Origin: Adineta vaga | Taxonomy: Eukaryota > Animalia > Rotifera | DNA length: 64,000 bases | Assembly (NCBI GenBank): GCA_021613535.1 | Contig: CP075495.1 | Location: forward strand, 868,001-932,000 | Reading direction: 5' to 3' | Shown: one piece after another, positions 1 through 64,000 of the stretch | Position numbering within the stretch: the first letter of the stretch is position 1 | Layout of the letters: each line of letters starts with the position of its first letter | Notes under the pieces: model-generated | Seen by the model: the letters and a program-made list of their open reading frames with translations, nothing else | Database searches by the model: none | What the model was told of the DNA's origin: nothing | Made by a program: the position numbers and the translations under genes

Positions 1-1285
1 ACTATGCTCCTGTTGGATCGGAAAATGGCTTAAATATTAGAAATTCGCAGAATGTGCAGAAAATACTTCAGTTTATATATAGAAACCACTTAGGTCATAT
101 CACTTGAACATCATTCAGAGTCAAGTTTAATGAAGCGCAATCATACAAACTCTCTTCGTGCATTGTTCTTTATATGAAATCCCTCAGTTAACATGTGTGA
201 ATTATAAGAAATAAATTTTAGTGTACTAGCACGTGCTGTGATGGTTCCTTAAACAGAACATCAAGTGATATGTACTGTGTGTACTTCAGCGTTAGTTTTG
301 TGCTAACAATGAACAGAAAAATCTAAACTAACAGTACCTTAGAATCTCGTATGACATTTTTACACTATTTGCTCGAATTTCGTACAAAAGATACGTTTTC
401 TAATGGCAATATTTTCAACAATAGTCCACTATAACTAGCAGATAAAATGATAAAAATTTCAGTTCAATCTGCTTTAGTTGATAGGAGTTATAGAATAAAC
501 AAAATATAAAATCTCGTGTGACATTTAGTGTGACAACTAGATTTTTAGATTTTACTTGATGTTTCTGTTTTAACACAAGTAAGTGAAATGTTTTCATTGT
601 TTTACTGGTTTTATTTCCCACTCATAACCTTCCATTTAAAGCGTGTCCGACAGATTTTGAATATCTTGTTACATCGCAAAGACGTTTTTAAATTTCGTGT
701 GACACTATATTGACTTTAGATAATACACATAGTATTTGGAAAAAAAACGTAACAAACTGTGATGAAAGAACGAACCAATTTAATATTAGCCATGTGCATA
801 CTGCCTACTATAAATGTCAACTAGTTTGAAAATTCAAATGATAGGAAATGGGTCAGTTATAGGTCATTTTCTGTCCATAGGTGGGAGCAGGAATCAGTTA
901 TTTTACCCTTGTATATGCAGTATCTCAGGATTGGCTAGCGATAAATTCCTGATTTTTTGTGTGGTAGTGAGCATCAACTAGAGTAACATATTCAGAAATT
1001 TTCATAAAGATTGATCAATAGGAACGCGAGTTATTCACGTTTTACTAATATGGCTACGAACGGTACAATAATTTTGCAATTCACCCATATATATCACAAT
1101 CCAGTGAAGACATGAAAAGTTTCCAACTTATTCATTGTAAGGCTGTCGTCGCAAAAGTTCTCGAATTCATTTTTTACTTTTCTTTGTAGTAAGATGAACG
1201 AAATTATGAGACGAAGGAAATACTCGAAGCTACACTACCGCCCTCGCGTAGAAATATTATTTATTGAATAAATTTTTTCTTATTA

Positions 1286-3295
1286 TTAGGATTTCATCTT
1301 TGTACGTTCGACGTTTCTTTTATAGGTTTGACGATCGGGATGTTCCGAAGATAATGATTGTTTTGCAATTTCCAAAGCATCTTGAAAAAATAAGGAAGCT
1401 TCGGAATAATTTTTCATATTTTCATGCATCAAACCAACGTTATTATAAATTGGTGCTAGATCAGGATGATTAGAAGGAAGTGATTGTTGATTAATTTTAA
1501 GTGTTTTTTTATAATATAAAAGTGCATTGCGATAATCGCCCATATTGTAATGCATATTACCAATGTTTCCGTAGGATTTACCCAACTCTGGATGATTCGA
1601 TGGAAATGATTTTTGAACAATCTCTCGAGCTTTTTCAAAATACGGAAGAGCTTTTTCATATTCACCTATTGCACCATAAACTGTACCGATGTTGTTATAG
1701 GATGTTGCCAAATGAACATGAGTACATGGAAGTGATTGTTCACGGATTGCAAGAGCTTTTTCATGAAATGAAAGTGATTTTGAATAATCACCCATGTTAA
1801 AATATACCAAACCAATATTGTTGTACGATGAAGCCAAATTAGAAGGATTAGAAGGAAGAATATTTTTATAAATAGCAAGTGATTTTTCATAGAATTCAAT
1901 TGCTTCTTGATATTTTGCTTGCCTATTTCTGATTGTACCAAGTTGGTGATAAAATGATGCTTTCTTACCTTCATTCTTTGTTTCAGCGAGTAGCATTTGA
2001 TAAATTTCTTCAGCCTTATCATTTTGACCCAATTTCTTTAGTATTAAGCCTAATCTTTCCCATGGTTGTTCACATAAAAAACTCTCACCTTTTATGCGTG
2101 TAGCAAGTATCGATAAATCATTATCGTTGTCACGAGTAAGTGTCAAAGTCACTTCGAAAATTGCGGTATTCTCCTTCATTACTTTAATATCATTAATACG
2201 AAATATACTATGCATTGAAAACAGTACTTCATTCTCAGTGGGCTGGATGCTGACGTCGCGAATTGAAGCAAATGGTATTGTTGATTGCTTTGGATCGATT
2301 TCCATTATGAAAAGAATTCCTACTAGATCGAATTTCTCTACAGCTAATGTAGCAAATGCAACTGAAACTTCTCGACTCTTACTAGTGGATAAGAAGTTAT
2401 TAAATGAAATCAATCCACCTTGCTCCAATTGTTTGAATTCTGCTTTTGATAAGCCTTGTCCACGATAAACTAAAAAACTTTCAGTAAAATGTTCTTTCTT
2501 GTGTAATTTGTCTATTTGTTGATGTAGATCATTAATAAAGAAGCCCATTCGTATGATTATATCACCATCAGTCATTCGTAATGCACGATTGAGCATGGGG
2601 TATAAAAAACTCTCATTGGTATACCACCATATTGGTGTCTTTTTGTGATATTTACGTTTCAATTCTTCAATATTCTTTAATTCTTTTCTATCATTAGCAT
2701 AAATATGGCGACAGTGATCCGCAAAGTCTTTTATATGTTGATTGTCGAATTTTATTGTTGATAGGATATCTTTTAAGATTTGCGTATACATAAAAGATGG
2801 ATCGAGTTGATCCAATTTTTTGCTTGTATTCCAGAAACTTATCGAGAGAGTATTTTGTTCGTACAATTGTGTTGTTTGTTGGAGAACTTCACAGATAGGA
2901 TCAATTTCTGTAAAAACACCGTTAATTTTGGGCCATTCTTTAACCCATTTTTCATGTCGCTTTTTATCACCACAGAAAATAAAAATTGAGTTCATCTGGC
3001 ATAGATCATGTACACGAGGTACAATTTGTTGACCAAGTGAACCTGAGACAACTATGCAAATTTTCTGATGTCGAATTGTTTCAATAAATTCAATGCATTG
3101 ATCACCATCGGTATATATTTTGAGATCATTGACAGTGCATTTAAGTTGAGTAATGGTATTTAGACAATCTTTATTATTTTCATCGATGTTTCTATCGATC
3201 CATATAACAAGGATATTCTGCTGATCGAGATTTTGACGTCCACGTACGTCTTTTGAAAATGTGCTTGTTAGTTGAGTTGTTTTATTGGTCGCCAT
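1286..3295 (-). CDS. ADP-ribosyltransferase (R-S-E type) domain + TPR repeat protein with N-terminal receiver-like domain
   Basis: Intronless 669-aa ORF. ART motifs VYRG...FLSTS...ENEVLF; about six C-terminal TPRs (e.g. LASSYNNIGLVY); N-terminal IWID...IVVSGSLG...IFIFC segment. Confidence 0.9.
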   Translation of the reverse strand: MATNKTTQLTSTFSKDVRGRQNLDQQNILVIWIDRNIDENNKDCLNTITQLKCTVNDLKIYTDGDQCIEFIETIRHQKICIVVSGSLGQQIVPRVHDLCQMNSIFIFCGDKKRHEKWVKEWPKINGVFTEIDPICEVLQQTTQLYEQNTLSISFWNTSKKLDQLDPSFMYTQILKDILSTIKFDNQHIKDFADHCRHIYANDRKELKNIEELKRKYHKKTPIWWYTNESFLYPMLNRALRMTDGDIIIRMGFFINDLHQQIDKLHKKEHFTESFLVYRGQGLSKAEFKQLEQGGLISFNNFLSTSKSREVSVAFATLAVEKFDLVGILFIMEIDPKQSTIPFASIRDVSIQPTENEVLFSMHSIFRINDIKVMKENTAIFEVTLTLTRDNDNDLSILATRIKGESFLCEQPWERLGLILKKLGQNDKAEEIYQMLLAETKNEGKKASFYHQLGTIRNRQAKYQEAIEFYEKSLAIYKNILPSNPSNLASSYNNIGLVYFNMGDYSKSLSFHEKALAIREQSLPCTHVHLATSYNNIGTVYGAIGEYEKALPYFEKAREIVQKSFPSNHPELGKSYGNIGNMHYNMGDYRNALLYYKKTLKINQQSLPSNHPDLAPIYNNVGLMHENMKNYSEASLFFQDALEIAKQSLSSEHPDRQTYKRNVERTKMKS

Positions 3296-4139
3296 TATTT
3301 TTTATCAAAAATCGAAGCTAATCGAATGATGAAAATCTGTGCATTTTATATTTTTCTACTTGTTGCTTTGAATAATGAAAGTATGACGAAAGAAAAATAT
3401 GGAATGAAGTCTTATTACAGTTGCAAAACAATGTGGAGGGCATAGTTTAAATGAAAAAAAAAGAAGCTCGAAGAATTTGTTTTTCGTTCTGTCTACGAAC
3501 ATGATTTTTTGGAGAAATTTTCAAGTTTGATAAAAAGGATTTTCAATTGCTGTCTGAATCTAACGATAATAATATATGTGGCGAAGAAAAAATCACGAAA
3601 AAAAAGGAAACAAATACAAGAGAATGTTTTACTGTTTTTTTAAAAGAACAACAATACGTACGTTTTAATTGCTGTATTTCTCTCTTTCTCCTTATAAGGA
3701 GAATCTAGAAAACATTGTAAACAGTGGAATAGGTATACTGTTCATTTATGAAATTGTTTAAAGCTGAATAGATACTTTTAATAAGAATATAGAGAGAATA
3801 TTGTTTGTACATTTGAAAGATGTCGCCGAGTTATACAAGTGATCGAAGAAACAATATTATCTGTTGTAAAAATGATGTCGAAGATAGTATCATAGCAGTT
3901 TTATTACCATATATATGCTTATGGAGAATCATATATAACAAAAATGATATTAATTTTGTTTCTATTCGTGTGCTATTCATAGCCAATCATAGGATGGTCT
4001 AACTGCAATCTATCACAAAAGCTCACCTGACAAAATAACTAACAAAGCGTTATCTGATATTCATTCTTTACTAAGAATTTATTGGAAAATCACGATTTTA
4101 CGCATATTTTTTCAAGTAAGTTTTCCATCTTCTATTTAG

Positions 4140-5624
4140 ATGACTAATTCATCGACTGATCAAACTTCGCATTTATCTTCTCGTCTGGTTATAAGAAATG
4201 TATCTGTTCTTACTCTTGACGAGAACAATAATTACTATACAAATGCAACAGTCATCATTGAAAATGGACGATTTACTCATATTCTTCCCAATGGAAATAA
4301 TTTCGATTCAACAACCAATGATCAAACGATCGATGCTACAGGAAAATTACTGATGCCTGCGTTAGTCGATCTACATTTTCACACTGCCATTGCTAAGGTA
4401 TACTTTATCTTTATATGTCCGAGCAAGTGTTCATGATCTTTTTAGGGTTGGAATGATCATCTTCCACTTTGGGAATATCTTGATGAATGTTGGTATCCAT
4501 CGATTCGTGCTTTAGATAAAGAAGCTGCTTATTGGGCTGCTATGGCTTCTTATATGGAAGCAATTAAGAATGGAACAGGAACAGTTAATGATATGTATAG
4601 ACAATTGGATGGTCTTGCTGATGCAGCTGATGAAATTGGAATTCGAGCTGTTCTTTCCAATGATATTGCTCTTCGAGAATTTAATTTAGATACTCTCGAA
4701 GATAATGTAGCTGCCTTTCATAAACATAATGGAAGAGCTAATGGAAGAATTCAAGTATGGTTCGGTATTGAATGGCTTCCTCTTGCAGATCTTGAATTAT
4801 TGAAAAGAACAAGAGAATTAGCAAATGAATTAGGTTTGTTAAATTTCATTTTTACTACAAAATTCTTTCAATCATATTCATTTATTCATATAGATACAGG
4901 TATTCATATTCATTTAAACGAATCGACAAGTGAAATTGATTCTACAATGCAACGATTTAATAAACGTCCCACAGAAGTAGCTCATGAAGCAGGAATTCTT
5001 GGAACTGATTGCGTGGCTGCTCATTGTGTTCATCTTTCCGATACTGAAATCGATCTTCTCGCTAAATCAGGTACTCATGTATCACATAATCCAGCTTCAA
5101 ATGCAAAATTAGGCAATGGAATTGCTCGTTTGCCTGAAATGATTCAAGCTGGTATTAATGTAGGATTAGGTCATGATGCAGCTGAATGTTCTAATTTTAT
5201 TGATATGTTTACTGTAATGAAGTTTGCTTCATTAATACATCGTGCTGCACGACAAACAACTGAAATTGGAAAACCAAATGATATTCTTCGAATGGCAACA
5301 GTAAATGGACAAAAAGCGCTTGGACATAGTCAGGAATTAGGATCCATTGTTCAGGGTTTCAAAGCTGATTGTATTCTTATTGAATTGAAAAGAACGGAAT
5401 TTACTCCATTAATCGAAGATGATTTAACTCATCTTACTAGTCATCTTGTATTCTCGGCTAGTGGAAATTGTGTAGATACAACAATTATCGATGGTCGAAT
5501 AATAATGCAGAATAGAAAAATGCTAACTGTAAATGAAGAACAAGTGATTACTGAAGCAAATAATGCTTTTATTCGAGTGAAAGATAAAATGAAGATTCTT
5601 GTTCGAGAAAAAACTCAAAACTAA
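4140..5624 (+). CDS. Metal-dependent amidohydrolase (MTA/SAH deaminase, AtzA-like family); probable microbial origin
   Basis: Two ORFs joined by GT-AG intron 4398-4445; second in-frame intron about 4834-4893. Motifs DLHFH, HIHLNE, AHCVH, SHNPASNAKL, GLGHD. Confidence 0.88.
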
Positions 5625-5659
5625 ATCTTTACATAAACATTTTTCTTTTATTTCTTTTC

Positions 5660-6817
5660 ATTTGAAAAATGTAGTTCGTTTGTTCATTAATTCGTTTGAT
5701 AATTATATCAACATCTGGATCCAATCTTTTTGCTTCTTTACATGCCCATTTTGACACAATCATCTACGAACAGATCTACAGCACGTCTTAAATAATGTGG
5801 CAATATCGCTGCTTCAACTTGAATATCAAGTGTATAATTAAATCGTGCTTTTTCTTTTACTCTTAATCGATCACATTGATAACCCCATCATGCAATGCTT
5901 CGTACATATGCTTGCACATCCAATCATATGGATGTAGTCGATAAGGAACTCGTTGAGCATCTTCTAATAATTTTTCACCTTCATTTTACCATTGTTTAGT
6001 CAACTCAAATGTATTCGATTGACGCATGCTTTCACGGGTTTCCATCAATTTTTTATAACGATTCTCTATTGTGCTATTAGTTTCATTCCATACCAAAGGA
6101 TTTCCATCTAGATCAGCTGTGATATATTTCTCGTTTGAATTCGATACATCCTGAGCGCATCGCTCACATAGACAATGACTTGAAATATTTTTATTCAGAT
6201 TTTGTGAATCATTTACTGACCTTTTGTGATATTACGTAAAGTTTTAATGTATAGTTGAGTGTACTGTTGAACCTTAAGAAAAACGCGCGCATTGGGTAAA
6301 CAACTGTGATTGAATAATGATGTTTGTGGGTAGAGTTTTTTAAGAGATATTTTTTGTTTTATTTCTGGTATAGCGGAACCAAAAGCGTTGATAGCTGCTT
6401 TTTCATAAGCTAATTGCCATTGAGCATTAGAATATAGATCGAGATAAGGGGATGGTGGTAAGTTGGTATGTTGTCCCGATGGCATTATAGGGGATAATAG
6501 ATCCATTATATCAGGTCGATCGAGAAGTTATCTAATAAAAGCTTGCGTATGATGTGCATAACGAATTTCATTGCCCGTTTGAATAAAGTCTTGATCGAAG
6601 GTAGGATATGGTATAGAAACAAGAGCTGCATCATACATAATAATTGTGTTAGTTGGTATATCTGTTCGTGCACGATAACCATACTTCCTTTAACTTCGAT
6701 TTCAACCAAATCCAAATAAGTTTGCCAGTCGAATGTTTCAACTGACATATACGGCAATATTTCTATACCTGATAAATTAGATATATCATTCGTTGGTTGA
6801 TCTACTGCTTCAGCCAT
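5660..6817 (-). pseudogene. Frameshifted SET-domain (SMYD-like) lysine methyltransferase
   Basis: Motifs are split over different frames: GKYGYRARTDI-like N-SET near 6690-6660, FNHSCLPNA near 6315-6290, post-SET HCLCERC near 6180-6157. The 3' boundary is approximate. Confidence 0.7.
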
Positions 6818-7182
6818 GTTGTTTTAGACTCTACCTGTACACAGAAAAAAAGTAATTAAAATCTGTTTTTGATAACAAAATATCAGAACTTCAATTGAAG
6901 GAATAGTGACGTACAAAAGCGATGTCTAATAATATTGTACTGAATCTTTCTTAAAACAATCATAAAAACGAGTAGGTTTAAGTGATACGAACAAAGTGTG
7001 CAAAATTCGTCATACGATAATAAATCTTTTTTGTTATCATCAAAATGTGTCATATTTGTTTTTTTTCTGATATCATACACACGTTGACTTTAGAAGGTAT
7101 GTATATAAAAGATGTATAAATCATCAACACGAAATGAAGAAAAGATTTTATATTAAATTAATATTTCAGATATTTTTCATTC

Positions 7183-8094
7183 ATGGCACCTGTTACTCAA
7201 GTATCTATATTAACAGAAAATCCAGCGAAATCATGTCGAATTTGTCTTGATAGTGATAATCAAAATGATTTGATTAGTCCATGTTTATGTACTGGTGGTT
7301 CAGCATATGTTCATCGAAAATGTTTAGATAATTGGCGTGCATTGAATAAATATGGTCGAGCATTTAAATCTTGTGAAGTTTGTCAATTTGAATATATTAT
7401 TGAACCAATTGTTGATGATCCAGATGCAGATAAAAGACGATTACTTATCTTTCGTTTATTAGTTACACGTGATATTACATTAATTCTTATTGTTCTTCAA
7501 GCAATTCTTGTTGGATTAACTTTTCTCTTACAATTTCTTGATAAAAATTCTTATCGGATTAGAAATTATTTTCCCGATTCAATGAGTTCATTTGGTGTTT
7601 ATTATCTAAGCAGTTTAATCTTATTTTTAGCATTACTAGGTTTCTTTGGTTTAATTGGAGCTTGTTGTGGATTATTATCAGATGCTGAAGCTCGAACAGG
7701 TGGTTGTGGTTGTTATTATTGTTATTGTGCTCCAATAAGTTGCGATAGTTGTCATGGAAATAATAGTTGTAATGGAAATAGTGGTGGTGGTGGAGTTATA
7801 GGAATGATTATCATCATATTTGCAGTTATTGGTGTAGTTGTAGGAATTATTTTAAGCGTAGTTATCGTCAGAAAAATAGTTAAACGTCATACAAATAAAT
7901 TATGGTTAAGACAAGAAACGAAAAAATATGTTGTAAAAGATTTTCAAGGTAAAAGACATGAATTACGAAGTTTACCACCACGAACTCTTCAATCAACTCT
8001 ATCGTTAAATAATCAACTTTATGATCAACAAATATCAATGAAACCATCGGCACCACCTGCACCAATACCGACAGTTTCCAAATCTGTAGATTAA
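7183..8094 (+). CDS. RING-CH (MARCH-type) membrane E3 ubiquitin ligase
   Basis: CRIC...PCLC.G...VHRKCLDNW...CEVC (C4HC3) followed by three hydrophobic helices and a Cys-rich loop. Confidence 0.9.
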   Translation: MAPVTQVSILTENPAKSCRICLDSDNQNDLISPCLCTGGSAYVHRKCLDNWRALNKYGRAFKSCEVCQFEYIIEPIVDDPDADKRRLLIFRLLVTRDITLILIVLQAILVGLTFLLQFLDKNSYRIRNYFPDSMSSFGVYYLSSLILFLALLGFFGLIGACCGLLSDAEARTGGCGCYYCYCAPISCDSCHGNNSCNGNSGGGGVIGMIIIIFAVIGVVVGIILSVVIVRKIVKRHTNKLWLRQETKKYVVKDFQGKRHELRSLPPRTLQSTLSLNNQLYDQQISMKPSAPPAPIPTVSKSVD

Positions 8095-8313
8095 CATCAT
8101 CAAATCTATTTTTTTCTTATTCGATGAATTCGTCAATGATTAAATCAGGAACTAATCAAACATTGATTCTTTTTTAATTTCATATATCTTTCTGTTTCAA
8201 ATAATACTGATTAATTGAATATATATATATATATTGTATGTTGTAAAGGATCTTCTTGAATGCAGTAGAAATTTATTAAAGAAATATGTAGAAAAAAAGA
8301 AGAAGGAAAGAAT

Positions 8314-9413
8314 TCATCGGTGCTTTTGAGCTTTTGGACCCGATCGATGTTTGAATTTGTCGATTTGTGGTCGTTTTGGTAGAGTATTGAAACGTCCTGA
8401 ACGAGCTGATTTTGCTTCTTCATTTTTCTTATCTTCTTCGTAAGATACATCCAAAAACTTGCTCTAGGATTATGATTTTGCTGCCGTCCTCGTGTAAATG
8501 AAATCCAAGAACCTAAATGAATACGAGGTGAAAAATATGAAACATTACGAAGGTTCAACCAGGACATTTCTTGAAAACCTTCCCAATCAAATAATGGTGC
8601 AATTAAATATCTATCTGTAGTGCACTTGGATTCCACATCAGCATCATACTCTTCTTTCGTTATATAAATACTTTTACAACTAAACGCATTTTGAAAACCA
8701 TCTGGAAGACGTTCATGCGCATCACCATTCACATCTACAAAATGATCTTCTATTCGTATTTGACAAATCTCTTGAACAGTTGGCAATTGTCGTTGTTGTT
8801 CTTGGGAAAATGACGAACAACAATAGTTTTTTACTATTGTCAATGTATGATATCGAAATCGAATGTTAAACACCTTTTGATTGGAAAATATATTCATAAT
8901 GAGTGAAAAGATACCATTTCTTGTTTCTAAATCATCTAAATCATATTCATCTTTGGTTAGAGCAATCATCAACTGAACTGCCATGTCACGTGCACCAATA
9001 GTAGCTTCTTTATATTTCACATATTTCTCATTTTCATCGAAATCAACACGATTTATTCGAACTAGATTGTCGTGTTTGAAACGAGGAAGCGGAATTGGTT
9101 TGATACATAAATAATCATATAACTGAAGTACACCCAAAATGTTTGATTTTTCAGGTAATTGAGTGAATAGAAGAGATGGTTGTTGTTTGATGATGGAATG
9201 ATAGATAATCATAAACCATCTGTAACGAATAGAACTATCTAATGCATATTCACCTTTATGATTTTTCATAGAAATGAAATCATCTGAACGTTCGACGAGA
9301 GCAGTTAAGTAAGGAAAATGCTTTAGTTGTTCTTGATTAATCTGAATTGTTTTGTTGGTTGTACCAAATCGAAATGTATACATGGTAAAGTCTGTTTCAG
9401 CTGCTTGGGTCAT
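8314..9413 (-). CDS. Uncharacterised protein with weak BTB/POZ-like N-terminus; probable frameshift near the 3' end
   Basis: Long ORF, likely ATG at 9413 (MTQAAE). A second frame from about 8455 reads ...EEAKSARSGRFNTLPKRPQIDKFKHRSGPKAQKHR* (stop 8314-8316), and this segment is also kept in the adjacent duplicate. Confidence 0.6.
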
Positions 9414-9990
9414 TATAATCGATAGAGTTGAGAGCATAAAATGATCGCTGTAGTTTTTTTTATCATGATAATATATATTGCAAAAGAGAATTAAAAATCT
9501 GTTCTTTCCCACATTTTGTGCATACTGAGTCATACAGGTGCCGGTTTTTTCCAAGATGGTTTAGTTTGCGCAATAGGAAAGCATTTGCATTGCATATTGT
9601 TTATAAACGAAAAACTCCGTCCAGGCTACGATGACATCTATCATAAATTGAATTTCGATTAAAATAGTTTCTATTCAACAGAATAAAATAGTCAAACATT
9701 TGAAACTGTAAAATTTTCAAATCATCTACAGAAAAGTCCAAGGACGGTTGCGTATGTATCAATAATGTTATGAATTGTCTGTAAGAGTGCTCACTAGATT
9801 AAGATTGACTACTATTTGAAAAGACTTTTCTCTTGAATCCATAGCCTTTTCAAAATACAGATGATACATAGAACATTCACCAATAAACAGTATTCCTATA
9901 TCACTCTGTAATCTCGCTTTAATAAAGAATTGTCTCCAGGATTATAATAAAACAATGTCTATTATTATGCAAAACGTCTCAAAGATGTTT

Positions 9991-10316
9991 TTGAGCATTT
10001 GGACCTGATCGATGTTTGAATTTGTCAACGTGTGGTCGTTTTGGTAGAGTATTAAAACGTCCTGAACGAGCTGATTTTGCTTCATGTAAGATAGATCCAA
10101 CACTATTTGTTCATCTTGCTCGAATACTTCAGATGTATTTCGAATGATGTTCGAACTAGTTTGTCATTTTTAACAGGAGGAAGCGGAAGTGGTTTGACAC
10201 ATAAATAATCATAAACCATCTGTAACGAATCGAACTATCTAATACATATTCACCTTTATGATTTTTCATAGAAATGAAATCATCTGCATGTGCAATTAAA
10301 GCAGCTAAATAAGGAT
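9991..10316 (-). pseudogene. Internally deleted duplicate of the 8314-9413 gene
   Basis: 9991-10083 matches 8326-8418; about 10179-10213 matches 9085-9118; 10214-10286 matches 9214-9286. Confidence 0.85.
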
Positions 10317-11008
10317 GGTGCCTTTTCCTTAAGAGGACTAAATCAAAATGTATATATATTATTATTATTATTCCTTGTCATTCGTGTTGGTAATATAAGA
10401 ATGATTTTAATTATATTTAGCAAGAAACTACAACTTTTCTTAGGTTTCTTCCGAATAAACAACGTAAGTGAGATCTATTGACGAGAATATTTGTTTTTTT
10501 TATCAAATTTGTTCATAATAAAACCTGTGTGCATGTGTTGTATTTTGATTGCAAAAGAAAAAGAAAAAAAAGAAAAGCACGATAGAAAATACATAAGAAA
10601 GACATACACACACACACACACACATGTATTTGTGTCTAAGGCATAGAAATAATTAAATAATAAAGATAAGAAGAAAGAGAGATTACATTCTGAAGTTGAA
10701 AAATGTATATAAATAATAATAATAAAGAATAATAATAATAATAATAATAAATTGATTTGTTTTAAATGAGAAGAAGATTAAATATTTGAATTGACGAGAC
10801 TTCTATACAAAACATCTTTCTTCTTCTTCATCATCTTACTGTTTTGTTAGTTTGTCTCAAATATTCGTAGCACCACGTGACTTAAAAAAGAAAGAGAGAG
10901 AGAGAAAGGCTCTATTGCACAACAACACGAGATAAAAAAAAAAGAGAAAAAGAAAAAGCAGCACGCAGATTAATACAAAATAAGAAAGAAAGAAATATTT
11001 TCTTTTGA

Positions 11009-14000
11009 TCATTTCGAAAGTTTACTAATAACACGAATTAATGCAGCATTTTCTTCTTTTAGACGTGTATTGTCTGATTTCACTGAATCCATTTTCTACA
11101 AAATAAAAATCTTCTTTTATTCAATCAAATTCAAACTAATCATCTTACTTTTAAATCTTCTTCTAATTCTGAAATCTTTCGTTCATAACTTCGTTTTTCC
11201 TAAAAAAAAAAAGAAAAAGAATTAAATAATAAAAAGAATCTTCTCAAATCAATACATACTCGTTTATCAAGTGAAGATTCAATATATTGTGATGTTTTCT
11301 AAATATAAAAATATATTTTAAATTGAATATAATTCTAAATAAATCTTACAAGTTTTTCAATAAGTTGATCACGTTCAAGAATATCTCGTTCATATCGTTC
11401 AATATTTTGATTTAATTCATCGATTCTTTTCTTTGCTTCTTCATATAGTTTCATCATAGTTATTGAATCATTTGAATCTTTCATTCCATTCATTGGTAAT
11501 GATGTTGATAGATTCAAAGATTTCTTCAATGGTTCTTGACTTTGTGAACGATTTGTTCGTAAATCTTTTGGATTATTATCAAATCGAGAGATTGGAGTAG
11601 GACGTAAACCTGATTGTTGATCATCTGAACCTTCACTTGATGTTTTTGGCATTGAATCTTCACGTATTTCGACTTCTTTTGTTTCCTAAAAAGAACCCAA
11701 ATACAATTGAATAAAAATAAACAAATTTCTTACATCATTCCAAATAATTTTTCCTGTATGTTTTCTTTGATTATGTACACGATTTGTTCGTCGTCGAGGT
11801 TCACCAATATTCAATGAATCATTAGCAATAATTGTTGATATTTCATCTGATTTTATTCGACGTGATGTATCCAAATTGATTTCGGTAATATCCTAAAAAA
11901 ATAAATGATATTTAAGAAAAAGAAAAGAAAATCTATTTTTAATTTTACATCATTTCCTCCACTTGCTTTACGAGCTTTATCTTTTTTTTCTTCAATAACT
12001 TTTTGTAAACGTTCAGTTTCAATATCATTCGTTGATGGAGTTGATGGTGCACCGATTTTATTATTAATCGATGAAATTTCATTCGTACGATTTTTAATTT
12101 GTTGTTCAGCAGCTTTAATATCTTCAACAGTTACACTTTGTGTTGATCGACGTTCTCGTCGTGCTTGAGCAGAACGATGTTTACGTTGAGCTTCAGCTTC
12201 TTCATCACGAGTAACACGACGTTTACCATTGGCTATATCATCATTCGATGTAACTGTTATATTTGCTGTTGGTGGAGGAAGAGAACTTGTTACACTAACA
12301 ATTGTAGTTGGTATATTCGATGGAGATGATTCATTGACACCAGCACCCGATCGACGACGTACATAAGGTCCTGTATTATTTGATGTATCACCACCTACTG
12401 TTCGATCAGTTGTACCCCATCTAAATCAAACAAGATTCATTATAAGATAGAAAAGAAAAAGGTTGAAAACAATGCATATAAATATATATATATATATCGA
12501 TTGGTAGGCACAAAAGACATGCATCAAAAAAAAATTTTGTTCAGTGAAAAAAAAAACAAAAGAAAACGATATGTGAGTGAATTTTGTTAAATTAATTATT
12601 TTGGTTAGGTAGAGAAAATACCTTCTCGGTGATGCCTCTGGTAACTGTGTCTGATTGACGCTAGAATAATAATCATTGATATAAATTTCATGCAATTAAT
12701 GAAGTTATAAAATCACGTCAAACAAGAAAAAAATAAGTCTGATGCATGTCTCATGGTCATTGCCTACCTTCGATTAATTTTTGTATCCAATGATTGAGTA
12801 GGAGAAGGTATAGGATTCGTAGAATTCTCCTAGAAAAAGAAAATATATCGATCACTAAACTCTTCTCTTTTTTTCTAAAAGCAAAATCAAAAGCTTTTTT
12901 TATCATTCATATTAATATTATTCTTTTTCGAAGATATTGAATTGAAGAATAGATTTGTTTTGTTTTTTATTTCTCTCTTACACGATGAAACGATTCATTA
13001 GAATTGAAATTCATTGTTGTCAAAGATTGTAATGGATTTGTAAATGTTCTTTGTGGACTTGTGAGAGAATATTTTATTGTTGAACGAGATAATGAACCAT
13101 TTGGAGTTGATTTTGTTAAAGAATTTATTAAAGAATTCGACTAGAAAGGAAATCATTCGTCATGCACAAGCAATTCATTCACATTCCAAATCAAAGAAAG
13201 AAATATATCTATTATATTTACCTCTTCTTGATTAGTTCGAGAATAACGATTACTTAGATCATGTAATGATCTTTGGAGATTATTTAATTTTTCCTTTTAT
13301 ATAAAGAAAGAAAGATCCATGAAGAAGAAGAAGAAAATAATGAATATACTTTGAGATTTGGTGCACCATTTGCTGAATTCTCATCTACCTGAGAAGATTT
13401 AGTCACTTTATCTAAATTCTCATTATGTGATTCAGATCGTAGAATTGATTTTTGTTCATCAATTGGACGAGTTGGAAGAATTCGTCTGACTGGTTCAGTT
13501 GGTTCATTCTAAATATTAAGAATGAAAAAAAAAACAAACCATCTTATTCATAATATCAAAAAAATAGCAATTGAAGGTCAAACCTTCATAGGAGGTTGTT
13601 TAGCTTTTAATTCTTTTAATAAATCCGATGTTTCACCATCACAAACATCTAATGGTGTTTGTCCCTTGAAAAATATATCGAATAAAATAATGATTTTATT
13701 GAAAATATTCAGATTTTTACCGCATAATTTTTCACATCTAAACTCGCATTTTTTTCTATGAGATATTTAATCACATCATGTTTATCCCAATGTGCAGCTG
13801 CATGTAAAGGTGTCCATCCATCATTATCTACTGAATTTAAATTAGCACCAGCACGTATTAATAAACTAAAATAGAAAATAGAAAATAAAATATTTCTTAT
13901 TTAAAGAAAATATATTTACTCAATAACATCAATATATCCTTTAGCAGCTGCAACATGTAAAGCTGTAGCACCTGTTCGTATATGAACAATTACATCTGCT

Positions 14001-14620
14001 GTTGATTTTAATCCATTTTTATTATTATTTAATGAATCTTGTGCATGTTTAATCATTAATTGATGTTCATAATTTCTTGATTGTTGATCATCAATACCTT
14101 TTCTTCTCATATCATCTTCCAAATAAGAAATAATATCTTCACCTTCAGCAATATCAATTGGTAATTCACCTTCATTATTACAAACATCAACAATAGCACC
14201 ATGAGATAATAAATATTTAACAATATCAATATTTCCACATGATGAAGCAGCATGTAAAGGAGTCCATCCTTCATTATCTTGACAATTAATATCGGCTTTT
14301 TTATTGAGCAAATATTCAACCATATGTAAATTATTATCAATACATGATTGATGAAGTGCTGTTAAACCATCGATATTTGAAGTATTTATATCAACACCAC
14401 GTTGTAATAATTTATCTATTTCATCTCTATCTTCTGATGAACAAGCAGCTAAGAAAATATATGCTTGTTCAAATTTGACACGTTGAGAATTTTTGATATT
14501 GGTTGATGCACGATTCGTTTCAGATTCATCCCATCGACGTAATTGTTCACGACGTTTTGCTATTGCACTCGATTGACGATTAACTTCGTCAGATATTGAA
14601 GGATTTATTCCACTTAACAT
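11009..14620 (-). CDS. PPP1R12A: Myosin phosphatase targeting subunit MYPT1 (multi-exon)
   Basis: KRREQLRRW, RVKF PP1-binding motif, ankyrin repeats, inhibitory-site motif RRERRSTQ, C-terminal leucine zipper LKEENAALIRVISKLSK* (stop 11009-11011). Confidence 0.9.
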
Positions 14621-14943
14621 TAGATTTAGTTAGTTCATTCCGATGGAGATAACATAATAAACAATATCTATCAGCCATATTTATCAACAAGGTCAATTCA
14701 CAAATAGATTTTTTTTGTTTCCTAATTTTTTATTTTCATAACAAATTCTTTGAAATATTTTTATTATTTTTATCGAAAAAAAAATATTTTACAAATTTCA
14801 TCAATTATTTTTCCGTTAAATAAATGATGTCGCTAGTGAGCAATGAGTCATTATCATTCATTATGAAATAACCTTACGTAAATTTCTTTCTTTGCGTATA
14901 TATAGAAGAAGAGTAAAAGCTTGAAAGTATATACGATCTAACT

Positions 14944-15827
14944 ATGCCGAAGAAATTTGGTACGAATACAAAATCAGCTGAAGCAAATGCAAGAAAAGAT
15001 GCAACGAAACAAGCGAATGAACGTGAAAAACAACAGAAATTAGAAGATGAATATTGGCGTGATGATGATAAATCTGTACAAAAGAAACAACAAAGAAAAG
15101 TAGGTTCGATGATTTTAAAAATATCTTGAAAATATATTATATTGAATTTTTAAAGGAAGATCGAGATCAAAAAGATAATGAAAAATTACAACGAAAATTA
15201 GAAGCTCAAAAATTACTTGAACAAGAAGAAGCAGCATTAAATGCATCAAAAGCAAAGAAAAATGTAGATTTAATACCAAAAAAAGTGACTCAAGCACAAA
15301 TACAACAACGACAAGAAGCTGCTGCTACTGCTATTGTTCCTAATGGTAATTATTTATTCAATAAATTTTCTTTTTTTTTCAATATTTTCTTTTCTTTCAG
15401 AACCAAAACGAAATACTATTGATGATCTTCCACTTGAAGAAAATGTTAATCGATTACAAATCGATGGTACTTCTGCTCGTAATGTTGATGATGCAATTCA
15501 TGTTCTAAAGTAAATTCTTATTTAATAAATCTCTTCATTTTAATTTATCTATAAAAATTATTTAGATCAACTCAAGCATCTCTTGATACTCATCCTGAAA
15601 AACGTATGAAAGCAGCTTATGATACATTTGAAACGGAAAATCTACCGAAATTCAAACAAGAAAATCCTTCTTTACGTTTATCACAATTGAAACAATTGTT
15701 AAAAAAAGAATGGATGAAATCACCCGATAATCCATTTAATAAACCAACGAAAGCATATAATGAAGGTGGAAATTTAAAACAAAATACTTTACCGGAAGAA
15801 AACGATTCCGATGATGATGATAATTAA
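14944..15827 (+). CDS. CCDC124: Coiled-coil domain-containing protein 124 (Lso2 family), 4 exons
   Basis: MPKKFGTNTKSAEANARK start; HPEKRMKAAY...LRLSQLKQLLKKEWMKSPDNPFN end; three short GT-AG introns. Confidence 0.93.
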
Positions 15828-16039
15828 AGTATGGGAAAAGATAATCAATGAATGAAGTTCATTCCATGGTTACACAACATAATATTGATTGTCTTTGTAT
15901 ATAATCAAAGATAAACAAAAAATAGACGAATCTTTTTTTTTCGGTCATTTAAGTTCGTTTATTTTGAGAAATAAAAAATCTTTCGTTCTCTTTCCTAAAC
16001 ATTTTGTTTGTTTCTTTATTTACTTTTCATTGTCAACGA

Positions 16040-16883
16040 ATGGATATAAATCTCTCAGAAGAAAATTCCAACTTTGAAACGTATTGTTTGATTTGGTTAG
16101 ATGCTTCTGTTAATGAAACACAAGAAAATCGAGAGACACAAATTAAACTTCGTTCATTTGTTAATCATCTTGATATTTTTCAAGATGATCAATTATGTTT
16201 AAATTATATTAAATCGTTACCAAGAGGTGATCGAGGAGATTACCAATTAAGTTTAGAATGGTATAAAAAAGCATTGAATATAAAACAACAAACACTTTCA
16301 GAAAATGATTTAAGTATTGCATCAACTTATGGAAATATTGCAAATATTTATGGCATTTTGAAGGATTATAAAAATGCTTTAGAATCATATGAAAAAGCAA
16401 TGAATATATATGAACAAAATTCTGGTAAAGAACAACTTTATATTGCTTCATGTTTAAATAATATGGGTGCAATTTATCAAAAAGAAAAAAAACTATATTC
16501 AAGCATTAGAATGTTATCAAAAATCTTTTGATATTCGACAAGAATGTTGTCATGATAATCATCATCATTTAGGAACTTCATATAATAATCTTGGAATTAT
16601 TTATAGTATTTTAAATAATAATGATCAAGCACTTAAACATCTTCATAAATCTTTAGAAATTTTCAAAATTTGTTTTTCAACAAAACATCCGAAAACTATT
16701 TCGATTTTAGAAAATATTGGAATTATTTATGAAAATCAAGGTGATTTTGAACAAGCATTAGTTTATTATCAAAAAGCTGAGCAACTTTATCGTAAAATAT
16801 ATCATTCAACTGATCCGAATATTTTAAGACTCGAAAAACGTATTCAAAATGTTTCCATTGATTTGTTTGACGAATTAACGTAA
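16040..16883 (+). pseudogene. TPR gene of the REC-like/ART/TPR family with the ART domain deleted and a +1 frameshift
   Basis: N-terminus CLIWLDASVN resembles the 1286-3295 protein, then joins directly to TPRs at about 16230. The frame shifts in the A8 run at 16485-16492. Confidence 0.7.
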
Positions 16884-17849
16884 ATTCTTTGAATCTTTTC
16901 TTTTCTTAGCTCCAATTTTCTTTGAATGTGTCCAAGTATTTAATCCAATTTTAAGTCCATTGTTTGTCGGTGGTCTACCAGCATGATATGTTAATGGATC
17001 ACCTTTACCTTGTTCATTAATATTAAACCAAAAGATACTATTTCCTGGTAATGGACGAAATCGTAGACCAAATTGTGAAGAATTTTTATCACAAATTAAA
17101 ATATCACAAAATTTTCCATGTAAAGATTTATCAAAACGAATATTAAGAAATTCCGTTTCACCTTGTAAACAATTTGAATAAAGATATGTAAAAAATGTTG
17201 TTATTCTTTGACCACTACGTTCAATTGTATCAACATGAGAAAACCAATCATAATGAGGTTTATACTATATATATATATAGAAAGAAATATGAAATCCTTT
17301 TTTTTTTCGATTGATCAATTAATTAAGATAAAATTACTTCTTGATCTGATGTATATTTAACAACTTGTAATGGTTCAAGTTGTTCAATATCGATATTTCC
17401 TTGAAATTGAACAAATCTTTCTTCAATACATTGAACAATAGGTGTTTCATGACGTTGAATAGAAGCTGTAGAAGATGTTCGATGAGTATTATTCTTAATA
17501 AGTTTACCATTTTCATCATAAATTGTTGATTGTTGAAATAATGGTGTTCTATTAAAATGAAAAGATTTTTCTTTTTAATAAAAATGTAAACTTACGCTAA
17601 TTGAATCAAATGTTGAAGTTCATATGAATTTAAAAATTTGTCAATATAAATAATCAATGGAATTCGTGAAATAATTCGAGTTTTATATCGATGATTAATA
17701 CATTGATATTCTTTCTTTATTTCATTTATTGATATATTAATCTCTTTAGAATCATTCAAATATGTTTCTTGAAAATAAATTAAATATTTTATTAAATTTT
17801 TAAAATTAATTTTCATTTTATTAATATTATATAAACAAATACTTATCAT
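16875..17849 (-). CDS. Prolyl 4-hydroxylase-like 2OG-Fe(II) dioxygenase (3 exons, start uncertain)
   Basis: ISRIPLIIYIDKFL, HRTSSTA, IEQLEPLQVVKY, YKPHYDWF (HxD), YHAGRP, KIGLNTW. Stop at 16875-16877. Confidence 0.85.
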
Positions 17850-18141
17850 TAAACAGAATAATACTATATAATTAAAAAGGAAACTATTGAATATGATTAT
17901 TTTGTTTAATAAGAATAACAACAATACCTGAATACATAAAACGAGACATGATTTATCAATTGTTTGATTTAAACAATTTCAATTCTTTGTTTGTTAACGA
18001 AAGAAAAAGAAATGTGTCGAATGTCCCGTTTTTTTTCTCTTGCGATCGATTAGTAACTAAGATATTGTCTTTTTTGATTTACTCGAGTGAATTATTTCAA
18101 TAATTTATTTATTAATAAAAAAAGAAAAATAAAAATTTTTT

Positions 18142-21100
18142 TCAAATTGATTTTAAAATCGATGTATTTGATCGTCGTTGATCCGATCTACAAATAAACA
18201 ATTCCTATGATCTTTCTTTTATTAACAAACAAATGAAACATACAGAAATTTAAATTCATCTGGTAAAGCAATTTGTTGTTGTCTCATTCGATTCAATTGT
18301 TTTTCTAAATCATGTACATTACTTCCATAACCATTAAAAATGGAATCACCAAAAATTAATCTACCATTTCGATAAATAAGAACAAAACCTGGTTGAACAT
18401 GATGACGTCGAACAAGTAATGGACCTTGTGAATGACTTTGTTTTGTTACTTGAAATAAATCATAAATTAAACAACGATAATCATCATTAATTGATAAACG
18501 ACATGAACATAATTGACTTCGATTTGAATAAAGATGATAATGTAATGTTTGAAGAATATTATATAATTCATTTGTACGATCATTTTCATGATGTTGTTCA
18601 TTGGAATTAATAATTCCAATAACAATTAATTGTTGAGAATTTAAATGACTTGTTAAATTAATAAATGAATCAAATTCTAAATCATGAATTAATGGAACTT
18701 GATCAGAACGACATGTACATGTTTCATATGAATGTATTATTAATGGATTTTCTTGAAGTAAACGTTGACGAACTATATTTGGACAAGCAAATGGAAGATC
18801 AAGAGAAATTGTAGTTGCCATTCGAGATGAAAGATTTCCATCAGTTGTATTCGATCTATAAAATATTCTCTTTTAATTGTTTATATAATTTAAAAAGAAT
18901 TAATTCTTTACTTAATTGCGGGTAATATTGTTGTGGAAAGATTTTTTTTTGTATTTAATTTTTGTTTAAGAAGTTTTCCACTTTCTGAATGAGGAAGAAA
19001 TTCCATTATTGTACTTTCGATAATATCCGCTAAAAGAGAATGAAAATAAGATTTCTTATTGAGAAGAATTTCTTACGATCAGATTTTCGTGCAGAATTTG
19101 TTCGTAGAAGTTGTTCACGTTCATTTGCATCAACTTTCGATGAAATCGATGCAGTATTTCCTTGAGATTTTGTTGTAGATCGAATTGTTTCTGTTATACC
19201 TAACGTTGTTCGACATTCTTTCAACCAATTATTACAAACAGTTTTGATACGTTTTCGTAATGTTGTTAAATCTTTCATCATCGGTAAATCTTTCATATTA
19301 ACTTGTCCATCAACGAATTTATCAGTTTGAATTTGTGGTTTTTCTGAATTTAATGATAATTCACTTGAATATGTTGAACTAGATATAATTGTTGAAACTT
19401 TTGATTTCGATTGACGTCTTCGATCAGCAGAAGCTTTTTTCGATAAATTTATTGATGTATCAAGTGAAGTTGACATTTGTAAAGCAGGATTTGCACCTAA
19501 TTGAAATTTATATTCTTCCTTATGATATGCAAATGCAAAACGTATATTTAATGGATTTGAATGTTCAAGTTGCATATGAGAATTTAATTGTAATTGAACA
19601 GTATTATCAACAGGTGTTGTTGTTTCTTCTTCATTTCCTATCGTTGTAGGATTAGGATTAGGATTAGATGGTTCAGGTGTTGGATCATTAGAATTTGTTC
19701 GTAGTTGTTTTTCAATAAAACCAATTTCACCATTACATAAATAACCACGTTCATGATGAGGATCAGTTACAAAACGAGCATAGAATGCAGGTTGCATAAT
19801 AAGAACACTACCAGTAGAAGTAACAAGACCAAGAAATTGATTTTCAGGAGAATCAGTATCGTCGAAAAAGAGTGTGCATGTTTGCGGTGGTTGAAGTCGT
19901 AGGACGGCAAGTCGACCTGATGGATAACTATATGAATTACAATATATAATGATTTATTTAAATTTATATAACGAACTTACTAAACTTGAATTGAACCATC
20001 GATTAATTCAATATAACATTTATGTTTTGTTTTAGGTATTTCAATATCAATATTATATCTTTCGGGAATTTGTTTTCTTAAGATTGAAAAAATAAATTTC
20101 ATTCTTTGTTTTTCTGAAAAACGAATAAATTTCATGATTTATTTATTTATTTTTTATTAACTTACTTGATGATTCATTGAATGAGATTAGATTGATTTTA
20201 TTTCTCATATGTTGAATATCTTCATAAAACCAAACTTTACACATTTTTGGATGATGAATATTTGTATTTCCCGTTGTTCGATATCTATTCGATGTGAAGA
20301 AATATTTTATTATAAAAACAAATTTTGTTTTTTCGATACAAACATTTTTTGTTTCATTTCAGCAAGTAAACGTTTACATTTCAATTGAATTAGAGCAATC
20401 ATATCTTCATATAAATCAGTCATTGGTTTTGCAACATCAAAAATCACCGCTATAGAAAGAAAAATAAAGCAATGAAATTAATTTAAAGAAAATCTTCGAA
20501 ACCTTTTCGTTCATTTCCTGTTTGATTTTGTTTTTGTTTTGTTTCATCGGTTTCTGTTGATAATTTAAATTCAACATGAAGACCAATGATACTTTCTGAA
20601 CCACCATGATGTAAAGATTTCGTCATATTTGGATTAAAAAATGATACACGAGATAAGGAACGATTTGGACGTGCTCGATTACTCAATGGTGCTAGTGCAG
20701 GTAATTGATCTTTGGATATTGATGCGATACTAAGACGTGAAGTTTTTCGAGTTGGAGGATGTAACGATTTAGAGACAACGGGTGGACCATGTTTTTCGAC
20801 TTTTAAATGTTCTAGACGTTTTCGTTCAATACGACGATTCCATGTATCTTCAGCAGCTTTTGTTCGCCAAACCTAAAGAGAAAATGTCAATGTCAATAAT
20901 ATTGTAAACATAAAGAACATTTACTTTATAAGTATCTTCAGCATTTTCTGAAAGATCACTCCAATTTGAGTGTAAAGCATGAAGTAATGTATCAGGTAAG
21001 ACAATTTTTGGTATTACAGGAGGTGGTATTTCAGCTTTTTCTTTTTCTTCACCCGTTGGTTCGGGAACAGGTACTGCAGTCTCCGTAGGAAGGACAGGAA

Positions 21101-21695
21101 GTTCAGTCACTGATTGTTCACCTTCAGGAACTGTAGTTGGTGAAGATTCTTCCGGTTTTTGTTGCAATTTTATTGCCATTTTCAATTTCTCTTCGAAGCG
21201 TTGCAATAAAACATCTAAATCTCTGCATAATACTTCGGGTACAATTGGTGTTTTTAATTTCTTTTGAATATTTTTCAAGAGTGCATTATTCGCTAGTTTT
21301 GTTGGATCTTGTTTACCTCGTGGAGGTGTTGGACTTCCTAGACTTGAATCAAATTTCACTGGTTTATCATCTTTTGCTGCTAATGCAATTTTCACTTGTT
21401 GAAACGCTTCTGTTAAATCATCAGCATCACGTTTGTATCGATGAATACCTCCAACATGAGATATAAGAGTATATTGATCGTGAAAATAAAGACCACGACT
21501 CATTTGATGCCTATAAACAAACAATGAAGAAAAAAAATGTTTTATTCTCATGAAAATCAACTAATTATAAAGCATTGTGAGTTCTAATGATAATCAAATA
21601 TTATACCTCGATGTATTTTTCTGAGAACATTGTAAACTAGTTTGATGTAAAACGTCGAAAAAAAGATCTATATCACGTGAAGTGAAGAATGGCAT
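18142..21695 (-). CDS. FAM194/ERICH6-domain protein, C3orf20-like (multi-exon)
   Basis: Chain of GT-AG-separated exons. IYYPSGRLAV FAM194-type repeat near 19930-19900; C-terminal CPNIVR..CTC and LIYRNGRLIFGDSIFNGYG. Confidence 0.65.
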
Positions 21696-22254
21696 GTCTG
21701 ATGTTGTATATCAATTCAAGATAAAAGAATGATATAAAATTTCATACAAACTCACTTAAAAAAAAACTTCCTGAGGATTCTTTTTCTTTTTTTTCGGATA
21801 AAGATATTGAAGAAAAAAGAAAAGGCAAACGGAAATATCTATATTCCTTAAAGACAATATGTTTTTCCATTGAATAATAAGAAAAAAAAGAAAAAGTTTC
21901 TTCTTTTTTTTCTTCTTTACTTACGTGAATGTTGATTTACATAGGTATTGTTAGAAAAATATGTGAAATAGAAAAAGAATTAATTACGATCGGTTGAAGT
22001 TTTATTTGCTTTTGTTTTGAAGGTCTTCAAAACGATGCGAAATATTGTATTTGCTTTTTTAGTCAATATGTTTTAATTTCGTTCGTTCTCTTTTCTCTCT
22101 TCGATACATCATAAATTTCGTTTCTATAGAGATAAACCTACAATTAAACAATTCTTCTTCATTTATATATATTCATTTTAACTTTTTAAACTTATACGAA
22201 CATTTTGATATATCTTAAGAAGAATTTATTATTTAAAAAAGATAAAAGTGACAT

Positions 22255-23790
22255 CTATTCATCATCAATTCGTTGTTGACAATTTTCTAACCATTCCATC
22301 AATATATCTTTATTTCGTGGTTCAAATCGACATTTAAACATTTTCGGTTCAGCAACAAGAGCTGTATGACATTGATTTGCTTCCATTGCATTAATTTCTG
22401 CAAGATATTTTTCATCTTTCGGTGGTAAAATTCGAAATCCCGTTATTAATCGAATAAAAAATGTAAATAATTCTCGATTTGCTAAATGTGCTCCAGCACA
22501 CATTCGACTTCCTGCTCCATAAGCAAAATGTGGTGTACCTTCTACATCACCTAAATATCTATCTGGATTGAATTTTTCTGGATCTTGAAAATGTTCCTCA
22601 TCATAATCACCTGCATATGCATTCATATAAAATGAAGTTCCTTGTGGTATTCTAATTCCATTATATTCAATATCATGAATACTTCGTCGTGGAAGACACA
22701 TTGGTATAACAGTAAAATAACGAAGAATTTCTTTATAAAGTGCAGTTATATAAGGTACACGTTCTTCAATTAAACATTTTTCCCATGCATCACCATTAGG
22801 ATAAATATCTTGAATTTCTTCATAAGCTCGTTGTTGAATTTGTTGACCATGTATTGATGAAAGATAACCAATACCAAAGATAATATTTGCAGGAATAGTA
22901 TCTAAACCTGCACTAACCATTGTTAAACAAATACTTTTGATTTCTGATTCATTTAATTGTGCTGTTGAATCTTTAAGAATATTTCCTGTAATACAAGGTT
23001 TATCTGTTTTATTTTCTATTTCTTGTTTTAAATCATTGAGAAGAATATTTAAATAACGATCACGACGAAGACGATATTCATTTGCTTGATTTGATTTCGA
23101 TGGAAAAAGACGAAGAAGTGGAACATAATCTTGCCAATTATTTGATGTTGAACGAAATCTTGATATTGCTCCTTCAACTTCACAAATTTCTTTTAAAAGT
23201 TCATCATACGATGAAGTAAATCTTGAACCATAATTTAACATTAATGATGTATTCAAAGCATATCGTTGAAGATGTGGAATAATATTAAGATCTTTTTGTC
23301 CATTTTGACATTCATTAAGAATATCTTTAAGTGATGAATAAGATTCTATATCAATAATTGACATATATGATTGAACAGATGGTTTATTCAATGCAGTTGC
23401 TGCAGCTTTTCGACGACGTTTACATGATTCATCCCATGGTGATGTACCAATGGTAAAACCTTGACTACTACTAACAATAGTATGAAATGTATGTAATAAT
23501 GGACGACTAATTAATGATGATTGATTTCGTATCCAAAGATCTCGAATTGAATCAAATGAATTGGCAATAATAATACGTTTATTTCCCAAACGAATTTGAA
23601 AGACTGGACCAAGTTTTTTCGAAAGTTTTAATAAGGCAAGTGAATGATTCGTTCCTAATTGAAATAAACTTCCAAAAATAGGCCAACCGGATGCTTCTGG
23701 AAGACCATCAATTTTCGGTACATCAGTTGAATCAATGATTTTTAAAAGAAGATAAACAATGATAACAACACAAACGAATATATAGATCAT
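22255..23790 (-). CDS. Cytochrome P450, fungal CYP504-like (phenylacetate hydroxylase family)
   Basis: Intronless. N-terminal anchor, SSSQGFTIGTSPWDESCKRRRKAAATALN (recognised as a CYP504 signature), AGLDT, EILR, PDRY, FAYGAGSRMCAG heme motif. Confidence 0.9.
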   Translation of the reverse strand: MIYIFVCVVIIVYLLLKIIDSTDVPKIDGLPEASGWPIFGSLFQLGTNHSLALLKLSKKLGPVFQIRLGNKRIIIANSFDSIRDLWIRNQSSLISRPLLHTFHTIVSSSQGFTIGTSPWDESCKRRRKAAATALNKPSVQSYMSIIDIESYSSLKDILNECQNGQKDLNIIPHLQRYALNTSLMLNYGSRFTSSYDELLKEICEVEGAISRFRSTSNNWQDYVPLLRLFPSKSNQANEYRLRRDRYLNILLNDLKQEIENKTDKPCITGNILKDSTAQLNESEIKSICLTMVSAGLDTIPANIIFGIGYLSSIHGQQIQQRAYEEIQDIYPNGDAWEKCLIEERVPYITALYKEILRYFTVIPMCLPRRSIHDIEYNGIRIPQGTSFYMNAYAGDYDEEHFQDPEKFNPDRYLGDVEGTPHFAYGAGSRMCAGAHLANRELFTFFIRLITGFRILPPKDEKYLAEINAMEANQCHTALVAEPKMFKCRFEPRNKDILMEWLENCQQRIDDE

Positions 23791-23892
23791 TTTCAAATAC
23801 ACACACACACACGTGGAGTGAAGAATTCTTTTTTTTTTCTTTTCACTTTTATATATATATACTAACTGATAAGGTTCTCTTCTTTTGTTTTA

Positions 23893-24768
23893 TTAAACAT
23901 TATACAAAGACTTTCGTATAAATACAACATCTAAATCACTAATCGTTTTTACTTGTCGATACAAACCAGTACCGATAAGAAAATCATCGATTTGTTTTAA
24001 ATGTGCTAAACTTTCTGGACTTCGATGATAATTTATAACATATTCAATTGTAAAAACATCGATTTGAATTGTTTTATAATTAATTTGTTTCAAAACATCC
24101 ACTTCTCCACCTTCAATATCTAATGAAAAATAATCGATATGAGTAATATTTAATGCCATTAAATAAGTCATAATTGGAAAACATTGAACAGAACCTCTTC
24201 CTGTAATTAGAGATTTATCAGTTGGCATTTTTTGACCAGTTAAATAATCAGCAAAGGTAAAAACGACTTCAATAGCGTAGGAATTTGTACTGACACATGT
24301 ATTGGATAGATAAGCATTACGTTGACGACATTCAAGTTTTTTGAAAAGTTTTGGATTAGCTTCAATTAATAAACCAGTCCAATGACGTTCTCGTTCGAAA
24401 AAAATTGTATTCGATATAAATTCACCATCGTAAGCACCAACTTCAAGATAGAATCCATTTCGACGTTGTTTTAATAATTCATCAACGAATTTATCTTGTC
24501 CAATTTGAGAATAATAGGTAACATTGGTTGTACTAGATTGTTTGAAAATACCAGACGGAGGTATCAATACTTTATTTTTAACATGTTCAATTAATTCGGG
24601 ATTATTATAAATGATTGTACCGAGTTTAATAGTATTTTCAATATATGAATGATTATTATTTGGTATTGTTAATTGATTGGTAGAATGAAATAGATAAATA
24701 TTTAATAAAACTGAGAGAATAAGAATAATATAAAGAATGATATTTCCAGATTTTATACGTGCTCTCAT
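23893..24768 (-). CDS. FkbM/Methyltransf_21 family protein with type II membrane anchor (Star-like)
   Basis: YSQIGQD, FYLEVGAYDG..SNT, WTGLLIEAN, IDYFSLDIEGGE; N-terminal TM helix. Confidence 0.88.
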   Translation of the reverse strand: MRARIKSGNIILYIILILSVLLNIYLFHSTNQLTIPNNNHSYIENTIKLGTIIYNNPELIEHVKNKVLIPPSGIFKQSSTTNVTYYSQIGQDKFVDELLKQRRNGFYLEVGAYDGEFISNTIFFERERHWTGLLIEANPKLFKKLECRQRNAYLSNTCVSTNSYAIEVVFTFADYLTGQKMPTDKSLITGRGSVQCFPIMTYLMALNITHIDYFSLDIEGGEVDVLKQINYKTIQIDVFTIEYVINYHRSPESLAHLKQIDDFLIGTGLYRQVKTISDLDVVFIRKSLYNV

Positions 24769-26035
24769 TCTTTTTGTTTTAAATCGATATTTCTTTCTTG
24801 ACAAACCTAATATTTATCTGTATAAATTAAGACAAATGTCTTCAGTCAGTAGGTAACATATGATATAGATATACCGCTTCGTTGGTCACAGTAGAAATGT
24901 ATGATTTGTATCAATGTCTGTATAATTTAAATGAATTTGACGCTCTTATTACTCAATAAAAAAGAACATATACGTTATTGATGATTTATATATCAATTTT
25001 TTTCTCTTTCCTTTTGATGGTCACCCTCAAGATAAATGTTTTTTTTCCAGTTCTCATGTATACTTCACCTTCATCAACACTATTGAATAGATGTTTCTTT
25101 CGTCTCATTGTTTTTTTTAATGTGCAATGAACACAAGGGGAGAAAGTACAGATCAGATCCCCGCACTTTCCTCTTTGGTATGTGCACTTGAATTATGTAA
25201 ACAGATTTGCTATTTTACTTCGGCTTGAATTTCAGAATGAATAATAAAATCTTCTAAAATTATCCGAAATTATCTTCGAGAGATGGAACATACAAGCATT
25301 ACTCTTTACTATATATAGAGTCATATTTGCGGCCGTTTTTACTTTTGCCCACACCCAACTTCACAGCATCAACAAAGAGGAATAAGTCTTATTTAGAGAG
25401 AATGATGTATTTTGTGTAACTTCTCTTACTTTCATAGTAGCGTTTGTAAAGGATGTCATTTTGGGTTGTCGGTCGAAGAAATAGGAAAATATGAATTGAC
25501 ATCAATGGTAAAAGATCGATATAAGATTTCCCAGATGCGCCCTCATTCAAAACCCTGTGCGAAATCAATGACATCTTCAAAGTTTTGTAAACGATAAAAG
25601 CACATTTTATACAGCTATCGAACCTGTCTTTGCATCAGTTATCTTATGCCATAATCTTCATTTTTCCAAGTTAATGTTCATTAACATTATTTTGAAGTCT
25701 CAAAAGTTTCGTTTTGTTATTCATTTCAAGAATAGAAATAAGTGCACAACAAAAAAATACTTTTTTTCCGTTCTTATTGGTTACTACCGAAATGCTTCCA
25801 TTATATTGTGAAGAGAGGCAAACACTTATAATTATATGGCAAAAGAGTTTTTTTTTTGTTCTTTCAAAAACATTCCCCGTTGAAAAATATAAAAAGGCTG
25901 AAACAAACAGATTCCTTATTTTATTCGTTTTGCTTATTCTCCGAAAGAAGGTAAGAATGTTTGAATTTATAGGTTTTATTACGTGCCCCGTCAGTATAGG
26001 TTCTTTTTGCTAATATTCAAAACAATTCGATAGGT

Positions 26036-27759
26036 ATGGCAACATCCTATACGCCTAATTTAGCCAATTCGCGTTACACAGACTTTCGTGATGAACCCGT
26101 TTCGCGTTTGCTCGCCCCTATCAGTGGCTATCAAGATATGCCACAGGTTTCATTGGAAGAATCAGTCGAACCAGTCGCTGAACTATTCGATGAAATCAAT
26201 TCGTGTATTTGGGTTTCGAAAGAAAATTGCAAGAATCCAGCGGACGGTCTCACTCTAGACGAATCCGCTGCAATTCATTTATATACAATGCAATTTGGTA
26301 CAGATCCCTCGCTTTACCATGCGCTTAACGAAAAGTTACGTTCAGAAAACCGTCAGTCGCTAAAACCATGGTTTTCTTACTTGAAACTATTTCTAACGGC
26401 TCTTCACAAGCTTCCATCCCATAGTCAAACTGTTTGGCGAGGCGTTCGCGACGTAGATTTGAGCTCAAAATATCCTACTGGTACTAAATTCGCTTGGTGG
26501 TGTGTGAGTTCATGCACAATTAACATGGAAGTATTAGAATCGGAGAATTTCTTAGGAAAAACTGGTCTCCGAACATTATTTTCCATTGAATGTCAAAATG
26601 GAAAATATATTGCGCCTCATTCGTACTTCAAAGACAAAGAGAAAGAAATGGTTTTGATGCCTGGCTCTTATTTTGAAGTTGTTGGTCAACTACATCCTGC
26701 CAAAGATTTACATATTATTCACGTTAAAGAAATTCAACCGCCATTTCCACTCGTCAAACCACCATTCAAAAAAGAATCTTCAAGTATCGTTGCATTGAAT
26801 CTAGAATTTTAATTTTTTTAATATTCTATGTTTTCCTTCTTTATTTTAGGCAATCCACCAATTAAAAAAATTAATGACAATACAAATGCTAAACCAACAC
26901 CACCACCAGTTCCGCAAAGTGAGTACACGAAATATATGAATTTTATTCAACAGACTCTTTCGCTTACCCATTATAAAACTGTTAGAATTTATTCGTAGTT
27001 ATGAAATGCAGGAGTTTGTTGGGTTTTTCTTTCCGAATTTTCTCCTTAATAGTTCTAATGGTTCTCTTCTTTCGAATTATGAGAGCAGCAATTGAATGAA
27101 CAGTATTCGAGTCTTAAAAACTATTCAAGTCTTTGGATAGTATTTGTTATTAAGAAAACAAGTTATAGATACGTTTTATGTAGAACTAGATGAACCGACA
27201 ACGGTCACTTCTTTTCTATAGTTCAGTTTCGACCGTGTGGACGAGGACGAGTAATCTAATTAATAGCAATGACTTGTCTTTCTTTTCTGTGTCAGGCATT
27301 TTTTCAATTTATAGAAATGTAAAATGACTGCGTGTTTACCAATGAGCGATAATATATTTGCGTTTTATAACGAATTACTTCTATAATACAAAATAGATAT
27401 TTTAATTGAGAAGCAGTTTTAGTATAGCATACTTTTATCTAGAAGTTGTTCCACCACCTGCACCGAAAATCGTACCACCATCACCGCCGGCAACACAAAA
27501 GAAAGCTAAATATTGTGGTGGCAATGCTTGCTCAAAATGTGGATTATGCATTGATTGGAGTTATGATGGCGATTTGGCTCGTGATTATGACCTTTGGATC
27601 AATGACAAATCTGATGACGTGCGTGATGGGAACCGTTGGCATCGTAGTCCTCATGCAACATGTGATCGTTATGCTGATCATGCTGATCATGATTATGATT
27701 ATTATCGTTATCATGCTGCTCATCATGCTCATCATGCTTTATGCAAGTGTCCAAGATAA
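26036..27759 (+). CDS. NAD:arginine ADP-ribosyltransferase-like protein with Pro-rich linker and Cys/His-rich tail (3 exons)
   Basis: Exons 26036-26783, 26850-26918, 27443-27759. ART motifs VWRG...VSSCT...EKEMVLMPG. Confidence 0.82.
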
Positions 27760-28786
27760 AATATTTTCCGAAGAATATTTTACTTTATTTTTCGTAACAT
27801 TATATGATTATTTTTAATGAATAAAGAGACGGAATATATGATTTTTGTATTATATCTAGAGACTTCATGGGGTAAAGTGTTGTTTTGCTTTTAATGCCGC
27901 ATACTATTCCTATGTTGTTATGTTTTAAGATGTTATTGCCGATTATTCTACTTTCAGGTAGTGTTTATAATCATTGATTTATTGATTGTTTAAAATTTAT
28001 ATAGATTGATGTGTATTCAGAGAAGTAGTAGATTAAAGGATTGAATTGAATTTATTTCTGTCTTGGCGTAATTCATTTGAAAATATCTTTATATTGTTCA
28101 CACGATTCTGATTGTTTTCAATCTAAATAAACTATGCGCATCTGTCTTTACAATTGAGGTACTGATTCGTCACTCACATTGAAGCATAGGTTCTAATAAC
28201 TTATTCAGCAAGCGCGAAGCATAAGACGATATGTATATTATTCATGAGATTTTGTTGATGATAATGGTAACTGTTATGAAAAATGGGATTATTTTTCCTC
28301 CGAAACATTTTTTTAATGTAGAATTAAGGGTGAACTGAAGAAAGATTTACAGTACCGTCAATGCTAAAGATTGATTTGTAACTACAAGAACGTCTTATTC
28401 TTCTCGAGTATGAAGAAAAAATACCGTAAATTCAATTACTACTGACAGGATCGGATTTTGACGGCTAGTCACAAGGTACGTCTTGTCAGACGTCCGTCTA
28501 TTGGACTGATAAATGTTATAGTTATTCGTCGTTCGCATGCCATGTTAGTTGATTCATTCAAGATTCATAACTATTTTAAAAACCTGTCAGATCTCCTTTT
28601 TTCTGCAGTTCTATCGAACAACTTCGATCAATATATCTTTTCATACCATTCGTCTCAATAGAAAACGGCCTTCAACTCTTCCTTTATCGTCTATGATTGT
28701 TTATTGACCGCAAAAAATCATCCTTAAACAAAATTCAAGAAATATTAGGGCAAATCTAGATATGTTCATGTTCATCGATAATCAAG

Positions 28787-29233
28787 TCATTTTTCATTTA
28801 TGGCTTTTTTTGGTGACTTTTGTATTGATACTGTTGCTGGCAAAGTTTGTAGAGATGTTGAAGGAACAAGCGATGGTGGAGTCATAGTTGTCCAAACAGT
28901 TGGATGAAGAAGTGTAGCTGTTGTTGCATGTGGATGAAATAATGTACCAAATTGAGTCGTTGTTGTCGTTGTTGTTCCTGTTGTTGGTTCAAATAATGGA
29001 TTTAGACGTGGTGCAGTCAGAGTTACATGATGAAATGATGGCTGGCGACTAAATGATGAGACATCAGTCAATGTATTTTCATCTTTATCGTTTTTCTTAA
29101 TCCATCGACGTCGTAAGGATGGAACAAGAAATAAAATAACAAACACAGTAAATGTAACCAAGAGAACAATACAAAAAGCAGCAACAATTGTATTTGTTAA
29201 TATAAGACTTTCAAATGTTTGTTGATTGATCAT
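28787..29233 (-). CDS. Small single-pass membrane protein with Thr/Pro-rich tail
   Basis: 148-aa ORF; hydrophobic helix followed by a basic RRRWIKK stop-transfer patch. Confidence 0.65.
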   Translation of the reverse strand: MINQQTFESLILTNTIVAAFCIVLLVTFTVFVILFLVPSLRRRWIKKNDKDENTLTDVSSFSRQPSFHHVTLTAPRLNPLFEPTTGTTTTTTTQFGTLFHPHATTATLLHPTVWTTMTPPSLVPSTSLQTLPATVSIQKSPKKAINEK

Positions 29234-29542
29234 TTTAAAATCGACTTCTCTTCAATTTGAACGAAATAAAAAGTGTTGATCGTTACATTGCAATGTCAAT
29301 GCATAAATTGTCTCTCGTTTTCTTTTCGTAAGATTACCAAGAAGATTATTCGAAGGATAGAATGTGTATAAACTATGTATACAAACCGATTGAAGAATGT
29401 AATTCAAACAAGGTCTAGTCGAAAGTTAATAGTTTAAACCTACCAACAATTTCCGTTCGAAATTAAAATTTCTTTTTCCAATTACTCAAATGAACCGAGT
29501 TCAATTTCCGTTCTTCATTCTCTCATACTCTAAACTTCTTTT

Positions 29543-29571
29543 TTCATTCATTCATTCATTCATTCATTCAT
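29543..29571. repeat. (TTCA)n microsatellite
   Basis: About seven tandem units just upstream of the 29616 ORF. Confidence 0.85.
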
Positions 29572-29615
29572 CGTGAACATTAAGTAAGAATATCTTTCTT
29601 ATCCGACGATCTATC

Positions 29616-30068
29616 ATGAATTTTTTTACAACATGTGAACTTCCATTACGAACTTATATTCAAACTCGAATCGCACATTTAGAAAATGCCCTAGAAGAAG
29701 AAGTACGAAATCGTGACAAAGTCGATATTGCATTACTTGAACAACAATTTGATCGTGAATCCGAGAATTTTATTGTTAGTATAACAAAACAAGTTCATCA
29801 AATTCGTGATGAAATCAAAACATATCGACCAACAAATATTACTGCACCTGATTATGAACAACAAATGATTCAATATCGACAATTTCTTCAAAGCTCATCA
29901 ATAAGTATCAATCGAATGAGCAGTTCTATTGATTCAATATTTGAACTTATCAAATCAATTATTAAAAATATCATTCAATGGATAACAAATAATGCACAAA
30001 CAATCATTCAAATTTTAGAACAAATTTGTCAAACATTTAAATTTATCGAATCATTTTTCAATCGCTAA
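29616..30068 (+). CDS. Uncharacterised helical protein with amphipathic C-terminus
   Basis: 150-aa ATG-initiated ORF with coding-like composition; AATAAA directly after the stop. Confidence 0.7.
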   Translation: MNFFTTCELPLRTYIQTRIAHLENALEEEVRNRDKVDIALLEQQFDRESENFIVSITKQVHQIRDEIKTYRPTNITAPDYEQQMIQYRQFLQSSSISINRMSSSIDSIFELIKSIIKNIIQWITNNAQTIIQILEQICQTFKFIESFFNR

Positions 30069-30345
30069 ATAAATAGTCTTTTTTTGTTGTTGTTGTTGTT
30101 GTCGTTTAATATCCAAGGTCAAAATCACCTTCCGGTGAGATTCCTTAATGAAAAGAACATTATCACGCAAGTTATTAATCGAAAAAAAATTTTAAATAAA
30201 CTATTGCACAAGATGAGTAGAAAAAATCATGATTCATGTGCTCTGACGACATTCGAAAAATATATCGATGACATGACGTCAAAAGAATCGTATGCATATT
30301 TTACCTATAAATAGCAGTGCATAGAGAAAAGAAAAACTATCGAAA

Positions 30346-31002
30346 ATGATGCATTACTTATCAGAAATTATTCGAAATCCATTACTTCCAATAGATTCAA
30401 ATTTTGATCGAATAGATTCTCAATGTTTTCAAATTAATTATAAAATTCATTCTGGTTTTACATTCGATGAAGAAATTCTTATAAAAAAAGCATTGATAAT
30501 CATTGCTGATCGATTTTGTCAAGAAGATATAATAGAAAATATGTACCGAATTTGTGGAACAACTGGTTGTTTATTTGCACCAAGTGTTTGGTCATGTTCA
30601 AAACTAGCAAATGAAAAAGATTATTGTGGTATACATAATTTATTACGTTTTCAATTGATGTGTTTGAAAGTCAAAGGTGAAAAACATCAATTTCCTATAA
30701 TACATCTTTATCCAATTTATGAAAAAACGGATACACAAGCAGAAGGAATTCTTGCATGTATATCATGTATTTCTCAAGGATCAACATTTTCAATTAAAGG
30801 AACATTTAATATAAAATTAAATCGTTATAATCTCGACGCAAAAAATGAACAAGTTGGAAATAGTATCTATTGGGCAGGAGTGATTGTACATGAAATGTTA
30901 CATAACTTAGGTCATAAACATCGAATTAATGATTATAGTGATCATTGGCAAATCAATGTTTTTGAAAAATGTTTTCTATATAATGGAAAATATTCACCAT
31001 GA
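30346..31002 (+). CDS. Zinc metallopeptidase (metzincin-type motif)
   Basis: HEMLHNLGHKH fits HExxHxxGxxH; intronless; TATA-like tataaat at about 30306; AATAAA after the stop. Confidence 0.8.
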   Translation: MMHYLSEIIRNPLLPIDSNFDRIDSQCFQINYKIHSGFTFDEEILIKKALIIIADRFCQEDIIENMYRICGTTGCLFAPSVWSCSKLANEKDYCGIHNLLRFQLMCLKVKGEKHQFPIIHLYPIYEKTDTQAEGILACISCISQGSTFSIKGTFNIKLNRYNLDAKNEQVGNSIYWAGVIVHEMLHNLGHKHRINDYSDHWQINVFEKCFLYNGKYSP

Positions 31003-31388
31003 CTAAATAAAATTGCGTATAGAATCTTGAATTTTATAAACGATCGTAACATATACACACATACTGATCAGGGAGATAGAGAGACAGATAGTGAAGAAAG
31101 AAAGAAAAAAAAAAGACACATGTTTGATCAAATATAGATCATATAATGATGTAGCTAGTGGTCAATCCTTTTGGTATAATATGGTTATGTTCGTCATATT
31201 AGAAGAGAAACTTCGGGATGATTGATATGACTATTTTGTTTGATTTTCAGTTGATCGCACATGTTGTATTCGAATAATGTCTTCGATATCGACTGTATTA
31301 GTGAAGAAGAAAAGAAAAGATAAATCATCAGTTTACGACAGATTGTATAGAGAAAGATAGAGACTATTATTCTTATTCATTCTAAAAG

Positions 31389-32408
31389 ATGACTGGCGCA
31401 ACTCTTGGAATGTCTGAAACTTATAATAAGAATTCTATTCCACAAAAAGTTGCTCTTCAATCATCATTTGATTTTATCGAAGAAGGTATCAATGCACTTG
31501 ACGTTTCAAATGTTAGTATTATTGCTGATTATGGTTCATCACAAGGAGCCAATTCGATCCAAGCAATGAGGAAAATTATCGACTGTCTTCAAAAACAAAA
31601 GAAATCGAAGATAGATCCACTTGTTATTCATAATGATCTTCCAACCAACGATTGGACATCGCTACATCGACTTCTCAATGAAGATAAAACATATCATGGT
31701 GTTGCAAGTGGTCGATCATTTTATGAACAATGTTTACCAACAAATTCAGTTGCAATTGGTTTTTGCTCAACGGCACTTCATTGGTTATCAAAGAAGCCAT
31801 GTAATATCCCAAATAATTATTCAGTTGATTGTCTACGAAATCCGAAAGCATATAAATTATTTCAACAACAAGCAAATATTGATTATTCAAATTTTCTTCA
31901 ACATCGTTCATCTGAATTAATGTCCGGTGGTATTCTTATTCTTGTTATGTTATGTTGCAATGCTGAAGGTAAATTAGGCTTTCAGTGTAATTTTGACCTT
32001 CTTTACAAGTGTGCTCAATTATTACCAATGACATCAAATGAATTAGATGATTTCTCAATTGCCGTATTTTTTCGTTCATATGAAGATTGTGTTGATGAGA
32101 AATTTTGTAAACAATATTCATTTGAATTAATCAATTCGAAAAGTGTTTTAATTCCATCACCAATTTATAAACAATGGGAAGAAAAACAAATTACAAATGA
32201 TGAATTTGCTCGTTTATATACAGAGTTTGTCCGTAGCTGGAATGAATCAATTGTTGAACAAACATTAATTAATAATGGTCGTCAACAAAAAGAAATTCCG
32301 GAATTATTGAATCGATTTTGGAATTCATATGAAGAAAAACTTCGAAACGAACCAGAGAAAGGACACAGTTCTGGCAATTATTCTTACATAATTTTGAAAA
32401 AAAGATAA
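31389..32408 (+). CDS. SABATH/Methyltransf_7 SAM-dependent carboxyl methyltransferase, copy 1
   Basis: IADYGSSQGANS, HNDLPTNDW, GRSFYEQCLP, STALHWLS. Confidence 0.9.
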   Translation: MTGATLGMSETYNKNSIPQKVALQSSFDFIEEGINALDVSNVSIIADYGSSQGANSIQAMRKIIDCLQKQKKSKIDPLVIHNDLPTNDWTSLHRLLNEDKTYHGVASGRSFYEQCLPTNSVAIGFCSTALHWLSKKPCNIPNNYSVDCLRNPKAYKLFQQQANIDYSNFLQHRSSELMSGGILILVMLCCNAEGKLGFQCNFDLLYKCAQLLPMTSNELDDFSIAVFFRSYEDCVDEKFCKQYSFELINSKSVLIPSPIYKQWEEKQITNDEFARLYTEFVRSWNESIVEQTLINNGRQQKEIPELLNRFWNSYEEKLRNEPEKGHSSGNYSYIILKKR

Positions 32409-32739
32409 ATATACAATTCTTACTGATTATTTCATGTGTTTGATTTAAGATTAGAAATATGAATTCAGTTCTTATATATATATTCGAAATCATTTCGATC
32501 TCGATGTTTAAATATAATACATTATTTTCTGCCACAATCTTTGAATTAGTGGAGAGAAAAAAACGATAACTTACATACATATTTGTTAGCTTCAATATTT
32601 ATTCTGTACAAATAGAAACTAATGTGTGAATTTTAATCATTCACAATAGACATCTTATCGGTAAGTAACATTTATCTATAAGAATATGATAAATTTTGAA
32701 CAAAAGGAAAAGATAAGAACTATTCATTAATTCACAAAT

Positions 32740-33738
32740 ATGTCTAAAACTTATAATAAGAATTCTATTCCACAAAATGTTGCTATTCAGTCATCATTTC
32801 AAGTCATCAAAGAAGCCGTCGACGCACTCGATGTCTTTTCTGTTACTATTATTGCTGATTATGGTTCATCACAAGGAGTCAATTCGATTCATGCAATGAA
32901 GAAAATTATTGATTGTCTTCGAAAACAAAAGAAATCGAAGATAGATCCACTTGTTATTCATAATGATCTTCCAACCAACGATTGGACATCGTTACATCGA
33001 CTTCTCAATGAAGATAAAACATATCATGGTGTTGCAAGTGGTCGATCATTCTATGAACAATGTCTTCCAACAAATTCTCTTTCAGTTGGTTATTCATCGA
33101 CAGCAATTCATTGGTTATCAAAGAAGCCATGTGATATTTCAAATCATTGTCGTGTTGATTTAATTCGAAATCCAAACGAATACGACGCATTTCGATAACA
33201 AGCATTTGTCGATTATTCAAATTTTCTTCAACATCGTTCATCTGAAATGATGTCCGGTGGTATTCTTATTCTCGTTATTTTAAGTTTAAATCAACAAGAC
33301 AAAGTCGGATGTGCAAATCTTTATGATCTTCTGTACAATTGTGCACAATTATTACCAATGACATCCGAATAATTAATTGATTATACAATTTCAGATTATT
33401 ATAGATCATATGAAGAATGTGTCGATGAAAAACTTTTCAATCAATATTCATTTCAGTTAATCAATTCGAGAATTACTTCAATTGAATCACCAATTTATAA
33501 ACAATGGAAAAATAAACAAATATCATTTGATCAATATATTTCTTCAACAACTTCATTCATTCGTGGATGGAGTGAATCAAATCTTGAACAAACATTAATT
33601 AATAATCGTCGAAAACATAAGGATATTTGTGAATTATTAAATCGATTTTGGAATTTATACGAAGAAAAAGTTCGAGAAAAACCGAATCTTGCTCATTTTT
33701 CTGAAGATTATGTATACGTTAATTTAAAAAAGAAATAA
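32740..33738 (+). pseudogene. SABATH methyltransferase copy 2 with two nonsense codons
   Basis: Full-length homology to copies 1 and 3. In-frame TAA at 33196-33198 and 33370-33372; natural stop at 33736-33738. Confidence 0.88.
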
Positions 33739-34241
33739 GTAGATATTTCACATATCAATAAGTACATGTCATTTATTATACTAAAGAAAAGAATATTATC
33801 TTATCATTCTGAGACGAATTCAAATAATTATGTTTCTGATTTTGATGATGTTGATGATGACATGTTTAACGCATAGATTTTCGATTCAATGAAATGATGT
33901 TTTTGGAAAGATGAGAACATAACAAATTTTATGCTGTGATTGAAAGTGCAGATAAGATCAAGCACACTTCTATATAATATGATATTCTATAGCGTATTTT
34001 TCGAACAAACAGTGGGCGGTAATGATTATACATTTTCTTTCACTATTTAAGCGATACAGAATACAATGACCTCTAAATCCGATCGATCCGAAAGAAAAAA
34101 AAGAAAAAAAAAGATAAGAAAACAAAATATCTCTCTATCTCTATATATATACCTCGCTGAAAATAATAGGTCATTATTTTATCAATAAAATAACATTTTC
34201 ATTCATCAAGATATTATTTATTAATTTATTTGAAAAAAAAA

Positions 34242-35258
34242 ATGTCGGGTATTACCCTTGGAATGTCCACAACTTATAATGCTAGTTCTACGCCACAAAA
34301 AGCTGCTATTCAATCATCATTTGATTTTATCGAAGAAGGTATCAATGCACTTGACGTTTCAAATGTTAGTATTATTGCTGATTATGGTTCATCACAAGGC
34401 GCCAATTCGATTCATGCAATGAAGAAAATTATTGATTGTCTTCGAAAACAAAAGAAATCGAAGATAGATCCACTTGTTATTCATAATGATCTTCCAACCA
34501 ACGATTGGACATCGTTACATCGACTTCTCAATGAAGATAAAACATATCATGGTGTTGCAAGTGGTCGATCATTCTATGAACAATGTCTTCCAACAAGTTC
34601 TGTTTCAGTTGGTTATTCATCAACAGCAATTCATTGGTTATCAAAGAAGCCATGTGATATTTCAAATCATTGTGCTATTGATCTCATTCGAAGTCCAAAA
34701 GAATACGAAGTATTCCGACAGCAATCATTCGTCGATTATTCAAATTTCCTCAAGAATCGCTCATCTGAATTAATATTTGGCGGTGTTCTTATTCTAACAA
34801 TGATATGTTCCAAAGAAGGTCGAGCAGAGAATAAAGAGCTTCACAATCTACTCTATGAATGTGCTCAATTACTTCCAATGACAACGAATGAATTGCAAGA
34901 TTTTACTTTACCAATATTTTTTCAATCGTACAAAGAAATCCTTGATGAGAATCTTTTCAAACAATATTCTTTTCAACTAATCAATTCGAAAATTGATTTA
35001 ATAGCATCACCAATATTCACGAAATGGAAAGATGAAGAAATTACAACAGATGAATTTATTCATGCTACTACTTCATTTGTTCGTAGTTGGAGTTTATCGA
35101 TTATTGAACAAACATTTATAAAGAATGGTCGAACACAGAATGAAATTCCTCAATTATTGAATGAATTTTGGAAGATATATGAGGATAAACTTCGAAGTCA
35201 ACCAGATATTGGACATAATTCTACTAGATATGCATATGTTGTGTTGAAAAAGCAATAA
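34242..35258 (+). CDS. SABATH methyltransferase, copy 3
   Basis: Same motifs as copy 1; intact ORF from ATG 34242. Confidence 0.9.
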   Translation: MSGITLGMSTTYNASSTPQKAAIQSSFDFIEEGINALDVSNVSIIADYGSSQGANSIHAMKKIIDCLRKQKKSKIDPLVIHNDLPTNDWTSLHRLLNEDKTYHGVASGRSFYEQCLPTSSVSVGYSSTAIHWLSKKPCDISNHCAIDLIRSPKEYEVFRQQSFVDYSNFLKNRSSELIFGGVLILTMICSKEGRAENKELHNLLYECAQLLPMTTNELQDFTLPIFFQSYKEILDENLFKQYSFQLINSKIDLIASPIFTKWKDEEITTDEFIHATTSFVRSWSLSIIEQTFIKNGRTQNEIPQLLNEFWKIYEDKLRSQPDIGHNSTRYAYVVLKKQ

Positions 35259-36126
35259 ATATTTTTATTCCAGAAATAAAACGTAGTTCTCATTTTGATG
35301 TGATGATTTAAATGTGGCTATTGATATATCTTGAGGGTGTGAGTGTGCGCGCAGGTCAGTGTCTCTATCCATGTTCACCAGCAGTTGCTATATAAATCTC
35401 AAGATATAATTAATGGAAAGACAAACAGATTACAATTGATAAATTCACTCGTTAAATGAATCAATAAAATTAAATAAATATATCAGTCTATAAGTTCGGT
35501 CATAGAAGAAGCTTTTTAAAAAGTGTCTCCTTACTGTAAATACTTGTATGTATGTATAGATACGAAACCGTATAACTAAGCCAATCATGAATGAACTAAC
35601 ACGAAGAAAACATGTACTCAAACACTAAATGTTTCAAAATCATAAGTCAGCAACAAAGAAAATAGAAGAAGTGTATGATTCCACAAACGATATTGTAACG
35701 AGCAATGAGAACTATAGTCTATGTTGAATATAAACTATATAGGAATAGTCACACGTGATAAAAGGAAAAGATCAATGAACGGGTCACATCGTTATAGATA
35801 TTTCAAAATTATATCAAATCGATTCGAAAGTGTCGAGAACGTTTTAGATCAGTTTCATTACTTTGACTGAAAAAGAAATAAGATCGATTTCCGGTGATTT
35901 TAAATTTCCATATATGTCGGTGTCAAATGTATTTCAATAAGAATACGATTTTTTCTAATTTCACATTCATCGAACCATATTTGTTCTTTTTCTCTGTTAG
36001 TCACGAAATGACGTTGAAGAAACAAATGAATTACTAATAACAATATAAGTAATTCAATTTTTTTCTATTCACATACATTTCATTTTTTCCTTTGTTGGAA
36101 TAAATTAGATTACGAAAAATAAACCA

Positions 36127-36703
36127 ATGCCACGAGTTATTACTACATCAATTCGACCATTCTCCGAAAGATCTTGTGGAAAGCTGGATCTTCCGCCTAC
36201 AAACAATCCTATTATTACCGTAAAAACTTCATATTGACTAAACTTCTTTATTGTTCTTGTCTTTATTAATTGAATAGTCATCAATATTGAGTGCACGAAA
36301 GCAAAGACATGAGGAACGTCAAAAACGAGTATTGAATAAATCAACGAGAGAAATTCCAATAGAATTTACCGTCAATAACAATGATCAAAGTCATTCATCG
36401 CCACCACCTCCAGTAGGAAAAAGATGACGATATGATTTATTTCTCTCTATTCAAATAGGTTATATCATCTGCAATAGTTCATCCAGCGTCCCTTAACGAA
36501 ATTTTACGTGAGAATAAAAAGTAAATGATATTTTGTCAAAAGTTTTCATCTAGATGATTGTTTTCTGTTAGATCGTATGATAAACGTAAGAAAAGGTATC
36601 GACGATGTTTATATGCTCTTGATTGCAATTATTTTGTATTGTTGGTCTTTTAGCAATTGGTGGAACTGTTTTCGATGCTTTGCAGAATGAGCAAATCTTC
36701 TAA
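36127..36703 (+). pseudogene. Truncated duplicate of exons 1-4 of the Hog-domain gene at 39085
   Basis: Exons and introns are near-identical to 39085-39660. The TM-coding exon 4 is frameshifted, and no mucin or Hog exons follow. Confidence 0.8.
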
Positions 36704-37449
36704 AATTGGTAATCTGATTCTAATTACTGTATTTTTTTTTTAGTTTCTCAAAATTTAAGTGATGAATTGAATGATTATGCCAGAATATATATATAATATT
36801 CCAGACACATATATCCGATCGACAAATGGATTTTTCGTAGAGAACGATCTTATAGGTTTTCCTGCTTTTGTAAATAAATTGTAATTATAATATGAAAATT
36901 TGATAGTAATTGTTTTATATTATCAATTGTATTTTCTAAACTATATATGAATTGCATTATTTTTCTTCAAGATGAAATATCTATATGCAACTATACTACA
37001 CACAGGAATAGATGGGAATAGTTTTATTTTGTTTACCATTGATTACAATTCAAAATTCTTCATATATATATGACTAATAAAGTCTAAATCTTTATACATA
37101 AAAAATAATGACTAGGAACACTTTTTAGAAATCGTCATTTATATTCGAAGTTGAATTAGACAGCCACTCTCTTTTATTCTGTTGTTTGTCGTGTACCGAT
37201 AAAAAAAAAGGTATTAACAACGGCAAAAACTCGTGCTGATATCTTATCTATTATACATTCTTTTTTTTCTCGTTTTTTTTTAATAATAGGGATGGAAGAA
37301 ATCGTACTCACTTATTTCGTTGATCGTCGATTTATATTGTTTTAAATTAAGTCGATAATAAAAAATCTTCGATTCGTAAGATTTATAAGTAATAATTATA
37401 TAAGATGAAAAATGATTTCAGATAAAATTAATTTGAAAAAGAAAAACAA

Positions 37450-38564
37450 ATGAATTTAAAATTAATCTTTTTATTAATGATATCATTGACATTTGGTACA
37501 TTAATTGGATATTATTTTCGACACGTAATGTCAAATAGTTTATCGTATTTACCAAATATAAATCTTCAATTTGATCAACATAAAACATTAAAATTAGGAT
37601 CACATATTCAATTGATTGATTTTAATAGAACAATTACAAATAATTTTACTTGTATTAAATCAAAAATATTATTTGATTTATTTCAAACAACATTTTGTTT
37701 ATATGATACTAAGAAAGATGTTTATGTTAGTGGAACAATTATGAGTCAAAAAATTTGGGAAGAAAATCTTGTTACAAAAATTTTACGAATATTATTAAAA
37801 AATCCTGATTATGGTAAGATAATTTATCTTTCCTATATTTATATAGAAAAAGTATTGTTTTTCTTTTGTAATAATAGCTATGATTGATATTGGTGCGAAT
37901 ATTGGTACTTATACAATGTATTCATCATCAATTGGTCGTAAAACAATATCAGTTGAATGTTATCAACCAAATATAGATCGACTTGTTCGAGCTATACAAA
38001 TTGAAAATGTTTCAAAACATATAATTTTAATTGGAAATGCGATTTATAATCAATCAGGAGAATTTTTAGAATTATCAAAAGATAATTCAAATATTGGTGG
38101 ACAAGGTATAATAACAAATGAAACAATCGAACAATCATCATTAACATCGACTGGTTTTCGAGGTTATTTAATAAATAGAAATTTTTGAAAATATATCAAA
38201 TTTTATATTTATAGTTATTACAACACGTTTTGATGATTTATATCCTATATTAATTAATAATCAAATTTCAAATGCAATTATGAAAATTGATATACAATTA
38301 TCGGAAATATTTTTAGTTCAATCAGGATATAAAATATTTGATTCAATTAATATAATTTTTGTACAAATGGAATGGTCTGATATTAAATTAAATCGATATT
38401 ATGCAGATTTTATTATTGAATTTTTTACTCAACGAAATTATTTACCAGTAGCAACGAATAATTGTCAAATATTAAATTCAACAACAACGAATTATACAAC
38501 ATGGGGTACACCACATGATATTTATTGGATTAAGTCAAATTATTATCAAATTTGTCAAACTTAA
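37450..38564 (+). CDS. FkbM family methyltransferase with N-terminal signal/anchor (3 exons)
   Basis: IDIGANIGTYT and MKIDI motifs; introns at about 37815-37877 and 38163-38214. Confidence 0.85.
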
Positions 38565-39084
38565 AAATTTCGGAATATGTTCATCAATCATCTATCAAAA
38601 GAGTACAGTCTACGACGAATGTTTAAGAGAAACTTTTTTTTCTAGACATTAATAAGTAGCTATCATAATAAAAGACTCTTTTAATATTTCGTCTATTTCT
38701 CACCTATAACTATGTGCTAGAGAATGGATACATTATGTATGATTAGAATAAACAAATTATCGAATTGATTCTTAGAACTCATTCAAATACACATACCTTA
38801 TTCGAATACAATGATTCTCATAATATATACAAGCGTGACACTTATTGTTTTGATCATAATGATATTAAAATAATTACATCGATATAATAATTTAAATTTC
38901 ATTAATTTTCTTTTATTTTCCTTACAAATAAAAAACAGCCGTATGGCTTTTTACCAAACAAATCTGTATTACACGTACATCTTATAGAAATGTATGTCAG
39001 AGCAATCGAATATTGATTTATAAGCAACTCATTCTTTTCCAACTCGTGTACATTTCATTCCTTTGTTTACAGTGAATAGAAGTT

Positions 39085-39828
39085 ATGCGTCGTATTGTCA
39101 CTGCATCAATTCGACCATTTTCAGAACGAACTCGTAGAAAACCAGATCTTACACCTGGAAATAATCCTATTATTACCGTAAAAACTTCATATTGACTAAA
39201 TTTCTTTATTTTTCTCGTCTATATATCAATTGAATAGTCATCAATATTGAGTGCACGAAGACAAAGACGTGAAGAACATCAAAAACAAGCATTAAATATC
39301 TCAAAATCTTCAGCTAAATCAACGAGAGAGATTTCAGTAGTATTTGCCGTCAATAACAATGATCAAACTCATTCATCGCCACCACCTCCAGTAAGAAAAA
39401 GATGATGATATGATTTATTTCTCTCTGTTCAAATAGGTTATATCATCTGCATTACTTCATCCAGCGTCCCTTAACGAAATTTTACGTGAGAATAAAAAGT
39501 AAATGATATTTTGTCAAAAGTTTTCATCTAGATGATTGTTTTCTGTTAGATCGTATGATAAACGTAAAAGCAAATATCGACGATTTTTAAAAATTTTACT
39601 TCCAATTGTTTGTATCACTGCTGCATTAGCGATTGGTGGAGCACTTTTCGGTACTTTCTATAAGTCACCAACAACAAGTAAGTCAATTCAGTTTTGTTCT
39701 TAAGAATAATAAGAACATTGCCAGGTCAAACTTTCCATGGGTTCTTCTTTGAAAAAAATCTTAGAATTAATCAATTTTTTCTCTCGTGATCTTGATACTT
39801 ATTATTTTGTTTTGTTCTTTATTTTAGC

Positions 39829-39863
<35 letters not shown>

Positions 39864-41229
39864 GTACGACTAGTAGTAAGTTTCTCGTTCTATCATTGAA
39901 TTAACAGAAATATCTTTTGTACTTATTAGCAACAACATCAGCCAGTAAATTCAACGAAATCATCTTTTTATAATTTTATTCTTTAATTCTTTTTCAGCAA
40001 CAACAACAAGTAAGTTTCAATTCGTGAAAACATCAGTTAATACTTATCAAAACTCGATTCATTCTATTAGCTACATTCACATCAAGTAAGATCACATTTG
40101 TCTTATACAAAAAATCATTATTTCTTTTTTCGTAGCAACAACAACCACAACAACCACAACAACAACGTGTAATTCGATGACTTTCTCATTTGAATTTAAA
40201 TTACTTTTTTGTTTTTTAGCAACATCATCATCTACCTCAAGTACGAGTACAAGCACAACTTCTGAAACAACAAGTAAATATTTATAGTACGTCAAATAAA
40301 ATTGTTCATACTTTTATTCTAGCAACGGAAACAACGACATCAACAACTACAGAAAGTACAACAACAACCGGTAAGGATATTCCTTAAATAATTGTAAAAT
40401 ATTGAATAATTTGTATAGCATGTTATTTCGGTGATGATTATGTTCATTTAACAGATGGAGGACAACGACAAATTAAGAATTTAAAAGTTGGCGATCGAGT
40501 TTGGTCATTGACTAGAGATGATCAATATTTAATTGAAGATCGAATTATGGTTATACCACATGCTGGACCAAAAACGCTAAGTTTGTATAAAATCATTTTC
40601 AATTGAGATTAATCATTTAAATGAATTTCTTCAAAATTAGCTGATTTTTATACATTTACAACGATTGAAGAACAAGCAATTAGTTTAACCGATACACATT
40701 ATCTCGTTATTTTTGATAAGAAAGATAAAATAATGAAAACAATTTCAGCTTCTCAAGTAACACTTGATCATCAATTAGTTATGATTAATCGTACAATAGA
40801 TTTGAAAACAATTGTATTAACAAAACGTATTGGTTTCTATTCACCAATAACAATAAGCGGATATTTACTGGTTAATAATCTTTCAACATCAGTTTATAGT
40901 GATTTGTAAATAACATTAATAATTCAACATATAAATTTCTTTCTTGTATTTTTTTCTCTAGTTTTCATGCATCCCATGATTTTCATCATGGTTTGACCGG
41001 TCCAGCTCGTGCTTATTACAATCTAACAATATGGCTTTTTGGAGATAATTATCATCCATTTGGATCTGATATATCAGAAGAATTGCATCCATTATCAGCT
41101 TTAGTTATAGTTATACATGATTCAATTCAATATTTATATTCTTCTTTACTTTTACCCTTTTGTATTATTATAGTGATCTATTTAACTCAAAGAAATTTTT
41201 ATCTAAATAAAGTTTCTAGTTTAGTTTGA
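39085..41229 (+). CDS. TM anchor + micro-exon-encoded Thr-rich stalk + Hog (Hint/SRR) autoprocessing domain, 14 exons
   Basis: Manual GT-AG splicing gives one open frame: 39085-39177, 39238-39390, 39437-39498, 39550-39677, 39828-39875, 39930-39944, 39998-40009, 40071-40085, 40136-40168, 40220-40273, 40323-40370, 40419-40580, 40641-40905, 40962-41229. Hint motifs A|CYFGDDYV...LKVGDRV, LTDTH, GFYSPIT.SGYLLVNN. Confidence 0.85.
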
Positions 41230-43222
41230 ATCCGTGTCTTTAATAAGTAATCCATATGTTCGAATGTTTTCAGGGAGTTGAACAACCCAAACATCATCAT
41301 TGGCACAGTAAATACCATCGGGATTTACAGCTACTTGTAACATAATTTTGTAAGACTTCTTTCCGAGTTTAGTGTCTATAGTAGCTGTACCAACATAAGA
41401 TTTTTCAACAAAAGTCGGTCTTGGAGAACAATAAACACCGTCCCCGTAAGCCGTCGTTCTTGCCGAACGAAATCCTTTGTTATAAATACTAATAGCAGCA
41501 TCAAAAGGTAAAGTATCAGGATTGACTTCGATGTTCAAATCAACAAAATCTTCTGCTTTTGCATTTTTTGTTCCATGAAAAGCTCTATGCCAGTTTTCAT
41601 CATCTCCAAACGGTTCTAACCATTTCTTATCGCCATATCTATTTAATACTTTCCATCCGTGTCGATTCCAACCAGTTGGTTGAATATACATTTTTTTTCG
41701 GTCCAATGGACCAATAAGAAACGTTCCAGTTTCATTTGTAAAATCTTTATCTCCAAGTTTATCTAAACATGCAACATCAAATGTTGGTCGATACAATAAT
41801 GGATGTATTTTATTCACTACAGATTGTTTGAATTGATTCTTTATTCGTTTCGATAGTTCTTGTAAATCTTCTGCTGTATTATCTTTCGGTACTGTTACTA
41901 AATAAACAAAATTCATTGAACTAAGATATACATTTGTTATAACAATATTTTTCTTCTCAGTATTATGTGCTATTGCTAATCGTTCGATAATTTGATCAAG
42001 AACTGGATGTGATCGATTTTCTTTAATTGTACGATCAAATGTTTGAATAACATTGAATTCATCTTCTTCACCAGTAAATTCATTAATATTATCTAATTTT
42101 AAAACATATGGTTTATGTTCAAAACCAATATCAGCAAAATTTCCAAATGTATTATAAAGATTAACATCTTGAGTCGAATCAAAAAATAAACATTGGTGAT
42201 TTTCATTTTCAAATAATTGATTAATAACATGATAAACTGTATCCTTTTGATTTACTTCTCCCGATGGTGATTCGGATAGAATTGATCGAGTATATTCTTC
42301 AGCTTTTCTAATATTTTCATTTTCGGGATCGGTTATTTCATCAATATCTGGTAAACTATCATAACAAGCTTTTAAATCAGCTTGTTCTTTCAAAATGATT
42401 TCTTTTTCTTCAGGTTTCACTATATCCCATAGAGAAACTGGTGGAGGAACAAAAATATAGTTGAGAAAAACATTTTCATTCTGTTTTAATCCATTAATAG
42501 ACAATGGTCGTTGATTTTCATTGCTTTCTTCAAACACATCATTTGATATTTGCTGAAAAAGATCATTAATACCGATATTTTCTTTAGTAATATTTTTTAA
42601 TAAATTTCTAATAAATAAATTATTCGAACTTGCTTCATTCTGAGCACAAGCAAATTGAATGAATGTTCCATCTATCGAATGAATTGTACATAAACCTTTG
42701 TTTTTCATCGAAGCTGAAAGAAATACAAAGAACATTTTCTGATAATTCTTAAACTAATTCCTTACAATTCGATGTTGATAAATCATTTGATCTATATGGT
42801 CTACAACAATCTAAGATAAATATATTCACATACGATGAATTCTTGTCTAATATACGTTTTAACATTCGATCAAAATTAATCCCAAAATCTTCAACATCTC
42901 TTTCTGTTTTGATCCAAGTATCATTAATCGGTATCAAATAATTTGTACCGTTTACTTGATAACCATGACCAGAGTAATAAAACAAAACTATATCACCATG
43001 TTGAATTGTCTTTGAAAAATTGATGATCTGTGTAGTCATATCATATTTCTCTAAATCCGATGCTATAACCACATCGAAACCAATTTTTATTAGTAAATCA
43101 TTGAGCTCTTGAATAGTTTCAATCGATTCATTAAGTTCATTGTCTGTTCGTTGATAACTTGCATTACCAATCAAGAGAGCGATTTTTCGATGGTTCAATG
43201 AACTTTCATCCGAAGTTGCCAT
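41221..43222 (-). CDS. Caspase-like (peptidase C14) protease fused to a PARP/NEURL4-like ADP-ribosyltransferase domain
   Basis: ATG 43222; intron 42714-42765. Caspase motifs RKIALLIGN..Y, FYYSGHG, ILDCCR; C-terminal AFHGT...YGDGVYCSP...MLQVAVNP...IRTYGLLIK. Confidence 0.85.
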
Positions 43223-43393
43223 GTCAGTATGTTCGCGTTTTATTTTTATTAACTTTAAGTTGGAAGAAAAGAAAAATGTTGTAAATATTCGTATTAACTG
43301 ATAATCAAAATTTCTTTTCTTATCAAAAGACAAATATATAAAACTGTCTTCTTATTTTTCGCCGATTCACTGTGGTATTTTTATGTGTTCGAC

Positions 43394-45144
43394 ATGGCAA
43401 ATACAAATCATCGAAAAGTCGCTTTAATTATTGGAAATGGTAATTACAATCGAGCAGAAAATAAACTAAATCAATCTGTAAAGAATGCGAATGATTTAAG
43501 TAATTTATTACAAACAATAGATTTTGATCAAATCGAAGTGCATACTGATATCAAACGAGATGACAAAATGAATGTTATAGTTCGACAATTTGCGGATACG
43601 ATTCAAGATGGAGATTTAATTTTGTTCTATTTTTCTGGTCATGGTTATCATGTGGATAATAAAGATTATTTAATACCTATTGATGACAAGCAAATACAAA
43701 ATGATCAAGATATTCTCGATTTTTCTATCAATGTTGAAAATATAATTAAATTATTTATAGAAAAGAATAAATCATATGTGACAATATTCATTTTTGATTG
43801 TTCGACACCATATCATTGGCAAAATCAATTAACATCGGATGGTTCGTTACACAGTAAAGATAATCTCATTAAACTAATATATATTTCTTTTTTAGGTTCA
43901 ATAAAAGGAATTGAGATAGATAATACAGAATCATCTATTGGCGCATCAATACAATTTATCTGTAGTAGTAGTAGTAGTAGTAGTAATCAAGTACAAGGTA
44001 ATGATCAAATTACGAATTCAAATAATATATTCAACAAACATTTACTTGATAATCTTGGTGAAGAAAATGTGACTGTTACAGATATTTTCAAACGTATAGA
44101 AAATCTTGTATATCGAGAAAGTAATCGAACACAACATCCATTGATTATCAGTCAATTGCAACAACATCAAGAAGTCTATCTCAATAAAATGATTAGTGGT
44201 ATGAAAAGCTTTTATTGAATCTCTACGGGAATATTGTTTTTATCATTTTAGTTGTACCGAATATTCCTCCCAATGCTCGATGGAAATCGAAAGCTGTTAC
44301 TATTATTGGTGGAATAATAAATGATGTCTATAGTCCACGAGGTATTTATGTCAATGATAATCAAACAATTTTCGTGGCTGATACTGGTCATGATCGTGTG
44401 ATGGCATATACAGATGATGCAAGAAAAGCGAAACGAATAAGTAGAAAAAAAGCCTATGATCGATTACATCGACCTTCGACTATGATTCAAGATATAAAGT
44501 CAAAGAATTTAATCATTTGTGATCGTGGATATCGACGAGTATTACAATGGAATAGAAAAACTGGTACATATACACAGATAATCAAAGAAAATATGGCGTG
44601 TTTTGGTCTAGCTATGGATAATGAAGGATGTCTTTATGTATCGGATACAGAACGACATGAAGTGAGACGATATGAACCTGATTGTAAACATGGAACAATT
44701 GTCGCAGGTGGTCAAGGTGAAGGTTATCGACTTTCTCAATTGAATCATCCGACATATATTTTTGTTGATGCCGAACAATCTGTTTATGTATCAGATTGTT
44801 TAAATAATCGTGTTGTCAAATGGGAAAGAGATGCAAAGAAAGGAATTATTGTTGCTGGTGGTCATGGACATGGTAAAACTGCTGGTCAATTATATCGTCC
44901 TGCAGGATTAATTGTTGATCGATCAGGTACAGTTTATGTAGCTGATCATTGGAATAATCGAATTATGCGTTGGCGTCAAGGTAAAGAATATGGTGAAATA
45001 ATTGTCGGTGATAAATATCTTGCAGGAAATGGTTTACATGAATTAAATGGTCCTGAAGGTATTGCATTTGATCGAGATGGTAATCTTTATGTTGTTGATT
45101 CTTACAATAATCGAATTCAACGTTTTGATATTCAAACTGATTGA
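43394..45144 (+). CDS. Caspase-like domain (catalytic Cys->Ser) fused to NHL beta-propeller repeats
   Basis: ATG 43394; introns 43842-43895 and 44199-44251. RKVALIIGN, FYFSGHG, IFDCST; NHL repeats such as LNGPEGIAFDRDGNLYVVDSYNNRIQRF. Confidence 0.87.
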
Positions 45145-45216
45145 ATAAATCGTAGAATTTGTTTTTATTTTCTATTATAATTTCAATTAGAGAATAAAAG
45201 AATGTCTCATTCTTCT

Positions 45217-45741
45217 TTAATTATCAGGAGAAGTAGTATCACCTTCGCCAATGTTTTTTTCCATCAGAAACACATCAAGCCATCGATTGAATTTCCAACC
45301 GCATGATTTGAAAGTTCCAACATGTGAAAAACCAAGAAATCGATGAAGAGCAACCGATCTTTCATTTAAACAATCACCAATTACAGCTATCATTTTTCGA
45401 ATACCTTCTAGTTCAGCTTTTGCTATCAATGCACTCAATAATTGTCGACCAAAACCTTGACCACATGCATCTTTATGAAAAAAGATCGATAATTCAGTTG
45501 CAAAACGATAAGCAGCACGTGGTTTAAACCAATTACACGATGCATAACCAACAACTAAACCATCTTGTTCTGCAACTAAATAAGGTAAATGTTTATTCAA
45601 AACATCTCGTCGTCGATTAGCCATTTCTTCAATTGATGGTGCTTCAATTTCAAATGTATACGTTGTATTCAATACATAATAACTATAAATTTCCGTTATA
45701 CGAACAATATCGTCATCGCGACTAGGACGAATTGTAATCAT
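45217..45741 (-). CDS. GNAT N-acetyltransferase, phosphinothricin acetyltransferase/YncA-like, bacterial type
   Basis: Intronless. FKPRAAYRF, GQGFGRQLL (acetyl-CoA binding), HRFLGF..VG...GWKFNRWLD. Confidence 0.9.
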   Translation of the reverse strand: MITIRPSRDDDIVRITEIYSYYVLNTTYTFEIEAPSIEEMANRRRDVLNKHLPYLVAEQDGLVVGYASCNWFKPRAAYRFATELSIFFHKDACGQGFGRQLLSALIAKAELEGIRKMIAVIGDCLNERSVALHRFLGFSHVGTFKSCGWKFNRWLDVFLMEKNIGEGDTTSPDN

Positions 45742-45854
45742 GATTGTTGTTTCTATAGGGAGGATAAAGTCAATGTAAAATGAAAACAAAGATATGCTCT
45801 TTCTTTTCTTTTTTTTTTGTTCTTATCAGTTGAAGAGAATAAAGACAACGTCAT

Positions 45855-47502
45855 ATGAAAACCGTTGCTATTGTTGGTGCTGGTGCAGCTGGTCTTATTA
45901 CAGCAAAAGTTTTACTTATCGATGGTTTTAATGTCACTATATTTGATAAATATTCCACATTAGGTGGAATTTGGTCAACAATGGATCGTATTATAATTTA
46001 CATACACAACAACCAGGAGGAACAATGGAATTTTCTGATCTTTACGATGGTGAAGGTAAATTGATTGGTAGATTTCAAAGATCAATTTATTTCTATATTA
46101 TTCTTTAGAATATGCATCTTGGGAACATGTATATGAATATTTATGTGAATATGCTGATAAATTTAATCTGAAATCTCATATTCGATTATATAGTCGTGTT
46201 ATTTCGATTTCGAAAATCAATCTTCATAATCCTGATGAATCTTGGTGTATTAAAATCGAATCAATATCGAAGAATTCTTCATCATCATCATCATCATCAA
46301 TTGAAATCTTCAATTTTGATTTTGTCGTTGTTGCTAGTGGTTTATTTTCTCAATATCGTATGCCGAATTTTCGTGGTCAAGAAAAATTTCTTGGCTCAAT
46401 CGTACATTCTAATGAAATTAAAACACGTGATCAATTGATTAATAAAAATATTTTGGTTATTGGCGGTGGAAAAAGTGCTATTGACATGGCAATTAATGTT
46501 GCAACTGTATCAAATCGATGTGATATGATTTTTCGACGAATTTATGTTATTCTTCCATTGAAAATACTTCATGGTTATCTATCAATTCGATATATGTTTA
46601 CTTGCTTTCAAGCATTCATATCTGATCCGTATCCATTAGCACCACATGGCCGATTATTTCGATTAGCACATCGATATTTCGAGAATATTTTGTTAAAAAT
46701 AAGACAGATGATTGCAGCGAATTTTACAGCATCAAATGCACCGATTTTATATGATGATGGTGTATTTCGACCTCGATATCAATTTAAAGATGGTATACTT
46801 AGTTTTCCTGTTCCAACGATATTTACTGAATTGAAAGGACAAAATCGTATTCAAGGACATATTGGTTCTATTGAGGAAATTATCGATTCGAAAACGATTC
46901 GATTAGATAATGGAAAAGTTTTTAATTCTGTTGATATGATTATCTGTTCAACAGGTCATTATCTTCGTTTTCCATTCTTTTCGGATGATGATGCTCGTAC
47001 AATGGGTTTACCATATGGACAATCGAATGATTTGGATCTCTATCGTCGTCTTGTACCTATTGATGTACCAAATATTGCTTTTATTGGTTATATTTCATCG
47101 AGTGGAACATGGATGATTGATGAAGTTGCAGCACATTGGATATCGGATTATTTTCATGGCATGTCATTACTTCCTAGTCGAATAGAAATGCAAAATGAAA
47201 TTAAAATTATACGTGATTTTATACGTAATCGATTTGGTGTTACTGCTCCGCATACTCGAACGTATTGGCTTGAATTGATTGAAATTTATCTACAAGATAT
47301 GCGTCTTCCATTGAGACGAACTAATAATTGGTGGACAGAAAATTTCGGTGTCTATCGACCAAATCGTTTGAAGAAATTACATGAACAAAGACAGGCACGA
47401 GATCATGATTGGCCGCCTTTGTCAAATCAATTTTACTTTAGTTTTCTACATTTCATATTAAGTTTATGTATCATTTTTTCTTGTATTTATTCTTATTATT
47501 AG
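45855..47502 (+). CDS. Flavin-containing monooxygenase with one frameshift near 45980 (pseudogene or sequence error)
   Basis: GAGAAG, GGIW, FLGSIVHSNE (FxGxxxHSxx), VIGGGKSA; intron 46056-46108. The motif LHTQQPGGTMEFSD is out of frame with the start ATG. Confidence 0.8.
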
Positions 47503-47711
47503 CTATTTTTTCTATTCTCTTCTCTCTGAATCATTATCGAAAATAAAAAAACAAATATATTTTCTATATGATAAACAACTAACACAAGGTGAAATAGCAA
47601 AGAAGGTAAACAATCGATGTTTTTTTCTTTTTCTAAATTCTACCTATAATATATATATATAAAGACTTTTGAATAGAATCAATCAAATAACAGAGAGAGA
47701 GAGAGAAAATA

Positions 47712-49526
47712 ATGACGTCGAATTAGTAAGTAAAACAAATAGAAAAACTATTGTAATGAATATATCAATTGAATTATTTTTAGTCTAAGAAAATTTGAAG
47801 ATCTTGCCAATGAAGTTTTCTATGAAATATTTGAATATCTTGAATATTATCACATTTATCAAAGTTTTTTCAATCTTAATCTTCGATTTCATTCTCTTCT
47901 TATACAATCAACCGTCCCAATCAAAATCGTCATTTTTCATATGTCTAAATCGGCTTTCAATCGTTTTAATCAAGATATAATCCAACCTACTACACATCGA
48001 ATTCAAACTCTACGTATAATTAACTGTTTCATGTACGATGAATGTACATTAGCATTGTCACAAAAAACATCTCTTCAAACACTTATCCTTGAAAATATTG
48101 AACCAAAATGTCTGAAAAATCTTCTTCTTCAATTAACTTCACTACCCTATCTCTCATCATTGAGCATCAGTACTCTCGGTGGTGTCGAAGAAAAAACTTC
48201 TGTTTATCGACGGATATTTCGTTTATCAACGTTGAAATATTGCAAATTATCATTAGGAAATGAACTTTCGAGTAATATATTATCATTGGCTACCAACAAA
48301 TACAGTTCAATCGAACATTTAATCATCGAAAATCATATCAATGAAAATGAATTACAGGCAATATTATCATATGTTCCTCAACTTCGTCATTTATCATTAC
48401 ATTCATTCGAATTATATAAAAGAACTCGAAAACAATTATCATCAATCATGTTAGAGTTTCTAACACATGTATCTCTTAAATTCGATTATCCTATTGAATT
48501 CAATGATTTTGAACAATTTCTCGTGAAATATTTTCCTTTGATTCAAGTTTTACATATTACAATGGGTAATGAATGTATGCCGGCGAACAGATGGGAACAA
48601 CTGATATCAACCTATTTAACAAATTTACGAATTTTTGATGTTCGATTTAAAATATGTCTCGAAAATGATAGTCAAATCAATCAATTCACATCGCCATTCT
48701 GGATTGAACGACAATGGTTTTTTGATTATGTAAGATGTTCCAATGGAATAATCTATTCAATAAATCCTTATCGGTATTGATCTTTAATGACAAATATTCA
48801 ATAAACATCACATAGATTTGTTTAATATTTTTTAGGAGAAAAGATTACAAATTATGTCACAATAAGATGATTTGTATGAATACAATCGCAACAATTTTTA
48901 AATCAGTTGATCATCTCGAAATTATAAATGAAACAATGATAGATCAATGTTTCTATTATTTTCCATATGTTACTAAATTGACGTTAACAAATAATTTACC
49001 TATTAATACATACGAATCGATCGTAACTTCACTTACACATATTCTACCTTTAGAACAATTGAAAACATTGATTATTCAATCTATTCATTTATCTTTTATG
49101 AATATGATCAAATTAATAATCGTAATTCCTAATCTTCAAACATTATCATTTCGAAGAATGTTACTTTCTAAAGATGAGAAGATAATCATTGAACAAAATG
49201 AAATCTTTCGATCGATCTCCAATACAAATCGCATCATAAATGTTACTTTTGAAGATGAATGTACATTAGAAGAACTTAAATTACTCGTACTATTATGTCC
49301 TCATTTACAACATCTTGCATTTAGAACACAATTAAAACATCTGGAATCAATATTACGATTTCTATTAAATAAAAATAACAAGAATACACGTCATTTGATC
49401 TCATTATCATTGATATATGCAAATGTACATTATTTTAAAGATGTCAATAGAATACTTAAATTTGGAACATTACCTCGAACATTTAGAATAACACCTATCT
49501 ATAATGACTTATATCTATGGTGGTAA
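47712..49526 (+). CDS. F-box-like/LRR-like protein (3 exons)
   Basis: Introns 47726-47783 and about 48774-48835. N-terminal FEDLANEVFYEIFEYL, leucine-rich repeats, FTSPFWIERQW, terminal LYLWW. Confidence 0.8.
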
Positions 49527-49576
49527 CATTCTATATAGACATATTAAGTTTTTTTTTTGCTCTGACAAAAATAAAA

Positions 49577-50843
49577 GGCTTGTATTTAAATGATCAGTAT
49601 TTTTTGATCAATAAATAATTCAAATTAACAGTAACTATATCAAAATATGATCGATATATAATTAAATTCTGATCAGTAGATCTATTTCTTTTGATCAGTA
49701 ATTTTTCAATTTATATCGGTAAAACTTTTACAAAAACAAGTAACAAAATATTTAATGAAGAAGTAAAGATTTTTTGAATTTTGAAGACCAAATTCAACGT
49801 CTTTTCTTCTGCAGCTTCAGAGTTTTTGCAAAAGTATCGTTTACTTTTCTCTATTATATCAGTTTCATTTTGTATGAAATACTTAGTCTTTTCCCAACAG
49901 ATACGCAATATGCAATCTCAATATCTAGTCTTTTCGATGCAATTGATTTGTTTAATTTAATCGATTGATCACTATTAGTCAAGAGGAAAAGCAAATTCTC
50001 GTAGATATTTCTGAATTCTAGGATTTGTAAGAATCCAAAATGATTCAGGTAATCCATCGCAATCTAAAAATTCATCTTTTCCCCTTGTTATTATTCCTAT
50101 ATCTAATATGACAATTTTCTTGTTACGAAATCACTTAAAGAACTTCATTCGTATGGATTTGACCGTTTTGTACAACGCGTATATATGTTTCGAAGGAGAA
50201 TTGGTGAGTGTAAGTTTTAATCGGTCGACAAATTCCGATCCACACTTCGGCACTTATTATAGAGAACTCTATTATAAACAAAAATCAGTTATAAAAATTA
50301 CTGGGTTTCAAGTGAAATCTCAGTAAATACAGATTACTATCTCTTAGAATACGTGAGCTTCACATTTTAGTTTAAGAGAGGTTGTCATAGAAAGCTTTTT
50401 GAAAAATTTTACATTTGAAACCTTTGAGTTTAGATAATCCAAAACGTCCTAAAAATATCTTTCTATTCTTTGTAACTCTGTTGGTTGCTTCCACAGTGCT
50501 ATAATTAAAATAAAAACAATCCTACAGACATATATTCATCTATTAGAAAGTAGTTCACAAATAAACAGACAAGAAGTAGATCAACATATATGTGATAATC
50601 GAGGAATGTTATATAACGATGAATACTGTTAAAAATACCATAATCTACTGAACAAACGAGATTAATTACTGATACTTTAGTTTTAATAGTGATAAGTTCA
50701 TTATTCTACTGATCAAGTACAAAACTCACTGCTCAAATGCAATATTTATTGATCAATAATTATTATACTGATCATTTGCATTTAATACTGATCAAATTTT
50801 ACTGATCATTCATAATAAAATACTAATCATTTAATTTGTAGCC
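49577..50843. mobile_element. Non-autonomous Mutator (MULE)-like DNA transposon
   Basis: Imperfect TIRs: ggcttgtatttaaatgatcagtatttt versus the reverse complement of the right end, ggctacaaattaaatgattagtatttt. 9-bp direct repeat aaaataaaa at 49568-49576 and 50844-50852. Subterminal tgatcagta/tactgatca repeats. Confidence 0.8.
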
Positions 50844-51439
50844 AAAATAAAACACATGCACACCCTGCAAATATTTCCTCATACTACTCTTGGTTTCTCA
50901 TCTTGTTTACAATCGTTTTGTAGAAAATGGTTTACAAAAACTTCTTCTTCTTCTTTTTTTGGTTAATGAAATTATATTTTGATTATCAAACGAACAATAA
51001 TAACAAACGTTGCAATTTTAGTGTGATAAAAAGAGATATAATCTTACCTAATATACATCGAATTCATACTCTACGCATTGCAAATCATTTCACATTTTCA
51101 TAAACAAATCAATCGATCATATCCAAATTCCGAGGCGAAAAAGTGATGAACAAATATTTATGTTATTTCCTCGTTTAGAAAGTCTAATAATTTGTTTAGG
51201 AAAAACGAAAGATTTTTCTTGTGGATATTTCGAACGTTTAATTTATTCGAGAGTAATATCTTACAAATGGAAACAAATAGTATCAATATGTTTAAGCTAT
51301 CATTCAAAATAAAACATCCATTGTTCTACTTATCCTATCATATTCATAGTCAGTCATGCCCTTATCTCATATATAAAATACCCGAAGAAATGAAAAGAGA
51401 CTTATGGAAATAATCATCAGTTGTGTGTTTTTAGTATTA

Positions 51440-52550
51440 CAAAATTCGATGATGTTGTCATTGAACTTATCTATGAAATAGTTGATTATCTCGAGTATTA
51501 TCATATATATATATATATCAAAGTTTTTTCAGTCTTAACTACCGATTTCGTTCGTCTCTTCATGTCCATTGAAAATCAATGTACTTATTATATCTAAAAC
51601 ATCTCTTCAAACGCTCGTTCTTGGAAAGGTTATAACAAGTTGTCTAAACAATCTTCTTCTTCTAGAAATATATCGAAAAGAATATTAATAAAGGGAACAT
51701 ACTGGACGATTAAAATGTATGAATAGGAAATAATCTGTATTTAAGATGATTTACAACAGCTTCTTGTAAAATATTTTCACTTTATTCAAGTCTTACACAT
51801 TTCTGCTGATGGGGAATGTTTCGATGCGAATAAATAGAAACAACTAATGCCATTGTATTTACCAAACTTACGGATTTTTAATGTTCAATTTTAAATCTAT
51901 TGAAAATTTTCCGAGAAAAGACCAGCATTTGAAAAACAATCTTTTCTATTCAACAAATCCGTAAAGGTGCTTCTTCATTTCATTCATTGAATGATGATAC
52001 TTTGTGTACGAAGACAATCTACGAATGAATTGATCATGTTCAGATTCCCGATAGAAAGATTACGAATAAATGTATGTGTTATTTTCAACAAGCTACTACA
52101 CTTACTTTGGACGATGATTGTTCTATCACCACTTGTGTATCAATAACAATTGCTCTTATTCGAATAATACGCTTGAAATAATTCAAAACATAGATAATTA
52201 AATCTGATTGTATCTCAACGATATCCATATCCTTGATTGATAAGAGAGATATGGAACGGAATCACATTGTTCAATCTCTAGCAAATACTACTATGACTAC
52301 TACTGCGACTTTCAATGAAACATGTACACTGAAAAAAGTTGCATGGCTTGCTATGTTATTTTCTTGGATGCAACATCTTCGAATTCATATATCATTACAT
52401 CATACGCCATCGATATTTCGACTACTCCTAGATACAAATAAAAGAATACATGTCAAATAGTTTCATTATGCTTTCAAAGTGATGTTGTTTCTTCGTTCCA
52501 ACATTGAAACCAAAGAATAAACTCTGCAAATATACACTGCTGATTGAAAG
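51440..52550 (+). pseudogene. Degraded paralog of the 47712-49526 F-box-like gene
   Basis: Collinear matches: tatgaaatagttgattatctcgagtattatca, aaaacatctcttcaaac, attcaagtcttacacatt, tgaaacatgtacactgaaaaa. Many stops and indels. Confidence 0.75.
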
Positions 52551-54693
52551 CAATATATACAAACAATAATTTATACTAATAAACAAAAATGTCATTAGAA
52601 ATCATACCTACCTTCCTACGTGATCCAAAAATCTTTTTCTTTATACACCACAGAAGAAGCCCAAGATGGACGTATTCTTCCCTTTTCTAAAACAGAGAGT
52701 CATACCAACAATCAAAAGTCCATCGAAATGCATCATATCTTGTTCTTCAAACCAATACAACTCCTCAACCCAAAGGTATCAAGATCGAAAAATACGACTT
52801 TCGCGTTGAGTAACGACAAAACTTCGAATGACTTTTCTCCAAAACATCGTTACATGAACCGGAAAACGCGGTACCATACATCAAGAAAGACGAATTATAT
52901 TATACCAGTTTTCGCTGAATATTGATCTCACCGAATCGGTATTTGGCCACTCCCTCGTGCAAACAGTGATCTCCTCCATAACAAAACCAATCGCATTCTA
53001 TAGCCACCATCTATAAACTATCGCAAAACGTTCTCACTTACCAACGAGAATGCAAATACGGTGGTATATTTGAGTTGTTTGTTATGACTGATGAATGATG
53101 ATGGTGATTTGTTGAGTGGCGATCTTGAGTGTTAATTTGTTTCCTGAATAATTTTGTTTCGCTTCCAATGACACAAATTGTATTCTAAAAATAAATGGTA
53201 ATGCCGCTGTCCCTACAACTCTCGACGATGAACGGCATCTCTGCATTAGTTTTATACCGAAATTATGAAATTTAAATATCAGACAGGAGTGCATTGTTCA
53301 AATTAATCTTGGAAATGACTTAATAACACATTGAGAAGTGAATGGCATTATGTATAACTAATTTATCGAAATTTTTTATGATAACTTTTCATATCTGATT
53401 CGTGTTTATATGCCAACGACTGTATGCTGGATCATTACTTGAAAATACCATCGTTACGAATATATATTCTTCGAATTTGTTCGAACAGAATATTGGTACG
53501 AAAATTCTACAACTTCTATGAATAAAATATAGATCTATGCGACTTTGCTTTCCAGAATAGAGGCATTCGATCTGCTAATCTATAGTTGGCTTTATAGATT
53601 TGTTTTCATGAATTGATGTTTTTATCGTGCGACGAACGAGATATTGTTGTTTCTAGAACACTGTTTAACTACTTCTTCTTTTATTATCAAATAATCGAAT
53701 GCAGATGGCATCAGCACAATATGGACAATCTAGGTGGATCGTATGTTGAAACAATTATAGCTGTTTGAAAAACTGAATCATGGCAATGACTTTTTGATAT
53801 AGCTAAGTATTTATACTACTATGTATATATATGTATAGATAGAAGAACATCAGACCAATGTTTGATCCACTTTTGAATTCAACATTTGGCATTTCAAAAA
53901 ACTTCGTTTTTCCATGACTCAGTGACTGCTGGTTTGAGCGTTATCAAAGACGGTTTCATCAAAATTATTTTTAATGTTTACATCCGCATCATGAATGAAT
54001 AGCTCTTCCATGTTATATACTCTGTTGTTTAGCTGTCATATCCCATTTGTTGATCAATATTTTGCTTGAACAAAAGGATCATTTTTAGGACTAATAAAAG
54101 TATTTTTAGCTTATCATTCTTTGTTTCCTTCTCTGCAAAATTATTAACATAGTTGTTTTTCTAATATTCAGTTTATTATTTCCCGAAGGGTTAACAGATT
54201 ACTTTTCAGTTTAAGACAATGTTATAAAAGAAAAAAAAGAGGAGAGCGATACACATGAATACAGTCATTTCTTTTTGTGTTTGCTCAGAGGAAATAATAT
54301 TCTCTAGAGACGTGTACTGTATGAATGTGGTTAAGTAGAAGAATACATATTTTTTCGTGAATGTTCAGAAACGTAAAAAGATCGAGTTTTGAATGATGCC
54401 ATTTTATAAAAAACGATCGCCATGGGGAACTACTCAAAGTTTTATTCGTTCAGTAAGAAACCATAGAAAAAGTTCTTGACAGTCTACATAACAGGTGAAA
54501 AATATTCGAATAGGTGATAAGCTTTATTATAAAATCGAAATATATTCCAATCATTACGATATATATAACAAAAACAAATTCCGTTTTATGGAATTATAAA
54601 TGCATTTTTACAATATCAAAATAAGGAACCATTCATTTTGTTTCATTGTCAACAAGTAAATAATGTGAATCCTACACTAGTGAACGAACATCA

Positions 54694-57600
54694 TTATGAT
54701 TGTAACCCGAGTTGAAAGTTTGTATCTTCATAATCAACTGATTAAATTGAACGTGCTGTCTAAAACAGAATACTCCAGTTTTCTTTCTGTAACATTATAA
54801 TTTAACAATCACAAGTAACACAAAAAAATACAACCTACCTGTTTGTTAAACATCTGACTCATGTACGCGAAATCTACTAGAGCTAAAAGGGTGAATCATT
54901 TGCAATACAGTATCTATATGAAAACGAACCGTTCAATGTATTTTTCTTCTTGATAAAGATTTATCGTTGGCGAACGAATTGAATTAAATGCTTTTATGCC
55001 TATTTTTGGTGGTGTTAATTGTTGTTTACATGGTCTATCAATTTGTTCATTAGTAGATAATGCTAAATTGGATCTACTAATTTTCATTGAAGAATTCTTT
55101 AATTGATTATTTGATTGTTGAATTGAAAGTAACGTATGAAGATTTTCTAATTTTTTCGCTGATATGTGTTTTAAAATAGATTCTAGTTCATTCAATTGTC
55201 GACGAATATTTTCATTCAGTTCTTCAAATAGGTTCACAAATGTTGTATGAAGAATAGCATATTCTCGTCCCAAATCAATATCTCCATTGACAATTGTTGG
55301 TTCAGTCATGTCAATTGTCTTAATGAAACAAATTATTTAGAAGTTGAATTATTTTTCTCAGTTTAAAACATACAGATATATTGATTAAAAATCTTCGCAT
55401 ATTATCCGATTCTTTACTGATGAAATTGTTCATAAATTTCATATAAGATTCTTTAGAACCAAATCTTTTAAGAAAAAAAAATAGATATCCTTCCATAGCA
55501 ACAATTTTGAGTTACTTGGTAAAATTTGCTAAAGTTTGCAATGTTTTTGCAATTAATGTTAATTTTCTTGAGACCTTCTCATTCGGATATTCTAGGAAAA
55601 AAGATGGACCATTTATACATGATATGATCAAATTAATCTTTCTTTGTTTTTACCTTGAGTAAGATCAAATAGATTGGGTGATAAAATAGCAGGACAAATA
55701 AATCGTAGAAAAACTGAACCACTTAAAAAATTCCATATAATCTCATCCGACGATGAAATTTGTCTAAGTTTAGAAAAGATACATTTTAGTTCACTAAAAA
55801 GGAGAAAAGAAGGTATGGGTGTGTGTTTTCATCGAGCTTAATAATTGAAAATTGTTTACTAAGGAAAAACGACTTGAGATTTTTGAATTTCAAACCAAAT
55901 TTGTTCACAAAGTAATTTCAATGTTGATTGATTTTTTTCTAAATTATTTATATTCATTAATCGATCAGGATCAACTTCTAAATCAATATCATTTAAATTT
56001 TTCGATGATATGATGTCTGTTATGAAATGAATTAATGTTTCATGTAAATAGCTTTTTCCTACTAATTTCATATAAGATTCCATCGATTTTGTTGCAATGG
56101 AATTACCACGAAATGTTAACGAATTATCACACGTTGAACAAATTTCTGCTTGAATAATATCAACAAGATACGGAATAGCATACGACAATGAATGAGCAAT
56201 ACGAGTTAATGACGTAGCTGGAAAAAAAATATATAGATAGATAGATAGATAGATAGATGTAAATTTGTAAGTTTGTAGATCATACCAATTTCATCTTTAT
56301 CTTTTAATGATATATTTGATTCAAGTAATTCGATCAATCGAAGATAATTCATACGAATATACTAAAGAGTGAAAGAGATTTGATTCATTTGTTAGAATCT
56401 AAACGGATCGTGTGCATTACTTCTTCTAAATGTCCATATGAATTGATAGATAGAATAAAAATTGACTGATACTTTGCTTTGATTCTTATATTAATCATAT
56501 TATCTTGTAGTTTTTCTTTTGTACTCATATTCTGTATCGAATACCATTGTTCAACAAATTGATTTCCAGTTATGGTGGATAATGGTATGTCAACATAACC
56601 GATACAATCAATGTCATACTGTTTTTGTTTGCATCGTTCGATATAGATTTTACAATGAAGTACTGAATAACCTATATTATAGGATAAGAAAACATTTGAA
56701 ATAAAGAAAAAACAATGAAGTTGCTTCGTACCCTCTGATAAATCTTTGAAAATAAAATTTTCACCCCAGAAAAGCTCATCTCGCCGTTCGATACTTGCTG
56801 TTTTACCATAAATATCATCGTCGAGAAAGATTTTTATACTGTATCTAGAAAAGGTTCAACATCGATTTATTTTTCTTTAATAAAAATATTTTAGACTATC
56901 ATACTTTTTTTTTGTTGGTAAACCTTTAGCTTCTAAAATCCAGATATCTAATGAATTATCTATTCTTGAATCATCCATTGAATGTTTTGATGATGAACAT
57001 TGTAAACGTTTTAATAATAGAGAATTTTCTTTTGTACGTAGATAACAAGTTTTATTTTCATTTTTATTTCGTATTTCAATATATGTTACTGCAATATTAT
57101 TGTTTAAATCTGATGATGGAAGAATACTTGGATGAAGACGACGAATATGACAATTATTTAACATAATTTCAATAGGCTCAGATAAAAGAGTAGATCCTAA
57201 TGGACCATTTGAAACAAAAAGAGACTCATGTGATTGAGAACGAACAGATGGAATGTTACTAAAAATATGCTTTTTTTTCTATACTATTTTCACAATATAT
57301 CTGACTCGATGCGCTTACGGAAATAAATGTTGATTATGTGTGATTATTGGATGCTTTTGTCGTTCCAATTTTGTTGCACTTTTAGCACGTTTTAATGATG
57401 GTAAAAAATGATCCGTATGATGTGATGATCGACCAAAAAGATGTGAAAATCTTATTCGTGATTGTCTTGATGTATTTGTGACGGAAGAACGATCTGATGA
57501 TAGATCTATACGTTATGGAATGAAATTAATGACAATCAAAAGAAAAAAGAAAACGAGAAAACGATATTGATATCATTCCAATGTGCAAAGTTTGAACCTG

Positions 57601-58539
57601 CAACCTTCTAATTCGAAATAATGTAAAATCTCGACTGAATGAACGCGTTAAATAAGCATGAAAGATATAGAAATGATATATTTTACCAGTAATCGATGTT
57701 GGATAACTAGTAACTATTTTATCATCTGTTAGTATTATTGGAGATAGAATCGTTTTTGATAATGATGGAGAAATGCGCTCTAATAGAGTTGGTAAAATAC
57801 TATTTGATTGTTGAAGTGTATTAAATGATGAACGTCGATCATTTGACTTATATAATGAAGATGTTGACGACGATGATGATATTGAATTATTATCACAATT
57901 TAAATCAAGTGTTGTAATTTGTTTGATTTCATTATTTGTCGGACGAATACACTAGAATACAAGAAATTATGATAAAAGAAAAAATTGATATGATATACCA
58001 TTAAATAACGATTCATTGATTTAGAGAATTATGTATTTTTTTTTACAAGCAATAATAAATGATTATTCTGTTTCATTTCTTCATTGATATAACGAACAGT
58101 TATGTATCAAAGAAAGAAAAGGTTTCTTTCATCCATTCATACATACGAACAAACATTCTTTATATATATATATATATATCTTCTATACACACAACTCGAT
58201 GCGATGATATGTGGTAAGACATCAACATAAAATGATGGACAAAGAGAAAAAGAAACAGTTCGAAGGACAAGTTCTAATCAATGAGCTCATCTATTTATTG
58301 TTTATATAATTACGATAATAAATGACATACTTCATTAGAATGGAAAGTTAATGTACATTTTCTTTGATTGAATTCGATATATTTATGAGACCAATGACGT
58401 TCATTGTCAAAATTATCTATTTAGGATAAATAAATTAAATATAAGAATAAAAAACACTTTCTTTCTTTAAATTACTTGATACATCGAACCAACCATAAAG
58501 ATAATCTGATGAATTATTCTTTTTCAATTCAGTCATCAT
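54694..58539 (-). CDS. Ras GTPase-activating protein, SynGAP/DAB2IP/RASAL2-like (PH-C2-RasGAP; ends uncertain)
   Basis: C2 [12 protein letters not shown] and FWGENF; GAP motifs [41 protein letters not shown]. Confidence 0.85.
56234..56258. repeat. (ATAG)n intronic microsatellite
   Basis: About six tandem units inside a RasGAP intron. Confidence 0.85.
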
Positions 58540-61349
58540 ACTCAAAATATTCTATAACCAATTTCAATACAACATTTTTTTAACGTCTCAAATTTATTCC
58601 ATTCCATTAATATGTTCAAAATTATTTTGTTAGATTATTTCTCTAGGAGAAAAACAAACATCAACATAATTCTAGAAAATTAATATTTATACTATTGGTT
58701 TATCTATTGAACAATTATAGTTGAACTCTATCCTTCATTTTATTTTTCTTCTTTTCGTTCATTACGAATGATGTCGCTAGTTATCGTTCAAAAAATGATT
58801 CAATTGACAATTCCATTCTTTACCAACTTGTGATCAATCTTTGTTGATTATTATCATTAACATCTATATGAAAAATAACGATTGATAGAATCATTAATTG
58901 AAACTACTTGAATAATAAAATTTGTCAAATAAACATGTGTGTTTTGTCGATAAACATGATTAAATCTATTCTTATATTTTTCCTTTTCAAATAACAGGAA
59001 AAATCTGTTTTCATAATTAAATATAATGCAATGGTTTATGTCAATTTGATTTTGAAAAGAAAAACAAAAGAAAAGATTTTAAAATAATTAAAAATCAACT
59101 TGAGAATATGTTTTCTCTGTTTAGTATCAATAATATATGTTTGTTTTCTATACAATTTGATTAAGGACTTTTAACGGAAGTAAAAGAATACGTGAAATTA
59201 TTTGTAAACTATGTTAAGTATCGTGCAATGTTTGTTGGATAGATCAAAGAAAGAAAAATCTTTTACTTTTGTCTATATAATCTATAATGAACGAGATTCC
59301 TAGTATTGTTTTTTCAACGAACAAATATAGTATCATTAACAAATTGCGTACGAAAGATGTATAATAAAGAAGAATTGTGTGATGAGAAAAAAATAGAGAA
59401 ATGGAAGCGAAGAAAAATGTTGAGAACAAGTGAATAGATACGATATCGAATGATGTTAGTTTCTTTTCTCTCTTTCTCTCTGTTTTGTATTCTTATGCGT
59501 TTGTCAATTAACGAGCAAAACATAATACTATCATTGCTTATAAGTAAAATGAGACAAGTAGAATCATTTTGGATCAACACAATAATAGTTTTTAGACATA
59601 TAAAACTTTTCATTTACTTTTTTCATATCGGTAAGAGGCTTTTTATATCAAGTATTGAATTCTTTTCAAAGTAAAAGAAAATGAATCTTGTGTTTATAAT
59701 AATAATAATAATAGTAGAATATAACATGTTCAATGAATAGATTTGTGAAATTGCTGGTTTGCATTTTCTTTACAAAAGAGAAATAATATAATTTATATAT
59801 AGAAAATAACTACATGTCTTTTTTTTTCTTAGATCAGTATAGTTGTTATTTATGTAATGATAATTTTGTTTTTATCATATAGACGAACAAGTAATGAAGC
59901 AAAAAAACAAAATCGAATGTAAAGAAAAAATTCTATAATTGCTCTATGTCATTCGCACTTCTTTCTATCAAGGGACTCTCACTACAACAATATTCTCTTT
60001 TTCCTCTTTCTCTGCCTCTCTTTCTCTTGATTCTTTTTTTCATTATATGTATGGTCTGTCACTGATTTTTTTTCTTTTTTTTTACATAAACCAAAGACCA
60101 TCTAGCTATATATATATATATATATATATAAAGCGATTGTAGAAAAAAACCAATAATTCTGTTCTCTCTCCATTTGTTTTATCATCAACATTATGTCGTA
60201 AGTATTGGAAAGAAAAATATTTTCAATGATCTTTTTTTTTTGTTATAATTTTCATTCTTGAATATAGTTATCATTTAACATCTTTGCTCATGATTCCCCG
60301 ATGACTACTCATCATAATCAATAATCTAAAAGATAACTTTATTGAGTTTACGTTTACATTCATATAAATATTGACGACAGCTGTTATACATTTGATTATC
60401 ATGGTTTGTGAAAAGGAGTCAGCTGTAACAATCTACTAAGATAAGAAATTTGAATATTTATATTAAAGAAAATTTTTCTATCTGATACTTTATTCGTTCG
60501 ACTTTTTTTTATTTATAAAATTACTATCATAGAAATTTAATCTTTTTATATGGAATGAATCTTACAAATTGTTGGTAATGTTAAAGAGCGTTTTTTTTAT
60601 GAGAAAGTAAACGTTGAATTAACATATATGATATAAGCTTTTATTTTTGAATATATAGATAGATTTCCTGTTGGGTTTTATTATTATTTATTTGTAAACG
60701 TATTTATCATTTGGTAAATGTCATATATACATAGTACTGAGTTTTTTGTTATTCATAAATCGAGAAAAAAAAATGTTTGAGAAGATGAGAAATAAATCAT
60801 ATAAATATGTCACTAATGTTGATGATGACTGTTAGTGTAAAGAAAAAAGAATCGTATAGTATACAAAAAAAAGTGAAACTAAATACCGATATATATATAT
60901 TCTTTTTCTCAATGGAACTTCGTCGAGATTTATTGTCTTATGTCACTTACAATCGTTCGCCTCCAAAGTTATTTATTAGTTTATAATTCTTTTTTCGTCA
61001 CGCCTCTATGACAGAATCGTAACGATAAGAGCATCAACAAAAACTATATAGGAAAAAAAAAGAATCGTAATCGTAATTCGAAATTTTCTCTGAGCTTCTA
61101 TATTTTTATTATTTGGGCACATCACTAGCGGATATGACCCGTCATTCTTTTGCGCTCTTTTGCTTCTATATGACCTTGTTGTGTCTTTCTCTTTTTTCAC
61201 ATACACATGCACACATTGTTGCGAAGAAAACATTTCTTTTTTATTAAGTTCTGTCATTACTTGCTATAGTCTCAATTGTCATATCGAATTACATAAATCT
61301 CATTTTAGGCTTTCAATAAAGTTCATCATATCGAAAATTATTACACATT

Positions 61350-62646
61350 ATGATCGACAATACAATATCGTCCGATCATACAGTGCGTGAATGTGAAGTA
61401 TACATATCGAAACATGATATACAAAATATACTACGTGATTCCATTGTCCAATTATGTTTGAAAAAACCTACTAATCCAATTGAATTTCTTGCTAATCATT
61501 TTGACAATCTTTCAAATCAAAAATCCATAATGCATCAACAACAAACATCATCCTCCTCAAATGAACAACATCATCGAACATCACATGGTGAAAATGATGA
61601 AGTTGCTGATATAAATGAATCAATAAGTCATCAAAGTCAATCAATAAATAATACGAATTTGAAAGCACGCGAACGTCGTGGTGCAGTCTCAGCTGAACCT
61701 TATAAAGAAGAAGATGCAACGTCGTATGTTAAAACTGTCATACCAAAAGACTATTCGACAATGCAAGCATTAAGTAAAGCTATACAAACAAATTTATTAT
61801 TTTCCCATTTGGATGATAATGAAAAATCGGATATATTCGATGCGATGCAACCATTTAATTATAAAGCAGATGAAACTATCATTCAACAAGGTGAAGAAGG
61901 TGATTTCTTTTACATTATAGATCAAGGTGAAGTTGAAGTTTATGTTAATAATAAATGTGTTACAGCAATCTCAGACGGTGGAAGTTTTGGTGAATTAGCA
62001 TTGATCTATGGTACACCACGTGCAGCAACTATTAAAGCAAAAACAGATTGTAAATTATGGGCGATTGATCGAAAAGTAAATTGAATGTCGAGTTTGATTA
62101 ATTTTAATAAATTTCGAATTTTGTTTTTTGTAGACTTATCGACGTATTTTGATGGGTTCAACAATTAAAAAACGTAAAATGTATGAGGAATTTTTATCGA
62201 AAGTTAAAATTCTTCAAGAACTTGATCAATGGGAACGTTTAACAGTTGCCGATGCTCTTGAAACTGTACAATTTAATGATGGTGATACAATTGTTGTTCA
62301 AGGTGAAAAAGGAAATGATTTTTTTATCATTGCCGAAGGTAAAAATTCGAGATCTTACTAATTAAATATGAAAGAACACATTTTCTAAATAGGTACAGCT
62401 ATCGTATATCAAAAACCATCGGATGATGAAGCAGCAATTGAAGTTTCAAAATTAGGCCCATCAGATTATTTCGGTGAAATAGCTTTATTATTTGATCGAC
62501 CTCGTGCAGCTACAGTTAAAGCAAAAGGACTTTTGAAATGTGTTAAAATGGATCGTCATCGATTTGAACGTGTTCTTGGTCCCATTTCGGATATACTCAA
62601 ACGAAATGTTGCACAATATAATTCTTTTATTAATTTAGCTGTTTAG
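61350..62646 (+). CDS. PRKAR1A: cAMP-dependent protein kinase type I regulatory subunit (3 exons)
   Basis: Docking domain ECEVYISKH, pseudosubstrate RRGAVSAE, two cNMP cassettes [15 protein letters not shown] and [15 protein letters not shown]. Confidence 0.95.
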
Positions 62647-64000
62647 AGATTTCAGAAAACAAAACAATAACAATTCATATAATCATTATATTCCCTCTTT
62701 TTGTCTATCGTTCGTTTGGTTTACTTACATATTGAATATTCAGGATTTTACACGTCCTTTTTATCTTCAAAAACAAATATGTTTGATGTAATATGATAAT
62801 AATTATTTTATTTTTCTTTTCATAGTTGTTGTTGTTCATGTTGTTGTTGCTAATTTTGAATTTTTCCGAAAGAAAGAAATCTTTTATGTGTTGTCATGGA
62901 AAAAGTTTTATCAAACAAGCAATACCCGTCAAATCTTATATAGTACATTTTCAAATTGATTGTACTATTGCATGACTGTTACACTCTTATATATCATGTA
63001 CTGATAGAAACAAATGTTCTCTGACTATTTTCAATTGATTTTATGTCATATGTGCAGACATCATTAATTAATAAAAGAACATGCTCATATCTTATTCCTT
63101 TTCTTCATTAATCTTCGAGCATGATCCTTGGTTAAAATATTGCTTCTATAGCAATTGTTAACGTTAACGGTTGTTACTTCTTGAGAAAAGTCGATAATTT
63201 CATGTCATGTCATCAATGTAAATTACTAAGTAATAACAAATATGGAAATATTGTCTTTTAACGGATGATTGGGTGTTGACAAAACTCATATGTATCAAGA
63301 AAACTGGAATTAATGAGAGACAATTTGCATTTAACTAATAGGACGACAGACATCTGCTTTGGGTTTTTTTTGTAAATTATCTCCGGATTAACATCTCATA
63401 TATTTAGAATATGATTATACTTTCAACTAAACTGTGTTGAACTAGTTTAGGATTATAAATTGAATTTTTGATCATTCGACCGAAAAAACTCGTTTAATGA
63501 ATAGAAACATCGTTGATTTATAAGATCTATCGTAGTGTAAATTGTATACCCAACAGCATCAACATTATTTACGTATTTATCCTATAATAACTTCATGTAA
63601 ATCAAATGGAAATAACAAAAATAGTTTTCATCAACAAATCTATTCAATCGTAAAATACCTTCGGAAAATGAACTAAATCGAAATTGTTTTTAAAATTAGA
63701 TTTTATGGAAGTTTATACTCTTTTGCGTTGCTATAACTAATATATTTTGAGTAAATAGATTGATGTACCATGATGCTGTACTATAAGGATAAATTGTTTT
63801 AAGTTTTCCATCATTTCGAATATGAAATAAACGTTGATTATCGAAATCGGCAACTAACCATTGATTATCAGGAAGAGAACAACAACGTAATGTATTATGA
63901 CATTCACCATGAATATCTAATTCTAATGACCAAAGATAATCAAATTTTCTAATTGATCGTAATTCGAAACGTTTTCGAAATGATTTCTTATTAAAAATAG

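Follow-up and report, generated by a model that had tools for sequence, protein, structure and literature searches.

The window analysed here, a stretch of 64,000 nucleotides of the Adineta vaga genome, is AT-rich (G+C 29.5%) and carries on its plus strand, at 39085-41229, a 14-exon open frame that was reconstructed from the sequence as a Hog gene. The initial annotation of this DNA had proposed a frame of 14 exons, and the proposal is borne out: the frame could be rebuilt with GT-AG introns throughout (13/13, 46-150 nt each), and its coding sequence of 1356 nt specifies 451 codons followed by a single terminal stop. A path through the locus with the fewest introns proved biologically poor and was replaced by the present model with short consensus introns. 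All of the peptide strings quoted in that annotation are found in the product, namely the transmembrane helix, A/CYFGDD (the stroke marking the predicted cut), LTDTH, GFYSPITISGYLLVNN, HDFHHGLTGPARAY, ELHPLS and the hydrophobic tail. The features of the rebuilt model are as follows.

39085-39177, plus strand: exon 1 (93 nt, phase 0), start codon and basic N-terminus
39238-39390, plus strand: exon 2 (153 nt), predicted cytoplasmic Ser/Lys/Arg-rich part with a Pro run at its end
39437-39498, plus strand: exon 3 (62 nt), protein similarity to A. ricciae weak
39550-39677, plus strand: exon 4 (128 nt), basic cluster, then membrane helix, then start of the stalk
39593-39661, plus strand: codons of the predicted membrane helix, residues 118-140 (Kyte-Doolittle 2.46 over 19 residues)
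39828-40370, plus strand: seven phase-1 micro-exons of the mucin-like stalk (exons 5 to 11), at 39828-39875 (48 nt), 39930-39944 (15 nt), 39998-40009 (12 nt), 40071-40085 (15 nt), 40136-40168 (33 nt), 40220-40273 (54 nt) and 40323-40370 (48 nt)
40419-40580, plus strand: exon 12 (162 nt), Ala221/Cys222 junction and Hint block A; Pfam Hint
40421-40423, plus strand: codon of Cys222, in exon 12
40559-40561, plus strand: codon of His268, in exon 12
40641-40905, plus strand: exon 13 (265 nt), TxxH and last Hint strands; Pfam Hint
40688-40690, plus strand: codon of Thr291, in exon 13
40697-40699, plus strand: codon of His294, in exon 13
40892-40894, plus strand: codon of Val359, in exon 13
40962-41229, plus strand: exon 14 (268 nt), SRR-like region, hydrophobic segment, basic tail and stop codon
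41131-41187, plus strand: C-terminal hydrophobic segment, residues 420-438 (Kyte-Doolittle 2.04)

The gene had also been described as hidden, a description that holds for A. vaga in so far as a word search in which 8000 candidates were scored returned no A. vaga product, but that does not extend to its congeners, since orthologs from A. ricciae and A. steineri (the latter P0070) have been deposited under the automatic name 'Hint domain-containing protein'. The A. ricciae ortholog (CAF1484815.1 / A0A815RZI8, 442 residues; hereafter P0001) aligns in order, with exon 1 corresponding to its residues 1-30, exon 2 to 32-87, exon 4 to 107-142, and the three Hint exons (12, 13 and 14) to 221-273, 275-361 and 363-439, respectively; identity reaches 73-80% in the Hint exons (80% in exon 13) and 39-47% in exons 1, 2 and 4. 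The A. ricciae locus (L065) has matching neighbours, a methyltransferase gene upstream and a converging caspase gene downstream, and exact spliced mapping at that locus yields exon lengths of 93, 150, 65 and 134 nt followed, further downstream, by 162, 265 and 244 nt. Phases are identical in A. vaga and A. ricciae, and the differences in length, which fall in exons 2, 3, 4 and 14, are multiples of three. The same Hint exons, the 162- and 265-nt ones included, recur in A. steineri; gene neighbours and individual micro-exons, too, are shared by A. vaga with both of its congeners.

The micro-exons deserve separate mention, as they are the part of the model on which public annotations disagree: among the ortholog models, P0068 reads through introns in the stalk zone, and P0070 employs a 1275-nt intron that skips five candidate micro-exons. 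When the DNA of the three species is aligned, four successive micro-exons match together with their acceptors and donors (15, 12, 15 and 24-33 nt in A. vaga, A. steineri and A. ricciae), the introns between them having diverged or changed in length. All seven stalk micro-exons (7/7) are symmetric, running from phase 1 to phase 1, and possess good splice sites. An origin of these units as recent DNA repeats was considered and rejected because a tandem-repeat finder detected CAA runs only. At the level of sequence comparison the frame with its predicted junctions is confirmed as real, and a chance origin of the frame is excluded because of its conservation across Adineta species.

The identity of the downstream half of the protein follows from profile searches, in which the exons were searched singly and P0001 represented the protein in the full-length Pfam scan and in fold prediction. 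The Hint profile, which had been suggested as a check, does find the gene: PF01079 (Hint) matches exon 12 with 27 bits over profile positions 13-56 and exon 13 with 38.6 bits over positions 67-161, the latter exceeding the 29.7 cut-off unaided, and the order of the profile is kept from exon 12 to exon 13. In a search with the same profile of the 100.8 Mb assembly, which comprises six pieces and in which the window occupies C2:868001-932000, the locus when read through scores 63.8 bits, and P0001 reaches 98 bits over positions 8-211 of 213. Compared with the Hedgehog chains 1at0 and 6tyy, exon 12 gives weak matches that are ungapped over residues 4-43; a query of solved structures with exon 13 returned no match. 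The AlphaFold model, computed for P0001 with 18 subfamily sequences as input, runs from a disordered N-terminus through a long helix over the membrane segment and a disordered stalk (pLDDT < 50) to a confident Hint beta core (pLDDT about 90), followed by C-terminal helices at 367-388 and 405-441. Foldseek places the Hedgehog chains at the top of the list for this model, 6tyy first with a TM-score by target of 0.88 and 1at0 with 0.84 (rmsd 1.9-2.9 over 146-147 columns), and ranks bacterial intein-like domains and inteins next.

The absence of a Hedge signalling domain, which had likewise been claimed, stands, as none of the N-terminal exons 1, 2 and 4 has any Pfam match; across the genome, a six-frame search run without a positive control (E 0.001) gave no match to PF01085 (HH_signal, Hedge). 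The product's assignment as a Hog protein that lacks Hedge and combines a Hint module with a part resembling an SRR is supported. The idea of a polymorphic toxin, in which the Hint domain would free a downstream toxin, was rejected, nothing being encoded after the Hog domain.

Upstream of the Hint module, the N-terminus comprises 117 residues, with 25 Lys/Arg and 9 Asp/Glu, and by hydropathy contains no hydrophobic signal peptide. The helix at residues 118-140 is flanked by eight positive charges in the preceding 15 residues and by one afterwards, a charge imbalance that points to an N-terminus-inside (type II) orientation. It is followed by a stalk of 85 residues, 74 of which (87%) are Thr or Ser by residue count; the earlier description of this stretch as mostly Thr/Ser was thus apt, and its length exceeds the figure of about 75 residues given at that time. 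No alternative start codon with a signal peptide was found between the stalk and the exon that carries the Cys. These grounds support an upstream fragment in which a Thr/Ser stalk is anchored in the membrane by a type II helix, and the stalk is probably O-glycosylated; topology and glycosylation of the product are predicted solely from hydropathy, charge and composition.

At the boundary between stalk and Hint module lies Ala221/Cys222, that is, the nucleophile Cys preceded by a small residue. This Cys1 is invariant in the subfamily (18/18 proteins), and the residue before it is small (Ser, Gly or Ala) in 14/18. Of five Hedgehog active-site residues, Cys1 and the Thr and His of TxxH are kept, the latter two being Thr291 and His294 in LTDTH (the equivalents of Hh-C Thr69 and His72), and two are exchanged, Asp46 for His268 and Cys143 for Val359. 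Throughout the subfamily, the TxxH His is present in 18/18 proteins and Thr or Ser precedes it in the motif in 18/18; the place of Asp46 is occupied by His (His47 in module numbering, which is His268) in 16/18, and that of Cys143 by Val in 16/18 and by Cys in 2/18, these two being early-diverging members, which places the loss of Cys143 later in the history of the group. The equivalence of His to Asp46 is indicated by the EDEII..[D/H] strand, which the subfamily shares with the Asp-bearing A. vaga paralogs L019 and L020, and also by an identical spacing to TxxH; relative to Hedgehog, an earlier hairpin of the subfamily is longer by one residue. In several further Hog branches of A. vaga, position 46 itself is taken by His. 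That Cys1, TxxH and His47 are so strictly conserved speaks for catalysis.

Work on Hedgehog itself bears on both exchanges. A D46H mutant of Hedgehog retains processing in cells (PMC12054796, Fig. 1 legend), and 6tyy, the top match of the P0001 model, is the structure of a D46H mutant. Conversely, C143A and C143D abolish processing in cells, and Cys143, which bears the branched thioester intermediate that sterol attacks, has been called essential (PMC12054796). In mosses, red algae and some protists, as Burglin noted, Hog domains have another residue in place of the Cys143 equivalent (PMC2362128). It is because of the two exchanges, Asp46 to His and Cys143 to Val, that sterol transfer by the A. 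vaga protein is uncertain.

The C-terminal part adds a second set of constraints. Exon 14 contains the SRR-like motifs HDFHH..GPARAYY and ELHPLS and, searched alone, has no Pfam match, so that the SRR can be recognised only in part. P.R.YY is kept, and so is the His of Hedgehog HWY, which here belongs to an HP motif and is present in 17/18 subfamily proteins, with the Trp-Tyr of HWY replaced by Pro-Leu/Ile. The hydrophobic tail is present as described, at residues 420-438 (hydropathy 2.04), and is followed by basic residues, a combination shared by all of the subfamily members checked (15/15). The tail looks like a second membrane anchor conserved across the subfamily, and the precursor would therefore probably be held at both ends before any cleavage.

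The survey of bdelloid Hog proteins that had been suggested shows that the architecture recurs. Grouping of 60 PF01079 matches yields about 42 Hint loci in A. vaga, at least nine of which are paralogs with the same three-exon Hint structure (exon 13 identity 42-61%), and in at least five of these nine a hydrophobic helix and Thr/Ser-rich coding stretches lie upstream of the Cys. Two paralogs from a more canonical branch, L016 and L018, combine a helix, a run of 15-17 Thr and a Hog domain in a single uninterrupted frame, which makes the architecture independent of splice prediction. In those public subfamily models whose N-terminus carries a signal anchor, the Hog domain follows a stalk or some other extracellular part, and deposited A. 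vaga paralogs include UJR14333.1, which has the same architecture, as well as P0004 and P0013. The only paralogous sequence of the N-terminal exons in the genome is an incomplete copy lying 3 kb upstream. A search with exon 13 retrieved 52 relatives from among 1.84 billion representatives, and those that are named come from bdelloids only (Adineta, Rotaria and Didymodactylos); judged by these matches, the gene belongs to a branch, confined to rotifers, of an already known type of Hog protein. A literature search on Hog and Hint proteins in rotifers found nothing relevant.

Taken together, these features lead us to favour, with somewhat better than even confidence, a model in which a Hint-mediated cut would turn a bdelloid-specific, Hedge-less precursor into two membrane-bound parts, a Hog fragment and an anchored mini-mucin that is probably O-glycosylated. 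Residues 1-117, which are basic and disordered, would remain cytoplasmic, the helix at 118-140 acting as a signal anchor, and the stalk and Hint module would enter the ER lumen and later come to lie on the cell exterior. The C-terminal hydrophobic helix with its basic residues would keep the SRR-like part at the membrane, such that both ends of the protein would be cytoplasmic. Cys222 would then attack the carbonyl of Ala221 in an N-to-S acyl shift, assisted by Thr291 and His294, and the resulting thioester would be resolved by a nucleophile, which may be water or, equally, a lipid such as a sterol that His268 would activate. The precursor would thereby be split at Ala221/Cys222 into the anchored mini-mucin stalk and the membrane-held Hog fragment. 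The frame, the Hint domain, the conserved residues and exon structure and the family are established by the sequences; we infer the Cys222 step from the Hint mechanism, and the topology, glycosylation, cleavage and lipid adduct likewise.

Which nucleophile would end the reaction is where the first alternative comes in. Were it cholesterol, as the initial annotation had envisaged, the stalk would be doubly anchored, at one end through the membrane helix and at the other through a sterol ester on its C-terminus, and would form a glycosylated surface loop. Several observations are consistent with such cholesterolysis: P.R.YY and the HWY His are kept in the SRR-like region, P0001 matches the Pfam profile as far as position 211 of 213, His268 holds the place of the general base in the manner of the D46H Hedgehog that still processes (PMC12054796), and a C-terminal membrane helix would keep the active site beside the bilayer, where sterols are. 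Yet the reported carrier of the sterol-attacked branched intermediate, Cys143, is Val here (PMC12054796), the Trp-Tyr of HWY has given way to Pro-Leu/Ile, and Hog domains in other lineages also lack Cys143 (PMC2362128); we accordingly regard full cholesterolysis as a minority prospect. As regards the sterol step itself, His47 and a membrane-proximal SRR would favour it and the loss of Cys143 and of Trp-Tyr would disfavour it.

It is less likely still that Hint cleavage has been lost and that the protein persists as an intact two-anchor membrane protein whose Hint fold would serve as a binding or structural ectodomain. Such a loss would fit the lack of Cys143 and Asp46, two residues assigned to the Hedgehog active site (PMC12054796), but if there were no catalysis it would be difficult to account for an invariant Cys1 and TxxH His and a small residue before the Cys in 14/18 proteins, and conservation of the remaining site outlasted Cys143, which two early-diverging members keep and the others have lost. 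Finally, an artefactual gene model or a dead gene, in which the membrane and stalk exons would not be spliced to the Hint exons or the locus would be silent, is very improbable, for although exons as short as 12 and 15 nt are difficult to establish from sequence, public ortholog models disagree in the stalk zone and the word search of 8000 scored candidates yielded no A. vaga product, these points are countered by the identical phases and multiple-of-three length differences relative to A. ricciae, by micro-exons and splice sites conserved in three species, by an A. ricciae model (P0001) that links all parts, by the lack of an alternative signal-peptide start between the stalk and the Cys exon, and by the same design in one frame in L016 and L018.

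To return to the favoured reading of an anchored mini-mucin split from its Hog fragment, a more far-reaching version can be put forward, although we hold it to be rather doubtful: rotifer-only Hog precursors with both ends held in the membrane, a His as general base and no Cys143 may cap the tip of the mini-mucin with a sterol or another lipid, giving rise to cell-surface glycosylated loops whose length could be adjusted via the micro-exon array. If true, such a sterol- or lipid-capped mini-mucin would represent a second, Cys143-independent Hog route of protein lipidation. In any event, an upstream fragment that stays on the cell would imply that the Hog module serves something besides the release of a lipidated signal.

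To our knowledge, Hog domains beyond Hedgehog are common and barely studied, and the adducts of their upstream fragments are mostly not known. Hedge-less Hog proteins with Thr-rich upstream parts are themselves already known (PMC2362128). The closest likeness is to Thog of Xiphinema and Hoglet of a choanoflagellate, in which a Hedge-less Hog domain follows a near-pure Thr/Ser stretch of about 70 and about 200 residues, respectively, compared with 85 in A. vaga (Burglin, 2008; PMC2362128); the Thr runs of Thog and Hoglet are considered convergent by Burglin (PMC2362128). Whereas Thog and Hoglet have a cleavable signal peptide and a secreted upstream fragment, the A. vaga protein has a signal anchor and a 117-residue cytoplasmic part, as predicted above, and it further differs from both in its second, C-terminal hydrophobic helix and in a stalk that is split over seven micro-exons. 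With Drosophila Hh-C (1at0, 6tyy) it shares the Hint fold as modelled for P0001, Cys1, TxxH, the GDRV strand, the P.R motif and a His in the SRR-like region, and it departs from that protein in having no Hedge domain, in the exchanges of Asp46 for His, Cys143 for Val and HWY for HP[L/I], and in a TM-like C-terminal helix. The warthog, groundhog and quahog families of nematodes and Lophohog of molluscs and annelids resemble it as lineage-specific expansions of Hog with new upstream parts; those upstream domains are unrelated, the N-terminal exons of A. vaga having no Pfam match. What differs here from Thog and Hoglet, so far as the predicted architecture goes, is the type II anchor, preceded by a cytoplasmic part of considerable size, the C-terminal anchor, the active-site His and Val and the micro-exon stalk.

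The practical value of the finding is modest, as it concerns one member of a family and its orthologs had been deposited already. Its interest lies rather in the subfamily, which, with Cys1 and TxxH in place, His for Asp46 and Val for Cys143, offers a naturally occurring test of whether Cys143 is indispensable, as was claimed in 2025. With about 42 Hint loci and no detectable Hedge, moreover, A. vaga resembles the nematodes, and bdelloids thereby become a second animal group for asking why Hog genes multiply.

Within the bdelloid subfamily to which the Hog gene belongs, the cargo is variable and the Hog module and C-terminal anchor are constant, because other extracellular parts either replace the Thr/Ser stalk upstream of the Hog domain or accompany it in three public proteins (P0014 from A. 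steineri, P0042 from Rotaria socialis, and P0050 from A. ricciae). These upstream parts consist of EGF-like or Cys-rich repeats, joined in P0014 by FG-GAP repeats. The micro-exon zone that encodes the stalk is mishandled by public gene models of the orthologs: the A. steineri model (L064 4889-6163) skips five candidate Thr/Ser micro-exons within a 1275-nt "intron", and one A. ricciae model (L065 5083-5387) reads through introns and inserts non-Thr/Ser sequence.

The A. vaga genome holds about 42 Hint loci. The following positions are those of two paralogs and of a copy of another.

C1:13329875-13330465, paralog L016, hydrophobic helix, Thr run, and canonical Hog domain
C1:13380562-13381068, paralog L018, hydrophobic helix, Thr run, and canonical Hog domain
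C3:18694200-18699600, L061, copy of the paralog at C3:17141295

In both L016 and L018, a single uninterrupted frame covers the helix, 15-17 consecutive Thr, and the Hog domain (with an ASCYA motif). L061 carries a frameshift within its equivalent of exon 13, has Asp at the position of the His in TxxH, and is likely a pseudogene. A six-frame search of the same genome for the Hedge domain (HH_signal, PF01085) returned no match at an E-value of 0.001, although this search was run without a positive control and an intron-split domain could escape it; the resulting picture, with its numerous Hint loci and no HH_signal match, is similar to that in nematodes.

Many A. vaga Hog domains with Cys143 or Asn143 have His, not Asp, exactly at Hedgehog position 46, as seen in the FLH, FIH, and MLH motifs of loci L002, L005-L009, L012, L014, and L022. 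In the A. vaga genome, natural replacement of the general-base Asp by His is widespread.

Three features flank the Hog gene in the window.

36129-36700, plus strand, partial copy of the 5' end of the Hog gene (promoter region and exons 1-4 with introns)
37450-38565, plus strand, two-intron gene (both introns short) that separates the partial copy from the Hog gene
41221-42735, minus strand, ORF of 504 residues, convergent with the Hog gene

The partial copy, which looks like a truncated tandem duplicate, is 86% identical overall to the 5' end of the Hog gene, with nearly identical introns, an 18-nt in-frame deletion in exon 2, and a frame-breaking 2-nt indel in the membrane-helix exon; the likeness ends where exon 4 ends, and no Hint exons lie downstream of the copy. 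One A. ricciae contig holds several full copies of the Hog gene.

The coding ends of the 504-residue ORF and the Hog gene overlap by 9 nt. At the relative position of this ORF, A. ricciae has a gene with a Peptidase_C14 (caspase) match, followed by a caspase-NHL gene, and this neighbourhood has been conserved in A. vaga and A. ricciae. For the two-intron gene, the A. ricciae counterpart by relative position matches Methyltransf_7 (PF03492).

Follow-up and report, generated by a model that had tools for sequence, protein, structure and literature searches.

Introduction

Two neighboring genes of the bdelloid rotifer Adineta vaga face away from each other on opposite strands, both opening with a caspase-like domain and each ending in a module of its own. 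The question raised by this locus is what the two proteins are and whether they act together. The locus lies within a 64,000-nucleotide stretch of A. vaga DNA (the window), and it touches on a family of ~100 divergent caspase-domain genes in bdelloids for which the published work, in the portions considered here, notes the expansion and not the architectures. In those portions of Nowell et al. 2024 (PMC11258130), C14 proteins number 101 in A. vaga and 69 in A. ricciae, have diverged from known caspases and are termed a bdelloid-specific expansion, with few of the genes responding to a fungal pathogen, mostly downward; the same portions hold no account of PARP-like ADP-ribosyltransferase (ART) or NHL fusions, pseudo-caspases or conserved head-to-head pairs. 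The locus offers a concrete, testable unit within this set, a protease-ART fusion with a conserved pseudo-protease-propeller partner, found across two bdelloid families.

Gene models and transcripts

The head-to-head arrangement proposed in the first-pass annotation is borne out by the sequence: the left gene starts at ATG 43222 on the minus strand and the right gene at ATG 43394 on the plus strand, with 171 bp between them. This spacer (43223..43393) is presumed from the layout to hold a shared promoter region. Transcript contigs end at 43227 and begin again at 43392, none covering the spacer. The left and right genes are both represented by contigs in the RNA-like runs X1 and X2 (two studies sampled), contigs that give no expression levels.

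The left gene corresponds to A. vaga I4U23_005951 (649 aa), a database protein that equals exon 1, a Ser and exon 2 exactly. Exon 1 (42766..43222, minus strand) encodes the N-terminal, p20-like half of a MALT1-like Peptidase_C14 domain, and exon 2 (41221..42713, minus strand) encodes the p10-like part, a front module, the ART domain and the stop codon, with the p10-like second half of the caspase domain occupying its first ~95 residues (42427..42713, minus strand). The intron between them (42714..42765, minus strand; 52 bp, GT..AG, phase 1) is defined by the sequence and by the database protein, and reads in X1 and X2 did not bridge it.

The right gene has three exons on the plus strand. Exon 1 (43394..43841) encodes the p20 half of a caspase-like domain, exon 2 (43896..44198) a p10-like half, and exon 3 (44252..45144) an NHL-repeat beta-propeller and the stop codon. 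Intron 1 (43842..43895, plus strand; 54 bp, GT..AG, phase 1) is in frame and stop-free, and intron 2 (44199..44251, plus strand; 53 bp, GT..AG, phase 1) marks the junction of the caspase and NHL domains. Both introns are absent from the transcript contigs of X1 and X2, as had been predicted. The right gene is absent from the NCBI annotation of A. vaga; because it is expressed and spliced, family censuses built on the reference annotation are incomplete.

A caspase domain joined to a PARP-like module

Left exon 1 matches Pfam PF00656 (Peptidase_C14) with an E-value of 9e-24 (84.8 bits, cut-off 21.4), and the best PDB match of the left caspase domain is MALT1 (E 1.2e-15), in which LLDMCRK aligns to ILDCCRP. 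The His-Cys dyad is intact, as SGH86G and DCC140R are colinear with AGHG and DMCR of MALT1. His86 of the SGHG motif is encoded at 42965-42967 (minus strand), and the alignment to MALT1 identifies the second C of DCCR, Cys140 (42803-42805, minus strand), as the nucleophile.

The caspase domain is followed by a conserved module of ~390 aa, found elsewhere standalone and in other fusions, that ends in a PARP-fold ART domain. Its front part (41770..42411, minus strand; residues 1-214 of an AF2 model) consists of helical and ferredoxin-like alpha/beta subdomains, and the PARP-like ART domain and the stop codon fill 41221..41769 (minus strand), an assignment supported by Foldseek, VIA and protein-language-model neighbors. 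For the AF2 model (pLDDT 78), PDB neighbors were nearly all PARP catalytic domains (Foldseek probability 0.99, E 3e-3), as were 13 of the 14 top matches in the VIA structure comparison, at middling Z-scores of 5.8-6.9. The fold neighbors include PARP16, PARP4, PARP13, PARP15, PARP10 and tankyrase, and PARP clusters made up 25 of the 30 language-model neighbors of the left C-terminus. Some of the alignments to PARP1-4 and PARP16 reach into the front helical subdomain, and model residues 97-212 resemble ACT/SEA-like folds (Z 4-5.8).

The left C-terminus had no match of its own in the Pfam search of the left protein, and a profile search against PDB sequences returned no match; the homologues P0104 and P0102 scored 25.3 and 20.4 bits against PF00644 (PARP), below the 26.7 cut-off, over the FHGT..GIYCSP stretch. 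A putative H-Y-Q triad is formed by His532 (41575-41577) and Tyr580 (41431-41433), both invariant in 34 homologues, and Gln612 (41335-41337), at least 90% conserved in the same set, all on the minus strand; the Pfam PARP alignment of one homologue spans the H and Y motifs. The left C-terminus is a PARP-fold module, predicted to be an H-Y-Q-type ADP-ribosyltransferase and probably a mono-ADP-ribosyltransferase, and the PARP-like ART assignment made earlier draws backing from the structural comparisons, the sub-threshold PARP matches and the language-model neighbors. The fold is shared with the PARP/ARTD family (the H-Y-E clade, with the mono-ARTs PARP10 and PARP16), and the H-G-T, G-x-Y-x-S and Q-strand motifs fit H-Y-Q, whereas the left protein differs in having no Pfam PARP match and in the separate front part of its module, with helical and ferredoxin-like subdomains. 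NEURL4 has a predicted H-Y-E[D-Q] ART domain (PMC8932523), and the likeness to it is one of predicted triad type alone.

A pseudo-caspase joined to an NHL propeller

Right exon 1 matches PF00656 with an E-value of 1.3e-20 (74.6 bits, cut-off 21.4), right exon 2 has a weak Pfam C14 match (E 0.0025, profile positions 151-229), and the right caspase-like domain aligns to MALT1 with an E-value of 3e-11. The dyad of the right protein is incomplete: His83 is kept in an SGHG motif (43640-43642, plus strand), and the nucleophile Cys is replaced by Ser137 (43802-43804, plus strand; codon TCG) within DCST. As D-M of MALT1 falls on D-C of the right gene, the Ser occupies the nucleophile position, in keeping with the original reading of this motif, and the remaining Cys (Cys136), which sits at Met, does not. 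The right protein is predicted from these residues to be an inactive pseudo-peptidase with a caspase fold. A variable linker that includes a poly-Ser tract separates the p20-like and p10-like halves in exon 2. The C-terminus matches Pfam NHL (PF01436) with an E-value of 3.5e-29 in four scored stretches across 296 aa, confirming the propeller noted in the first-pass annotation, and the TEN_NHL and SGL profiles match it as well.

The caspase-like domains of the two genes are homologous. Their first exons share 45% identity (E 4e-47), the homology continues past the shared intron (38% identity between left and right exon 2), and the intron follows the aligned residues N152 (left) and D149 (right), which places it at the same position and in the same phase (1). 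The common ancestry and shared intron proposed earlier hold. In trees, neither of the two domains has the other as its nearest relative, so any inverted duplication is older than the split of Adineta and Rotaria and was no recent local event. The trees gave no answer on the duplication of pairs as units.

An orthologous pair in Rotaria

Rotaria sp. Silwood1 (L014/L015/L016) has a head-to-head pair too, made up of a 660-aa caspase-PARP-like gene and a 540-aa caspase-NHL gene (P0265). The Rotaria genes are 55-73% identical to their window counterparts, whereas paralogues reach ~41-55%, and trees place each gene with its counterpart at high support (99/99 and 100/97). The positions of the phase 1 introns are the same in the two pairs. 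The ART side carries SGHG/DCCR and the NHL side SGHG/DCST, with the DCST codons identical in both genera (GAT TGT TCG ACA). Both the pairing and the Cys to Ser substitution highlighted in the first-pass annotation are therefore conserved in a related species, as are the SGHG and DCCR motifs that it had described for the left gene. His83 and the Asp of D-x-C are retained in both pseudo-caspase orthologues, in line with upkeep of the fold and interface. The NHL propeller, at 73% identity between A. vaga and Rotaria, is the best-conserved part, which rules out a fast-evolving sensor.

The spacer in Rotaria is 1.6 kb, and a tight shared promoter is thus not conserved. For both genes, orthologues were seen in neither A. 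ricciae nor A. steineri, an absence that a single deletion would explain. The locus is a real, conserved, asymmetric and divergent pair across two bdelloid families, within the bdelloid C14 expansion, and the persistence of the pairing in a distant rotifer genus suggests, short of proof, that the left and right genes work together.

Paralogous loci

Two more head-to-head caspase-ART pairs (L002/L009 and L010/L003) are each common to A. vaga and A. ricciae, and divergent caspase partners accompany three of the four A. vaga caspase-PARP-like genes among those found here. The ART-side caspases of the paralogous pairs have lost the nucleophile or His (C to N, C to A, and H to Q plus C to S), the 'dead' partner varies from pair to pair, and in some pairs both are dead. 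The ART motifs FHGT, GVYCSP and MLQVAV are invariant across all caspase-ART paralogues. With the ART-side dyad lost and these motifs kept, self-cleavage cannot be a family-wide requirement of the ART, and the earlier suggestion that proteolysis releases the ART fails as a general family mechanism.

Loss of catalytic residues has occurred repeatedly in the caspase-ART and caspase-NHL architectures alike, and the nucleophile position is occupied by N, A, G, W, Y or V in other family members; the dyad is kept in 25 of 35 caspase-NHL proteins, and many caspase-NHL genes of this kind stand without a partner. Among the loci examined, no partner was present at the caspase-NHL loci L007 and L008 or the caspase-ART loci L001 and L011. 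Domain shuffling by phase-1 exons is common in the A. vaga genome.

Discussion

A sensor/executor mechanism of the kind first proposed for this locus is plausible. The leading interpretation, held tentatively and at a little under an even chance, is that of a conserved pair of caspase-ART and pseudocaspase-NHL proteins that associate, with an effector controlled by the propeller. The two proteins would associate via their caspase-like domains, like MALT1 dimers or caspase-8 with cFLIP, and a ligand bound by the propeller would control the protease/ART protein, by activation or by restraint. The ART would be the constrained effector, and proteolysis may be an extra layer, kept in this orthologue group and dispensable in the paralogues. 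The likely role of such a pair is an intracellular recognition-plus-effector switch in innate immunity or in stress and cell-fate responses. Joint function is favored by the Rotaria pair, with its same orientation, introns and DCCR/DCST asymmetry, by the recurrence of head-to-head partners at two paralogous loci, by the domain assignments, by the retained His83 and D-x-C Asp of the pseudo-caspase, by the invariance of the ART motifs in every paralogue, and by contigs from both genes in the same RNA-like runs with the spacer uncovered. It is weakened by the chance that adjacency was passively inherited from an ancient duplication, by the inconsistent 'dead' partner among the paralogous pairs, by the many caspase-NHL proteins that keep the dyad and the partnerless caspase-NHL loci, and by the long Rotaria spacer and the orthologues not seen in A. 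ricciae and A. steineri.

The next most credible account, possible and likewise short of even, is that the genes are independent neighbors in a birth-and-death family of ~100 C14 genes and owe their adjacency to an ancient inverted duplication. The proteins would each act alone, for example as homodimers, and the caspase-NHL protein would serve as a pseudoenzyme scaffold or receptor, functionally unconnected to the caspase-ART protein. The size of the family and its bdelloid-specific expansion (Nowell et al. 2024, PMC11258130), the repeated catalytic-residue loss in both architectures, the four partnerless loci, the caspase domains of the pair not being sister sequences and the prevalence of phase-1 exon shuffling are all in its favor. 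It does less well with the orientation and exact Cys/Ser asymmetry retained across two bdelloid families, and three partnered genes of four, set against ~101 C14 genes, far exceeds random placement, a type of count that local duplication inflates.

A stronger form of the leading interpretation is doubtful: a nucleophile-less paracaspase-like/NHL protein would heterodimerize with, and gate, a paracaspase-like/PARP-type ART protein, an undescribed animal two-gene switch that would have stayed together from a time before the split of the bdelloid families and given rise to variant pairs by duplication, with inflammasome- or cFLIP-like logic and ADP-ribosylation as its output. Less probable again is a role for the pseudocaspase-NHL protein as substrate, decoy or guard in relation to the caspase-ART protein, an enzyme-target or toxin-antidote-like arrangement in which the latter would cleave or ADP-ribosylate the former, or both would compete for substrates. 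The linkage and asymmetry apply to this arrangement as they do to a heterodimer, and the variable linker of right exon 2, poly-Ser tract included, is a possible protease site; no cleavage motif or modification site is identifiable in the sequence, and the present evidence fits heterodimerization equally. It is very unlikely that the right protein has hydrolase activity through Ser137 or Cys136 with His83, giving two active proteases: His83, the next Gly, the D-x-C Asp and the Ser are kept in A. vaga and Rotaria, and the common Ser codon marks an old, maintained state and not recent decay, but the MALT1 alignment puts Cys136 at Met and not at the nucleophile, the residues found in other members indicate a site that tolerates loss, and clan CD (caspase-fold) peptidases are not known to use Ser as their nucleophile.

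Among known systems, caspase-8 and cFLIP offer a comparison in which a protease adjoins a paralogue without the nucleophile Cys and the pseudo-enzyme is conserved and not decaying; CFLAR and CASP8 are likewise neighbors in vertebrate genomes. That system is an established heterodimer and the present pair a proposed one; the paralogous pairs here show differing losses, DED domains are absent, and the pseudo-caspase carries a propeller and the active caspase an ART. Should the proteins interact, regulation by an active and a pseudo-caspase would have arisen independently outside caspase-8/cFLIP and would be tied to ADP-ribosylation and not to cell-death substrates, providing an entry point to bdelloid innate immunity or stress signaling. 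The plant NLR pairs RGA5/RGA4 and RRS1/RPS4 are also divergent paralogues with a common, interaction-capable domain and distinct sensor-like and effector-like parts; with no NB-ARC, TIR or CC domains here, the analogy is one of design only.

MALT1 paracaspase is the best solved-structure match of both caspase-like domains, with colinear GHG His and D-x-C-R Cys motifs. MALT1 is activated by dimerization and has an acidic S1 pocket; the D-x-C Asp, one of the pocket residues, is kept in this pair. Identity to MALT1 is only ~30-35%, and the death and Ig domains are absent (Pfam: C14 with NHL, or C14 alone), which sets the architecture apart from type-1 paracaspases. The pair is about as close to bacterial caspase-family proteins with a TPR or WD40 fusion as it is to MALT1.

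Conserved gene pair in bdelloid rotifers

The two genes of the window form a conserved, expressed, and asymmetric pair, in which the left gene joins an active-type paracaspase-like domain to a PARP-like ADP-ribosyltransferase (ART) module and the right gene joins a pseudo-caspase to an NHL propeller. The decisive result is the orthologous pair in three assemblies of Rotaria sp. Silwood1 (loci L014–L016), where a 660-aa caspase-PARP-like gene lies head-to-head with a 540-aa caspase-NHL gene (protein P0265) on opposite strands, 1.6 kb apart. Across three segments the left gene is 67%, 62%, and 55% identical to its Rotaria orthologue and the right gene 67%, 57%, and 73%, compared with about 41–55% for paralogues, and in the trees each Rotaria gene groups with its window counterpart (support of 100/97 and 99/99). 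Both Rotaria genes retain SGHG, alongside LDCCRPY on the ART side and LDCSTPY on the NHL side, the latter with the codons used in Adineta vaga, the source of the window (GAT TGT TCG ACA), and both Rotaria caspase introns have the position and phase seen in the window pair. The pairing and the serine substitution, which the first-pass annotation had read from one genome, are both retained in this related species, and because Rotaria keeps both, the pairing and the Cys-to-Ser asymmetry are older than the split between Adinetidae and Philodinidae.

Gene structure and transcripts

The window is AT-rich (G+C of 29.5%). In the sequence, the left gene (I4U23_005951, (-) strand) consists of exon 1 at 43222..42766, a phase-1 GT..AG intron of 52 bp at 42765..42714, and exon 2 at 42713..41221. 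Exon 2 matches I4U23_005951 in record CP075495.1 (16.3 Mb) at 100% identity, and the 649-aa database protein P0001, with which left-gene comparisons were made, exactly matches exon 1, a Ser, and exon 2. The right gene begins on the (+) strand with the ATG at 43394, the two start codons lying 171 bp apart, and its exons at 43394..43841, 43896..44198, and 44252..45144 are separated by introns of 54 and 53 bp, both in phase 1. Contigs from the RNA-like runs X1 and X2 splice out exactly both right-gene introns, bearing out the predicted gene model, and cover 43392 to 45159, with the intergenic spacer uncovered. Fragmentary contigs from the same runs span 41463–43227 in the left gene, and none bridges its intron. 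The right gene (43394–45144 (+); 8006–10001 of its A. vaga locus L005) is absent from the NCBI annotation for this assembly (GCA_021613535.1), and family counts built on that annotation will miss it. Searches with the right gene were made exon by exon, with full-length comparisons made through the orthologue P0265.

All three introns (42714–42765, 43842–43895, and 44199–44251), among them the one where the caspase and NHL domains meet, are in phase 1, which makes the domain exons compatible with shuffling; the observed ART-NHL, DED-NHL, and caspase-NHL architectures are consistent with these phases. In one X2 contig, 27 letters between 44673 and 44851 have no match and the ends at 44656 and 44870 are loose; the contig probably derives from the transcript of an NHL paralogue or was assembled as a chimera, and is unlikely to be an isoform. 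The loop that joins the p20-like half of the right gene to its p10-like half contains a poly-Ser tract of AGT repeats (43953–43994), which the Rotaria orthologue lacks and which was passed over as a repeat in transcript-contig mapping. Directly downstream of the right gene is a GNAT-type acetyltransferase gene (45217–45789 (-); annotated at 174 aa, with Pfam Acetyltransf families), for which each of the four runs has covering contigs.

Caspase-like domains

Peptidase_C14 matches both first exons in Pfam (E 9e-24 left, 1e-20 right), which are 45% identical to each other (E 4e-47), and homology persists at 38% identity in the second exons, with the common intron placed after aligned residues and identical in phase. 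The nearest solved structure for both is the MALT1 paracaspase (E 1e-15 left, 3e-11 right), a far better match than metacaspase-9 (E 0.009) or caspase-1 (E 0.15). The left SGHG and ILDCCRP align to AGHG and LLDMCRK of MALT1, and His86 and Cys140 are therefore the catalytic dyad. FDC of the right gene aligns to LDM, and therefore Ser137 occupies the nucleophile position, in agreement with the first-pass annotation of a right caspase lacking its nucleophile Cys.

Outside the bdelloids, the closest relatives of the caspase domain (P0114–P0146) are bacterial and metagenomic caspase-family proteins, which mostly have a DACR motif and carry fused TPR, WD40, FGE-sulfatase, or other domains. This agrees with a remark in the literature that horizontal-transfer scoring picks out many of the bdelloid C14 genes as candidates. 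In their treatment of this family, Nowell et al. 2024 (PMC11258130) count 101 Peptidase_C14 proteins in A. vaga and 69 in A. ricciae, describe the set as a divergent, bdelloid-specific expansion, and report that few C14 genes respond to a fungal pathogen, mostly downward. Our literature search found nothing specific on rotifer paracaspases or caspase-ART fusions, and no account of caspase-ART or caspase-NHL fusions or of their paired arrangement.

C-terminal domains

The right gene ends in an NHL propeller (Pfam, E 3.5e-29). The C-terminal 390 aa of the left gene had no match by Pfam or PDB sequence search, and a search for a sequence-profile link to solved PARPs was blank, so that the connection to PARPs is drawn entirely from structure, language-model features, and sub-threshold Pfam matches. 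For an AF2 model of the module (34 homologues, pLDDT 78, pTM 0.75), nearly all of the best PDB neighbors are PARP catalytic domains. Foldseek returned PARP16, PARP4, PARP12, and PARP10 (probability up to 0.99, E 3e-3), and in VIA-align PARP catalytic domains were 13 of the top 14 matches over model residues 215–396, with Z values (5.8–6.9) that are middling, yet matches that are strikingly uniform. Two homologues have sub-threshold Pfam PARP matches over FHGT...GIYCSP, and 25 of 30 language-model neighbors are PARP clusters. The first-pass assignment of a PARP/NEURL4-like ART thus holds in its PARP-like part, through these three lines of evidence though with no direct Pfam or PDB match. Among the aligned homologues, His532 and Tyr580 never vary and Gln612 hardly does, giving a putative H-Y-Q triad; this falls in the H-Y-[EDQ] type predicted for NEURL4 (PMC8932523), a likeness of triad type alone.

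The module (41224–42411 (-); P0013–P0104) is a widespread, mobile unit of ~390 aa. Many proteins from bdelloids and metagenomes consist of it alone, at ~395 aa; elsewhere it is fused to caspase, ubiquitin-like, SAM, or hAT dimerisation domains, and it is present in diatom and other protist proteins. Fusions with a ubiquitin-like domain occur in A. vaga, in the diatom Seminavis robusta, and in a 731-member Atlas cluster commonest in Mucoromycota.

Origin and possible joint action of the pair

Homologous caspase domains and a shared phase-1 intron had suggested an inverted duplication, and both features stand, but a recent local event does not: identity is only 45%, and each domain is closer to genes in other genera. 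The trees do not place the two caspase domains as sisters, the left one falling among other ART-side caspases, and the pair is consequently an ancient arrangement.

By analogy with caspase-8/cFLIP and with the dimerisation of MALT1, the two proteins may cooperate via their caspase-like domains, a tentative reading to which we give somewhat less than an even chance. No paralogue departs from the ART motifs, which marks the ART as the constrained activity. Some parts of the family can dispense with proteolysis, and the proposed release of the ART by the protease therefore cannot be the general mechanism. Conservation is highest in the propeller (73%), which speaks for a conserved ligand or partner rather than a rapidly changing pathogen epitope.

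The main rival, which we rate as almost equally likely, is passive adjacency within a birth-and-death family, and the paralogous loci bear on it in both directions. A divergent caspase-domain neighbor is found at three of the four A. vaga caspase-PARP-like genes, and two of these pairs, both paralogous to the window pair, have syntenic counterparts in A. ricciae (L002/L009 and L010/L003). No partner was found at the examined caspase-NHL loci L007 and L008, at two further caspase-ART loci (L001 and L011), or at L006. Partner-side caspases form three well-supported orthologue pairs, and the tree gives no settled branching order among them that would bear on duplication as units. The catalytic residues of the paralogous pairs are unlike those of the window pair: the ART-side caspase has GHC/DCNG in L002 (A. 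vaga) and GHC/DSCG in L009 (A. ricciae), with partners of SGYG/DCCR and SGHG/DCCR, and GHA/DCAK in L010 (A. vaga) and GQA/DCSK in L003 (A. ricciae), where the partners are short caspase genes with SGQC/DCNK and CGQC/DCVK. These four loci, and a census in which the dyad is kept in 25 of 35 caspase-NHL and 4 of 7 caspase-PARP-like proteins, break any rule that the NHL partner is always dead and the ART partner always live; judged by its motifs, the rule holds only for the window orthologue group. An enzyme-substrate or decoy relationship between the two proteins is a minor alternative, as is a right protein active through Ser or Cys136, the remaining Cys of DCST being unsupported as nucleophile by the MALT1 alignment.

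Caspase-domain genes number at least four in the L002 cluster (I4U23_020174 to 020177). An NHL-only reading frame (L002 8526–9503 (+); L009 10262–12446 (+)) follows a short way downstream of the caspase-ART paralogue and is annotated in A. ricciae (381 aa) and uncalled in A. vaga. P0105 (A. vaga I4U23_016277, L006 6001–8066) and P0106/P0107 (Rotaria socialis) have intact-dyad caspase domains in or near the ART-side clade, and their C-terminus of ~400 aa has no match to the PARP-like module or in Pfam. Caspase and ART domains are fused a second time, independently, in P0111 (A. vaga I4U23_011785, 714 aa) and P0112 (A. ricciae), which join an intact caspase domain to the other branch of the ART superfamily (PF01129, NAD:arginine ART type).
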